A DNA stretch of 64,000 nucleotides, filler included, from Octopus bimaculoides (Eukaryota): NCBI RefSeq assembly GCF_001194135.2. It is 7 parts of 6 records of this genome, joined end to end, with 100 filler letters (N's around TTAATTAATTAA, not from the genome) between each part and the next. Parts side by side here need not be neighbours in the genome. Positions count along the whole stretch, not along the records: positions 11,430 to 43,042 come from NC_068982.1; 6 more parts are not named here. One strand, given 5' to 3'. Each line of letters begins with the position of its first letter. Positions within the stretch are counted from its first letter, which is position 1. Shown here one piece after another: positions 1 to 64,000 of this stretch. The translations under genes and the position numbers were made by a program. Below the pieces are notes generated by a model, which was not told the origin of the DNA, made no database searches, and was given only the letters and a program-made list of their open reading frames with translations.

Positions 1-5
1 ATATA

Positions 6-860
6 TTGGGTCATCCCATAAATAATGTTTTTTCAATTGCAAGAACTAAAAGCCAGAGGAGGAGGGGATAAACTACCTGCATCAACTTACTATAAAAGCA
101 GGTAGTAATTTTACCTTGTCCTTATTCTTAGTGCAAATTTTGAAGAGTGCAGTTCGATTTTAAGTTATTTTGTTTTTCAAAGCTATAATGGAAGTGACAA
201 AGGAGCAAATTCAGCATATTTTGCTTTATGAATTCAATAAATGCAACAATGTAATGGAAAATTGCAAGGAATATTAATGCAGTACATGGGCATCAGACAA
301 TATGTGTAAGCCAGAAACAACGGTGGTTCTAGAAATTCCGAACCGGAAACTACAGCCTAGAAGACAAGCCTGTAGAGGTCGACAAGCATGTCCTGCAATC
401 CCTGGTGGAACAAAATCCTGTAGTAACTGCTGAGGAACTAGTAGAGAAGCCTGGATTTGGTCATTCAACCATTCATCGACACCTGTGTGCCATTGGAAAA
501 GCCAAGAAATTGGATCAATGGATTCTTCACAAACTTTCCGAATCTAATCGTGTGCAGAGAGTGAACATGTGCTCTTCTTTACTGTGATGTCTCACGAATG
601 AACCTATTTTGGAGCTGAATAGGGACTGGTGACAAGAAATGGGTTCTCTATAAAAATGTCAAGCGCTGAAGACAGTGGATAGGAAAAGGAGAAACTCTGG
701 CACCCCAGGCTAAAGAAGGTGTTGTTATCTCTTTGGTGGAATATGAAAGGTTTAGTCCACTTCAAACTTTTAAGCCCAAACCAAACGATAACAGAGGAGA
801 TCCACTGCAAGCGGCTTAAGTCTGAGTTAGAAGAAAAACGACCAGCTTTGGTTTGGAGGT
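6..860 (+). mobile_element. Decayed mariner (SETMAR/Hsmar-like) transposon, 3' truncated
   Basis: TA followed by TIR-like TTGGGTCATCCC. ATG at 188 gives MEVTKEQIQHILLYEFNK; frameshifted HTH (STIHRHL..IGKAKKLDQW..HKLSE); TGD(K)KW remnant of the first catalytic motif; multiple stops and frameshifts. Confidence 0.85.
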
Positions 861-980
861 CATTTGAAGTTTAGTAGAATATAAATAAACTGATGTGAGA
901 GAGAGAAGAGAGGTTGAGAATTTGTGTGGTTGGGAAGCAAGCTTCTTATGACACAGCTACACCTGTACCTATATTTCATT

Positions 981-1115
981 AGCTAATGAAGTTTATAATA
1001 TAATCACTTATTCCTTTGTCATCTTATTTTCTTATTAGTGCTCTATACTTAACTAATGCTTTGTTCTGAAACATATATTGAGTTCTACACCAGGTTATTA
1101 GTCTGACAATACTTA
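981..1115 (+). repeat. Copy A of a Penelope-like terminal-repeat family (3' portion only)
   Basis: Aligns by eye with 1620-1740 (+) and with the reverse complement of 1322-1376. Confidence 0.7.
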
Positions 1116-1372
1116 AGTGGAACNNNNNNNNNNNNNNNNNNNNNNNNNNNNNNNNNNNNNNNNNNNNNNNNNNNNNNNNNNNNNNNNNNNNNNNNNNNNN
1201 NNNNNNNNNNNNNNNNNNNNNNNNNNNNNNNNNNNNNNNNNNNNNNNNNNNNNNNNNNNNNNNNNNNNNNNNNNNNNNNNNNNNNNNNNACACACACACA
1301 CACACACTCACACACATACATACAAGAAAATGAGGTGACAAAGGCAAAAATGGTTATGTTCTGAACCTCATT

Positions 1373-1462
1373 AGCTTACGGCTGTTTCTATTATAAGATT
1401 CTGTGGACTCGTAGTTGAATAGCTGAGTGCCTGAATAATATCCTATAGCTTCATCAGAGCTG
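1373..1462 (-). ncRNA. Type I hammerhead ribozyme-like motif (degenerate stem II) in a Penelope-like terminal repeat
   Basis: Minus strand reads CAGCT-CTGATGA-A-GCTATAGGAT...ATCTTATAAT-A-GAAAC-agcc-GT-A-AGCT: core, GUA triplet and a 4-bp stem I. Confidence 0.6.
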
Positions 1463-1542
1463 ACTTTCTTTCTGGTAATACCTTCCCTGAATATTGCACA
1501 AATGTAATTCTTTTTCCCAAATAAATTGCACTTCGTATTCAG

Positions 1543-1623
1543 GGCTCTGATGAAGCTGTAGAATGTTGTTCAGGCACTTGACTAGGAGTCCACTGCATCC
1601 TATAGCAGAAACAATTGTGAGCT
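1543..1623 (+). ncRNA. Type I hammerhead ribozyme-like motif, probably inactive (GUG at cleavage triplet)
   Basis: GGCT-CTGATGA(1547-1553)-A-GCTGTAGAATG..30 nt..CATCCTATAGC-A-GAAAC(1608-1612)-aatt-GT-G-AGCT. Stem II pairs 10/11; helix III ACAATTGT is palindromic. Confidence 0.65.
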
Positions 1624-1835
1624 GATGAGGTTCATAACACAACTGGTTTTTCCTTTGTCATCTCATTTTCTTATTATCGCTCTGTACTTGTCTAACACTT
1701 CATTCTGAAGCATCCATATATTGAGTTCTACCCCAGGTTAGTCTCATATATATATGTGTGTGTGTGAATGAAAATAAAAATAAAAATTTAAAAATATATA
1801 CAAAAAAAGGGTTTTGTATGATCGTGTACAGAGGA

Positions 1836-2098
1836 ATATATTATTTAAAAGAGTTCCAACTCTGTCTGTTTTTTATGTTTTATTTATATTCTTATAAAAT
1901 TGATGTGGGATATAGAATATGGAATATATAATATAATATAAATGGTAAAATGAAAAATGGAATGAAGTGTTGAATGTCTTATTGAATATATGAAATATTG
2001 AGTATTAAATATAGAGAATCAAATATATAAAGAAAATCAAAAGAATATAAATAAAATATAAAAAACAGACAGAGTTGGAACTCTTTTAAATAATATAT
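1836..2098. repeat. Foldback element, 58-bp inverted arms
   Basis: 1836-1893 is the reverse complement of 2041-2098 with one mismatch; TA-rich flanks. Confidence 0.85.
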
Positions 2099-2120
2099 AT
2101 ATATATGAGAAAAGGCATAA

Positions 2121-2376
2121 ATAATGGGCTTTACATATTTCTATATTTCTGCATCTTTGACTTACAGCTGTTTCTGAAATGCATTATAGGTGCATTCTTG
2201 CTTCTGTTTAGCTCCAATAGTTGTGTAAACAATTTAAAAAGGTAAACAACCTTAACGAATACTACCATTTTCAGAAGATGATAGAGTAAATAAAACCATG
2301 AATGCACCAATAATGCATATCAGAAACAAGTGTAAGTCAAAGATGCAGAAATATAGAAACATGTAAAGCCCATTAT
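2121..2376. repeat. Foldback element, ~77-bp inverted arms carrying the 3' half of a hammerhead motif
   Basis: 2121-2197 is approximately the reverse complement of 2300-2376. The arms read outward GAAAC-agct-GT-A-AGTC (minus) and GAAAC-aagt-GT-A-AGTC (plus). Confidence 0.8.
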
Positions 2377-2652
2377 ATATACCTTTTCTTGTATATCACT
2401 CTGTGAAAAAGACCAGATTAACTGGAGGATGCCGTCATGAATTTCCAAAATTGACTGGTGATGGACTTCAACCTCAGAACTTACTGCAAGATTACCTGTA
2501 CTTTTTTTATTGATCTGAAACCATTTTGTTAGCCTGATGTATTTGTATTAACAGAGAGCATTTGAAGTATTTCTCCCAGACTGACAATCCCTTATTAATA
2601 ACTCCTTGTAAATTTATATGTATAAATGTACCTGTCTTTGTCTATTTTACAG

Positions 2653-3052
2653 ACTGCCACGTTAATCGGTTTGCTGAAAACTGCTCGTCTGCTTCGGCTG
2701 GTGCGGGTTGCACGGAAACTGGACCGGTATTCCGAATATGGCGCTGCAGTATTAATGTTATTGATGGCAACTTTTGCTCTTATTGCTCATTGGTTGGCCT
2801 GCATATGGTATGCCATTGGCAATGTTGAACGTCCCCTTTTACGACATCCGGTAGGCTGGTTGGACGAACTGGCCAAACAAACTCAACAGTACTATTCACC
2901 GAATGAAACTCACAGTGGCCCAACTATCAAGTCTAAATATGTCACAGCCCTATATTTCACATTTAGTAGCCTTACCAGTGTAGGGTTTGGCAATGTTTCC
3001 CCTAATACGAATTCAGAAAAAATATTTTCGATTTTGATAATGTTGATTGGGT
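2653..3052 (+). CDS. KCNH2: ERG (KCNH2/6/7 family, Drosophila sei-like) voltage-gated K+ channel, exon encoding S4-S5-pore-S6 (400 bp, phase 0 to 1)
   Basis: Acceptor ctattttacag|ACT and donor GGG T|gtaagt. Translates [33 protein letters not shown]...[29 protein letters not shown], close to hERG S4 and the GFG pore. The symbol denotes the ERG family, not 1:1 orthology. Confidence 0.97.
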
Positions 3053-3091
3053 GTAAGTAAACAAATTATTATTATTATAATTATTATTATT

Positions 3092-3349
3092 CAGTAGTTT
3101 TATTTTTATAACGTGCTTTCACTTCACTACCGAGCGCAGCTCTGTGTGCCTTGGGTATGTGCTGTGGTTTGCTGTGATGCTCTTATGGTTATTGTATTGA
3201 AAGTGTTTTGCGTAGAATGTGTGCAGTGCCCACTAGTGCAATTTTCTGTATGTTATATATATTTGTAAGTCCTGGTGTTTTTGTTATGTATTTGTCTGAA
3301 TATTTTTTTTTATTATACCTAAGGCGCCTACTATGATAGGAATTGTTTC

Positions 3350-3351
<2 letters not shown>
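3092..3351 (-). mobile_element. 5'-truncated R4/Dong-clade non-LTR retrotransposon 3' end, inserted in (TAA)n
   Basis: Minus strand gives TIPIIVGALGII (homopolymer frameshift) KYSDKYITKTPGLTNIYNIQKIALVGTAHILRKTLSIQ*, a typical RLE-LINE C-terminus. (TAA)n lies on both sides (3066-3091, 3352-3388). Confidence 0.8.
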
Positions 3352-3391
<40 letters not shown>

Positions 3392-3491
3392 GGCGGTAAG
3401 CAGGCAGAATCGTTAGCATGCTGGACGAAATGCTTAGCAGTATTTCACCCGTTGCTATGTTCTGAGTTCAAATTCCGCCGANNNNNNNNNN

Positions 3492-3727
3492 TGCTTTCAC
3501 TTCACTACCGAGCGCAGCTCTGTGTGCCTTGGGTATGTGCTGTGGTTTGCTGTGATGCTCTTATGGTTATTGTATTGAAAGTGTTTTGCGTAGAATGTGT
3601 GCAGTGCCCACTAGTGCAATTTTCTGTATGTTATATATATTTGTAAGTCCTGGTGTTTTTGTTATGTATTTGTCTGAATATTTTTTTTTATTATACCTAA
3701 GGCGCCTACTATGATAGGAATTGTTTC

Positions 3728-3769
<42 letters not shown>

Positions 3770-3859
3770 GGCGGTAAGCAGGCAGAATCGTTAGCATGCT
3801 GGACGAAATGCTTAGCAGTATTTCACCCGTTGCTATGTTCTGAGTTCAAATTCCGCCGA
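3492..3859. other. Exact duplicate of 3114-3481 across a 10-N gap (probable assembly artefact)
   Basis: 368 bp identical on either side of the N run 3482-3491. Confidence 0.85.
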
Positions 3860-3982
3860 GATCAACTTTGCCTTTCATCCTTTCGGGGGTCGATAAATTA
3901 AGTACCAATGAAACACTGGGGTTGATATAATTGATTAGTCCCCTCCCTACAAATTTCAGGCCTCGTGCCTATAGTAGAAAGG
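3769..3982 (+). mobile_element. tRNA-derived SINE, family A, with (ATT)n tail
   Basis: Head GGCGG..GGCAGAATCGTTAGC, B-box-like GAGTTCAAATTCC, shared body CTTTGCCTTTCATCCTTTCGGGGTCGAT; ATT tail to ~4030. Confidence 0.8.
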
Positions 3983-3995
3983 ATTATTATTATTA

Positions 3996-4030
<35 letters not shown>

Positions 4031-4032
<2 letters not shown>

Positions 4033-4290
4033 GGCAGTGTAATTAGTTGAGTCATGAGTGAATTGGATTAAACCTTTAGCAGCATTTCTTCTGGTTCTTT
4101 ATGTTCTGGGTTCAAATTCCACTGAGGTCAACTTTGCCTTTCATCCTTTGGGGTTAGTAACATAAATTACCAGTCAAGTGCTGGAGATGTCAGTATCAGT
4201 TACTTACCACTGACCCTAACCCTAACCCTAACCCTAACCCTAACCCTAACCCTCAGAATCGCTGGCCTTGCACCTAAATCAGAAGCCATT
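4031..4290 (+). mobile_element. SINE family A, diverged copy containing a (TAACCC)6 tract
   Basis: Same body motifs as 3769-3982; ATT tail. Confidence 0.7.
4217..4252. repeat. Interstitial telomeric-type repeat (TAACCC)6
   Basis: Six exact units preceded by a TGACCC variant. Confidence 0.9.
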
Positions 4291-4491
4291 ATTATTATTA
4301 TTGTTAAAGCTATTACATGCTGTATTAGCAGGGATGTTATTCTCAAGATTCTTTCTCAGGATCCTTGCAGATGGTACTTTTCTGCAGGTCAACAACACAT
4401 GTCTTAGATCTAATATCCTTCTTGTACCCAAAATTGCCTTTGGGTACAAGATGCAGCAACAACAACAAAAAAACAAACTCAGATTTACCAT

Positions 4492-4885
4492 TACTCTTTT
4501 TACTTGTTTCAGTCATTTCACTGTGGCCATGCTGGAGCACTGCCTTTAGTCGAGCAAATCGACCCAGGACTTATTCTGTGCAAGCCTAGTACTTATTCTA
4601 TCAGTCTCTTTTGCCGAACCGCTAAGTTACGGAGACGTAAACACACCAGCATCAGTTGTCAAGCGATGTTGGGGGGGGGGGGCAAACACAAACACACACA
4701 CATATATATACATATAAATATACGACGGCCTTCTTTCAGTTTCTGTCTACCAAATCCACTCACAAGGCTTTGGTTGGCCCGAAGCTATAGTAGAAGACAC
4801 TTGCCCAAAGTGCCACGCAGTGGGACTGAACCTGGAACCATGTGGTTGGTAAGCAAGCTACTTACCACACAGCCACTCCTGCGCC
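4492..4885 (-). mobile_element. SINE family B, full length
   Basis: Reverse complement aligns with 16101-16508 (GGCGCAGGAGTGGCTGTGTGGTAAG head, internal (TA/TG)n, AGTAAAAGAGTA tail). Confidence 0.85.
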
Positions 4886-5164
4886 ATTCTTAATAAAACA
4901 TATCAAGAACAAATACAATGTGCTCTGTTGTCAATAATGATGGTAAATGAAAAAACTGGTCAAACGTTAGCTACACGTAGATACTATTGCCATGTGGCTA
5001 TCATTATTAGTGCCGTATTAATGCGCAGGTAAAATATGGTGAGTTTTTCTGCCACACCCAGTATTTGTATCCTTATTTTCATGTTCTGAGTTTTTGTATA
5101 GTAGGGTCCGTCCATTGCCCAGTTTGAAACCTCTGCTGAGTTCTGGAGTGCCCTTTAGAGGAAT

Positions 5165-5440
5165 TCATCATTTATCTTTATCATTTAACATCTGTTTTCC
5201 ATGCTGGTATGGGGTGAATAGTTTGACAGAAGCTGGAAAGCTGGAGGGCTGCACCAGGCCCCAGTCGTCTATTTTAGCATGGTTTCTACAGATAGATGCC
5301 CTTCCTAATGCCAACCACATCATGGAGTATACTGGGTGATTTTCATGTGGCACCAGCATGGGTGCTTTTTACATGGCACCAGCACCTACAGGAGCTGCCA
5401 AGTAGCTTGCAAGACAAGAATGTATCATCTAAGAGAAGGG
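5165..5440 (-). mobile_element. 3' end of an RTE-like LINE, (TGA)n-tailed family
   Basis: Homologous to 6695-6950 and 10490-10700 (CCATGCT..CATGGG, GATGCCCTTCCTAATGCCAACCAC). Confidence 0.6.
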
Positions 5441-6323
5441 GATTCGTTGTTTTGAAAATCATTTTTTTTTTTCTTTGAGATGGCCATCTGGTTAGATAAA
5501 AGCACCATCTTGGTTCTTCTGTTCTTGATCTTGAAAAACATACAGAATGTGATTGCTGGACAGAGAGAGGACTCTGCCAATACTAAGCTGGTTTTATAGT
5601 CATAGCTGAAAGTTTGGAGCATAAGTCTGAAAATTAGAATTTTATATTAAATACCCAAAGTTATATTTAATTTGCAATATATTATTATTACATACAGTAA
5701 TATGGTGGGTATCTATTAAAAAAATTTGTTCCAAACGTTTTGCTACGACTGTATACTTATCGACCCCCAAAAGGCATTGAGATTGAACCCAGAGTCATTT
5801 GGTTGTGAAGTGAGTTTCTTAAACACACAACCATACAGTTAAGAAAAACAATGTTAACATGTTGACAACATGTTAACATCCCCATTACAAAAATTCCCAT
5901 CGAGAATATATGAGGATATTGATTAAATATATCACAGTATATTACTGGTATTTATATTAAAGACACTGGGGGTGTGGGGCAGGGTGGTTGACTGACCAGT
6001 TTGAATGACAGAGATGGTAGGAGTGGTGGTTGTTGTTTTAACTCTGAGTCAGTAATTATCAAGTAGACCTGAAATATCAAAAGATATTCCAGACATGGCC
6101 TTCTCACCTTAGAATTTCCTATCAAAGTGTATCTGGGATTACATTATCTAATGTGTCTGTTTTATTTTTTAAGATGGTAGATCATGATTTGAGGGAGTAT
6201 ATATGTGCTATTTCCAGCAGGTTTCAATTCCCTCGTTAACTCGTAGGGGTGGGGATAGGATCGGTGAGTAACATTTCTGTTACCATTACTTTTTAGTGGT
6301 AACAGGAATTTTTTTAAACATGA

Positions 6324-7010
<687 letters not shown>

Positions 7011-7263
7011 TACAAATGGCAGAAACAGAAAATGGTATTCTTGTGAATTCCATTTTTTGTTTCTTTCATTTGTTATATACTCGATGAACACTGAGGAATC
7101 CTGCGGTAGATCCAGTGGTATTTATATCAATACTGTGGATGACATCAGGTAGCCATAAACAGCGAAAGTGCTTTAATTGGAATACACATACTCTATATAG
7201 CTATACACATGTTCAGATATGCGTTGATGTGGAATTCTAAATAGTCTTCATTCTTTATTGCAG

Positions 7264-7351
7264 GTATTAAAGAGTTTTCCAGAATGCCTTCAAGCTGATA
7301 TTTGTCTACATTTAAACAGAAACCTTCTTAGTAATTGCCCAGCCTTTCAAG
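7264..7351 (+). CDS. KCNH2: ERG channel exon, C-linker to start of CNBHD (88 bp, phase 0 to 1)
   Basis: Acceptor ttctttattgcag|GTA. Translates [29 protein letters not shown](G); similarity ends at CAA G|gtatca. Confidence 0.93.
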
Positions 7352-7903
7352 GTATCATCATATTGTATTTGTTGTTGTTATTTTTATTATTATTATTATT
7401 GTATATGATGCTGTGTAACAAAATATGAATTTTTTCTTTGTCTTTGGTCAGTAAGTGTTATTTCCTATTTGTTTTTGTCTAAAAATCAAAGGAAATGACT
7501 ACTATTCCCTTCAAACTTTGCTTTTGTCACCTGGACATCTATGTTTTCAAGTTGACCTATTTTCCATTACATTTCAGACAGATTCAGCACTGAGTTGCTG
7601 AAGCAGAAATATCGTTATAGCAAATATTCTGCTCAATACCACAGATTTGCTTGTCATTTGCTTGACCTTAACCACACAAGCATGTCCCTTAGTGACTGAC
7701 AATATGTGCATCTCTGATGATGAGCAGGAGTAAATGGGGAGCATCATAGCCATGAGTTGAGAGGAATTCTTTGGGGTTTGAATAAATGTTAGAAAAGTAA
7801 AGTTTGAAGGAAATAATGACCATTTTTCATACATTCTAGGGGTAAGCAAATAAGAAATAACTGTTGCTGCCCAAGGACAAAAATCATGTTACACGGTATA
7901 TTA

Positions 7904-8030
7904 ATTCTTTCTGGTTTAGGCACAAGGTCAGCAATTTTAGGGAAGTGAGTAAGCTGATTACGTTGACCCCCAATGCTCAACTAATACTTATCGACTCCAA
8001 AAGGTGGAATTTGAACTCAGAATGTAAAGC
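7904..8030 (-). mobile_element. SINE family A fragment
   Basis: GGCACAAGGTCAGCAATTTT..GGAATTTGAACTCAGAA is the reverse complement of the family A body. Confidence 0.6.
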
Positions 8031-8529
8031 TTCAGAATGAATGTCACAAAAATTCTTTTTACAAATTGCTAGAGCATCAGACAAAATATTTCTGGGCTCA
8101 AATCTCACCAAGGCCAATTTAGTCTTTCATTCCTCCAAGGTCGGTAAAAGAAAATACTGGTCTAGTACTAGAGTCAATGGTATCAGCTTCCTTTCAAAAA
8201 TTCTGTCCTTGAGCTTAAAATAGAAACTATTATTATTATTAAAATTTCTAGCACGTTACAGTCATGATTGAGGGATCAGGGTTTCAATTCCTGGTTTGGG
8301 TGGTGCGTTGTGTTCTTGAGCAAAACACTTCATTTCACATTGCTTTGCGATCATGTTGACACTTGATGCATGGTATACAGTGCACCCATTCAGACAACGC
8401 CAATTTGATGGAAAGAGTGAACTAATATGCACAGTTGATCACAATAAACAAATCATTTGTGCAGGTCATTTGGCAAAAGTTGAACACTCTTATGTTGTCT
8501 TCATCAGGAGAGTTCATCATTATTCTCTA

Positions 8530-8760
8530 TTTCTTTATTATCCACAAGGGGCTAAACATAGAGGGGACAAACAAGGACAGACAAAGGGATTAAGTCGATT
8601 ACATCGACCCCAGTGCGTAACTGGTGCTTATTTAATCAACCCTGAAAGGATGAAAGGCAAAGTCGACCTCGGCAGAATTTGAACTCAGAACATAACAGCA
8701 GATAAAATACCGCTAAGCATTTTGTCCAGCGTGCTAATGATTCTACCAGCTTGTCACCCT
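8530..8760 (-). mobile_element. SINE family A (variant tail)
   Basis: GATGAAAGGCAAAGTCGACCTCGGCAGAATTTGAACTCAGAAC...CTAATGATTCTACCAGC. Confidence 0.8.
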
Positions 8761-8805
8761 CATCGATATTATTGTTCATTATTATTATTGTTATCATTAA
8801 GGTGT

Positions 8806-9095
8806 GAAGGCGCATGGCTCAGTGGTTGGAGCGTCGAGCTTACGATCATGAGGTTGTGAGTTCGAATCCCGGACTGGGCTGCATGTTGTGTTCTTGAGCA
8901 AGACACTTTATTTCACATTGCTCCAGTTCACTCAGCTATGAGTTGTGACATCATTGGTGCCAAGCTGTATTGGCTTTTGCCTTTCCCTTGGATAACATCA
9001 GTGGCATGGAGAGGGGAGGCTGGTATGCATGGGCGACTTCTGGTCTTCTATAAACAACCTTGCCCGGACTTGTGCCTCGGAGGGTAACTTTCTAG
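8806..9095 (+). mobile_element. tRNA-derived SINE, family C
   Basis: A-box TGGCTCAGTGG, B-box GAGTTCGAATCCC, then a TGTTGTGTTCTTGAGCAAGACACTT conserved-core-like segment (also at ~8305). Confidence 0.8.
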
Positions 9096-9265
9096 CGTTT
9101 TGTCTGTCTTTATGTTCTAAGTTCAAATTCCACTAGGGTCGACTTTACCTTACATCCTTTCAGGGTCAATAAAATAGGTACCAGTTGAATACTAGGGTCG
9201 ATGTAATCGATTTACCACTCTCCCTAAAATTGCTGGCATTGTGCCAAACTTTGAAATCTTATTAT
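9096..9265 (+). mobile_element. SINE family A, 5'-truncated
   Basis: GTTCAAATTCCACTAGGGTCGACTTTACC...CTGGCATTGTGCCAAACTTTGAAA then ATT repeat. Confidence 0.65.
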
Positions 9266-10063
9266 TATGGACCTGTAAAAGGTTGATAGTTGCAATAGAG
9301 ACATTAGTCTCTCTCTATCAGCTTTCAACAAAATTATATATGAAGAAACAGTAGAACAATTAACAACATAATAAAAATAAGTTTTATTGTTGGTGATGCT
9401 TAGCTTCTACAAATCCTGTGTCATTCAGCCTGGCAGCCACTGGTTAACTTGTAATTGGCATCTGGATATTAAGAGCTTCATTGAGGCATGCCAAAGGAGC
9501 AAGTAGTTGTTACGTCAAAAGCATCGCACGAAAGAGAGAGCTTAGAAAGCGCACCAAGCGCTTTAAGTACTGGTTTTACTATGCATGTGCACTCGAGGGG
9601 CCTCTGGGAAGGCAAGTTCCTTGCACATGCGTAGATTGTACTTCCTTAATGGCGGCCATAATTTCACACCACTACAGACCCTTTCGGAGGCCGATAAAAT
9701 AAAGTGCCAGTCAAGCATTGAGGCTGATATAACCATCTACCCTCCCCACTGCCACCACCACCAAATTTGTTGGCTATGTACCTATAGAAGAAAGGATTAT
9801 TATCATTATAATTATTATTAATATTATTGGATCAACGTAATCAACTACCCTGATCCCCCAAAATTTGCTGGCCATGTGCCTTTAGAAGAAAGGAATTTCT
9901 TAAAACCTTTGGTACACTATGTATCTGTTCCTGGCTTTTCATTGTATACTGTGGGTACTTTTTTGTTTCTTTATCATTTCATTATATGTAAACCCTCACA
10001 CTTTATGTCTGTCTTTGTATTATCTCCCTCATCCTTCGCCCTGGGGGCAAATAAATGAAATCA

Positions 10064-10112
<49 letters not shown>

Positions 10113-10114
10113 CA

Positions 10115-10163
<49 letters not shown>

Positions 10164-10489
10164 TATTGGGTCAATTTAAATGACTAACCACTTCCTCCAA
10201 AATTCGCTGGCCTTGTGCCAAAATTTGAAGCCATTATTATCATCATCATTATTATCATTATCATGCAATATTACATTCAGGTGAATGTCCTGATCTTGTT
10301 CGTTACAGACACAACATTCCAATGTTGAATACACGTGAATGCCATACAGATGCTTTTAGTTAAGAAACAAAGAATGTTTAAATCTTCTAAAAATTAAAAA
10401 AAAGGAATTGAATAATTTTGTTTAAAATCTTCTAATTTCTGTCGCTTCATCCCTCACTCGAGTGATAAAGTTAAACACCCGTCTTGTGT

Positions 10490-10700
10490 TCATCAGCATC
10501 ACTTTACTTCTTTGTTCCATGCTTGCATGGGTTGGAAGGTTTACTAGGATATGATGGATCTGAACACTCCCTTGAGCTCTGATCTCCACTTTGGCATGGT
10601 TTCCACAGTTGGAGGCCCTTCCTAGTACCAATCACTTTACATAGGGTACTGGGTGCTTTTTTCATGGCACCAGCACAAGTAAGGTTACTGTATAGCATGT
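10490..10700 (-). mobile_element. RTE-like LINE 3' end fragment
   Basis: TCCATGCTTGCATGGGTTGGA...GGGTGCTTTTTTCATGGCACCAGCAC, shared with 5165-5440. Confidence 0.55.
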
Positions 10701-11078
10701 AAGACTAAGGTTCCCCCATTGTCTGAGTGGGGCTACAGTAGAGAGGGACGTGGCTTTATGTTAGGAGGGGCCAGAATAGGGCAAAGAGCCTCCCTGAGTC
10801 ATAGAGATTCATAGGGTTGGATTCCTGGTTTCCATGGCATGTATGTTTTCCCCTTGGATGGGACACTGGTCTATCACAGGATTGCTTGTTTGTACCAGTG
10901 GAGTAGAGTGGAGCAACATGAAACGAAGTGTCTTACTCAAGAACAGAATGCATCACCCAATCAGTCCTATTGTGCAGCACCTTGGGCAAGTGTTTTCTAC
11001 AATAGCCCCAGGCTGGCTAATACTTTGTGAATGAATTTTGTTGATGGAAATCATGCAGAATCCCACCATACATGCATA

Positions 11079-11329
11079 TACTCTTTTACTCTTTTACTTG
11101 TTTCAGTCATTTGTCTGCGGCCATGCTGGAGCACCACCTTTAGTCGAGCAAATCGACCCCAGGACTTATTCTTTGGATGCCTAGTACTTATTCTATCGGT
11201 CTCTTTTGCCGAACCGCTAGGTTACGGGGACGTAAACACACCAGCATCGGTTGTCAAACGATGTTGGGGGACAAACACAGACACACAAACATACACACAC
11301 ACACACATATATATATATACATATATATA
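11079..11329 (-). mobile_element. SINE family B, 3' half (runs into gap)
   Basis: Aligns with 4492-4720. Confidence 0.85.
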
Positions 11330-11453
11330 NNNNNNNNNNNNNNNNNNNNNNNNNNNNNNNNNNNNNNNNNNNNTTAATTAATTAANNNNNNNNNNNNNNN
11401 NNNNNNNNNNNNNNNNNNNNNNNNNNNNNTATATATATATATATATATACACG

Positions 11454-11485
<32 letters not shown>

Positions 11486-12299
11486 CATGTACATATCAAT
11501 AACAGTAATAATCTTCGGATGTAATTTATAAATATTTTATGCATCGATACGCGCGTTTCCACAAATTACATGTTTTTTAAGATCATAGTCCGTATTCCTG
11601 AAATTATTACAGTGCAGTCCGTAGTATCGATGGACACAACGTAGATCATGTTTATGCTTTCATTTCTAAAATTTATTTTAAATAAATGCAAGCACACTCG
11701 CGACACATTTTTAAACAGTTTATTTTAAAAGTAGCTTTGGCTGAATCTATTCGTTATACATCAAAGTATGTGTTATTTCTCGCATGAAATTACGGCTTGT
11801 GTATTAAACTCTACGTTTGTCTGTTCAGTGACAAACAGAACATAGACTAAACACGAGGAAATAATTTTTAAAAATCAAGTGAAATCGTTGCATTGGTCAT
11901 AAAATATACTATGAGCCACGTAGACCTTTCTCCAATACGTATGACTATACTCGCAGACTTTAATATTACATTAATGTATAAATTACAGATGAATTTTCGA
12001 TAATTGCCATTTCTATTTCCTATGTGTAGAGAACAAATATTCATGGAGTGTGTAGAGAATGTAGTTGATTAGAAATACATGGAAAAGATTTTATAGATTA
12101 TGTGATGAAAACTATAATATATTGGGGTAATGGACACCAATAAACATAGCTATTTCAAGTAATTTTGCGATAGTTTCCATTATATCATACATATTAAATA
12201 TATGTTAAGTATATGTTATTAGGGTAAAAACTAAAAACAAAATCAAGAGATTTGGTGAATATAATTTGAAGAAAAGCAACAAAAATTCAATAGGTTACA

Positions 12300-12387
12300 G
12301 CAGTACGTACGTTTCGTACAAACTTCATTTATTCATGTAGTGAGAACACTACATAAAATGTGTAATGAAAATGTACTCTTCAGCTGC
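12300..12387 (-). ncRNA. Type I hammerhead ribozyme, intact core
   Basis: Minus strand: GCAG-CTGAAGA-GTAC...GTAC-GAAAC-gtac-GT-A-CTGC; predicted cut between 12304 and 12303. Confidence 0.85.
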
Positions 12388-12614
12388 ATAATGGAATTTC
12401 ATTTTAGAAAGTCATTTTGTAGATGTATGCAAAAAACAAGAGTAAGAGAAGAAAAAATACCATCTTGGCTGGGCTGCTGTTTAACAGTTTAGTAAACAGC
12501 AGCTCAGCTTAGACTGTTAAATAGCAGCCCAGCCAAGATGGTATTTTTTTCTTCTCTTACTCTTGTTTTTTGCATACATCTACCAAATAACTTTCTAAAA
12601 TGAAATTCCATTAC

Positions 12615-12702
12615 GCAGCTGAGGAGTACATTTTCATTACATATTTTATGTAGTGTTCTCACTACATGAATAAATGAAGTTTGTACGAAACGTACGTACT
12701 GC
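12615..12702 (+). ncRNA. Type I hammerhead ribozyme, intact core
   Basis: GCAG(12615-18)-CTGAGGA(12619-25)-GTAC..long stem II..GTAC(12683-86)-GAAAC(12687-91)-gtac-GTA(12696-98)-CTGC(12699-702). Helix III ACGTACGT is palindromic. Confidence 0.87.
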
Positions 12703-14722
12703 TATAACCTATTGAATTTTTGTTGCTTTTCTTCAAATATATATATATATGTATTCAAATAATCAGAAAATGGAGAAAACTTTGGATCAACAAACAAAAA
12801 GATATCACCGCATCGGTTGATTATTATTTAATACAAAGCCTGACATAAAGTTTTCTCCGTTTTCTTATTATTTAAATTTGATCCCTGATAAACGTTTGTT
12901 TATTCTGTTGTTACCTACACCCTANNNNNNNNNNNNNNNNNNNNNNNNNNNNNNNNNNNNNNNNNNNNNNNNNNNNNNNNNNNNNNNNNNNNNNNNNNNN
13001 NNNNNNNNNNNNNNNNNNNNNNNNNNNNNNNNNNNNNNNNNNNNNNNNNNNNNNNNNNNNNNNNNNNNNNNNNNNNNNNNNNNNNNNNNNNNNNNNNNNN
13101 NNNNNNNNNNNNNNNNNNNNNNNNNNNNNNNNNNNNNNNNNNNNNNNNNNNNNNNNNNNNNNNNNNNNNNNNNNNNNNNNNNNNNNNNNNNNNNNNNNNN
13201 NNNNNNNNNNNNNNNNNNNNNNNNNNNNNNNNNNNNNNNNNNNNNNNNNNNNNNNNNNNNNNNNNNNNNNNNNNNNNNNNNNNNNNNNNNNNNNNNNNNN
13301 NNNNNNNNNNNNNNNNNNNNNNNNNNNNNNNNNNNNNNNNNNNNNNNNNNNNNNNNNNNNNNNNNNNNNNNNNNNNNNNNNNNNNNNNNNNNNNNNNNNN
13401 NNNNNNNNNNNNNNNNNNNNNNNNNNNNNNNNNNNNNNNNNTATATATATATATATATATATTGTATAAATTTATATATCAATATATTGTATATATGTAT
13501 ATATAAATATATATATATACATACACATATATAATGTGTTTGTGTTTGTGTATGTGCGTATATATAAATATATGTGTGTATATAAGTGTGTATGACTTTC
13601 TACTTAAATTGAACCCCGCCTAATCATTTTTGTGTCTACTCTGAAAAGTTATGTCTACGTAAGCTGTATTACTTCTAGAGAGATGATCGTATGCATGGAA
13701 AAGTTAGTAGGTGAATACTGTTAGAAAAATGCTAAAACAGGTTGTCAGACTAATTTCCTTAGAGTATTATATTTCATCTTTCAAAGTTCTTCATTGAAAT
13801 CTCATTGAAGTTGTCATCTCACCTAAATCTCTCGGCGTAGAATAAAATTTCCCCAACATGTCCCGATGTCGAATACAATTACTTATTCTTCAAGCAAATA
13901 ATAACATCGGATATTAAAAATCATCTTTCTTTCTTATTTCATAATATAAAATATTATGGAACGGTTATAACTTATGAAATACTTGGAGCTGCTTCACTCT
14001 AAATGAAACCTGATTTAGTACATCTGTGGTCAATGAGGTTTTAGCTATGATCACAATAACCCTGCATATCAGGGGCTATTTGATATCATGTATTCTCCCT
14101 TACTTCACACTAGATTGTTGTCATCGATGAGACATGGCTGATCTATTTTCACTTTTGCTGAGTGAACACAAAGAGGTTTTTACTCTTGTTGTTCCTGTTC
14201 TCGACACACTCCTCATCACCTTAGGTCTGGCAGTTGAAGCCATCTTGATAGTTTTGAACTAACTTACCACTACATCATATAATGCTATCTCTCTTATTTA
14301 AGAATGTGATTTGTCATTCTGGTTAGTATTTCTGTATATACACTTAAGGTAAGCAAACACATTCTGAATTGTGAGTGTAATTTTCTAAACTGACATCGTT
14401 ATTCAAGTAACACTTAAATATATTACTTGGTGATAAGTAAATAGGCTACGATAAATATTCGTTTATCAACAACGAGTATCACAATTAATCAAAATGACAC
14501 AGGCTTGTAACTATTTAGATAAAATGCTAATGAACAGCGCTGTACAGCGATAATTTGTTGTCTGTAAATATTCAAGCTTGTCACTCATAGACATATCCAT
14601 ACCCACACCCATGTATATATTTGTGTGTACATACACATATACATATGCACACACATATATATATAACAATAATAATAATAAAAAGTGTATATATATATGT
14701 GGGGGGGCGTGTGTGTGTGTAT

Positions 14723-14753
<31 letters not shown>

Positions 14754-15526
14754 TCTTTTATATATCACCCCTTTTTAAAGCATTCTCTAATCAAAACAAT
14801 TGCTTGTGGTTTCATGTAGACATTGATTCTTATATTTCTTAAGTCAATCTGTTGCGTGTACAATTCTTCATGTGTAAGCAGCCATATTCTAAATTGAATA
14901 TTTTATCACTACAATATATTTACAGTAATTGATAGTTATCGACATAAAGTTGAAGGGATCTGCATGATGCAATTTAACTAAATACTCTAAATATTATCCT
15001 TATTTATCCTATACACCCAGGTTATAAAAAGAGAAAGAACACATGCACACAAGCGTAAACATACACACACGCGCGCACACATATATGTGTATGTCTGTCT
15101 GTGTGTGTATTGCAGAAAACAGTTAACAACATAGACGAGAAAAGCTATACTAAATACCATATACGATAAGATTTTTAATGTTATCAAATTGTTTCATAGT
15201 TTCACGAGGAAGTAAACAGGGTGGTCATGCAGAAAATGCGACCGACAGATGTTCAAAAGGGGTAGATAATGCCCCAAATCAACCATTTGACGAAATCAAA
15301 CTGCTGTTAAAGGAAGTAAGAAGAAGAAAAAAGAAAGCAAAGTGTACGTCTTTCTGGATATAGATATATGCACACAGACTTCTGCGTCACACACACACAC
15401 ACACACGCACACGCGGGCACATGCACACATATACACACACACGCACATACATTTATATGCTCGTACATACACACGCACAAGCACCAAACTCACACCCACA
15501 TACACACACATAATTATATGCATACC

Positions 15527-15595
<69 letters not shown>

Positions 15596-16100
15596 ATATA
15601 TATATGCATGTATAGGTATGAACGGTGAATGCATGTGTTAAGTTACACTAATTAGTTGAAAAAGGCAATAGGCGTGCCATTCTGCGTCTGTGTGGAGGAG
15701 CAACTCAATGTCAATTGAGTAGCCTCTCGTAAGCGACACAATTTGCTTCGTGTATTAGTTTAAATACTTACTAAAGGTACATTAGCACATCATTAAAATA
15801 TTCACCGGAAAACTTGCATATGCAATGTCTTATTTATTTATACGTTGTTTTTTTTTTATATAAATATTAAACAAGTACTGCATTTAAGCGTTATTTTGTG
15901 GCGGATGTCAGTATATCAAATGCTTTCGTTGCTAATTTCCTGTTGGCAGTTCTTACCTAAATGCCAGATTAATGCAGTGGTTGAATTAGAATGTTCTACA
16001 AGATATATCCTTCGTTAATTCAAAATTATGACTTTCCTTTCAATTATTTTAATGTAACATACATGAATAAGAATGCTTCATAATGCACATGTCCATGTAT

Positions 16101-16508
16101 GCAGTAGAAGTGGCTGTGTGGTAAGTAGCTTGCTTACGAACCACATGGTTCCGGGTTCAGTCCCACGGCGTGGCACCTTGGGCAAGTGTCTTCTACTATA
16201 GCCTCGGGTCGACTAAAGCCTTGTGAGGGGATTTGGTAGACGGAAACTCAAAGAAGCCCGTCGAATATATATGTATATGTATGCGTGTATATATGTTCGT
16301 GTGTCTGTGTTTGTCCCCCCCCCCAACATCGCTTGACAATCGCTGCTGGTGTGTTTACGTCCTCGTAACTTAGCGGTTCGGCAAAACAACCCGATAGAAT
16401 AGATTCTGGGCTTACAAAGGATAAGTCCTGGGGTCGATTTGCTCGACTAAAGGCGGTACTCCAGCATGGCCACAGTCAAAAGACTGCAACAAGTAAAAGA
16501 GTAAAAGA
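16101..16508 (+). mobile_element. SINE family B, full length
   Basis: GTGGCTGTGTGGTAAG (A-box-like), GGGTTCAGTCCC (B-box-like), GGCACCTTGGGCAAGTGTCTT core, AGTAAAAGAGTAAAAG tail. Confidence 0.85.
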
Positions 16509-16608
16509 TATATATATATATAATATATACCCATATATTTAAATATAGATATATATATCCTTAATTATGTATATATATATATGTATATACATATGTATAT
16601 GTATATGC

Positions 16609-16654
<46 letters not shown>

Positions 16655-16856
16655 ACATAATGCATGCACAGATATATGTGTGTGCATATATATATGTATT
16701 TATACATACATATAGATATATCTGCATATCTTTCTCTCTCTACATATATATACATATGTGTGAGTATAGGTATGTAAATATTTATACTTATTAATGACAC
16801 ACACACACACACAAACATATATATACATGTGTGTATGTGTGTACGTGTGTGTATAC

Positions 16857-16888
<32 letters not shown>

Positions 16889-17727
16889 GTCTACACACAC
16901 GTACACACATACACACATACATACATACATATAGTGTTTGAGAGATGTTTAAACAATCACCATGCTTGAAAGAGCTTCAAGTAGACAATACACGATATAA
17001 TGAGACGTTGCTTCTTTAACAAGAAACTGGCAATACCGAAAGTAAAAATAAAAGAACTATAGCAATAACAAAAAAAAAATTAGGTAAGACATAATTCTGC
17101 TCTTCCAGCTATATGATTGCTGTCGGTCAGCCCTCGCTGCAGCACCACATATCTATTGATAAGAAATATGTTATATTTCACAATGCATTAACAAAACAAT
17201 GAAACAAACTCCAATCATATATGCCTCTTGTTTTACTACTATCCATGAATAGAATTTTCCATTTATAAATTTCAGTAGAAGTGTCAATATAAAAACAAAG
17301 CCATTAGAAATATAGATGTTTAGTTGCGAGGTAAGCTGTGTTCCAAGCGATAATATGACGACAAATTACACTTTATGCGTCGAAAGAAAACTAGTCGTAT
17401 TATCCATATCTATATTGAAATTTTCTCACGTTTCATTCGTATTAATTACAACGCAGTGTTTATACTTTCTTTCTTGTTAAACAAAATATTACTTTTATGT
17501 GCAGACGTGTTATTTCTTTTGCTGCATATCATAAACATGTCAAGATATTACACCACTGTAAAATTAGGCGATCGATTGGTTTCAGGTTCTTTTCTGAATT
17601 TACTCTGTAAATTCATAATGAATGTATAATGTAAAAGACAGCTGAGCAAGCAGCAAATACCAGTTAGCGATAATCAAGACACCAATTCCTCGAAACTACA
17701 CGTTGTTGGTTCCAACTTAAAAGTACA

Positions 17728-17760
<33 letters not shown>

Positions 17761-18259
17761 NNNNNNNNNNNNNNNNNNNNNNNNNNNNNNNNNNNNNNNN
17801 NNNNNNNNNNNNNNNNNNNNNNNNNNNNNNNNNNNNNNNNNNNNNNNNNNNNNNNNNNNNNNNNNNNNNNNNNNNNNNNNNNNNNNNNNNNNNNNNNNNN
17901 NNNNNNNNNNNNNNNNNNNNNNNNNNNNNNNNNNNNNNNNNNNNNNNNNNNNNNNNNNNNNNNNNNNNNNNNNNNNNNNNNNNNNNNNNNNNNNNNNNNN
18001 NNNNNNNNNNNNNNNNNNNNNNNNNNNNNNNNNNNNNNNNNNNNNNNNNNNNNNNNNNNNNNNNNNNNNNNNNNNNNNNNNNNNNNNNNNNNNNNNNNNN
18101 NNNNNNNNNNNNNNNNNNNNNNNNNNNNNNNNNNNNNNNNNNNNNNNNNNNNNNNNNNNNNNNNNNNNNNNNNNNNNNNNNNNNNNNNNNNNNNNNNNNN
18201 NNNNNNNNATATATATATATATATATATATATAAATAGTAAATGAGTACATGCATATAT

Positions 18260-18415
18260 ACGTACAGGTATGTGCATACCGACATCCACCTGTATGTATA
18301 GGTGCATATCTGGGTACAGGACATTGCAAACAAACGTAGACGAGAACACACGAGCCACATAGAGAACATTCTACTTCATCAGCTACCCACGTTTTAACAC
18401 CGGCGTTTACATACA
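18260..18415 (+). repeat. Dispersed repeat (family with 40455-40600 minus and 43545-43850 plus), possibly Penelope-like terminal sequence
   Basis: Shared GCATATCTGGGTACAGGAC...ACATAGAG..CTTCATCAGCT(G/A)CC; all three copies are embedded in TA/TG microsatellite. Confidence 0.6.
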
Positions 18416-18537
18416 TATACATTATATGTATGTATGTATGTATGTATGAATGTATATATACTCATACACAAATACAGAAACATATATATTTACATACACA
18501 CATGTGTATGTGTGTGTATACTTGTTATATATATATG

Positions 18538-18568
<31 letters not shown>

Positions 18569-21500
18569 ATAAATGTACATATATATATCACTCCCTCTCC
18601 CTGCTGTCATTTTTCCCTGTTTGCTGCTGTCACGTGACCAGCGGTCAGTTCTTCTTTACCTTCCTTTCTCAGACCGGTCCCTTAGCTGAGCAGTCGCAAA
18701 TTCTGTCTCTCCGTACTCCATCGTTGAAAACATTTTCTAAGCGTTACCCACTATTCTCGTCTCCTTGCCTGAAGGCTGCATTTTGTTCAATTGTTTGTCC
18801 TCGTACACCGTCCTAAATCACACTCTGTGTCGTTTTGCTTGTTTTGTTTCGTTTTGGTTCCTATTGTCCCAAATTCTACGCAAGAAAACATTTTTTGCGG
18901 ACACTGCCATTTGGGAAGCATGCAGTCTTATCGTTAAACTGAAGAGTAGCATTGGTCGATAACTGATGAATAATTATGAACTTCATCAGTTGTCGGTTGT
19001 CTATCTATTCTCCATTTCGAGCAATCAACGACAACATGATTCTTCGAAGACAGTTGGGCCATAAATACCAAAATAAAATTTTGGATTTATGGAAGGGTCA
19101 AAGTTAGGAACATATATAGGACAGCAGAGACATACAGGGAAACCGAACGAAAACAAACATGGTGTGTCATTAAACTCGAAGAAAGGGGGAAATAACGAAC
19201 GCTGAGAGAAATATTTTCTTTGGAAAGAGAAAAGATAGAAGAGAGAGATAGTAGACGTCCAGTCCTCAGGAAGGACAAGTATATGAACAACAAGCAGGTG
19301 TATTAGTTTGACGCTCAGGAAAGTGAGAAAGTCTTTTATGTTTCGAGCCTACGCTATTCAACAGAAAGGAATAAGAGAAAATAAACAGAGAAAGAATTAA
19401 AAAAAAGGAAAAAAAAACTTGTGGATTTAGCGATCAAGTTGGCGGCTGGTTGGGAAAAAATTGTTTGACAGGAGAGGTAGAAAGAAGGTGAGTTAATAAA
19501 GTATTGATGATCCCAAAGCCAAAGTGCGCGGGCATGCATGTGTATGTGAGAATGTGTGTGTGTGTGTGTGTGTAAAAATGTGCGTGTGCATATGTGTGCG
19601 TCTGTGCCGTGTAGGTGTATGGATGATGGTGTGGGCGTGTGCGGATGATGGTGTGGTGTGGGTTGGTGTGGGTCAGTGTTAGCGTGTGTGGAGTAGTGTG
19701 GCGTGGTGTGGTGGTGAGTTGGAGTGTGGTGTGGTGTGGGGGAAATTGCTAGTCGTACAATCTCAAGAAGAGATCAGAGTAGTAACTATGATAACAAGTA
19801 AAGTTAATCAACACATCAAAGTGGCTGTTCCATGTTACACCTAGTTTAACCCCAGGCAGATCTTCCACCAGCTGGTTATCGATGCAGCGTTGCGCCCTAT
19901 ATATCGCTAGCAGGGGACACAAACACCTACCATCGTCTAGCAGACAACAGGATCAAAACTGAGTCAGTCTCATGATCCTGTTGTCTGCTAGAGGATGATA
20001 GCAGTTCGCTCCCGATGCTTTAAAGGAGCCGCTTGAAACTGCCGTAATGAATTTACACCTGTACATCTTTGCTGCTCATTTATATTCACCACCTTCCCAT
20101 CGCCACAGGACTTCCGAATAAAAAATAAAATAAAAATATGCTAACAATATGTAAATATATACAAAAAATGAAGAAAATACATACTAAAAATAAGATAAAT
20201 ATATATTGGGGAAAAAATGCACATATCGACCACACATATGCAGAGAGCATATTTGTTCCATTATATAATGCTGCAGATTGAGAATTGAGATGGATTTAGT
20301 ACGTTGAACGACCATCTAGCAGTTCTTTTGTTGACTGTTAATGAACTCTAGAGACATATATATGCTTCTAGACTGTAACTGTAATGAATATGTACAGACA
20401 TGTACAAAATGTGCAATGAATTTCGGAAATCTAGTGTCAGTATTCATTCCATACACGAATTACAATCAGTACCACAAGCATTCATTTCAAAGGCTGATAT
20501 AATCAGTACAGGTAATGAATGTTTAAATTGCGTTTTGCTAAGACGAAATATGTAAAAGTTAACAAATTCTGAAGCTTGTCGCAAGGAAAACTGTGCAAAC
20601 GTGTTTCATTATCACTGAAAAGAAACCCACGTCTAAAAATTAACTATTTTATATTTTTGGTGCCAAATCAGTACAAACAAAGATATGCGAAACTTTTTCA
20701 TGAATGCAAACTGATTTTTTGTCTATTTATATGTCTGTTGCAAAATTTCTATTTAAACTCAAAATTTAACTTTACGACAAATGCTCTTAATCTACAGAAG
20801 TAACAAAGGAAAATGACCGAGCCGCATGTCGTCGCTCGAATTCCTGAAAATAACCGCCAAATTACTATAAAATATTACCTTGTCGTGATGAAACAAAAAC
20901 ACAGTATGATTCACAAACATAAAAAAAATTGTTATGGTCAAGAGTGGAGTATTCTTGATAATAGATCGGCCTGATACAAATTATCTGAAGCGAAATAATA
21001 CAGAATAAACTGTTCGTGATTCTTAGAATACAGAAAGACAGCAGTTGAAATTACATTTTATTATGAGCTCTTTCTATATGTTTCATTCATCTATTCCTCG
21101 ACTAATGAATGCTCTACGCTATAAAATGAGTTAAAACGTGTTTGATACATCAGTTCACTTCGCAATAACCTGATTGTGAGTTCAGCCTCACTGCAGGACA
21201 CTTTTAGCAATTTATTTTTTCTAGAGCTTCTGCTGACCATTAAATTGTAAGTGACTTTGATTGGCAGAAATTATACGGAACCACGTCTTATATTTTGTGT
21301 GTGCTTATATCGATAGGTGTACCTTTATATTTGTTAGTCAGTTTATGTTCGTATGGCCTGGTGATTCGGCAAAGAGACACCCACAGAATGGTAATACAGA
21401 GAGAAATATGCACTGGGTTGGATGCCATTGAATAAATCCTGCAGTACAGTGACTAACGAAAAAGTATAAAAGTATAGACGCAGAGACACATATATACGTA

Positions 21501-22351
21501 TGTGTATATATATATACGCACATATATACGTATGACTATATAATAAGCATCTTGCTTATTATGAGAAAATTTAAATACTGAGAAGCGAAATTATGATTAA
21601 TGGTGATTATTATTAACAGAGAAACATATAGAATTCATTACTGATACAGGAAAAATTGATTTGTAGAGTTTTAATATCCAGGAACAGCAAACTACATTAT
21701 AGGAATAGGTTAAAGTCACCCGGAATACTAGAAGACATATGCAGAATAACACAACGAACTATTGTAGAATAACACGAAGAATGATTTTGGTAAAACCATT
21801 TGTTTTTCAATTTCTGTTTCACTCTCCAATTGTTCTGTTATAACACAAATTTCTCCTCAACATCTCTTTGTTGATAAAATAACCGTCGTAACAGAGTAAA
21901 TGAAGTTCAGTGACATGAAAGTAGATTATGAGAGCCAGCCGAAACCAGGTCTACTAACAATTAAATTCTTCCTCAAGTTCTGTGATTTCAATGTCGATCG
22001 TAAGCTATCTCTAACAGTTACATTCGACAGCAAAATTTCTATTAGGATTTTGAAAATCGTTCAAAAGCGTGCAGTGTCTGTGCGTTAAAGGTCTGATATG
22101 TGTAATAAAAATATGAGCTTCTTCTTTCGAATAAAGATGAAATATTGATTAACTCCTTTTGACGCAACATTTTGCGGTACATGCTCTAAATTGTATGATT
22201 GAGAGAACTATACGTTGCATCATACAGCAAATGAAATTTCAAAGCGACAGTGTTGACTCATCAACACTATGTATATAACTTGCATTGTTCATATATTATG
22301 AATCAGATATTAAGTATTGACCGCACAAACATTGTTTTCATATACAATATA

Positions 22352-23178
22352 CAGGTTGCGGTGAATATATTGTCGTCTAAATTACGCACAAATGAAAATA
22401 ACACCGGCATCTCATTTTAACAGATATGTTTACCAAAATTACAAAAAAACAAAAAAAAAATATCTTGAAATACTAAAAAGTAAATTTATTCAATAAAATT
22501 GCCATCGGCTTCAACCACGGCCTCCAGACGTCTTCGTAATCTCCTACGACCTTTCTTTAAGTCGGTGAATGCTGCTATAATCCTTGCATTCAGTTCATCT
22601 TCGCTGTTACAAGGAGTTCTGTTGGTCTGTCACACAGCTGCACCCCACACATAATAATCAAGGGGGTTGCAGTCTGGGGAGTTAGATGGCCAGATATTAG
22701 GATTGATGTGGTCGCAGAAATTGCCTGACAGCCATGACTGGGTTCTCCTGCTTGTATGGCATGTTGCATAGTCCTATTGCCTGGCACTTAATGAAGACCT
22801 CCGCGTTCAGTGTGAGGCCTCGTGGGTAGATGAATGGAGGCATAACTTCGCCATCACTAGTGATAACGTTAAACACCATGATGTTGACTGGATGTTTAAT
22901 TTTTATCACTCTCGGTACATGTCCTCAGATTGCACTGTCCTCAGATTGACAGCTAAACACTCTGAAATGTTTGTATTGGAGCTTTCGGCTCTAATGCTAA
23001 GCTGTACAACCAGTATGTTGTTTCCAATTTTCTGGCGGAGCGATTTGCGTCATGGTGTTCTGTTTCTCACAGATTGTGCCCAACTAACCCTACTATGCTG
23101 TGTAGTCGACAAAATCAAAAACAAACAATGCGCAAAATTATAAATATAAAATGGTGACAAATTACCCATCGCACCCTG
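22352..23178 (-). mobile_element. Internally deleted Tc1/mariner element, likely DD37D (maT-like), with TIRs
   Basis: TA-CAGGTTGCGGTG... at left and ...CATCGCACCCTG-TA at right. Minus strand encodes HPVNIMVF..ITSDGEVMPPFI and IWPSNSPDCNPLDYYVWGA. Confidence 0.8.
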
Positions 23179-23318
23179 TATAATTCTCGTCACTGGTGAA
23201 AAATATGCAGAATATTTTATACAGATAAACCTAGCATCTAGAAAGCCGTTCTCGAAAATACATTGTTTACTATGTTTTTCAACATATTCCATATTTCAAT
23301 TTTAGTTCTCTCTCTCTC

Positions 23319-23396
<78 letters not shown>

Positions 23397-24268
23397 NNNN
23401 NNNNNNNNNNNNNNNNNNNNNNNNNNNNNNNNNNNNNNNNNNNNNNNNNNNNNNNNNNNNNNNNNNNNNNNNNNNNNNNNNNNNNNNNNNNNNNNNNNNN
23501 NNNNNNNNNNNNNNNNNNNNNNNNNNNNNNNNNNNNNNNNNNNNNNNNNNNNNNNNNNNNNNNNNNNNNNNNNNNNNNNNNNNNNNNNNNNNNNNNNNNN
23601 NNNNNNNNNNNNNNNNNNNNNNNNNNNNNNNNNNNNNNNNNNNNNNNNNNNNNNNNNNNNNNNNNNNNNNNNNNNNNNNNNNNNNNNNNNNNNNNNNNNN
23701 NNNNNNNNNNNNNNNNNNNNNNNNNNNNNNNNNNNNNNNNNNNNNNNNNNNNNNNNNNNNNNNNNNNNNNNNNNNNNNNNNNNNNNNNNNNNNNNNNNNN
23801 NNNNNNNNNNNNNNNNNNNNNNNNNNNNNNNNNNNNNNNNNNNNNNNNNNNNNNNNNNNNNNNNNNNNNNNNNNNNNNNNNNNNNNNNNNNNNNNNNNNN
23901 NNNNNNNNNNNNNNNNNNNNNNNNNNNNNNNNNNNNNNNNNNNNNNNNNNNNNNNNNNNNNNNNNNNNNNNNNNNNNNNNNNNNNNNNNNNNNNNNNNNN
24001 NNNNNNNNNNNNNNNNNNNNNNNNNNNNNNNNNNNNNNNNNNNNNNNNNNNNNNNNNNNNNNNNNNNNNNNNNNNNNNNNNNNNNNNNNNNNNNNNNNNN
24101 NNNNNNNNNNNNNNNNNNNNNNNNNNNNNNNNNNNNNNNNNNNNNNNNNNNNNNNNNNNNNNNNNNNNNNNNNNNNNNNNNNNNNNNNNNNNNNNNNNNN
24201 NNNNNNNNNNNNNNNNNNNNNNNNNNNNNNNNNNNNNNNNNNNNNNNNNNNNNNNNNNNNNNNNNNNN

Positions 24269-24301
<33 letters not shown>

Positions 24302-24305
24302 AACT

Positions 24306-24329
<24 letters not shown>

Positions 24330-24342
<13 letters not shown>

Positions 24343-24594
24343 ATGTGTGTGTGTGTATGTATGTATGTATGTATGTATTTGTGTGTCTGTGTTTGTCCCC
24401 CTGCCATCGCTTGACACCGATGTTGGTGGGTTTACGTCCCTGCAATTTAGCGGTTCGGTTAAAAAGACAGATAGAATAAGTACTAGGCTTACAAAGAGTA
24501 AGTCCTGGGTTCTATTCGTTCAACTAAAGGCGCTACTCTAGCATGGCCGGAGTCAAATGGCTGAAACACATAAAAGAATAAGTGAATAAAAGAA
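24330..24594 (+). mobile_element. SINE family B, 3' half
   Basis: TGTCTGTGTTTGTCCCC..CATCGCTTGACA..TAGCGGTTCGG..GACTAAAGGCG-like body. Confidence 0.8.
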
Positions 24595-26007
24595 TGTGTG
24601 TGTGTATGTGTGCATATGTATGTAGCATCTACTTCACTATTCGGGTACATTCTTCTAGTAAATTGTCTTCAGCTTATGAGGTACGGTGTTCCCCTATTAG
24701 AAAAGCATATTATGGTTCCCCTAGATTGCTTTTTTATCTTTTATATGTATTTACCCGAGCAAATAATCTGATTATTAAGGTGCTTTATATCGGTGTTTCG
24801 CGCTCAAAGCGCACCTCAATAAAGGAACACGTCACACCATTCGCTTGAACGGCTGAGTGAATATACTGATAGATCTCACTACCTGTGCTCCAAACACAAA
24901 ACTAAATGAACTGGCAGCAATTTGTAACAGGTCCGAAAATATAAAGATTACTGCGTAATATATTTCACTCTCAACACGAAATTATTTCCCTTTGATCAGA
25001 ATATTAAAATGTTGTAGTATATCACTCTTAATTAATGGGATAATGAATCTCGTAAAGGTATTTACAGATTTAACCCTCTGTGAGAATGCCTCACGCTTGT
25101 TTATCATCAAATAAAATACACTTGATCAAGCGGATGTAGGACTTGCGTGTGTTTTGTTGATTAATAGCCGAAATTCTGTGGAGGTAATATGCAAGACAAC
25201 AAAGGATTTCCTTTCATTTATCGATGAACAATAGAAAGCATAACGTGTTGTATAGGGTCCCTAATATAAACTGTCGTCTCACATTGGATTATACACATTT
25301 TTATCATACATTTCTATGTTTTGTTTCAGCTTAAATCTTGTGTAAAAAAAAACACTTATAAACAAATACATATAATTCGCCATTTATACTATGAAGGTAT
25401 GTCTTCATCACAGAGAACAAACAATGCAAAATTTAAAGTTTCTGAATCCCTAGTCTAAGCCTTCAACACTTCCATAATCAACACCAATTTGTAAAACTGT
25501 CAATTTAAATGTTATTCATTTAGAAAGGAAATTGGGAATAAGATGAAATTTAATTTAAACGAGTAATATTTGTAGGTTATACAGAAATAAACAGAGCTGC
25601 CTGAGAGCCATGAAAATAAAGGCAGAAATAATCGATATTAATTATGGTGACTCGAAGAGATAAATAACTATTCACAAGAATAATACATGACAGTCATTTT
25701 TATTTTGTAATAATTGAACCGCTTTAATATAACTACGTAATTAATAGCTTTGGTTGCAATACATCTAGATTATGTAGAAAGGAAATAAAAGATAAAGAAA
25801 GCAATAATTAACCAACGGTGGGATACACCAATCACACCAAGAAAGCAACTTCATTGTTCAATATTCAATATTCAATACATGATAAAGAAGCTTGAACATT
25901 ATATACAATACCCATATCAGATCTGAGCGACGAATGGATGAACGAGGTTTATGTGATTGGAAGACAGAGTTTGATGACTATATACATTTACACACGAACA
26001 CACACAT

Positions 26008-26050
<43 letters not shown>

Positions 26051-26296
26051 NNNNNNNNNNNNNNNNNNNNNNNNNNNNNNNNNNNNNNNNNNNNNNNNNN
26101 NNNNNNNNNNNNNNNNNNNNNNNNNNNNNNNNNNNNNNNNNNNNNNNNNNNNNNNNNNNNNNNNNNNNNNNNNNNNNNNNNNNNNNNNNNNNNNNNNNNN
26201 NNNNNNNNNNNNNNNNNNNNNNNNNNNNNNNNNNNNNNNNNNNNNNNNNNNNNNNNNNNNNNNNNNNNNNNNNNNNNNNNNNNNNNNNNNNNNNNN

Positions 26297-26370
26297 AAGA
26301 AGAAGAAGAAGAAGAAGAAGAAGAAGAAGAAGAAGAAGAAGAAGAAGAAGAAGAAGAAGAAGAAGAAGAA
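26297..26370. repeat. (GAA)n microsatellite
   Basis: Pure GAA run adjoining a gap. Confidence 0.95.
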
Positions 26371-26565
26371 ATAAAATGGAGATTGGGAACTTAATTGTTT
26401 ATTACTAACAGAAAATTGGTCGTCTTCAATTACAACCGTTTGAATTAATACTCGATGAAACTTATGTTTATTGAGCATAAATTGAAACAGCTGTAAGTGA
26501 AGGTGTCCAATTTGCTGTTAATAATAAGCAATTTTTAACTTCCCAATCTCTATTTTTGTTTCTTC
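26366..26565. repeat. Diverged foldback element with hammerhead-like motif
   Basis: 26366-26456 is approximately the reverse complement of 26470-26565; GAAAC-agct-GT-A-AGTG at 26484-26499. Confidence 0.65.
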
Positions 26566-26711
26566 TTTTAAATGAATATAAACTATATCTCTTTATATGC
26601 ACCTTTTTATTTTAAGGAAATTCATTTCCCCCAAAATACTACGTGTTGAACCAGTATTTCCTTGGTTGAAACCATCCCTCCATGAGGCTTGCAGATCCAC
26701 TAATTAAATCC

Positions 26712-26762
<51 letters not shown>

Positions 26763-27032
26763 GTATAGTGAAAGTGTACACAACTCTCGGTAAACAGCGG
26801 TAGTTGAAGGTCATTATAAATAGACCAGTAGGTCGAGAGACTGTGTTAATAGTCGTCATGTCTGTGCTAATATAGTAATCATACTGTGGTACTGAGTGGA
26901 CGTTAAGGATAATAACACTCTACGACCGGGGGTCGTACAGTGCCAGATAAAAACTTCGGAATATAACAATATCTGTCAGGGAGACAACCGTCGACGAAAG
27001 ACAGATACCAAAGTGGCAAAGACCGCTTTACC

Positions 27033-27110
<78 letters not shown>

Positions 27111-29704
27111 TGTATGATGTATGTATGTAATTAAAATCGTGAACGACTGTGTACGGAACTGCTCCAGTTGAAGAGTTTGCTTATAAATGCAGTCAAATAA
27201 CACTCACGCGCTTACTGGTTTAATTTATAGGTAACTGTTTATAGAAGTAAAGGAAAACGTCATGATAATAATAACTGGAAAATATTGAATAGCAATATTT
27301 AAAAAATCACTGCGTTTCATTCAAAATTATCTTTAATTTTGACGTAAAAAGGCGGACTTATTTATAGTTTTGTTACGAGATTTGTCTGCACAAGGTATTC
27401 ATTTTATGGAAAACAACTCCAGCGTGGTGTACGCCGAACTCAATGGGTGCATATCTGAATTTACAATCCACTACTTCTTACATGTATAAGTTATGAATTT
27501 ATTCTCTTTAATAATTCAACTTTCGCTGTATGAAATAAATGCTCAGACGAGAATCCTCTGCCTGGTAATTGAAAATATGTGTACAATCTCTGTCATGCCA
27601 TACCCTATCCACCAAAAACACAAAACGACGAATACAATGGAACATAAGTTTCTAGATATAATGCCTGAAACACAAACAGCATAATGACGGTTAGGATGGC
27701 TTTACATATGTGTTTGCTTCTACAGAGTTTCTTTGGATTTAAATAACATTAACATGAATTAGACAACCAGCGCATCATTGAAGAAGATATAGATTTTTTT
27801 AAGAATCTACTTTGGTAAAGGACAGTATCCAGAAATATATTTCACAACGCTTCAGTAGAATCGGCGCTTAAATATTCCCCGAGTCATGTACCTACATGGG
27901 TCTCGTTCGGTTAAAACTGGATGTTGATCCAACAGATAGAGCCAGTACAGCCTTGCAGATGGTCAAATACGTTTTAGGAAGACATTTCATCATTCACAAG
28001 GCTGCACTGTCGCTGTCTACATCAACATTAGAGCCTTTATGGATTTTATGAAAGTGAATTCATTTCAAAAGTACAGCAAGGTCTTTTACAATTCTATTTT
28101 TTAAAAATCTACTCTTATTTATTTCCTTTAAACACCACTGTTCGCATTATTGCGGTCATTAAATTGCAAAACAGGGAGTGAGTATTGTGTATCTGCATCC
28201 TTGCACCTTCGCACGTTAGGTTCGTTTGCACTTATGTCTTTGTGGTTGCTGAAGTTACAATATAACGGATTTAGAACAGTATTTCAAGGTTTTTAGGTAA
28301 GAAATAACACTGTGTGTGTGTGTCTCCATGTCTATGTTTAAGCTCCCACCAGTCTAAAGAAAGATGTATTTATGTTCCGTCACCTGGTGTCTCGATAATT
28401 AAATAACGATAAAGTATATGCCGTGTCGAAGGAGCTACTCACTTTTTATTGTGCCGAATCTAAAATGGAACTATTTTCTCGACAACTATGAACCATGAAT
28501 TATTATAAGTATTAATGATGTCATTGCACATTTTTTTGTGCTTTATATGAGGATTGGATTGGCAAAATCTGTAGTTACTTTCGCTACATAAGATTTTCTC
28601 AAATGGTAATAGCTTAATAAGTATGAGATGACATCGAACTTGTTTAAAACAGCCATAAAAGGCAATACAGAAACCTGCATGAAAAACCTATGATTTATAT
28701 GCAATACGAGTCGACAAGGAAACCTTTATCCTCTCAAATGGCCTGCATGAATTAGCAACCAAATTTCATACGAACCACATTATACCAACTTAAAGAAATA
28801 TCTATTCCCAAATTAGGTATTCTGGACTATATTAACCAATGTGATTTTTTTTTTCATATTGAAGTCGCTATGGTGTGATTTTTTGAAAATAGAACTTTCG
28901 TTTCTATTAGGTCGAGAGACATGTTATAGTATTTTTATTGAATCGTGTTATAGGTGTTTATTATCATGGTAAAAAGATAACAAAAATAACTTGTTTGACC
29001 ATACAAAGTAATTCTTGAAATAATTAAACGTTATAAATACTTCTAACATTATAAACACATATTTCAACGATGTTGCAAGCATTTTCTTCGAATTGATTAT
29101 CATTTCAAAGGTTTCATCTAGAAAGTGTCTTTGAATTAGACGCTACTGCATTGTCAAGTAAGTATCATAAGCAATACAACAGTCGACAGGAAATTATCAA
29201 GAACAAACGATTGGTTAAATGTCAAGGAATTATTTATAACACTAGAAATTTGAAGAAGTAATTTGTCAATAGTCAAACCCATATAGCAGCAATCATTTTC
29301 AATGACGTTATCATTGTTATACTGCATGATTTCATCCTGCTCGAAAACTTCACATTGTTCTAGCTTATAGAATGTTAAGTGGGGTTCAGCATGGTAACAA
29401 TAGTCGTCGAATAATACTAAAATGTTATAGGCGACTTACTGGCTGACATTGGCAATGATGTGAATTACATCGAGCAATTCACAATTCTCTTGAAGTTTTA
29501 CTTCGGAAGTGTCTTTTATAAACTATTGCAAACCATCCATCGTTTACTCTTTTCACGCGTACCATTTTCTCGCACCATTTACCCGCAGTCCCATTTGGTT
29601 TGCGTTATGTAATCAGCAGGTGCTAAGACAAGACATCGCAAATGAATTATTTCGGCTTGAAAAATTTTGTTTGAGTAAAGAATGTATAATATAACTGCAC
29701 TCAC

Positions 29705-30090
29705 ATTCGTTCGTTCATTCATTCATTTATTTATTCGGTTCTCATTGTGCCTTCTGGCACTTGAGGTGACAGCAAGATCATTCCACCTTTTAACACTGAA
29801 AGCGTTCTTGAGAGCTTGTTTCATTGCTAACCCCCTGCTTTTAAGATTTTTTGCTATTATTCTCCGCCACATTTCTTTTGGTCACCCACGTCTTTTTTTA
29901 CCTTGTTGAATGCATTGCAAAGCGATCCTGACAATTGAATTCGGTTTATAGCGACAAACTTGACGCAACCATTTCCATCTCCTTGCTTCAATAGTTTCTC
30001 TTAATGGTTTCACGTTAGCTTTGCTGTGTAGTTGGCTAGTCGAGATCATATTCGGCCAGTAGAGCTTATTTAAACCAGAGTTCAACTCCT
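29705..30090 (-). mobile_element. RTE-like LINE 3' remnant
   Basis: Minus strand EARRWKWLRQVCRYKPNSIVRIALQ..QGKKRRG resembles the RTE C-terminus; (GAAT)n-like tail. Confidence 0.65.
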
Positions 30091-32735
30091 ACAGTTAAAG
30101 TAAAGAATATCGAGTAACTTGATCCATGCTGTAAATTTATCTGTAATTTCCTGTATAACTGCAGTTTAAGGGATACTTGTTACTCTATTATTGAATATCG
30201 ACCTGAGTTTGGAAACATTTCTAAAATGCAACTAACAATGCAAGTGGAGTTTAATGTTTTCTCTTAATCGAAAAATTCGTTTAAGAAAATATAGTATGTT
30301 TCACCCTCTGCACAAGTTAGAACAACACTGAGAGAATGCAATGTTTTAACACGAAAGCGGAAAAGAGTATAATGTTAATCATGCTTATGGCATTGTCTTA
30401 TGTAATTGATCGTGACAAATGAAAAGAGGGAAGCTGATTTCGTTGAATAAGTAAAATAGCACGCGAAACTTATTTCAAATACTTTGGAATTACGTAATAC
30501 TTTGAAAGTGGAACCTATACACAAAATGATTTTGCAAAATACATTCAAACTACTACCTTTTTTATTGTTTTGTTGGTATAGAATGTGTAGCCGGTAGTTC
30601 ATTATCTATAATGAAATACAAGGTATGATACATGTACTCAAGAGAGTTATCTAAATTACTTTATTAAATGATAATACAATAAGCAAAAAAAATATCGCAA
30701 TTCCTTAATCTCTCTACATAAATATATTTACGCAAAAAAATATTAATACACACATACACAAACTACTATATGTGAGCTGAACTATATTTCCACAATATCA
30801 ATTACACCGAGTGAGAAAGTAATTGAATCGATACGTTGGATGTTCAAAGCTCTGACTCTTATATGGTTCTGTGCATCGGCTTCTAAATAGCTACAACCGA
30901 TTAGGAAAGATCTTTACGCGGCAGCATTATAGAAATCATGGTTATTTCATATTGAATGAATACTGAGCGTAGTTCATATATAATTCAACATCTTTAATCA
31001 ATAACTAATTGATTCCATTTATTACAAAATGTCACATATTTGATGGCAAGGGTATTGATGAATTAAATTATGGTTATTTCTATAGTTACTACTCAAATTA
31101 AATCTCATGTTTATCATTAATTATTTATTGGTGCGTTATTATTTAAATTCTATACTTTAGTACAGAATATATCTATAGATTTTTCTCCTTACTCTATGGA
31201 ATAAACAGATATAAACCAGTATTCATCGTGAGAAAATAAAGGAGAGATTGAGTAGGAGCAAATTCATTATGTTGGAATTTCATTAGTAACGAAGAAAAGT
31301 TGAAATCGTCCATGGTGTCATTGCTTGCGAACGTTGCTTTATTAACATCTGATTTCTTTACTAGTACATTAACAGTGTATTATTTCAGTACTACCTTACG
31401 TCATAGAATTTGTCTACAGGTAGCAATCTATGAAATATTAAGGTGTAAATATATTTACTTGTAAACAGTATTTTCGTGGACATAAAATGAAGGATGAATC
31501 TAACTAGATTGAATCCCGTTGGAATTCCTTGAACAAACAAATATATTCGTTAACAGACAATTATAATTAAGAGCTTAATTAAATCGTATTGGCCAATTTA
31601 CAAATTTTAGCAACTACTTCAACTAAGTGTAGTAATTATTATAGATGCGGACCACAGTCTAACATTCCTGGAAAATTTCTCCTCAGCTATGTTCTATCAC
31701 TGTTTGTTTTTCAGCTCCTATTTTCAACTGGGGGCGCGACACTTCTTGTCACTTGTATTCCTCTGCACTCTAGAGCTGCTGTCTCTATCCATTGTCAAAC
31801 AGATGATCATCTGCTCAGCCATGGCGTTGTCTACCAGGTTGAACTGCTGTACTCCCACAAGAAATATACTGGTTTATGAAGGTTGACTTCTTTTCGTATA
31901 TCTCCTTTATTTTCTCCACGAAGAATATTCACTTAAATCTGATTGTTTCATACAGTAATGTTAAAACTCTATAGATATATTCTGGGCTATAGAGTGGAAT
32001 TAAAATATTAGTACACCAGTAATTAATATTAAATATGAGATTTAATTTGAGTCGTAACTATAGAAATGATAATTATTTCAGTCATCAGTACTCTTGTCAT
32101 CAGGTAATTAATAATTTATTTAAACTCAGTTTCGATCTCAGCTTGTATTTGATATCTTATAACTGGTTCACTAAGAATAATATAAAAGACAAACTTATAT
32201 CGCTATACAATATACAACATGCGAAATAGTTGAGGATCGTAAATAGGTATTTAGTAAAAATTCGCAGAACTCTTGTCTGAAATTCAATAACGTTGAAATA
32301 ATAATTAATAGTGAAATTAGCAAGAAAGGTTTAATTAATCATTCTCTTTCAGATGGGGTACTCTCTTAATATTTCAGAGATTGGGCATATTTAGTAAATG
32401 GGTATATCCGTTATTAAATATATAAGTATACTAAGTTTCATACATGATAATTAATTTCGGTATGAATGAAAATTCTTCTGAATTCAACGCTGGTCATGCT
32501 TCTCTGAGTCTACTTGCAGGACATTTGCTTACTAACATTATAAAGAATGAGATATGGGATACGATCAATAAATAATGAAGGCTAAGATGTTGCATATTTG
32601 AAATATGCTAAGATATTGGCAATGAAACATTTATATCAATTGCCGTAGAACGAAGGTTATTAATGTTTATTCTGGTATTGTCTAATCAGATAATTATTTA
32701 TGGTGTATTGTAAGTTTATGCTAAACGTAAGTCTA

Positions 32736-33628
32736 CGAGGTCTGATCAAAAGGTATCCGGACTATTAGCATAGTAACAACGCTAAATCTTGCAGAGTAAA
32801 GCCGCTAAGTACAGATTGACCTTAAATTCTGTTGTACATGCGCATTCTAGCATTCTAGCATTCTAGCTCAATTTCGCTGTTTACAGGACTGCATGGAAGT
32901 AAAATGCGTAGCGTGTGATCGACGCATTGACCATGACAGAAACAGTTGTCATTGCGATACCGGCTCAGAGGCCTATGCAAAGTTGCAGAAAGTGTTTGGA
33001 GAGGAGTGTACGAACCGCACACAAGTGTACGGTTGGTTCAGACGTTTCCAAGATGGCCGAAAAATGTTGATTTTGACGAACGTTCTGGGAGACCTGCAAC
33101 CAGTAGAACTGAAAAAGACATTACAAATGTGCGTGCAGCTGTAAGAAGTAATCGTGGAATCACCATCCATGAATTATCAGAGGATGTGCAGATTAGTTAC
33201 GGTTCAGTTCAGTCCATTATCACTGACGATTTGGGTATGAGACGCGTGTCTGCCAAATGTGTGCCGAAACTGCTTTCAGCTGACCAAAATGAGACTTGGG
33301 TTTCAGTTGCACAAGATCTCCTTGATCGTGTCGAGAAGGATGAAAAATGTTTGAAAACTTTGCTTCGGCCTCTGAATAGGCATCGCCGAGCCTTTGACAA
33401 AATTTGATACAAATTCTCTGCTCAACTTACTCTGTCGAGGTCAATGCGACGGTCACACGCTATACACCTTACTTCCAAGTACTGCTGTAAACAGCGGAAG
33501 TAAGAACGTTAAGACCTAGTGCGCATGTACAGCAGATTTCAAGATCAATCTGTGCCTAGTGGCTTTACTCTGCGAGATTTAGCTTCGTTACAATGGCAAC
33601 AGTCCGGGTACTTATTGATCAGACCACG
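32736..33628 (+). mobile_element. Internally deleted mariner with both TIRs and TA TSD (893 bp)
   Basis: TA-CGAGGTCTGATCAAAAGGTATCCGGACT ... AGTCCGGGTACTTATTGATCAGACCACG-TA. HTH region VYGWFRRFQDG / SGRPATSRT..VRSNRGITIHELS..LGMRRVSAKCVPKLL; catalytic domain deleted. Confidence 0.9.
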
Positions 33629-34233
33629 TATGTCACTAACGTAATGAAAGACGAAGCACGTTGCTTGCTTTTCTTGACGATACGAGAATTTTCTATAGAA
33701 CGGAATATATAAAACTGTCGTATATTAGCATTCACATAAAAAATTCAACAGAAGATTTTAGCACAATTACATGTTTGGGGCAAATATTAATCACAGTACA
33801 GTTTTGATTGTTCAGATTTTAAATCTGAATTCGCTTCAGTAGTTTGACTTTACCCATCAACTCAGATGAACTCATATGAACTCGCTTAACAATTCATTGG
33901 TTTCTTGCAACCTTTCGGTTTACCATTGCTATTGTTATATGGTTTCAGCACAAAGAAGAAATAGAATCATACGTTCATTTTATTCATTTCTCTTTAATAT
34001 TTTACTCAAAGTAGCTGACGTAGCATGTGTAGAAAATTAGACTTCCAACTGATTCATGCAACCACACTCACTTTCATACACACACATAAGCACGCACATG
34101 TGTATGCATATATGAGTGTGTGTTCATATATATATAAGCACTCACACACATACACACACACATATATATATATATATATACATATATTCACACACACATA
34201 TATATATTTACATACATATTTTGACACATATAT

Positions 34234-34548
34234 AACATCAATAAATTGTAAATACAACAGACCTGATATAACGATTTGGGATAGAGAAGAGAAACTGTGT
34301 AGAGTTGTGGAGATCAGCTGCCCAGCGGATGTTAACGTAAAGCTGGAGATCAGTGAAAAAGAGAACACCTATGCTGAACTATTGAGAAATCTATTGTTAC
34401 TCTATCCAGATTACAAGTTCAGGTTCATACCTGTAATTACTAGGTCACTGGGATATGTAACACACTGCCTAAATACCAATCTGGAGAAATTAGATTTTGT
34501 AAAAATAGTAAAACTTTCCAGAAGGTTATCATTTAAGTATATAGGCAT
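34234..34548 (+). mobile_element. R4-clade non-LTR 3' fragment encoding a restriction-like endonuclease
   Basis: CKYNRPDITIWDREEKLCRVVEISCPADVNVKLEISEKENTYAEL (PD..(D/E)..EK..Y pattern); same family as 44790-45475. Confidence 0.85.
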
Positions 34549-34607
34549 GCAACTATATGCATAAGGATACATACATAAAACAAAACATACAAATATGCAC
34601 CTATACA

Positions 34608-34638
<31 letters not shown>

Positions 34639-35059
34639 CCTGTTGATGCTGAAATTCCAATGAAGGAGCCTCGGATCTAGGTTAAAAACCGGCTCTTTGT
34701 CTGTTGACAAAACATCTTGAAAGAAGACTAAAACATGACATACATACATACGTATATGAGTGCGTGTGCTTCGAAGTTTTCGCCTAACTCGTAATTCGTC
34801 TCTTCAAAAGAAAGTATTGATCCGTCCCACACTGCTCCTCGCATTACTTTTACTGAGCAAATATCTCGCAAATCTTGCTTTCTTTTTCCTAATGATCTAA
34901 TACATGGCTATATTTTGATCTTTGATGTATTTGTTTGAATTTATGAATATCTTATTGATGGAAGAATGTATGATATATCAAGAATCCAAATTTTGTTGGA
35001 AGTTGAATCTATTATCATTCATTTTTTTTTCTTCTGATTTTGAAAGTTTTGAGAAAATG

Positions 35060-35400
35060 ATTGTCTAAAGTCAAATGCGTTGGGTTGGTCATATGGGCAG
35101 GATGGACGATGTTTGTCTGCCCAAGAGATTGTTTCATGGAACGCTTTCAAATAAAAAGCGGTCAAAACTTAAACCAAAGAAGCTATTTAAATATGTGGCT
35201 GAAGATAATTTGAGGTTTCTGAATATGGGCAATTGGATTTCTTCGCAAAGAACAAAACAGGCCGGCGAACGTAGTGTAGATTTTAAGAAATCCTTGTGAA
35301 AAGAAGCAACCAGAAAGATTACAGAAGATTTCACTTGTGGTTTTTGGATGCAATGTGAGCAACAGAGCATAGATTTGAGCTGGTACCCTTAATCACTAAC
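35060..35400 (+). mobile_element. RTE-like LINE C-terminal remnant
   Basis: MRWVGHMGRMDDVCLPKRLFHGTLSNKKRS..KKLFK resembles the LRW.GHV.RM...LPK..FYG motif. Confidence 0.7.
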
Positions 35401-35769
35401 AGTTGCATGTAATGAGAGAAACACAGGCTGTCTATAATAACTTTTTGCCCACGGAGACGAGATGACTATGTTTGCATATTTGTGGTAAAATTTGTCATTT
35501 TCATAAATGGTCTGACCAGACGCTGTAAATCTCATGACCGACATGATTAGGGCCGCACTATTAATTTTCAGTGTCATCCTTGTGAGAAAACGTGGGGTGG
35601 CGCTTAACAGCCACTTATGAGTCTTCGATCGGGTACTTCTTTGTGACTTTTGAACAGATAGTAACATGTTGAAAAGAAACAGCAATCGCCTTTTATGTAT
35701 AATTACATGTGTATATATTTATCCGATTTGATCTCAGTCTCTTGCAATATCACTTGGGTTTTAATTCTG

Positions 35770-35890
35770 TCGCAGTCGCCTTTGCCAGTCATCCTTTCGG
35801 AGTCGATAAATTAAGTTGCGTACCGGGGTCGATCTAATCGACTGGCTCCCTCACCCCAAAATGTCGGACCTTGTGCTTAGCGTACAAAAG
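35770..35890 (+). mobile_element. SINE family A, 3' fragment
   Basis: CCTTTGCCAGTCATCCTTTCGGAGTCGATAAATTAAG...GGACCTTGTGCTTAG. Confidence 0.65.
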
Positions 35891-36429
35891 GATATCACTT
35901 GTGGTTAAGTGTCGATTTCTTTAAATGTTTACTCACTATGTAAAGAGTAAATATGTTTTATCACTATCTGTATATTAAAAGAGTCATTTCATCAAACAAG
36001 AGGTATATTTCGCTAGAGATATATTTTTAAAACAAATAGTCAGTACTAAAGCGACATGGAAAACGTAGTGTCTCTGTGATTTTTAACGTCATTACAAAAC
36101 AAAATATCCCTATCTGTGGTTAAAATCTAAAAATAACAGACAAGTGTGACTTTTTCAATTAAGTTATTTGATTAAATAGTTGGGAAATATATACACCGCT
36201 CATCACAAATTTATTGGACTAATTTTAGGGTTAATTTGAGCTACTAAGTATAAATATGGCGTCATGTTTATGACTCATTTTCACATAAACGAGACGAGAA
36301 TATTTGAATATTTGTCAAGTTTAGCCTTCTAAGATACTCTTATCTTTACGAAATACAGCAATAGCTGAATCCATATTAGGGATTAGTTCATTTATTTCAT
36401 ATTAAATGCTTTAATTATGAATACGTTTA

Positions 36430-36488
<59 letters not shown>

Positions 36489-36804
36489 AAGCACCAGAAT
36501 ATGTTTATCAAAAATATGTACTAAATTGTAAAACTAAAAATTATGGAAATCGAAACACAAAAGCCTTTGTACGTTTTTATTGCCTTCCGAATGTTTACCG
36601 TTTTATAAAATCAAACTAGAAAACTGGACAAAACAGAGAACACAATTGAAAAAATTAAAAAGAAAAAAGAATATAAATAGAAGAAAGACAAAAAACAAAG
36701 GAGAAAAAGCAAAGAGGAAAAACAAAAAAAGAAAAAGAAAAAAAAACAAACAATTCAGCACCTTGGGTTGAAAAGTTGTGGGCGCTGGAAAACCTTTCTA
36801 ATGG

Positions 36805-37077
36805 ATTATTGAGACACGCCAACACGCTGGCAGCGCTGCCGCGGGTGACGGTGAGGCTGATACGGTGGAACAGCCAAGCGCCCTCACGAGCCTCACCGCG
36901 ATCTGTCGGCCAACTACATTTTCCATGCTGTGGTGTTCGAAACGTTTGGTGGGATCAGACCATTTACTGCGAGATTCCTGTCTTCACTGGGAACTCGCTT
37001 TGCAGAGGTAACTGGTGAGGAAAACACAAACTACTTGATGGAATCTTATGAAACAGTAGTATACAAGACAATACAGT
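36805..37077 (+). mobile_element. RLE-type (CRE/R2-group-like) non-LTR C-terminal fragment
   Basis: From 36900: DLSANYIFHAVVFETFGGIRPFTARFLSSLGTRFAEVTGEENTNYL; upstream frame HAGSAAA. Locally GC-rich. Confidence 0.6.
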
Positions 37078-37529
37078 GACATTGGGCTAATTGAAATACT
37101 AAAATATTATGTAGAGAATTCCTCATCTCTAAAATATTCAGAGAGTAAAATATATCTGTCGATCCGACAAAAACTGCTGTTTACATGATTTTCATTTTTG
37201 CCATTTAACACACCATTCACAATGAAATATCCAGCAGTAGTTTGCCATCGTGTATCTCTTACACCTGCTCTAATATAGCTTACCCTTATACCCTAATGGT
37301 ATTTTCAACAATGTTCCTCATCGAAATCTACAGCAATTCTTAAATATGTCCAAATGGTTATAGAGCAAGTGTGCTTTTATTCTCTTGTCGTCAACATTGA
37401 GCATCTTATCCACCAATTATTCATAAATATCTGTATTCATATTACCTAAGAAGTTCTCAATAACTGAAATATAATTATACCAAGCAGCCACATCAACATG
37501 ATTTCAAAAAACTGGAATATTCGACGAGA

Positions 37530-37920
37530 TTGTTGTTGTTGGCACTCCGTCGCTTACGACGTCGAGGGTTCCAGTTGATCCGATCAACGGAACAGCCTGC
37601 TCGTGAAATTAACGTGCAAGTGGCTGAGCACTCCACACATACACGTGAACCCTCAACGTAGTTCTCGGGGATATTCAGCGTGACACAGTGTGACAAGGCT
37701 GACCCTTTGAATTACAGGCACAACAGAAACAGGAAGTAAGAGTGAGAGAAAGTTGTGGCGAAAGAGTACAGCAGGGTTCGCCACCATCCCCTGCCGGAGC
37801 CTCGTGGTGCTTTAGGTGTTTTCGCTCAATAAACACCCACAACGCCCGGTCTGGGAATCGAAACCGCGATCCTATGACCGCGAGTCCGCTGCCCTACCCA
37901 CTGGGCCATTGCGCCTCCAC
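37530..37920 (-). mobile_element. tRNA-derived SINE, family D, full length with (CAA)n tail
   Basis: Minus-strand head GTGGAGGCGCAATGGCCCAGTGGGTAGGGCAGCGGACTCGCGG..GGTTTCGATTCCC; low apparent decay (many CpG retained). Confidence 0.85.
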
Positions 37921-40454
37921 TTTACGAGATTACAAACAGGAAAACCTGTAAATATTTCTCCTTTTAGTTTTTCAGTACTCTGGGTTATTTCCTTGAGAAA
38001 ATCACTACCTTTGTCCAAACCTTAAACAAATTGCTTCATCGGTTCCTGCCTAATATGGAGAGTGAGATAATGATGTTTTCTCTTTCAACTAACGATTCAT
38101 TATTGATATCACCAGCCTCTACAGCTATCGTTTCCTTCCGAGGCTATGTCAATTTTTACCAGTGATCTTATGATGCATTACTATCACCAGGGTATTCTCT
38201 GAACTCACTTTTGATGTTCCAACATGAAATAAACCGTATTCAAGTCAAGAACAAATAGACCACTGATGTTCATGACAATTTTGTTCCTACTAGACAAATG
38301 AATGAGAAATTCATAGCAGTTTCCATTGTCCCAGAAAACATATTTCAGTCTTCGGGTGGAACTGTCAATAAAATATAGCAAATCATATGGTTGATAATTT
38401 GGTAGAGCCATTTGGGAAGAAAATCTAGAAATGTTTTTCCAGTACACAAGACCTTCATCTATACTGAAGTAAGGAAAAAGTGTCTCTTATGCTTTCCGAT
38501 ATGCTGTTACTTCGTGCTGGTACCATGTCTTTTCTTTTAACCTTCAAAGAATTACTCCAGCGGACTGAAACCGATGTATTGTATCAGATCCTTAAATCAT
38601 TATAATTAGTTTTTCATCAGTTTTAGAATCCAAGAACTTGTTTCATATTCATTTTCACTGTCACAATCTGTGGCACACATCAAGCTCTGCGTTTCTTCAA
38701 TGTACATCAGGCGAAGATCTGGCAGAGAGGTAAACACTTGTATGACATTTTCTTCCTAAGTGTTATAGGTTGCTTAGCAAATCCAAATCAAAATATTCCT
38801 ATATTGGAACAAGGTGCTCGCCTGCCTAACTTGCACTCTCCTCAGCTATGTGTAAACGCTTGAAAGATCAGATCGAGAGACAACTTCCGTTCTCGAACCT
38901 TGCCTTGCTAACTGATTTTTAACAGCTTTCTGAGACAGTACATGTGGAAGGGTTTCAGCCATTTGTCGTGGTCTTTGTAAACCGTCCAAGTTTCTCAGAC
39001 ATACACTAGCATAAGCGAAAAAATCCCTTGGCACACTTTCCCCTTGGTGGTCAGTCTAATGCTTCTCTTCTCCCACATTGAGCTTCCCTTCACAATACGT
39101 GTGTCGACTTCATCGTCAACGTTCACAGATTCGATTATATTAATTATAAAGACCTATTCAATACAATTATATTGCAATACAATTATATTATAATACAATA
39201 CAATTAAATTGCATTAGATTCAGTAAAGTTCAAAGTAATTTGTATTTCTTGCTACTCATTAGAATTCTCTAAAATAACTTGGAAAGATGATGAGTAAATG
39301 CTGTTGCATAACTGAACAGTATGTTGATTTCATGCATAAAAACTATTTCATATACTTACTGTTTAAATCGTTTTGTAAAATGTTTCGTCATGCTTTATCG
39401 ATGTGTTGCTGCCACCGTTAACTAATTTAATCATGAAGAAATATGTTCGAGAGTGATGTATAAGCTCAATATGAACTCTATGAAATCTATGAAATCATAT
39501 ATTTAATTTCTGGTTATGTAAATTTCTATTGCTTGCATTTGAATAACATTTCACATTAGTAATATCCCTATATGTAACTCCACACAATCTTCTACGTCCA
39601 ACAATCAGCGTTTTAGTAAATCATATTCTATATGTATAATGCTAGCCTCGTACAAGAAATTACTGTTACTTTGCAAAGGCTGAAGCTTTTGTTAATAAAT
39701 TAATTACGTGTTGCAGATGGATATACTGTTAATTTCTTTTAAAATGAAAACACCGAGGTTATTTAATAATTAAAATATAAAGGTTTTTAATATATCATTG
39801 TCCGCATTAAACATTTCCATTTTGTCGTAAGAAATGTTAAGTCACTCGAATTAGTCCATTAGGTTTTTAAAGACATGAAAAGGAAAATTTGCAACTGAAT
39901 TGAAATATTACAGCTTTTTATTTGAATTCATGTTTCCTAGAGTCTTTTGCCAATTTATAAATGAATCTATAAATGAATACGAGGTTGTATAAATTCATTA
40001 ATCCTCTGTTAAATATTTTCGTCATGCTTTATCGATGTGTTGCTGACGCTGTTAACAAATTTAATCATCAAGAAATATGTTATATAATTGCGATATATAT
40101 AGCAAGAGGAATCGGAATAATTTGGTAATAAATATTTACCTTTTGATTTTGCTACGCACACGAAATAAGCATATTATCAGAAACTTTTATTCAATTTCGA
40201 AGAATTGAATTGCTGCAAGCATATTTAAGGCCTTGTAATTTCTCAAATTAAAGCGTTTAATGTTTTAATATAAATAACTGTTTCTATTGAATATTAATAG
40301 GAAACATCAAGCTATGCAATTACTATGTTTCTATGATATCAGTGATTTATGATTTGTAAAATTAAAAGTAGACTACATATTTACTAAAAGAATGTTACAT
40401 ATTTCTCAAAAAATTTATAAAGCGTCTATAAAATATATGATATATATATATATG

Positions 40455-40600
40455 AGACAGCTGATGAAGGGATATTCCAAGGGGCTTTCCGTTTTCCTAT
40501 GTGTTCGTTCCGTTGTCTGTAGTTTATTGTTCTAACGTCCTGTACCCTGATATGCATGTATATACACATGTAGATGTAAGTATGTACATATATGTGTGTA
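40455..40600 (-). repeat. Dispersed repeat, same family as 18260-18415
   Basis: CAGCTGATGAAGGG...ACGTCCTGTACCCTGATATGCAT is the reverse complement of the family core. Confidence 0.6.
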
Positions 40601-41400
40601 TACATGTATATATATTCTTTGTATTATTACATTATTGAACGCACACGTCCTATTTTACAAGTAAGTCTACTATTATTCTGACGTGACTATCTTTCTATCT
40701 ATCTATCTATCTATCTGTCTATCTATCTATCTATCTTTCTATATATTTATCTATCTGTCTTCCTCCATCTTTCTATCTATACCTCTGTCCTGGNNNNNNN
40801 NNNNNNNNNNNNNNNNNNNNNNNNNNNNNNNNNNNNNNNNNNNNNNNNNNNNNNNNNNNNNNNNNNNNNNNNNNNNNNNNNNNNNNNNNNNNNNNNNNNN
40901 NNNNNNNNNNNNNNNNNNNNNNNNNNNNNNNNNNNNNNNNNNNNNNNNNNNNNNNNNNNNNNNNNNNNNNNNNNNNNNNNNNNNNNNNNNNNNNNNNNNN
41001 NNNNNNNNNNNNNNNNNNNNNNNNNNNNNNNNNNNNNNNNNNNNNNNNNNNNNNNNNNNNNNNNNNNNNNNNNNNNNNNNNNNNNNNNNNNNNNNNNNNN
41101 NNNNNNNNNNNNNNNNNNNNNNNNNNNNNNNNNNNNNNNNNNNNNNNNNNNNNNNNNNNNNNNNNNNNNNNNNNNNNNNNNNNNNNNNNNNNNNNNNNNN
41201 NNNNNNNNNNNNNNNNNNNNNNNNNNNNNNNNNNNNNNNNNNNNNNNNNNNNNNNNNNNNNNNNNNNNNNNNNNNNNNNNNNNNNNNNNNNNNNNNNNNN
41301 NNNNNNNNNNNNNNNNNNNNNNNNNNNNNNNNNNNNNNNNNNNNNNNNNNNNNNNNNNNNNNNNNNNNNNNNNNNNNNNNNNNGTATGTATGTATATATA

Positions 41401-42257
41401 CGAGGTGTAGTCAAAAAGTATCCGATCTTGAATTTTTTGTACAAAATAGTAATACGTGAACAAAATGCACATGGGTATTATGTGGCCGCGTCCTTCCTGA
41501 ACATGCGCAAAAATCTTCGTGTCTGTAGGTTGCGCCATTCGTCAGCAGTTACGCGTTGAGTAAAGGCCTGAAGAATGTGTGTGCGGTTTTTCTTTTTGAG
41601 TCAAGATGACCGAACGTATTCAGCAAAGATACTGGAGCAAATTCTGCCAAAAACTTGGTGATACAAAATTCCAGACTATCGAGAAGATTCAGAAGGCCTT
41701 TGGAGATGATGCTGTGGGATAAACACAAATAAAGGAGTGATACGACTGGTTCAAAGATGGCTGAATCTCAGTGAACAGTGATCCATGAATATGCACCACA
41801 AGGTCAGACAATTAACAAAGAATACTACCTTCGTGTAGCCGTGCGGCGAAAACGACCCAACCTGTAGGTAGCAAAGAACTGACAACTCCACCATGGCAAT
41901 GCACCCTTTCATTTCGCTCACGTCATCCAAGCATTCCTCGTCAAGTAAAATATATGACTTGTCCGTCAGGATTCCTGCTCCCTAGATTTGGCTCCGTGTG
42001 GCTTGGCTATTCCCAAAGCTCAAAAAAAGAAACCACTCAAAGGGAGAAGAGTTGAGTCAACAAAGGACATTAAGCAAAATTCAACGGCTCTACAGCATCT
42101 CAAAAAGTTATTTCCAGAAATGTTTCCAGCAGTGGCAGTAGCGCTGGTAGAAGTATGTAGACTCCCAAGACTTCGAAGGAGACTAAATCAAAATGGTGAG
42201 TTTTTTAATAGTACTTGTTTTCTGGCCAATGGTCGGATACTTTTTGACTACACCTCG
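41401..42257 (+). mobile_element. Decayed, internally deleted mariner with TIRs
   Basis: CGAGGTGTAGTCAAAAAGTATCCGA ... TCGGATACTTTTTGACTACACCTCG (25-bp perfect TIR). Remnants MTERIQQRY..KFCQKLG, HHGNAP.H, DLAPC..WLFPKL with stops. Confidence 0.9.
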
Positions 42258-42258
42258 A

Positions 42259-42328
<70 letters not shown>

Positions 42329-43142
42329 GATTATATTAATTCAGCCTCAGTATATTAATATGCATAATTATTTCATATAGGATTTTTGATAATTTTCAAT
42401 TTTGGATTCTGACTTCCTATTTATATGCAGCTGAGCAGCAATTTTCACAGAATCATTCAACTTATAAACATCACTTAATATGTAATTATTGATATTTTAT
42501 TTATATCTCCTATAGAGTTATAATGTAAATGTCGAAAGTGAAGCAAATGCATAAAGTTATAAGATTTATATTTTCCTTAGAATGTAATACCAATAAAATA
42601 GAAATAAGGAAAATTGCTATCGTTAAAGACTTCATCTATTCGTTAACAAATGATCGTACACCGTTAAATATTTGGAAATTCATTAATGACATGATTTAGA
42701 AGGTAACATTCTTCAAGTAGATTCTTTTACGAGATGTGATAAACTGAATCGCTTAATCCAGAATGATTTCTATGTAAATAGGGATATGTTTAATATGTAA
42801 GGTAATTCAAAGGTTTTGTGTTTGGATGTAGTATATAATCCTAATTGATCTTTGGCAGTTGCAGGTGTACTTTAGGTGATCAAACTATTGCAATTTATAA
42901 CTGTGGAACAAATAGCGGCGAAAAAAGAGCAAAATATATTTTATTTGAAGCATTTCCATACAATCAGACATTCTGCAACTGAAAATTGGGAAATGCTTAA
43001 AGTGGGAATGAAGCATATTAATGCAATATATATATATATATANNNNNNNNNNNNNNNNNNNNNNNNNNNNNNNNNNNNNNNNNNNNTTAATTAATTAANN
43101 NNNNNNNNNNNNNNNNNNNNNNNNNNNNNNNNNNNNNNNNNN

Positions 43143-43175
<33 letters not shown>

Positions 43176-43544
43176 AAAAAGAAAAAGAATAACTTGAGTG
43201 TGAAGAATTTTTTAAAAAGAATTTCTTGTTAACTTCTTTGGAGAACTTTCTCACATTCGTTGTCAAACAGATCTGAGGATTTGGGGTTTTTGATTCTATA
43301 TATGGGATTTTGGTGTGTTTGGGAGGGGAGGTGGTGAAGATCATGCTAGCACACATATTTATTTCCCTACATATAATAAACAAAAAATATATATACATTC
43401 CTGTTTCTCTCTCTATTTCTCCCTCTCCCTTTCTCGCTCTCTCTCCCTCTCCCTTTCTGTCTCTCTTTCTCTACATACACACACACTCATAAACATATAT
43501 ACATACATATATATATAATACAAATAATATGTGAGTATATGCAT

Positions 43545-43850
43545 ATATACGTACATGCCTACATCTACATGTATATATAGATGCATATCTGGGTACAGGA
43601 CGTCAAAAGAAAACGTGGACAAAATGAAAAACAGAACATAAACAGAGTACAGAAAACACACAAGCCACATAGAGATCATTTCCTTCATCAGCTGCCACCA
43701 TTCTAAAATTAAGCGTTTCGAAGAGTTAGGGCAGCATGCATTGTTAGAATGGGTCTTCCCGCAGAAACAAATTATATTTGTAACGCAGAGGAATATAGTG
43801 GTGAACAGAAAACACGACAATAAAATGAAACAGTGAAAATAAGTAAAAAG
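43545..43850 (+). repeat. Dispersed repeat, longest copy of the 18260/40455 family
   Basis: GATGCATATCTGGGTACAGGACGTC...CCTTCATCAGCTGCCACC. Confidence 0.6.
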
Positions 43851-44789
43851 GACTANNNNNNNNNNNNNNNNNNNNNNNNNNNNNNNNNNNNNNNNNNNNN
43901 NNNNNNNNNNNNNNNNNNNNNNNNNNNNNNNNNNNNNNNNNNNNNNNNNNNNNNNNNNNNNNNNNNNNNNNNNNNNNNNNNNNNNNNNNNNNNNNNNNNN
44001 NNNNNNNNNNNNNNNNNNNNNNNNNNNNNNNNNNNNNNNNNNNNNNNNNNNNNNNNNNNNNNNNNNNATGGATATACTCATACATACACATATATATACA
44101 TAAATACACATCCATGCAAATGCATATATATACATAAATACACATCCATGCAAATGCATATATATACATATAGACACATGCATACACACACATAGATATC
44201 TATATATGCATACATATATATATATATATATAAATATATATAAACCTATATGTATATACATACACATATATATACACACATACATAACTACATACACACA
44301 TATATACACACACCCACATAAATATCACCTCTAGTTGACATTTGGCAATGATGATGATGGTGGGTGCATGGGCAGAGGTGTGGGAGCATGTGAACTGGTG
44401 GGGATATTTATGTGTGGATGTGTGTGTGTATATGAGTGTGTGTGTGTGTGTGTATGCATATACATGTGTATATGTATGTAGGTATATATGTGTATGCACA
44501 TTAGTTTATATATATATATGTATGCATATGTATATATCTATGTGTGTGTATGTCTGTATCTATGTGTATCAATTTTTTTTTTGTATATATATGTGTGCGT
44601 ATATATATCTGTGCATGTGTGTGCATATGTATATATGTATACGTGTGTGTGTATGTAGATAGATATATGTGTATATGTGTGCATACATGTGTATGTGTAT
44701 ATATATGTGTTTCTGTGTGTAATTGTTGGGGTATGTCAAGATATGCAAGTTTATGCATATAAGATACGCATATACTTGCATATCTTGAC

Positions 44790-45475
44790 ATGCTCATTTA
44801 TACTTAAATGATAAACTTCTGGGAAGTTTTACAGATTTTTACAGTTCCAGTGATGGCTTGGATCTGTAGGCTTCAAATCAGCTTTCTCCTTTCCGGTTTT
44901 GAGAAGCCTAATTTCTCAAGATTGGTATTTAGGCAGTGTTACATATCCCACTGTTCCAATAATTACAGGTATAAACCAGAACTTGTAATATGGATAGAAT
45001 AGCAGTAGATTCCTCAATAGTTTAGCATAGGTATCTCTTTTTCACTGATCTTCAGCTTTATGTTAACATTTACTGATCAACTAATTTCCACAACTGTTGA
45101 CAATTTCTCTTCTCTATGCCAAATCATTATATCAGGTCTGTTGTGCTTACATTTTATTGAGGTTTTCACTGGGATTTCCCACCAGTACACCTTTATATTA
45201 AGAGTGACTATGGCTTCCACCATACTGTGGATTCTTATGTCTTTGTCTTTGGGGTTATCTTTCTGACAGATTTCAATTTATAATGTCCTAACTACAACAC
45301 CATGTCTCATCAATAGATAATACCGTGGTGACATTTTCAGACAACTGCTTATGATGTGGGTGATATCTTTGGTGTTAACTCTCCAAAGTCTGCTTCAGTT
45401 GTCACATTTTACTGCTTTTCCTGCATCCCTCTCCCTTTTGTGCATGAGGTATTTGGTTGATATTTCCTGTTCTTG
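44790..45475 (-). mobile_element. R4-clade non-LTR 3' fragment (zinc knuckle plus RLE)
   Basis: Minus strand KCDN*SRLWRVNTKDITHIISSCLKMSPRYYLLMRHGVV...WWEIPVKTSIKCKHNRPDIMIWHREE...LQIQAITGTVKICKT. Confidence 0.85.
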
Positions 45476-46610
45476 TATGCATGCATGCATATATGTATGC
45501 AAATATCCAAGCATGCATGCATTTATGTATGTATGTATGTATGTATGTATATATGTATGTATATGCCCAGTATGGAACTAGGAAGTCAAAAGTTCAAATG
45601 TTATGGATCTTGGATACATCTAATAGTTGTGAAAGGTCCCACAGAGAGCTCATCTACTTATCTATCTACAAACCAACTGACCAGCCAATCAACCAATCAA
45701 TCAATCAATCAACCAATAAATCAAGCAGTCAATCAATCACTACATTTTCAAACTTTCAGTAGCACTGTTCAAAGCTTAGTCTGGTTACCTTCGTTATTTC
45801 TAAGGGTTAAGTCTAAAAAGGAATGAATATTAAATGAGTTATCAGCTGTTATAGTGTGTATATATTTTAGTGGGTTGGGTGGGGAAAGCCTCTGTATATT
45901 TGTCTATGTATGTATGTATGTATGTATGTATGTACGTATAAGCAACACAAGTCAAGCATTCTGCACCAGAAGACATAATTAGTCATATTGAGCTAGGTTG
46001 TGTACACCTGCGACTATGAAATGTATTATGTTGAAATATATATGAACTGGAATCTTTTTCCTCTTTCTGACTCATTACCATATTGCTAACTCTGTCAACA
46101 AGTTAATATTTAGCCTATACCTGGAGCTATAAATCAGTAAAAACAAGGTATTAAAATACATTTTGAATTTTGCAACGTATTTATCATTTATTACTCCACA
46201 TATAGGTTAGATATAAACTTGCTGAAGTACTTTGCTGTAAGTTAGTTCTGTATATAAAGGATGAATATCAGCTTGATGCCATTTCAACATATTTAGGCAG
46301 CATAGTGGCAGATGTCATTATAGTATAAGAGAAATTGCTGCTTTACATTATTTAATTTATTTCAGCTCTTTGCATTCTGAGTTTAAATCACACAGTGGTT
46401 AATTTTACCTTTCATTTTTCTAAGATCAGAAAATAAGGAACCAGTCAAGATCAATGGTCTGGTGGAATTGAAAGACTGCTGGTTGGGATACTTATTTACT
46501 TGACCCTTCTGTTACTATATTTCTACTGAAATACACTGCCTTTGTTTCGGTTAAACTTTCAAAATAATGAATAATTTAATAAAATATCTTTGTCATTATT
46601 AAAATTGTTT

Positions 46611-46830
46611 AAGGCAGTGAGCAGGCAGAATCATTAGCGCAGCATGCAAAATGCTTAAGTGCACTCTTTTGTCTTTAGTTCTGCATTCAAATCCCACTGA
46701 GGTCAACTTTTGCCTTTCATCATTTTGGAGTCAATGAAATAAGTACCAGCTGATAATCACTAAGGTCGATGTAATTGACTAGCCTCCTCTTCCAAAATTT
46801 CAAGCCTTGTGCCTATTTTAGAAAGGTTAT
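46611..46830 (+). mobile_element. SINE family A
   Basis: AAGGCAGTGAGCAGGCAGAATCATTAGC...TCAAATCCCACTGAGGTCAACTTT...CAAGCCTTGTGCCTATTTTAGAAAGG. Confidence 0.75.
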
Positions 46831-48439
46831 TGAGCTTCTTTAGCATGAAATTTTGATGAAAATTTTTAATTTAAATCACTTTAAAACATAAATAGTACCA
46901 AGGCGTTTTTAGTCAAGCCGCTCCATAGAGCATAGGCCTTGACAACTTTTCTCCACCTCTGTTCTCAACTCAGGACTGTCGTTTCTGCTTTGTTCCGGTT
47001 AGATCCCTACCATTTATCTTGAAGCTGACTGAGAGAAGCAAAACATTTCTCACAGGTCTTGATGCTTTTGAACTGACATCAATGACTCTGGAACTTTGCT
47101 TTATTATAGGCAGAGCTGTTGACCCGATGCAAACCCAATTTTACCCCTAGAAAGAGGAGGTCCATATTAGTGTTGCCTCTATCCTTTGACCTGCCCAGCA
47201 TGGAAAACCTTACAAGGAGCTTGCACTTTGTTCGCATAGCTCTCAGGGCCACTAAGATATACAATCCACTGCATCACAACAAGGCCTAGCACCTTGTAGT
47301 GCTGAATAGAACGTCTTTTGATGGTTATTCTTTCCCCTTGTGTTCTGAGTTTTAATTTCTCCTTACCTGCTCAGATTCAATGTATTGTCCCGTGTAGCAC
47401 CACCAGCCATACCCTTCATTAAGGAGATGCACTGAATGACACTGCTCCCTTGCTATTCATGGTGCACCCTCAGATTTACAGTGATACACTTATTTCAAAA
47501 CTTTACTTTAGCATTATTACAAATTAGTGCCCACCCAGAATATTCTGAAGTACCCCCAGGCATGAAAGTCTGACAAGGGGCCTGCCACCAGCTGGCTCTG
47601 AACTGTTTTCATAGAAGTCCAACAGGCCATTGATTGGAAGATATCTTCCTTCAAACAATCTCAGAGATTCTGCCCCAAAAAGTCATGGGCACGCTCTACC
47701 TTCGAGTTGAATCAGGAAAGAAAGGTGGTACAAACATTTCTTGTACTTAGTGAATTTTGTTTGGCAAGTCTATATAAGTTCAATTTATCTTCCAGTTATA
47801 TAATATATATTCATTTTGCTCTGTATACCTTTAATTGTTTTTAGTTCATTCAATCTACATAAAATTACAATGATTTTATGTGCGCATGCATGTAGGTGTG
47901 TTTCTCTGTGTGTGAGTGTGTGTGTGTGTGTGTGTATGCGTGAGTGTGTAGATAAATAGAAAGACAGATATAAATATACACACATACAATGTATATTTAT
48001 GCATATTTGCAATATACAAAACTGAAATGTAGATAACTGCATGTGTAGATTGCATAGGTTACAGTGATGATGTAATTTTGCATAAAAGCCTTTCTTAGAG
48101 AAGGAAATAAGTGCACACACTAATACAGCTCCACACTAGACCACTACCACCGCCGCCACCACCACCACAACAGCAACATACACCACACTGCAATATGTGA
48201 GCTGAAATAAGGCATCTGTATGTGTGCAAAAAAAAAAATACCACAGTATGGTATGTATAAAGTTTAACAAAAAGAAAGAAATTATATGTGTGTGTGTGTA
48301 TGTGCACATGTATGTGGGGGGTATATTTTATGAGTGTGGGTATGTATATGTGTGTGTGCTTATGCATGTGCATAGTTATATGTATATAAATATATACTAT
48401 ATATATGTGCATGTGTGTCTATGTATATATCTGTATATG

Positions 48440-48837
48440 CGTGATGGTACGCTTGCACTAAATGAGGATGCAAAGAAAGAGGTCTGGAGATGCCACTACG
48501 ATAGATTGCTTAATAAAGAGAATGAATGGGAGGAAGAGAGCCTGCCGTATGTCGACCCAATAGAGGGACCAGCTATCAGAGTTGATAGTACCAGGGTAGA
48601 TAAAGCAATTAAGAGTATGAAGACCGGGAAAGCCCCTGGCCCATCAGGAATCACTGCAGAGATGCTCAAAATATCTGGCAGTGTTGGCTATAGCCTAGTC
48701 ACCCGTATTACGAACCAGGTGATACACGAAGGAGTCATACCCAATGACTGGTGTAGCAGCATCATAGTCAACTGCTACAAAGGTAAAGGGGACGCTTTAG
48801 ATACAAATAATTACAGAGGCATCAAGCTGTTAGATCA
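48440..48837 (+). mobile_element. RTE-clade LINE ORF fragment (pre-RT region), open frame running into a gap
   Basis: KEVWRCHYDRLLN..AIKSMKTGKAPGPSGITAEMLK..IPNDWCSSIIVNCYKGKGDALDTNNYRGIKLLD has the canonical KAPG / NYRGI motifs. Confidence 0.9.
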
Positions 48838-50439
48838 NNNNNNNNNNNNNNNNNNNNNNNNNNNNNNNNNNNNNNNNNNNNTTAATTAATTAANNNNNNN
48901 NNNNNNNNNNNNNNNNNNNNNNNNNNNNNNNNNNNNNATATATATATATATATATACGTTTGTGTGTATGTGTGTGAGAAAGAGAGTGTGCGTGTCTGTG
49001 TTTGTATACAATAAATACATAGTGACATTTGCAAATCGATATTCATGTACACAAATAGCACATTGCGTATGTATTTCTTTTCTTCTATACTTTTACTTGT
49101 TTCAGCCATTTGACTGCAGCCATGGAGCACCGACTTTAGTAAACCAAAGAGAAAAGAAAGAAACTCAGTACTGCTTTCGTTTGACGTTTCATATACAATA
49201 ATAAAATGTACATACATAGAAAATGACTTTAAAGAGAGTGATTATGAATGAATTTTGAAAGTAATACACAGATCATAACATGATCGAACTAAATACTCTC
49301 AGGAATTGAATCAACTGCAATACCACTTCTGCAAGATCAATAAAGAGTACTAAGAGAAGGTAATCTAATGATTTAAGCTCGCTGTTGCACTATAAAATGT
49401 TACAAGAACTGAAACTGTAAAAACCAAGCGGGTATCTCTCATGGATGCTCATCAAAGTATAATGCTGCTTATTTAATAATGATCAAGAAAACGGATAAGT
49501 GATTATCGTCTATTTCTTTTGTTATAATAAAACATTTAGTTGTTATTCCCATTAATAGCTGCCATTTTGAACCAACACAGACATTATAACAGAAGTATAT
49601 TCCTAAATGACAAAATGATAATCCAAATAAGCTTGCTGATTTATTGTAAATAGTGAGATATGCAACCAGTTTCATTTCTTCAAGCACAAAATATATATGA
49701 AAAAATTTCAGGTTATTGGCAAAGTGTGTTGGCATAAATGTGTAAATAGGGAAGGATACAAGGAAGGGAGGTGGTAGCAAAAGAGATTTTATGACGCGTT
49801 GTAATCACAAGAGACTTCCTCGAAATTAGCAAAAGAAAGCAATCATCAAAGGAATGTGTGCACAGAAAAATAAAAGAACTTCTTTGCAAAAATTAACTTC
49901 AAAGGTGTTTGCCGAAAACAGTATACACATGTACAAGCATACATGTATATGCACATACATACATGCGTGCATGCGTACGTATATATGTATATATATATAT
50001 ATATATATATANNNNNNNNNNNNNNNNNNNNNNNNNNNNNNNNNNNNNNNNNNNNNNNNNNNNNNNNNNNNNNNNNNNNNNNNNNNNNNNNNNNNNNNNN
50101 NNNNNNNNNNNNNNNNNNNNNNNNNNNNNNNNNNNNNNNNNNNNNNNNNNNNNNNNNNNNNNNNNNNNNNNNNNNNNNNNNNNNNNNNNNNNNNNNNNNN
50201 NNNNNNNNNNNNNNNNNNNNNNNNNNNNNNNNNNNNNNNNNNNNNNNNNNNNNNNNNNNNNNNNNNNNNNNNNNNNNNNNNNNNNNNNNNNNNNNNNNNN
50301 NNNNNNNNNNNNNNNNNNNNNNNNNNNNNNNNNNNNNNNNNNNNNNNNNNNNNNNNNNNNNNNNNNNNNNNNNNNNNNNNNNNNNNNNNNNNNNNNNNNN
50401 NNNNNNNNNNNNNAAGTTAACTTCGGCAGAATTTGAACC

Positions 50440-51460
50440 CGGGAAGTGCAGTGTCGCTCCCCAAAATAATTGTGGAGAGGATGGAAAAGAAAACGATCAC
50501 CTATAAGGTGTACTCGTTCAAAGGAAAAAAGGCAGAACAGGTGGAGGCAGAATTGGAAAAGGCGCTGAAGGAACGAACATAACCAAAGGAAGAGGATATG
50601 GGATAATGGTCGTCCAATTTAGGACAGTAGAGGAGGCGAGGAAGACGGCGAGTGTGGCGGTGAAAACAGAAGTAGTGCTTCTGCCCACATATCTTGGAAG
50701 AAAGACTTCCAAGGTGAGGGTAGAAGGAATTCCACCGGATATAGAAGTGGCTTGGATAGCGGCAGCTGTCCTTGTTGGAAGCGAGGAGGAGGTGGCTGTC
50801 CTTCAAGCCACAGAAACGGAAGAAGGACGGTGGAAAGGAAGGAAACTTAAACTCATTATTCAGGAGGAGGAGGGTCAACTGGAAAACTTGGCAGAGACGG
50901 TGACGTTGGGGGAAATCGTGGTGAGGTTGTGGGTAGAGGACAGAGTGCCACGTTGTTTAAGATGTGGCCAAAAGGGCCACATTAGAGTATACTGCCCTCT
51001 ATAAAGGACCATGGCTGAGGAAACAGTTGTGGAGACGGAAGAGAAAAGATAGGAAGAAAAGTCAGACGGAGGAAAGGAGGAATAGGGGGAAGAATGGAAA
51101 GTTACAGAGAGCAGAGGGAGAAAGAGAAAAAAAGAAAAAAATCATTGAGTATGATGTGGTACCCCAGTCTAATTCCATCTCACTTAATACCACTCAGACC
51201 CACCCTCCCCATACAGACACCAAACTCACCCATCCCATTTCGCCATAGGGGAAAAGGAAAAAGAAAGGACACCACAAAATTTAGAAGACCCCCCACCACC
51301 ACCCGGTGAAAAAGGTTACGAATGCATGGCGGGGAGAATGATGTCACTAAGTGATGGAGAAAGGAGTAAAAGGATTAGACTGAAGGGGGAAAAGGACTTA
51401 GGACCCAAAGGCGGCGAGTGGTGTTACTCAGTGCGGGGTAAGTAACACACTATTCTTAAT
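50440..51460 (+). mobile_element. Frameshifted gag-like ORF1 with CCHC knuckle (L1/Tx1-type ORF1), no ORF2 seen
   Basis: ORF 50606-51004 ends CLRCGQKGHIRVYC (CX2CX4HX4C). Upstream frame MEKKTITYKVYSF from 50481; purine-rich tail; ends at (TA)n. Confidence 0.7.
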
Positions 51461-52462
51461 ATATATATATATATATATTATTTATATTATTATATNNNNN
51501 NNNNNNNNNNNNNNNNNNNNNNNNNNNNNNNNNNNNNNNNNNNNNNNNNNNNNNNNNNNNNNNNNNNNNNNNNNNNNNNNNNNNNNNNNNNNNNNNNNNN
51601 NNNNNNNNNNNNNNNNNNNNNNNNNNNNNNNNNNNNNNNNNNNNNNNNNNNNNNNNNNNNNNNNNNNNNNNNNNNNNNNNNNNNNNNNNNNNNNNNNNNN
51701 NNNNNNNNNNNNNNNNNNNNNNNNNNNNNNNNNNNNNNNNNNNNNNNNNNNNNNNNNNNNNNNNNNNNNNNNNNNNNNNNNNNNNNNNNNNNNNNNNNNN
51801 NNNNNNNNNNNNNNNNNNNNNNNNNNNNNNNNNNNNNNNNNNNNNNNNNNNNNNNNNNNNNNNNNNNNNNNNNNNNNNNNNNNNNNNNNNNNNNNNNNNN
51901 NNNNNNNNNNNNNNNNNNNNNNNNNNNTATATATATATATATATATATGCATAACTGTAAATTTACCTATAGGACACACCTTTCTCGCATTTCTGTTTAC
52001 GCTGTGTAATATTTAAATATCTAAATTACTGACGAATTACTAACATACTGAATGATATTTGCTCCACGTTCTACTTATACGAATACCTACTTTTTAAAAT
52101 GTAAGTAACGCTTTCGGCGTTTCATATGGCTTAGCTACAAATAAAATATACTTGTCTCCTATATTTATGAAATATCAACAAAAATTATTAATTAATATGC
52201 TTACTAACACTAGGATATTTAATCTGAATAAACTCTGGTCCTTTGATATTTAGTTATGGCTGCTGGCTCAACTGTTTTCTATGTTTAAGATCAGTGTTTC
52301 GAATAAAGTCGATTCTGTCAGTTTAAATTAATATTTATATTTATACGCTTAACTTCAAATGTTTAACTTCAAATCATTTCTCCAGTTATAATATACATGA
52401 ATTTTCACATATGTTTCAGTGTTTATTTTCTTAAGGTACAGTATTCGTGTGTGTGTGCTTGC

Positions 52463-52512
<50 letters not shown>

Positions 52513-55500
52513 CGTCTGTGTATGTTTTTGTGCGTGTGTCTTAACACTTTATCTAGAGATTGAACCCAAAAAGTTATGTCTCTATTTTCAAACTGTTAGA
52601 ATATGTCAGTTACAACTGCTGGTATAAGTGGATCAGTTTTTCAGTGACAGGTGGCTTTAACTTTTGTCGAATTAGGAGCTACATCATGCTGTGTCAGTTA
52701 TTTATTGATCTACATGACCTAATGTGAACGTATAATCACTACATTTAGCATTACGTGAAAAAATGAACAAAGATTGATCTTTAAGAGCAACTCGTTTCTC
52801 TGAAATTTAGTTTTCAATTGCGAACTGGAACCTTAATTCAGATACGTTTTTCAGCTATATCAATGATACAAGTATTACCAGACCTTAAAATAGGGATGCG
52901 CTTCAACTGGAGAAAATCCTAAATTTAGACACCCATCCAAGATAGACAACTGTGATTGTATGCTAATAACTGTAAAACGTGTCACCTAACTGTCTCACAA
53001 GTTTTGAAAGAAGCAAGTATCTGCCAAAGATCGTATCATGACTTTAAAACGAAAATAGAAGATACATCATTTTGCAGTAAAATTTGTGGTGATTTTGCTG
53101 GCAGATGAAGAAAGAGAGTCGAGTCAGAGTTAGTCAGACAGGGTTTCGTTTTTCAGATGACAACTTACGGAAAATTAGCTAGTGACGAAATATGTGTATA
53201 CTGCAAAGATGTCGAAACCAAAAAGTAGGCATCAGTGCAGTGTGCATATTCACCGGGACAAAATCGTACACCAGAATTTCAAACATGAGAAATCAATATT
53301 GGCCATCTTCTTTTGTTAGAAATGTGATATTGTTCTACGGAGCTAGTCAGTCAATAAAGAGTTATATGTTAACACTTGAGAGCTTTAACAGAAATATTTC
53401 GCAGGAAAATGTACCTGGCAAGAGCAAACAAATCCTAGATGTTTCACTACGATGACGCATCTTCTCACACATCGTTATCTATCCTTTGTTATTTTGGCAA
53501 AGTACGAAGCGGTCTTTCACTACAGCCATGATTCTTTCTGGATTGTGACATTGTGGGCTACTTTGTGCCCAGAATTAAATATACACCCCGTAATGTTATT
53601 CATTATTGATGATTAAAGAGGTCGAAAGGACTTTCCCATGCGAATTATGCATGGGAAGAAAATTGGAAGAAGCGCATTCATAGTAATAAATGGTATATTA
53701 AAGGAAATATGTCTGAATAATTTCAAATAACTACTAAATCCGTTGCAATGTTGAGTATAGGTTAGTTTATCGAACTGTGAAGAACGTTATTTTTCACGTA
53801 AAACTGTATTTATATGCTTAAATTGTAGCAGTAACTAAAGAACTGGCAATTGATATAAAGAGTAAAATATACAGGATTTGCACTGGAAGCATGATGTATT
53901 TGGTGAAAAGTAACCTGTTGATACAGACTATGATGAATTAATGAGGAAGAGCTTGAGATCAGAAGCCCACACCTACGAATAATGGAAAACATTGATAATA
54001 GATTATTGTCTGGGACACCAATAAAAGCTTTGCTGTTTTTGATTGTGAACACGTACCAACTGATGGCTTGTATGTGTTTAAGAGAACAGACCCAATAGAG
54101 GTATCAATTCAGAAACAATACACTAATAAACTATGACGAAGGGAAGGAAGTTAAGATAAAAATAAACTGTTGAATTTATTATTGATTCTTTGACATTTGA
54201 GTATCTTGAAGTACAAGAAGCCGACAAACAAACAGAAAGGGGCAGCGCAAATCTATTTGTTGTAGTAGTAGCTCTCTGAGAACTTTTCATATAGACAGTT
54301 GCGACACAATTAATATTGCCTTTTCTACACAATTAATATTGCCTTAATGGAGAACTATAAGAGAGAATTGAACAGTGACCATAAAACCTACATTCCATAC
54401 GAGGTGTTATCTTCGAATATACTAACCAATAAGCCTCTTTTAAAAAATAGAAGAGTGCCATTCCATGTGAAATTCTCTGGTGTTTCTATAGGATAATCCC
54501 CTGTGGACGAAATTGCCTTTCTTTGGTTTAGATGACCACATACATTTTCACACTAAACAACAGCATTTATGTTGGACAAAATCAACAAATATGAGAGGGC
54601 AAATGTTTTTTTTTGCGTACACTTTTGAACGTTGTAAATTAAAAGCAAAGTTTGAGGGCTACGTAGAATTTTGTGCGGAATTAAAACTGGAATTTTGCGT
54701 CAGATATTTAGAGTTAGCATGTGACTCCTGATTTCTAAAATTCAAAATAGAATAACGAATTTAATAAAAATTTCAATGGAATGTTTCTCCATTGCAAAAA
54801 TTTAAATTTAAATCCATATAACATGTATATATTGCTTGTATTTATTCCTTACACCTTACATAGTTAAAATAGAATGTAAACTTCACAATATTTCAACATG
54901 AGAATGGGAACTACTCAGGTAAATATTATAAAACAATTACTCCACTCTACAGCATATGTGTCGACATCACATGAGAGATGTGAATATAAATAGAAGAAAA
55001 GAAAAATACTGACTTTGAGGATGGAAGACATATTTTAGATTTGTTGCGAGAGAATACGATTTTGTTCGAATATAAGTAGCAATAATTTTAAAAAACTCTA
55101 AAGTCGAAGAAATCAAAAGAATATTTTATGTAGTGCATTAACACAACAGTAAATCCAACGCTAATGTTTTGTTGATGAAATGGATCATATTTAATCCTAG
55201 TATATCCTAAAAATCAAAGCTCAAACCGACAGTGATTTCGAGTTGTTTTAGGTACACTAATATATTTTCCTTTTCATTTTTTATCTTTATTCATGTTAAA
55301 CACTATATATAATCACCTGTCAAAACATTTGGTCCCATGCAAGCAGTTAGGCCTGCCTGAAAGGCTTCCGTAGGCGAGGCTCTATATCTTTTAAGGATGT
55401 ACATCGTATTGTATGCATAAACACACGTGCTTATGCGAAGAAATATATGCAGGGCTTATTAGTTCAATACGCAAATATAAAAATAACATGAATATTGAAA

Positions 55501-55596
55501 ACTTAGAAGTATTTGTACAAATGTATCAAATGTATGTATGTATTCTGCAACTATTTAGATTAAGGCTCCCCAAATATATATGCCAGATATCCATTA

Positions 55597-55660
<64 letters not shown>

Positions 55661-55984
55661 CTCTCTGAATATATTCATACACCTCGCTCACATGTGAGTA
55701 TGTAAGACATATCTCAAAATATATACACAAACATACACACAGACATACACCACATATACATAGATGGAGAGAGATTTGTGTTTTTGTGTGTATACATACA
55801 TTATATATATATATAAATATAAATATATGTATATATGTATGTATACATACATGTATACACACATATATGAATGTATACACCCATNNNNNNNNNNNNNNNN
55901 NNNNNNNNNNNNNNNNNNNNNNNNNNNNTTAATTAATTAANNNNNNNNNNNNNNNNNNNNNNNNNNNNNNNNNNNNNNNNNNNN

Positions 55985-56138
55985 ACACGACGGGCTTCTT
56001 TCGGTTTCCGTCTACCAAAACCACTCAAGGCTTATGGTCGGTCTGAGGCTATAGTAGAAGACACTTGCCCAAGGTGCCACGCAGTGGGACTGAAATCAGA
56101 ACCATGTGGTTGGTAAGCAAACCTCTTTCCACTCAGCC
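55985..56138 (-). mobile_element. SINE family B, 5' half
   Basis: GACGGGCTTCTTTCGGTTTCCGTCTACC...GACACTTGCCCAAGGTGCCACGCAGTGGGACTG. Confidence 0.8.
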
Positions 56139-56239
56139 AATACACACCCACACAACTTATTCAAATTAGACTGGTTTAACAATCTGAGAGTATTTAAGTA
56201 TTAGTAACACCAGAATCTACTCAAACCATAAAATTATAT

Positions 56240-56418
56240 TCTTTTAAATTTTGGCACAATACCAGCAATTCTTAGTTTATTACACCGACGCCACTACTTG
56301 ACCTGTACTACAGTTATTCGATACCGAAATGATGAAAGACAAATTTGAACGTAGAACCTAAAGAAACGCCGGTAAACATTTTGTTCGACGCGGTTACGAC
56401 TCTGCCAGCTCGTTGCCT
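56240..56418 (-). mobile_element. SINE family A, diverged
   Basis: TTTGGCACAATACCAGCAATT...GACTCTGCCAGCTCGTTGCCT. Confidence 0.55.
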
Positions 56419-57486
56419 CAGAGAGTCAGGCTCTGCGAAATTTGAATCCAAAACGCAGAACCGGAAGAAATGCCGCTAAGCATTTTGTTCGACGCGGTAA
56501 ACATTAAAACCAAATATTGGCATTAAATGTCCGCAAGACATTGTTTTGAACACGATATTTCAAAAGAAAAAGAAAATAAGAAATAATAGTCATAATAATA
56601 ATAATGATAGTAATAATAATAAACGTACCTTGAAGGAAGCTAAAAGACGAAAGTATGGGTAACGTTTTTTTGTCGTTGAATAATTGTGACAGTATCGAAT
56701 AATAATATAGAATACGGTTTTGTTTTTTTATGAAATTCGGTCTTTTTAAAACTCAGTTTCATTCTAAAATAGTGACAAGTTCTTTGGCAGGTGCCATAGA
56801 AGACACTCCAACCGACAACGAATAAATATCTATCACCAGACAATAACAGACACACACCTATCTATCTATCTAAAAATGTATGCATGTATGTAGCTATCTA
56901 TCTATCTATCTATCTATCTACATACATACATACATACACACACATATGTATCGACATGAAGCGGCGGACACAAACACATGGACATCTCTACATCTACTCG
57001 GAACACACACACAATTCTCTATTAGTTCAATCGATTTCTCCCCTTATATAGTAGCCAGACTGGACAGCAGAAAACAGCACACTACTTCAATAATAAGAGA
57101 TAAGACCAGTAACAACGCTGCATCTATATTTCCAAAATACTCCATAAAGAAATAACATCAATACATGCATTTTTAATGGAAACATGCAACTTGTGTGTAT
57201 ATTTAGCACACGAGGTCTAGCCTTATTTTTGTCGTTTCTTTGATTTTCTTTTTGGTAAGGAGGCGAGCTTGGTATTCAGTTTATTGTATGTGAGTAGGAC
57301 TGGGATCTATATTTTGTTTCTGTATTTCTTTTATGTATATTAACATGATGTATTTCTTGTTATTTTGGGGGATGGTCATTCTTTTGCCAATTAACCACAC
57401 GCATTGTATACTTGGCTTTCATTTCAGCTTTATTATTGTTGTTATTATTATTATCATTCTGTTGTGTCTGGGGAGAGTCATTTTCT

Positions 57487-57527
<41 letters not shown>

Positions 57528-57644
57528 AAAGAGAGGGAAAGAGAGAGAGGAAGTTGAAATTGTTCTTCCTGGTGTTGAGAAGATCCAGATCAGGTCAGAC
57601 CGAGCCAGATTATGATCTGCAAAATACTCCAACCATGGCCATCC

Positions 57645-57875
57645 TGTCGTGTTTTTATTCTTCTATCTTTTACTCATTTTAGTCATTAAACCGACTGCGG
57701 CCATGCTGGGGCAAAGCCTTTAAGAATTTTAGTAGAGCTAATCGACCCTAGTACTTATTTTATTACAAGCCTGGTACTTATTCTACCGGTCTATTGCCGA
57801 ACCGTTAAGTTACGGGGATGTAAACAAACCCGCACCGATTTGTCAAGCGGTAGTGGGAGGCGAACACAGACACAA
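57645..57875 (-). mobile_element. SINE family B, 3' half
   Basis: GACTGCGGCCATGCTGGGGC...GCCGAACCGTTAAGTTACGGGGATGTAAAC. Confidence 0.75.
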
Positions 57876-59597
57876 TTACTACATTACTCGATGTGTTCCT
57901 CTAGTAAGTAATACGTTATGGTGCAATATAAATGAGTTTTGACTGCTATTTCTAACAGATCGGGAGAACCATGTAGAGGATGATTCCTCGGTGGGTGGTA
58001 TTATGAGAGTAATAGAAGTACATAAAAGAGTACATGTGCGTGTAAGTGTGTGTAAATATAAAAACAAGTGTGTGTGTGTGTGTGTGTGTGAAATCGTGAG
58101 AACAGCAGATGGTATTGAGTAATTCGAGCATTCATGACTTACAAGTTACCATACATGATTATTCTCACTTTTAGTGTGTGTGTGTGAGTGTGTGTGTGTG
58201 TGTGTGTATGAGTGTGTGTGTGTGTGTATGTGTGTGTCAAATAGAATTCAGTTTATTTTACATGAAGTCATTGAGTGGAGATATTTTCTTCGTTTTCTTT
58301 AAAAGATAAAGATGCCAACCACATGGTTCCGGGTTCATTTCCACTGCGTGGCACCTTGGGCAAATGCCTTCTACCTCCCCTTTTCAGTCACTTAAGACAG
58401 TGCATTTGTGGCTTTTTGAGTTAGTTTAACTCTTATCTTTAGCAAAAGTGGTGCTAGTCAGTAAGTACCCTCTATAACTTTTGTGATCCTCTTAATTTTG
58501 CCGTTAGGTTCTAATTGCTAATAAACCACCCCTTTTTTAATTTATTGTGTACATATAAATACAATATATGTAATGTATATGTATACACAGAAAGTGTGTA
58601 CACGAATGCAACTGGATTTTAAATGAATGGAAAACGTAGTCGCTAGAGAAATAGAATGCAAATGTTTATTACAAAATTCAGCTTACTCGGTTACCTACTA
58701 TACCCAGTGTTTCGCATATACTGCCGATCGCCTAAGTAATTAGAGAGACTAATGTTATACAATGACACACACACACGCGTGTATTTGTCTATAAGGTATG
58801 AATGACGATGTATCTAAGGTAACGATGCTTACGGACAACAAATGTACAGAAATGGCTATCAAATGACTGTCCTCGAATTACTACATTGGCGCAAGTAAAA
58901 GTTAGAATTGTTGGGTGGCAGGGATAAGGACTCGTGTTAAAGCCGAGTCACACCATTAACTTAACTAGAATTACATCAAAGTCGTATTACTTACTGAATT
59001 AGAATCATTTAAAGCAAACGCCAACCACGTCACAAGAGTGTTTGAGTGTGTAGGTCTTATAATTTATATATAATGCATTTACTAATTACATACACGTGCA
59101 TATTAAAACAATTTCCCCCCCCCCCGCACCAGCATGTATACACACACACACAATGTATACACACACATGTAATGATTACAAAGGATGATGAATATAACAC
59201 GCACATGCGAACACGAACAGGAAAATAATTTAAAATTTGCATTAATTTTAAAACAAAGAACACAATAAGTGCGCAGGCGCGCTCCCCTTATTACATTATA
59301 GTTAACACATGGAAGAAGTCAAACGCACAATTGATGAAACACACAGATGCGCACCGACACACATACAGACACACACACGCACGCACACAAATGCTAAAGT
59401 TTATAATACACACGCGCGCGTGCATATATATATATATATATTCTTAAATATACTCAAATACCCAAAATTTCAAGGAGTTCCTGCCTTAAAAACAGGAGCT
59501 AACCACAGTTATTTTGTGTTCTTTGCTACATTGGTTTCTATTAACCCATTTATTCTATCAGAAGAATTTTTATTCATTAAGATAGAAGAAATACACA

Positions 59598-59638
<41 letters not shown>

Positions 59639-59767
59639 TACANNNNNNNNNNNNNNNNNNNNNNNNNNNNNNNNNNNNNNNNNNNNTTAATTAATTAANN
59701 NNNNNNNNNNNNNNNNNNNNNNNNNNNNNNNNNNNNNNNNNNATATATATATATATATATATATATA

Positions 59768-60195
59768 GTGTGCATGTTCAACAGAGTTTAAGCATCTTGA
59801 GAGAAAAGTTAGGCATAAGAGGAATCAGATGTAGTGTGCAAGAGAGACAACTAGACAGGTATGGTCATGTGATGCGTATGGACAAGGACAGCTGTGTAAA
59901 GAAGTGCCGATCTCAAACTGTGGCGGGAATCTGAGGTAGAGGTAGACTCATGAAAACATGGGAAGTGATGGTGAAGCATGATCTTTGAACTTTGAGCTTC
60001 ACAGAGGCAAGGACTGGTGATTGAAACCTTTGGCGATGTGCTGTGCTTGGGAGGACCCATCAAGCCAAGTACAACCATGCTGATGGCACATAAAGAACAT
60101 CTTTTGAATGTTGGGCCTCACGGAGGCAAAATGGCTGAGTTCCTTTTGAGCACTGGGCTTCATGGAGGCAAAGTGACTGAGTTCCTTTTGAGTGT
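59768..60195 (+). mobile_element. RTE-like LINE 3' region with short tandem repeats, running into a gap
   Basis: LREKLGIRGIRCSVQERQL..YGHVMRMDKDSCVKKCR..GRGR..KTW; two units of TGGGC(C/T)TCA(C/T)GGAGGCAAA..GAGTTCCTTTTGAG. Confidence 0.8.
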
Positions 60196-61001
60196 TNNNN
60201 NNNNNNNNNNNNNNNNNNNNNNNNNNNNNNNNNNNNNNNNNNNNNNNNNNNNNNNNNNNNNNNNNNNNNNNNNNNNNNNNNNNNNNNNNNNNNNNNNNNN
60301 NNNNNNNNNNNNNNNNNNNNNNNNNNNNNNNNNNNNNNNNNNNNNNNNNNNNNNNNNNNNNNNNNNNNNNNNNNNNNNNNNNNNNNNNNNNNNNNNNNNN
60401 NNNNNNNNNNNNNNNNNNNNNNNNNNNNNNNNNNNNNNNNNNNNNNNNNNNNNNNNNNNNNNNNNNNNNNNNNNNNNNNNNNNNNNNNNNNNNNNNNNNN
60501 NNNNNNNNNNNNNNNNNNNNNNNNNNNNNNNNNNNNNNNNNNNNNNNNNNNNNNNNNNNNNNNNNNNNNNNNNNNNNNNNNNNNNNNNNNNNNNNNNNNN
60601 NNNNNNNNNNNNNNNNNNNNNNNNNNNNNNNNNNNNNNNNNNNNNNNNNNNNNNNNNNNNNNNNNNNNNNNNNNNNNNNNNNNNNNNNNNNNNNNNNNNN
60701 NNNNNNNNNNNNNNNNNNNNNNNNNNNNNNNNNNNNNNNNNNNNNNNNNNNNNNNNNNNNNNNNNNNNNNNNNNNNNNNNNNNNNNNNNNNNNNNNNNNN
60801 NNNNNNNNNNNNNNNNNNNNNNNNNNNNNNNNNNNNNNNNNNNNNNNNNNNNNNNNNNNNNNNNNNNNNNNNNNNNNNNNNNNNNNNNNNNNNNNNNNNN
60901 NNNNNNNNNNNNNNNNNNNNNNNNNNNNNNNNNNNNNNNNNNNNNNNNNNNNNNNNNNNNNNNNNNNNNNNNNNNNNNNNNNNNNNNNNNNNNNNNTTCT
61001 G

Positions 61002-61220
61002 TAATTTCAACCAATCACTGACGTCCATTCAGCCGATATACATTAAGTGCCGACTACATAAACAAACGATTCTGAAACAATTAACCCTAACCCTAGGGTT
61101 AGAGTTAGGGTTAAAGCAAATTTAAAATGAAAAAAGCAAATAAAACGAAGAATCGTTTGTTTATGTAGTCGGCACTTAATGTATATCGGCTGAATGGACG
61201 TCAGTGATTGGTTGAAATTA
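61002..61220. mobile_element. MITE-like foldback with 72-bp perfect arms and inverted telomere-like core
   Basis: 61002-61073 is the exact reverse complement of 61149-61220; centre TAACCCTAACCCTAGGGTTAGAGTTAGGGTTA. Confidence 0.8.
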
Positions 61221-61424
61221 TCGAAATAAGACAATTTTTTACATGAAATAAATTCGAATACAAAAATATTTTTCTGTTCTATAACACAAAATAGATAAGT
61301 ATACGAAGTTTGAAAGTCTTTCGGTACCAAAAGCACTACGTAAAACATTAATGAAAAATGTGGCCCCCGTTTTAAAAAAGATCCTATATATATCTTCTAC
61401 ACGTGTACATATTATATATATATT

Positions 61425-61651
61425 CTTTTATTTTCTACTTGTTTCAATCATTTGACTTGCAGCCATATTGGAACACCGTCTTAAAGAGCTTTAGTCTAAG
61501 AAATCGACGCCAGGACTTACTCTTTGCAAGCCTAGTACTTATTCTATAGGTCATTTTTGCCGAACCTCTATGTTACGAGGACATAAATACATCAGCATCG
61601 GTTGTCAAGCGAAGGTGGTGGGAAAAACACACACACACACATATATATATA
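61425..61651 (-). mobile_element. SINE family B, 3' half
   Basis: TACTTGTTTCAATCATTTGAC...GCCGAACC..CAGCATCGGTTGTCAAGCG. Confidence 0.75.
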
Positions 61652-61928
61652 NNNNNNNNNNNNNNNNNNNNNNNNNNNNNNNNNNNNNNNNNNNNTTAAT
61701 TAATTAANNNNNNNNNNNNNNNNNNNNNNNNNNNNNNNNNNNNNNNNNNNNATGGAGATGAAAAAATATAATAGATGCTTGGTTCATTTTATATTGAGGA
61801 ACTTTCTTTCAATATATTTGATAAAGCTAGCTGGTATCTGGATTGCTATTAAAAATCCCTTACGGGGAAATTGCTTCCTCAAATTGAGAATAATATATAA
61901 GGTATATATATATGCGTACATATATATA

Positions 61929-62384
61929 CGAGGTGAAGTAAAAAATTTTCCGCACTTTCGCCATAACACATCATTATTATTGTCACACAGCTTTCTGCGC
62001 ATGCGTGCTTCAGTCGGTACTATTGTGATTACGTGATCGCAGTTTGAGCCTGATCGCGTAATTTCTCTTTCTGGCTTTACAGTGAAAGCATGGCCACTCC
62101 ACTAGCAATGTGCCCCAAAGAAGAACAAAGAGCAGTGATCCGAGAGATAGTAATGGTGAACCGGTTCACTATTATCATCTTTCGAACTTGCTGAATCTTC
62201 TCTTCAGTGGTGGAGGCTGACGGGCATCCTGATCCCTCTTCATGCGTCACACTTGTCCGGCCACTTTTAACTTCTCGATCCACTCATACACCCGTCTACG
62301 CGGTAGTGCACTGTCCCCTTATTGTGCTAAAAGCCTCCGATGAATTTCAGCACCTGGTACACCTTCCGACCACAGAAATCGGAT
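61929..62384 (+). mobile_element. Mariner 5' fragment with an internal inversion
   Basis: TA-CGAGGTGAAGTAAAAAA TIR-like start; ATG 62090 gives MATPLAMCPKEEQRAVIR, and the continuation (FLWSEGVPGAEIHRRL..VYEWIEK..SGRTSV) lies on the minus strand 62384 to 62144. Confidence 0.8.
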
Positions 62385-62393
62385 ATATATATA

Positions 62394-62820
62394 TTAGGTC
62401 GTCCGGAAAGTTCTGAGCGTTTTATAGCTAAATCGTTTAACGTTTCATTTAACATACCTGAAAGGTAACACATTTAAAACTTTGGCGTTGTTTGAAGTGG
62501 TAATGCATCTCTTCTTTGTTCCTTGTCTAAAAATAGATTTAGCTTCCATTTCGGTTACCCTTTATTGACTTTTGAAATGGTTCCCTAAAAATTTCATATT
62601 TGCATTGCAATGTTTTTCTTTCTTAGAAATGGAGAAAATGCTGCAAAGACTTTCTAAAACATTTGTGAAGTTCGTGGTGATGATACTGTAGGTGAATCTA
62701 CTGTTCGAATGTGGTTTGCAAAATTTAAAGCTGGAAAATTTAGATTGAAAGATGACAGTCGCCCTGAAGATCTTCAAAATTGGATATTTCGAAGGCAAAA
62801 TGTCGAAGAAAACTCAAATA
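62394..62820 (+). mobile_element. Second mariner (SETMAR-like) 5' fragment running into a gap
   Basis: TA-TTAGGTCGTCCGGAAAG start; remnants NGENAAKT..NICEV.GDDTVGESTVRMWFAKFKAGKFRLKD. Confidence 0.75.
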
Positions 62821-64000
62821 TNNNNNNNNNNNNNNNNNNNNNNNNNNNNNNNNNNNNNNNNNNNNNNNNNNNNNNNNNNNNNNNNNNNNNNNNNNNNNNN
62901 NNNNNNNNNNNNNNNNNNNNNNNNNNNNNNNNNNNNNNNNNNNNNNNNNNNNNNNNNNNNNNNNNNNNNNNNNNNNNNNNNNNNNNNNNNNNNNNNNNNN
63001 NNNNNNNNNNNNNNNNNNNNNNNNNNNNNNNNNNNNNNNNNNNNNNNNNNNNNNNNNNNNNNNNNNNNNNNNNNNNNNNNNNNNNNNNNNNNNNNNNNNN
63101 NNNNNNNNNNNNNNNNNNNNNNNNNNNNNNNNNNNNNNNNNNNNNNNNNNNNNNNNNNNNNNNNNNNNNNNNNNNNNNNNNNNNNNNNNNNNNNNNNNNN
63201 NNNNNNNNNNNNNNNNNNNNNNNNNNNNNNNNNNNNNNNNNNNNNNNNNNNNNNNNNNNNNNNNNNNNNNNNNNNNNNNNNNNNNNNNNNNNNNNNNNNN
63301 NNNNNNNNNNNNNNGTGTATATATGTATGAGTATACGTATATATATATTTATGTACATATGTGTGTGTGTGTGTGTGTGTGTACATATATACAGATGTTA
63401 ACATACAGTGTAAGAATGTGTATAATATATACCTACTTATTTATATGCTTTTATGTATACGTATAAGTTTGTGTATGTCTATGAGTGTGTGTGTGTACGT
63501 GAGAGTGTGAGTGTGACTGTGTTTATGTGTGTGTGCGTGCGATTACGCATGTGAGTATCTGTCTATTCACATCGATTGAAAAACTTAGTGAAATGAATTA
63601 CAAATGAATCAATAAAAACTACTTTTGCAGTGAAAGAGAGAAAAAAAAATGCAATTTTGATAAAATGGACGAAAAGACGGAGAGGTACGTAAGTGAATGA
63701 ATGTTATATCGAGAAGAAAAAAACACTGTGTTTTAAAGAGAGGAAAAGGAAGTAGCGTAGTGAGGGAAATGAACAGGAAAAAATATAGGAAGACAAACTG
63801 CCAGGCACACAGGTAGGCAGATAGGCAGACAGGCAGACAGGCACACAGGCAGAAGGGTAGGCTGCAAGACAGACAGACAGACACGTGGTTGTATAGATTT
63901 ATATTGAGCAATATATATACAGACATATGTATAGATTCCTACTGAGCAAGATATATAGACATTCTTTTATTTATTTTCTTATATATATATATATATATAT

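What the first reader, a model, noticed from the sequence alone, without database searches (positions are those of the whole stretch)
12264..12738. 475-bp palindrome with an intact-looking hammerhead on each strand
Arms of ~228 bp are nearly identical around an 18-nt spacer. Plus: GCAG-CUGAGGA-GUAC(long stem II capped by AUGUAGUG-uucu-CACUACAU)GUAC-GAAA-C-guac-GUA-CUGC. The minus copy has CUGAAGA, so the core difference falls exactly at the tolerated N7 position. Stem I extends past a 1-nt bulge (consensus TTAC/GTAA). The plus ribozyme is sense to the ERG gene, so if this is still intron it could cut the pre-mRNA at 12698. In such a transcript the whole palindrome could instead fold as a ~228-bp duplex that sequesters the ribozyme and would be an ADAR or Dicer substrate. 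This suggests a possible folding- or editing-dependent switch (inference).
Basis: partly seen in the sequence, partly recalled or inferred. Interest (0 to 1): 0.9.

Follow-up and report, generated by a model that had tools for sequence, protein, structure and literature searches.

The report
Inverted pair of hammerhead retroelement copies
The 475-bp palindrome with a hammerhead ribozyme motif on each strand is real, but it is most likely two short copies of a ribozyme-carrying retrotransposon inserted head-to-head, a common and already described arrangement in animal genomes rather than a gene-regulating switch.

Summary
Window 12264-12738 is a near-perfect palindrome: arms of 228 and 229 nt, 8 substitutions and 1 indel, and an 18-nt centre. 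Each strand carries a complete type-I hammerhead (HHR) motif, at 12615-12702 (+) and 12387-12300 (-). The only core difference is at N7.

Both copies align end to end with Rfam Hammerhead_1. They score only 16 bits against a 34-bit cut-off because helix II carries a 53-nt insert. Helix III is two pairs capped by the palindromic loop GUAC, so ACGUACGU is self-complementary. This is the form published for animal HHRs of Penelope-like elements (PLEs) and non-LTR retrozymes.

Each HHR lies near the 3' end of its arm, followed by a 36-nt tail. The copies are joined 5'-to-5', and the unit abuts a (TA)n tract. Together these match the published signature of PLE insertions.

My best reading (about 0.6) is two head-to-head copies, 228 and 247 nt, of a short HHR-bearing PLE or retrozyme-type retroelement. 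I could not retrieve any related copy or RT/GIY-YIG ORF, so family membership is inferred.

I found no ERG exon in the piece. In a read-through transcript the hairpin (-362 kcal/mol) would swamp the HHR fold (-23). This is a new member of a known kind, of low to moderate interest.

The parts
12264..12491 (-). Left arm: a 228-nt copy of the element, with its sense (HHR) strand on the minus strand. Its 3' end is at 12264 and its 5' end at 12491.
   Evidence: about 96% reverse-complementary to 12510-12738.
12492..12509 (+). The 18-nt centre. Best read as the extra 5' end of the plus-sense copy, which makes that copy 247 nt (12492-12738).
   Evidence: Direct reading: 12493-12517 is an imperfect direct repeat (19/25) of 12518-12542. 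TRF does not call this repeat.
12510..12738 (+). Right arm: a copy of the element with its sense (HHR) strand on the plus strand. Its 3' end is at 12738.
12615..12702 (+). Type-I hammerhead motif, plus copy. Stem I 12615-18/12699-702; CUGAGGA 12619-25; helix II 12626-86; GAAA 12687-90; helix III 12690-97 with loop GUAC; A17 at 12698.
   Evidence: sequence; constrained fold, -23.1 kcal/mol; Rfam RF00163, model positions 1-45/45, 16.0 bits.
12300..12387 (-). Type-I hammerhead motif, minus copy. CUGAAGA 12383-12377; GAAA 12315-12312; predicted cut between 12304 and 12303.
   Evidence: -23.0 kcal/mol; RF00163, 1-45/45, 16.1 bits.
12698..12699 (+). Predicted self-cleavage site of the plus copy (after A17).
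   Evidence: Position follows from the core alignment. Cleavage itself was not tested.
12630..12682 (+). A 53-nt structured extension of helix II, including an 11-bp hairpin capped by UUCU.
   Evidence: In one search the Rfam model has 6 nt at this position.
12703..12738 (+). A 36-nt 3' tail after stem I of the plus copy. Its mirror, 12264-12299, is the tail of the minus copy.
   Evidence: The length matches the 30-40 bp 'tail' reported for PLE insertions (PMC8557442, PMC11167929).
12739..12752 (.). (TA)n tract directly abutting the insertion. The left flank ends in AATATA. A possible 3- or 5-nt duplication (ATA or ATATA) is uninformative in this context.

Best explanation
The locus is an insertion made of two copies of one short, non-coding, hammerhead-bearing retroelement. 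The element is of the kind associated with Penelope-like elements (a PLE pseudo-LTR fragment, or a non-autonomous 'non-LTR retrozyme' or SINE-like derivative). One copy is 247 nt (12492-12738, + sense) and the other is 228 nt (12491-12264, - sense).

The copies are joined 5'-end to 5'-end, so the two 3' ends (HHR plus a 36-nt tail) face outward into an AT/(TA)n-rich target.

The likely mechanism is inferred from published PLE biochemistry. The PLE RT-endonuclease nicks both strands of an AT-rich target and primes reverse transcription from both, starting at an internal site a short way downstream of the hammerhead. Two cDNAs of the same short RNA then grow toward each other and are joined in the middle, which produces a palindrome.

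The hammerheads are the element's own processing motifs. They are built to work in element transcripts, with a self-complementary helix III that allows a double-hammerhead between two copies of the same polarity. Both are still intact simply because the insertion is young: the arms differ by about 4%.

At this locus they most probably have no host function. Any read-through transcript folds into a roughly 230-bp hairpin in which the ribozyme is sequestered.
For: Shown by tools:
- The palindrome and both complete cores are present.
- Rfam Hammerhead_1 aligns end to end with both copies. The consensus helix III ACGcgCGU is matched by ACGUACGU, and the score deficit coincides with the 53-nt versus 6-nt helix II insert.
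- Helix III is 2 bp plus the palindromic tetraloop GUAC, and G10.1-C11.1 is present.
- The monomeric HHR fold is not the minimum free energy (MFE) fold: -23.1 versus -25.9 kcal/mol (+) and -23.0 versus -30.0 (-). The competitor is a GUACG-AAA-CGUAC hairpin that buries GAAA.
- The double-hammerhead of two like copies reaches -60.8 kcal/mol. That compares with 2 x -23.1 for two monomeric HHRs and is within 1.3 kcal/mol of the dimer MFE.
- No poly(A) is present at the arm ends, and a (TA)n tract lies at the junction.
- The motif is far above chance.

From the literature:
[quoted passage not shown] They sit in PLE pLTRs or as thousands of solo copies, and pairs of HHRs 100-700 bp apart on opposite strands were seen in S. 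mansoni (PMC4209133).
- PLE insertions are 5'-truncated, often with an adjacent inverted 5'-truncated copy forming inverted repeats. They carry a 30-40 bp tail, have the HHR near the 3' end, and show a (TA)n/microsatellite target bias (PMC8557442).
- A purified PLE protein cleaves and extends both DNA strands, prefers AT-rich DNA, and starts reverse transcription internally, downstream of the HHR (PMC11167929).
- Retrozyme units are about 170-400 nt, and invertebrate ones have a 2-bp helix III with a tetraloop (PMC7229834).
- Retrozymes derive from PLE pLTRs, and about 43% of Xenopus copies lie in introns (bioRxiv 10.64898/2026.07.22.740005).
Against: - There is no second copy of the element and no RT or GIY-YIG reading frame anywhere in the 31.6-kb piece.
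- No relative was retrievable from the collections on hand, which are prokaryotic, viral or metagenomic. Family membership therefore rests on resemblance, not homology.
- The unpaired nucleotide between A9 and 10.1 that is typical of PLE min-HHRs is absent.
- The 53-nt helix II insert is larger than the published PLE and retrozyme examples I could read.
- No tandem arrangement is present.
- The near-equal arm lengths need an extra assumption: both cDNAs reached, or nearly reached, the 5' end of a short RNA.
- The host organism is not identified. The only pointer is a mariner fragment 65% identical to an Octopus sinensis protein.
- The target-site duplication cannot be read in the TA repeat.
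Confidence: 0.6

Rival explanations
1. A DNA-level palindromic element or event. This could be a MITE or foldback-type DNA transposon whose long terminal inverted repeats happen to derive from an HHR-bearing repeat. It could also be a palindrome created by fold-back repair or replication of a single solo HHR copy.
For: The whole unit is a clean palindrome with sharp ends. The same piece holds other TIR-type elements: 111-nt inverted repeats at 32734-32844/33520-33630 around a mariner HTH_48 remnant, and 31-nt arms at 12753-12877. The flanks allow a short duplication (ATA or ATATA).
Against: The termini do not resemble Tc1/mariner ends, and a clean TA duplication is not present. No second copy lies within 31.6 kb. 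The 3'-end HHR plus 36-nt tail geometry and the (TA)n target are specifically what PLE insertions show (PMC8557442). The centre is asymmetric: one copy is 18 nt longer. That fits two separately made copies better than a fold-back of one.
Confidence: 0.17
2. Assembly artefact. The palindrome was created by a short-read assembler joining two oppositely oriented copies of a dispersed repeat, or by a chimeric read.
For: The piece is a draft assembly with five internal N gaps, one of which starts 186 nt downstream, at 12925. PMC8557442 warns that tandem and inverted PLE structures cause problems in short-read assemblies.
Against: The arms are not identical: they differ by 8 substitutions and 1 indel. 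The centre is asymmetric. The palindrome lies inside a contiguous 1.5-kb stretch with unique flanks on both sides. Simple chimeric artefacts give 100% identical arms.
Confidence: 0.1
3. One reading: the sense hammerhead cuts the host pre-mRNA, and the choice between palindrome folding and ribozyme folding, possibly modulated by ADAR editing, acts as a regulatory switch.
For: Both cores are intact. A hairpin of about 230 bp would be a generic ADAR/Dicer substrate (established knowledge). Invertebrate 2-bp helix III hammerheads can cleave as monomers (PMC7229834).
Against: No ERG exon was found in the piece. The hairpin at -362 kcal/mol compares with -23 for the HHR fold, and the complementary arm is transcribed first. 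Core intactness is explained by the young age of the copies, and the absence of core hits is not significant. There is no conservation or expression evidence. Thousands of intronic HHR copies exist in other animals without such a role (bioRxiv 10.64898/2026.07.22.740005).
Confidence: 0.03
4. A DNA copy (retro-copy) of a rod-shaped, viroid-like RNA that carries hammerheads in both polarities.
For: A self-complementary rod of about 475 nt, in which the plus HHR pairs with the complement of the minus HHR, is formally the layout of the hammerhead arm in viroid-like RNAs with ribozymes of both polarities (established knowledge).
Against: The two halves are near-identical copies of one sequence, whereas a rod that evolved as such would be imperfect. 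A 96% perfect duplex is not what replicating rod RNAs look like. The unit is not permuted or longer than unit length. The PLE explanation covers the same facts and has direct precedent.
Confidence: 0.03

Closest known systems
Hammerheads of Penelope-like elements (pLTR HHRs) and their truncated or solo copies (Cervera & De la Pena 2014, PMC4209133; Craig et al. 2021, PMC8557442; Frangieh et al. 2024, PMC11167929)
   Same: Type-I topology with a short (4-bp) helix I and a long helix II. Helix III is small and palindromic, so a dimeric form is possible, and G10.1-C11.1 is present. The HHR lies near the 3' end and is followed by a 30-40 nt tail. The target is AT-rich/(TA)n. An inverted copy is joined at the 5' end. 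HHR pairs on opposite strands a few hundred bp apart have been reported.
   Different: No RT/GIY-YIG ORF or pLTR pair is present here. The extra nucleotide between A9 and 10.1 is absent. The helix II insert (53 nt) is much longer. Both copies are very short (228 and 247 nt) and nearly equal in length, so the unit is an almost perfect palindrome.
Metazoan non-LTR retrozymes and classical animal satellite or SINE-like hammerhead repeats (newt satellite 2, Schistosoma Sm-alpha, mussel and coral retrozymes; PMC7229834, bioRxiv 10.64898/2026.07.22.740005)
   Same: Type-I HHR with helix III of 2 bp plus a tetraloop, as in invertebrate retrozymes. The unit length falls within 170-400 nt. The sequence has low GC content and is non-coding.
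   Different: Retrozymes are defined by head-to-tail tandem repeats and circular RNA products. Here the two units are head-to-head, so one transcript never carries two ribozymes of the same polarity. No circular RNA evidence is available.
Rfam Hammerhead_1 (RF00163)
   Same: Full-length alignment to model positions 1-45. Every core position and the palindromic helix III are matched.
   Different: The score is 16 bits against a gathering score of 34, so by Rfam's own rule this is not a called member. The helix II loop is 53 nt against 6 in the model.
Intronic inverted-repeat hairpins (for example inverted SINE pairs) as ADAR/Dicer substrates
   Same: A read-through transcript would form a near-perfect duplex of about 230 bp.
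   Different: This is a generic property of the arrangement. No transcription, editing or small-RNA data are available here.

Membership tests
Hammerhead ribozyme, type I | Conserved core: C3 U4 G5 A6 N7 G8 A9, G12 A13 A14, the A15.1-U16.1 pair, and H17 (not G) before the scissile bond. | tested here: met
   Both copies carry every core position. N7 is G in the plus copy and A in the minus copy. H17 is A.
Hammerhead ribozyme, type I | Three helices around the core, with helix I open-ended. | tested here: met
   Helix I has 4 bp, plus 3-4 more past a 1-nt bulge. Helix II has a 4-bp base plus an extension. Helix III has 2 bp plus the loop GUAC. The constrained folds are feasible at -23.1 and -23.0 kcal/mol.
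Hammerhead ribozyme, type I | Reaches the Rfam RF00163 gathering score (34 bits). | tested here: not met
   There is no hit at gathering score or at E<=10 over 601 nt. Narrow searches give 16.0 and 16.1 bits, with E of 0.17 and 0.15.
Hammerhead ribozyme, type I | Mg2+-dependent self-cleavage giving 5'-OH and 2',3'-cyclic phosphate ends. | not testable with these tools
   This needs in vitro transcription and cleavage assays.
Hammerhead ribozyme, type I | Tertiary contact between loop 1 and loop 2, which supports fast cleavage. | tested here: inconclusive
   A U bulge in stem I and an internal loop 4-5 bp into helix II are present. No canonical loop motifs could be checked.
Dimer-type metazoan HHR (PLE/retrozyme class) | Helix III of 1-2 bp capped by a 2-4 nt palindromic loop, giving an extended helix III in a double-hammerhead. 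| tested here: met
   ACGUACGU is self-complementary. The double-hammerhead reaches -60.8 kcal/mol, against 2 x -23.1 for two monomers. The criterion is taken from PMC4209133.
Dimer-type metazoan HHR (PLE/retrozyme class) | An unpaired nucleotide between A9 and 10.1 (a feature of PLE min-HHRs). | tested here: not met
   A9 is followed directly by G10.1, which pairs with C11.1.
Penelope-like element | An ORF with a telomerase-like RT and a GIY-YIG endonuclease, flanked by pLTRs. | tested here: not met
   No such ORF is present in 11430-43042. Published work says most genomic PLE HHRs are solo or truncated copies, so this does not exclude PLE origin.
Penelope-like element | Insertion signature: HHR near the 3' end, a 30-40 bp tail, an AT/(TA)n target, and an inverted 5'-truncated partner. 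| tested here: met
   36-nt tails at 12703-12738 and 12264-12299. (TA)n at 12739-12752. The copies are joined at 12491/12492. Criteria are taken from PMC8557442 and PMC11167929.
Penelope-like element | Sequence homology of the arm to a pLTR of an autonomous PLE in the same genome. | not testable with these tools
   Neither the host genome nor Repbase/Dfam is available. No relatives were found in the collections on hand.
Non-LTR retrozyme | Head-to-tail tandem repeats of about 170-400 bp, each with a type-I HHR. | tested here: not met
   The unit size fits (228 and 247 nt). However, the two copies are inverted, and no tandem copy exists in the piece.
Non-LTR retrozyme | Expression as linear and circular RNAs. 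| not testable with these tools
   No RNA data are available.
MITE / foldback DNA transposon | Terminal inverted repeats with a fixed target-site duplication, and many copies sharing the same termini. | tested here: inconclusive
   Inverted repeats are present. The duplication is unreadable in the TA repeat (ATA or ATATA are possible, a clean TA is not). Copy number cannot be tested.

The most novel reading that the evidence does not exclude
The palindrome is not inert. It could be a retro-copied, rod-shaped, viroid-like RNA with hammerheads of both polarities. Alternatively, it could be a locus transcribed outward from its centre, so that each arm releases a ribozyme-processed RNA. In that second case read-through transcripts would give a long hairpin that feeds ADAR or siRNA pathways. 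Either way it would be a ribozyme-plus-dsRNA module with a host or selfish function.
Probability: 0.04. Interest if true: 0.75.

Novelty: new member of a known kind. Interest (0 to 1): 0.25.

Why it matters
Hammerhead motifs of this type occur in thousands to over 100,000 copies in many animal genomes. They belong to Penelope-like elements and their non-autonomous derivatives, so one more intact pair is not surprising. The locus has modest value in two ways. First, it is a very clean example of the head-to-head insertion product expected if a PLE enzyme primes cDNA synthesis from both target strands. Second, it is a hammerhead variant with an unusually long helix II that standard Rfam scanning misses. 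If the host is a cephalopod, which I did not establish, I found no paper in the held library that describes hammerhead ribozymes in octopus. Cataloguing this family could therefore add to the record for that clade.

Tried and rejected
- Rfam at gathering score over the whole piece, and at E<=10 over 601 nt, found no hammerhead. It returned only sub-threshold miRNA-like hits (for example MIR1507, 38.8 bits against 73). Any long hairpin produces such hits, so I rejected them as spurious.
- I looked for other copies by blastn of the palindrome against the piece and by a loose CUGANGA...GAAA scan. Neither found any.
- I searched for relatives in several ways, and all returned zero. One was the translated antisense frame of an arm against the 5.8-billion-protein database. 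The others were two HHR DNA patterns against metagenome contigs, viral contigs and GTDB genomes. These collections hold essentially no animal genomes, so the negative result says little.
- I tried to identify the organism. An exact look-up of a 179-aa ORF was not on record. A mariner fragment gave at best 68% identity to an unnamed ENA protein and 65% to an Octopus sinensis protein. That is only a weak pointer to a cephalopod or mollusc.
- I searched for ERG exons by tblastn with ETS, PNT and KCNH domains written from memory. There was no hit better than E about 1.
- A Pfam scan of ten TE-like reading frames found only HTH_48.
- tRNA and tandem-repeat scans of the locus found nothing, so the element has no tRNA-derived SINE head.
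- A first double-hammerhead constraint crashed because I had written it as a pseudoknot. I redid it with helix I in trans.
- Supplementary sequence files for the PLE papers are not held.
Full report
OBSERVATION

The sequence at 12264-12738 is a near-perfect palindrome. The left arm is 12264-12491 (228 nt) and the right arm is 12510-12738 (229 nt), around 18 central bases (12492-12509, GTAAACAGCAGCTCAGCT). The arms differ at eight substitutions and one indel. The substitutions, given as right-arm/left-arm positions, are 12512/12489, 12522/12479, 12584/12418, 12589/12413, 12614/12388, 12623/12379, 12642/12360 and 12704/12298. The indel is a 1-nt length difference in a T/A run (12545-12551 versus 12451-12456).

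Each strand carries a complete hammerhead motif. On the plus strand:
- Stem I is GCAG (12615-18) paired with CUGC (12699-702).
- CUGAGGA is 12619-25.
- Helix II is GUAC (12626-29) paired with GUAC (12683-86), around a 53-nt structured insert capped by AUGUAGUG-UUCU-CACUACAU.
- GAAA is 12687-90.
- Helix III is A12690-U12697 plus C12691-G12696, closing the loop GUAC.
- A17 is 12698.

The minus copy is the mirror image (position p maps to 25002-p), with CUGAAGA at 12383-12377 and a predicted cut between 12304 and 12303. The stem-I extension is fully paired only in the minus copy (UUAU/GUAA). The plus copy has a C-A mismatch (UUAC/AUAA).

IS IT MORE THAN CHANCE?

A full descriptor required 4-bp stem I, CUGANGA, 4-bp helix II, GAAA, A15.1-U16.1 plus at least one more pair, H17, and the stem I 3' strand. 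It finds exactly these two sites in the 28.9 kb of non-N sequence on both strands. The expectation is 0.003 sites per first-order Markov simulation (1 of 300 simulations had any hit). The two sites are copies of each other, so this is one event, at p of about 0.003 for a window of this size.

Rfam does not call the motif at gathering score or at E<=10 over 601 nt. When only the 107-nt motif is searched, Hammerhead_1 (RF00163) aligns over its whole length (model positions 1-45/45) to both copies, at 16.0 and 16.1 bits with E of 0.17 and 0.15. The alignment matches every core position. The model's palindromic helix III (ACGcgCGU) is matched by ACGUACGU. The obvious cost is the 53-nt insert where the model has 6 nt. 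The motif is therefore a real type-I hammerhead by anatomy, but it is not a member by Rfam's own cut-off.

FOLDING

For the isolated 107-nt RNAs, the hammerhead fold is not the minimum free energy (MFE) fold:

| RNA | Hammerhead fold (kcal/mol) | MFE (kcal/mol) |
|---|---|---|
| Plus copy | -23.1 | -25.9 |
| Minus copy | -23.0 | -30.0 |

The competitor is a GUACG-AAA-CGUAC hairpin that buries GAAA. ACGUACGU is self-complementary, so two like copies can form a double-hammerhead with an 8-bp helix III. That structure reaches -60.8 kcal/mol, within 1.3 kcal/mol of the unconstrained dimer MFE and far below 2 x -23.1.

The whole palindrome folds as one hairpin of -362.5 (+) or -361.5 (-) kcal/mol. 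In a read-through transcript the antisense arm is made first and the duplex can zip outward from the loop. By inference, the ribozyme would be sequestered before it is complete. A single transcript of this locus also never contains two hammerheads of the same polarity, so the dimeric form is not available in cis.

WHAT IT MOST LIKELY IS

The literature describes exactly this kind of motif.

- Cervera & De la Pena (PMC4209133) state that most metazoan hammerheads are type I, with a helix III of 1-2 bp capped by a small palindromic loop, and that they work as dimers. They sit in the pseudo-LTRs of Penelope-like elements (PLEs) and, far more often, as thousands of solo copies thought to be truncated PLEs. 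In Schistosoma mansoni, pairs of such motifs were seen 100-700 bp apart on opposite strands.
- Craig et al. (PMC8557442) describe PLE insertions as strongly 5'-truncated. They often have an inverted 5'-truncated copy abutting the 5' end, a 30-40 bp tail at the insertion end, the HHR near the 3' end, and a bias for microsatellite targets such as (TA)n. The authors also warn that these structures trouble short-read assemblies.
- Frangieh et al. (PMC11167929) show that a purified PLE protein cuts and extends both DNA strands, prefers AT-rich DNA, and starts reverse transcription at an internal RNA site downstream of the hammerhead. This accounts for the tail.

The present locus fits on each point. 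Each hammerhead lies near the outer (3') end of its arm and is followed by 36 nt with no poly(A). The two copies meet 5'-to-5'. The unit abuts (TA)n (12739-12752), and the left flank ends in AATATA.

The 18-nt 'spacer' is best read as the extra 5' end of the plus copy. The stretch 12493-12517 is an imperfect direct repeat (19/25) of 12518-12542. The two copies are therefore 247 and 228 nt and are joined directly at 12491/12492. Both sizes fall in the 170-400 nt range of animal non-LTR retrozymes (PMC7229834), which a 2026 preprint derives from PLE pLTRs (10.64898/2026.07.22.740005). The near-equal lengths are most simply explained if both cDNAs ran to, or nearly to, the 5' end of one short RNA. 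That step is inference.

LIMITS OF THE ASSIGNMENT

- I could not find another copy in the piece.
- There is no RT or GIY-YIG frame. The reading frames were inspected by eye, and Pfam was run on only ten selected frames, which gave a single mariner HTH_48 remnant.
- There is no tandem array.
- The collections available are prokaryotic, viral or metagenomic, and they returned nothing.
- The unpaired base between A9 and 10.1 that is typical of PLE min-HHRs is missing.
- The helix II insert is unusually long.

Membership in the PLE/retrozyme world is therefore a well-supported inference, not a demonstrated homology. I put it at about 0.6.

RIVALS

- A DNA-level palindrome (MITE, foldback, or fold-back repair of a solo copy) is not excluded, at about 0.17. 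The short duplication cannot be read in the TA repeat, and TIR elements are present nearby.
- An assembly artefact is possible in this gap-rich draft, at about 0.1. The nearest gap starts at 12925. However, the arms differ at nine sites and the centre is asymmetric, which argues against it.
  - I found no ERG exon in the piece (queries from memory).
  - The hairpin outcompetes the ribozyme by more than 300 kcal/mol.
  - The intact cores are expected for copies only about 4% diverged. The chance that nine differences miss the roughly 35 constrained positions is about 0.2.
  - The differences go in mixed directions, with no one-sided A-to-G bias.
  - In Xenopus, about 43% of retrozyme copies lie in introns, so intronic copies are commonplace (preprint above).
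- A retro-copied viroid-like rod with ribozymes of both polarities is formally compatible but has no positive support, at about 0.03.

Invertebrate hammerheads with a 2-bp helix III can cleave as monomers (PMC7229834). An isolated arm may therefore well be active in vitro. That would not rescue the switch model.

CONTEXT

The piece is AT-rich and full of TA/CA-type microsatellites. It has five assembly gaps and decayed transposon remnants. The organism was not identified. A mariner fragment is 65% identical to an Octopus sinensis protein. PLEs are abundant in coleoid cephalopods (PMC8967140, PMC13282606), but I do not treat the host as established.

VERDICT

The locus is a new member of a known kind: hammerhead-bearing PLE or retrozyme-type retroelement copies in the documented inverted arrangement. 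Interest is about 0.25.

Noticed in passing
window 12753-12877: A second, unrelated small inverted-repeat unit lies 15 nt downstream of the palindrome. Its 31-nt arms are 90% complementary around 63 nt (I9). It is possibly a MITE, and it is separated from the palindrome only by (TA)n.
   Followed up: no
window 32734-33630: An element of about 900 bp is bounded by 111-nt inverted repeats that are 84% complementary (I20). It encloses a Mos1-type HTH_48 transposase remnant at 32851-33141. This looks like a decayed mariner-like DNA transposon.
   Followed up: partly
window 22489-22924 (-): The reading frames contain WPSNSPDCNPLDYYVWG, which by eye looks like the end of a Tc1/mariner DDE domain. 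Pfam gave no hit at E<=0.01 for the 47-aa fragment.
   Followed up: partly
window 35069-35296 (+) and 29885-30088 (-): These short frames (e.g. MRWVGHMGRMDDVCLPKRL...) look by eye like the C-terminal end of LINE ORF2 proteins. Pfam does not confirm this.
   Followed up: partly
window 12925-13441, 17761-18208, 23397-24268, 26051-26296, 40794-41383: There are five runs of N (assembly gaps), most of them flanked by TA/TG-type microsatellites. The palindrome sits in a contig of only about 1.5 kb between the piece edge and the first gap.
   Followed up: yes
window 12420-12583: Rfam gives sub-threshold microRNA-precursor matches (MIR1507, 38.8 and 35.0 bits against a 73-bit cut-off; also MIR5294 and mir-129) on the inner part of the palindrome. 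Any long hairpin produces these, and I do not take them as evidence of a miRNA gene.
   Followed up: yes
window 31120-31230 / 31917-32027: Another pair of 111-nt inverted repeats, 76% complementary and 686 nt apart (I22). It is possibly a further TIR element.
   Followed up: no
window 12493-12542: An imperfect 25-nt direct repeat (19/25) lies at the 5' end of the plus-sense copy. It shows that the 18-nt 'spacer' belongs to that copy. TRF does not report it.
   Followed up: partly
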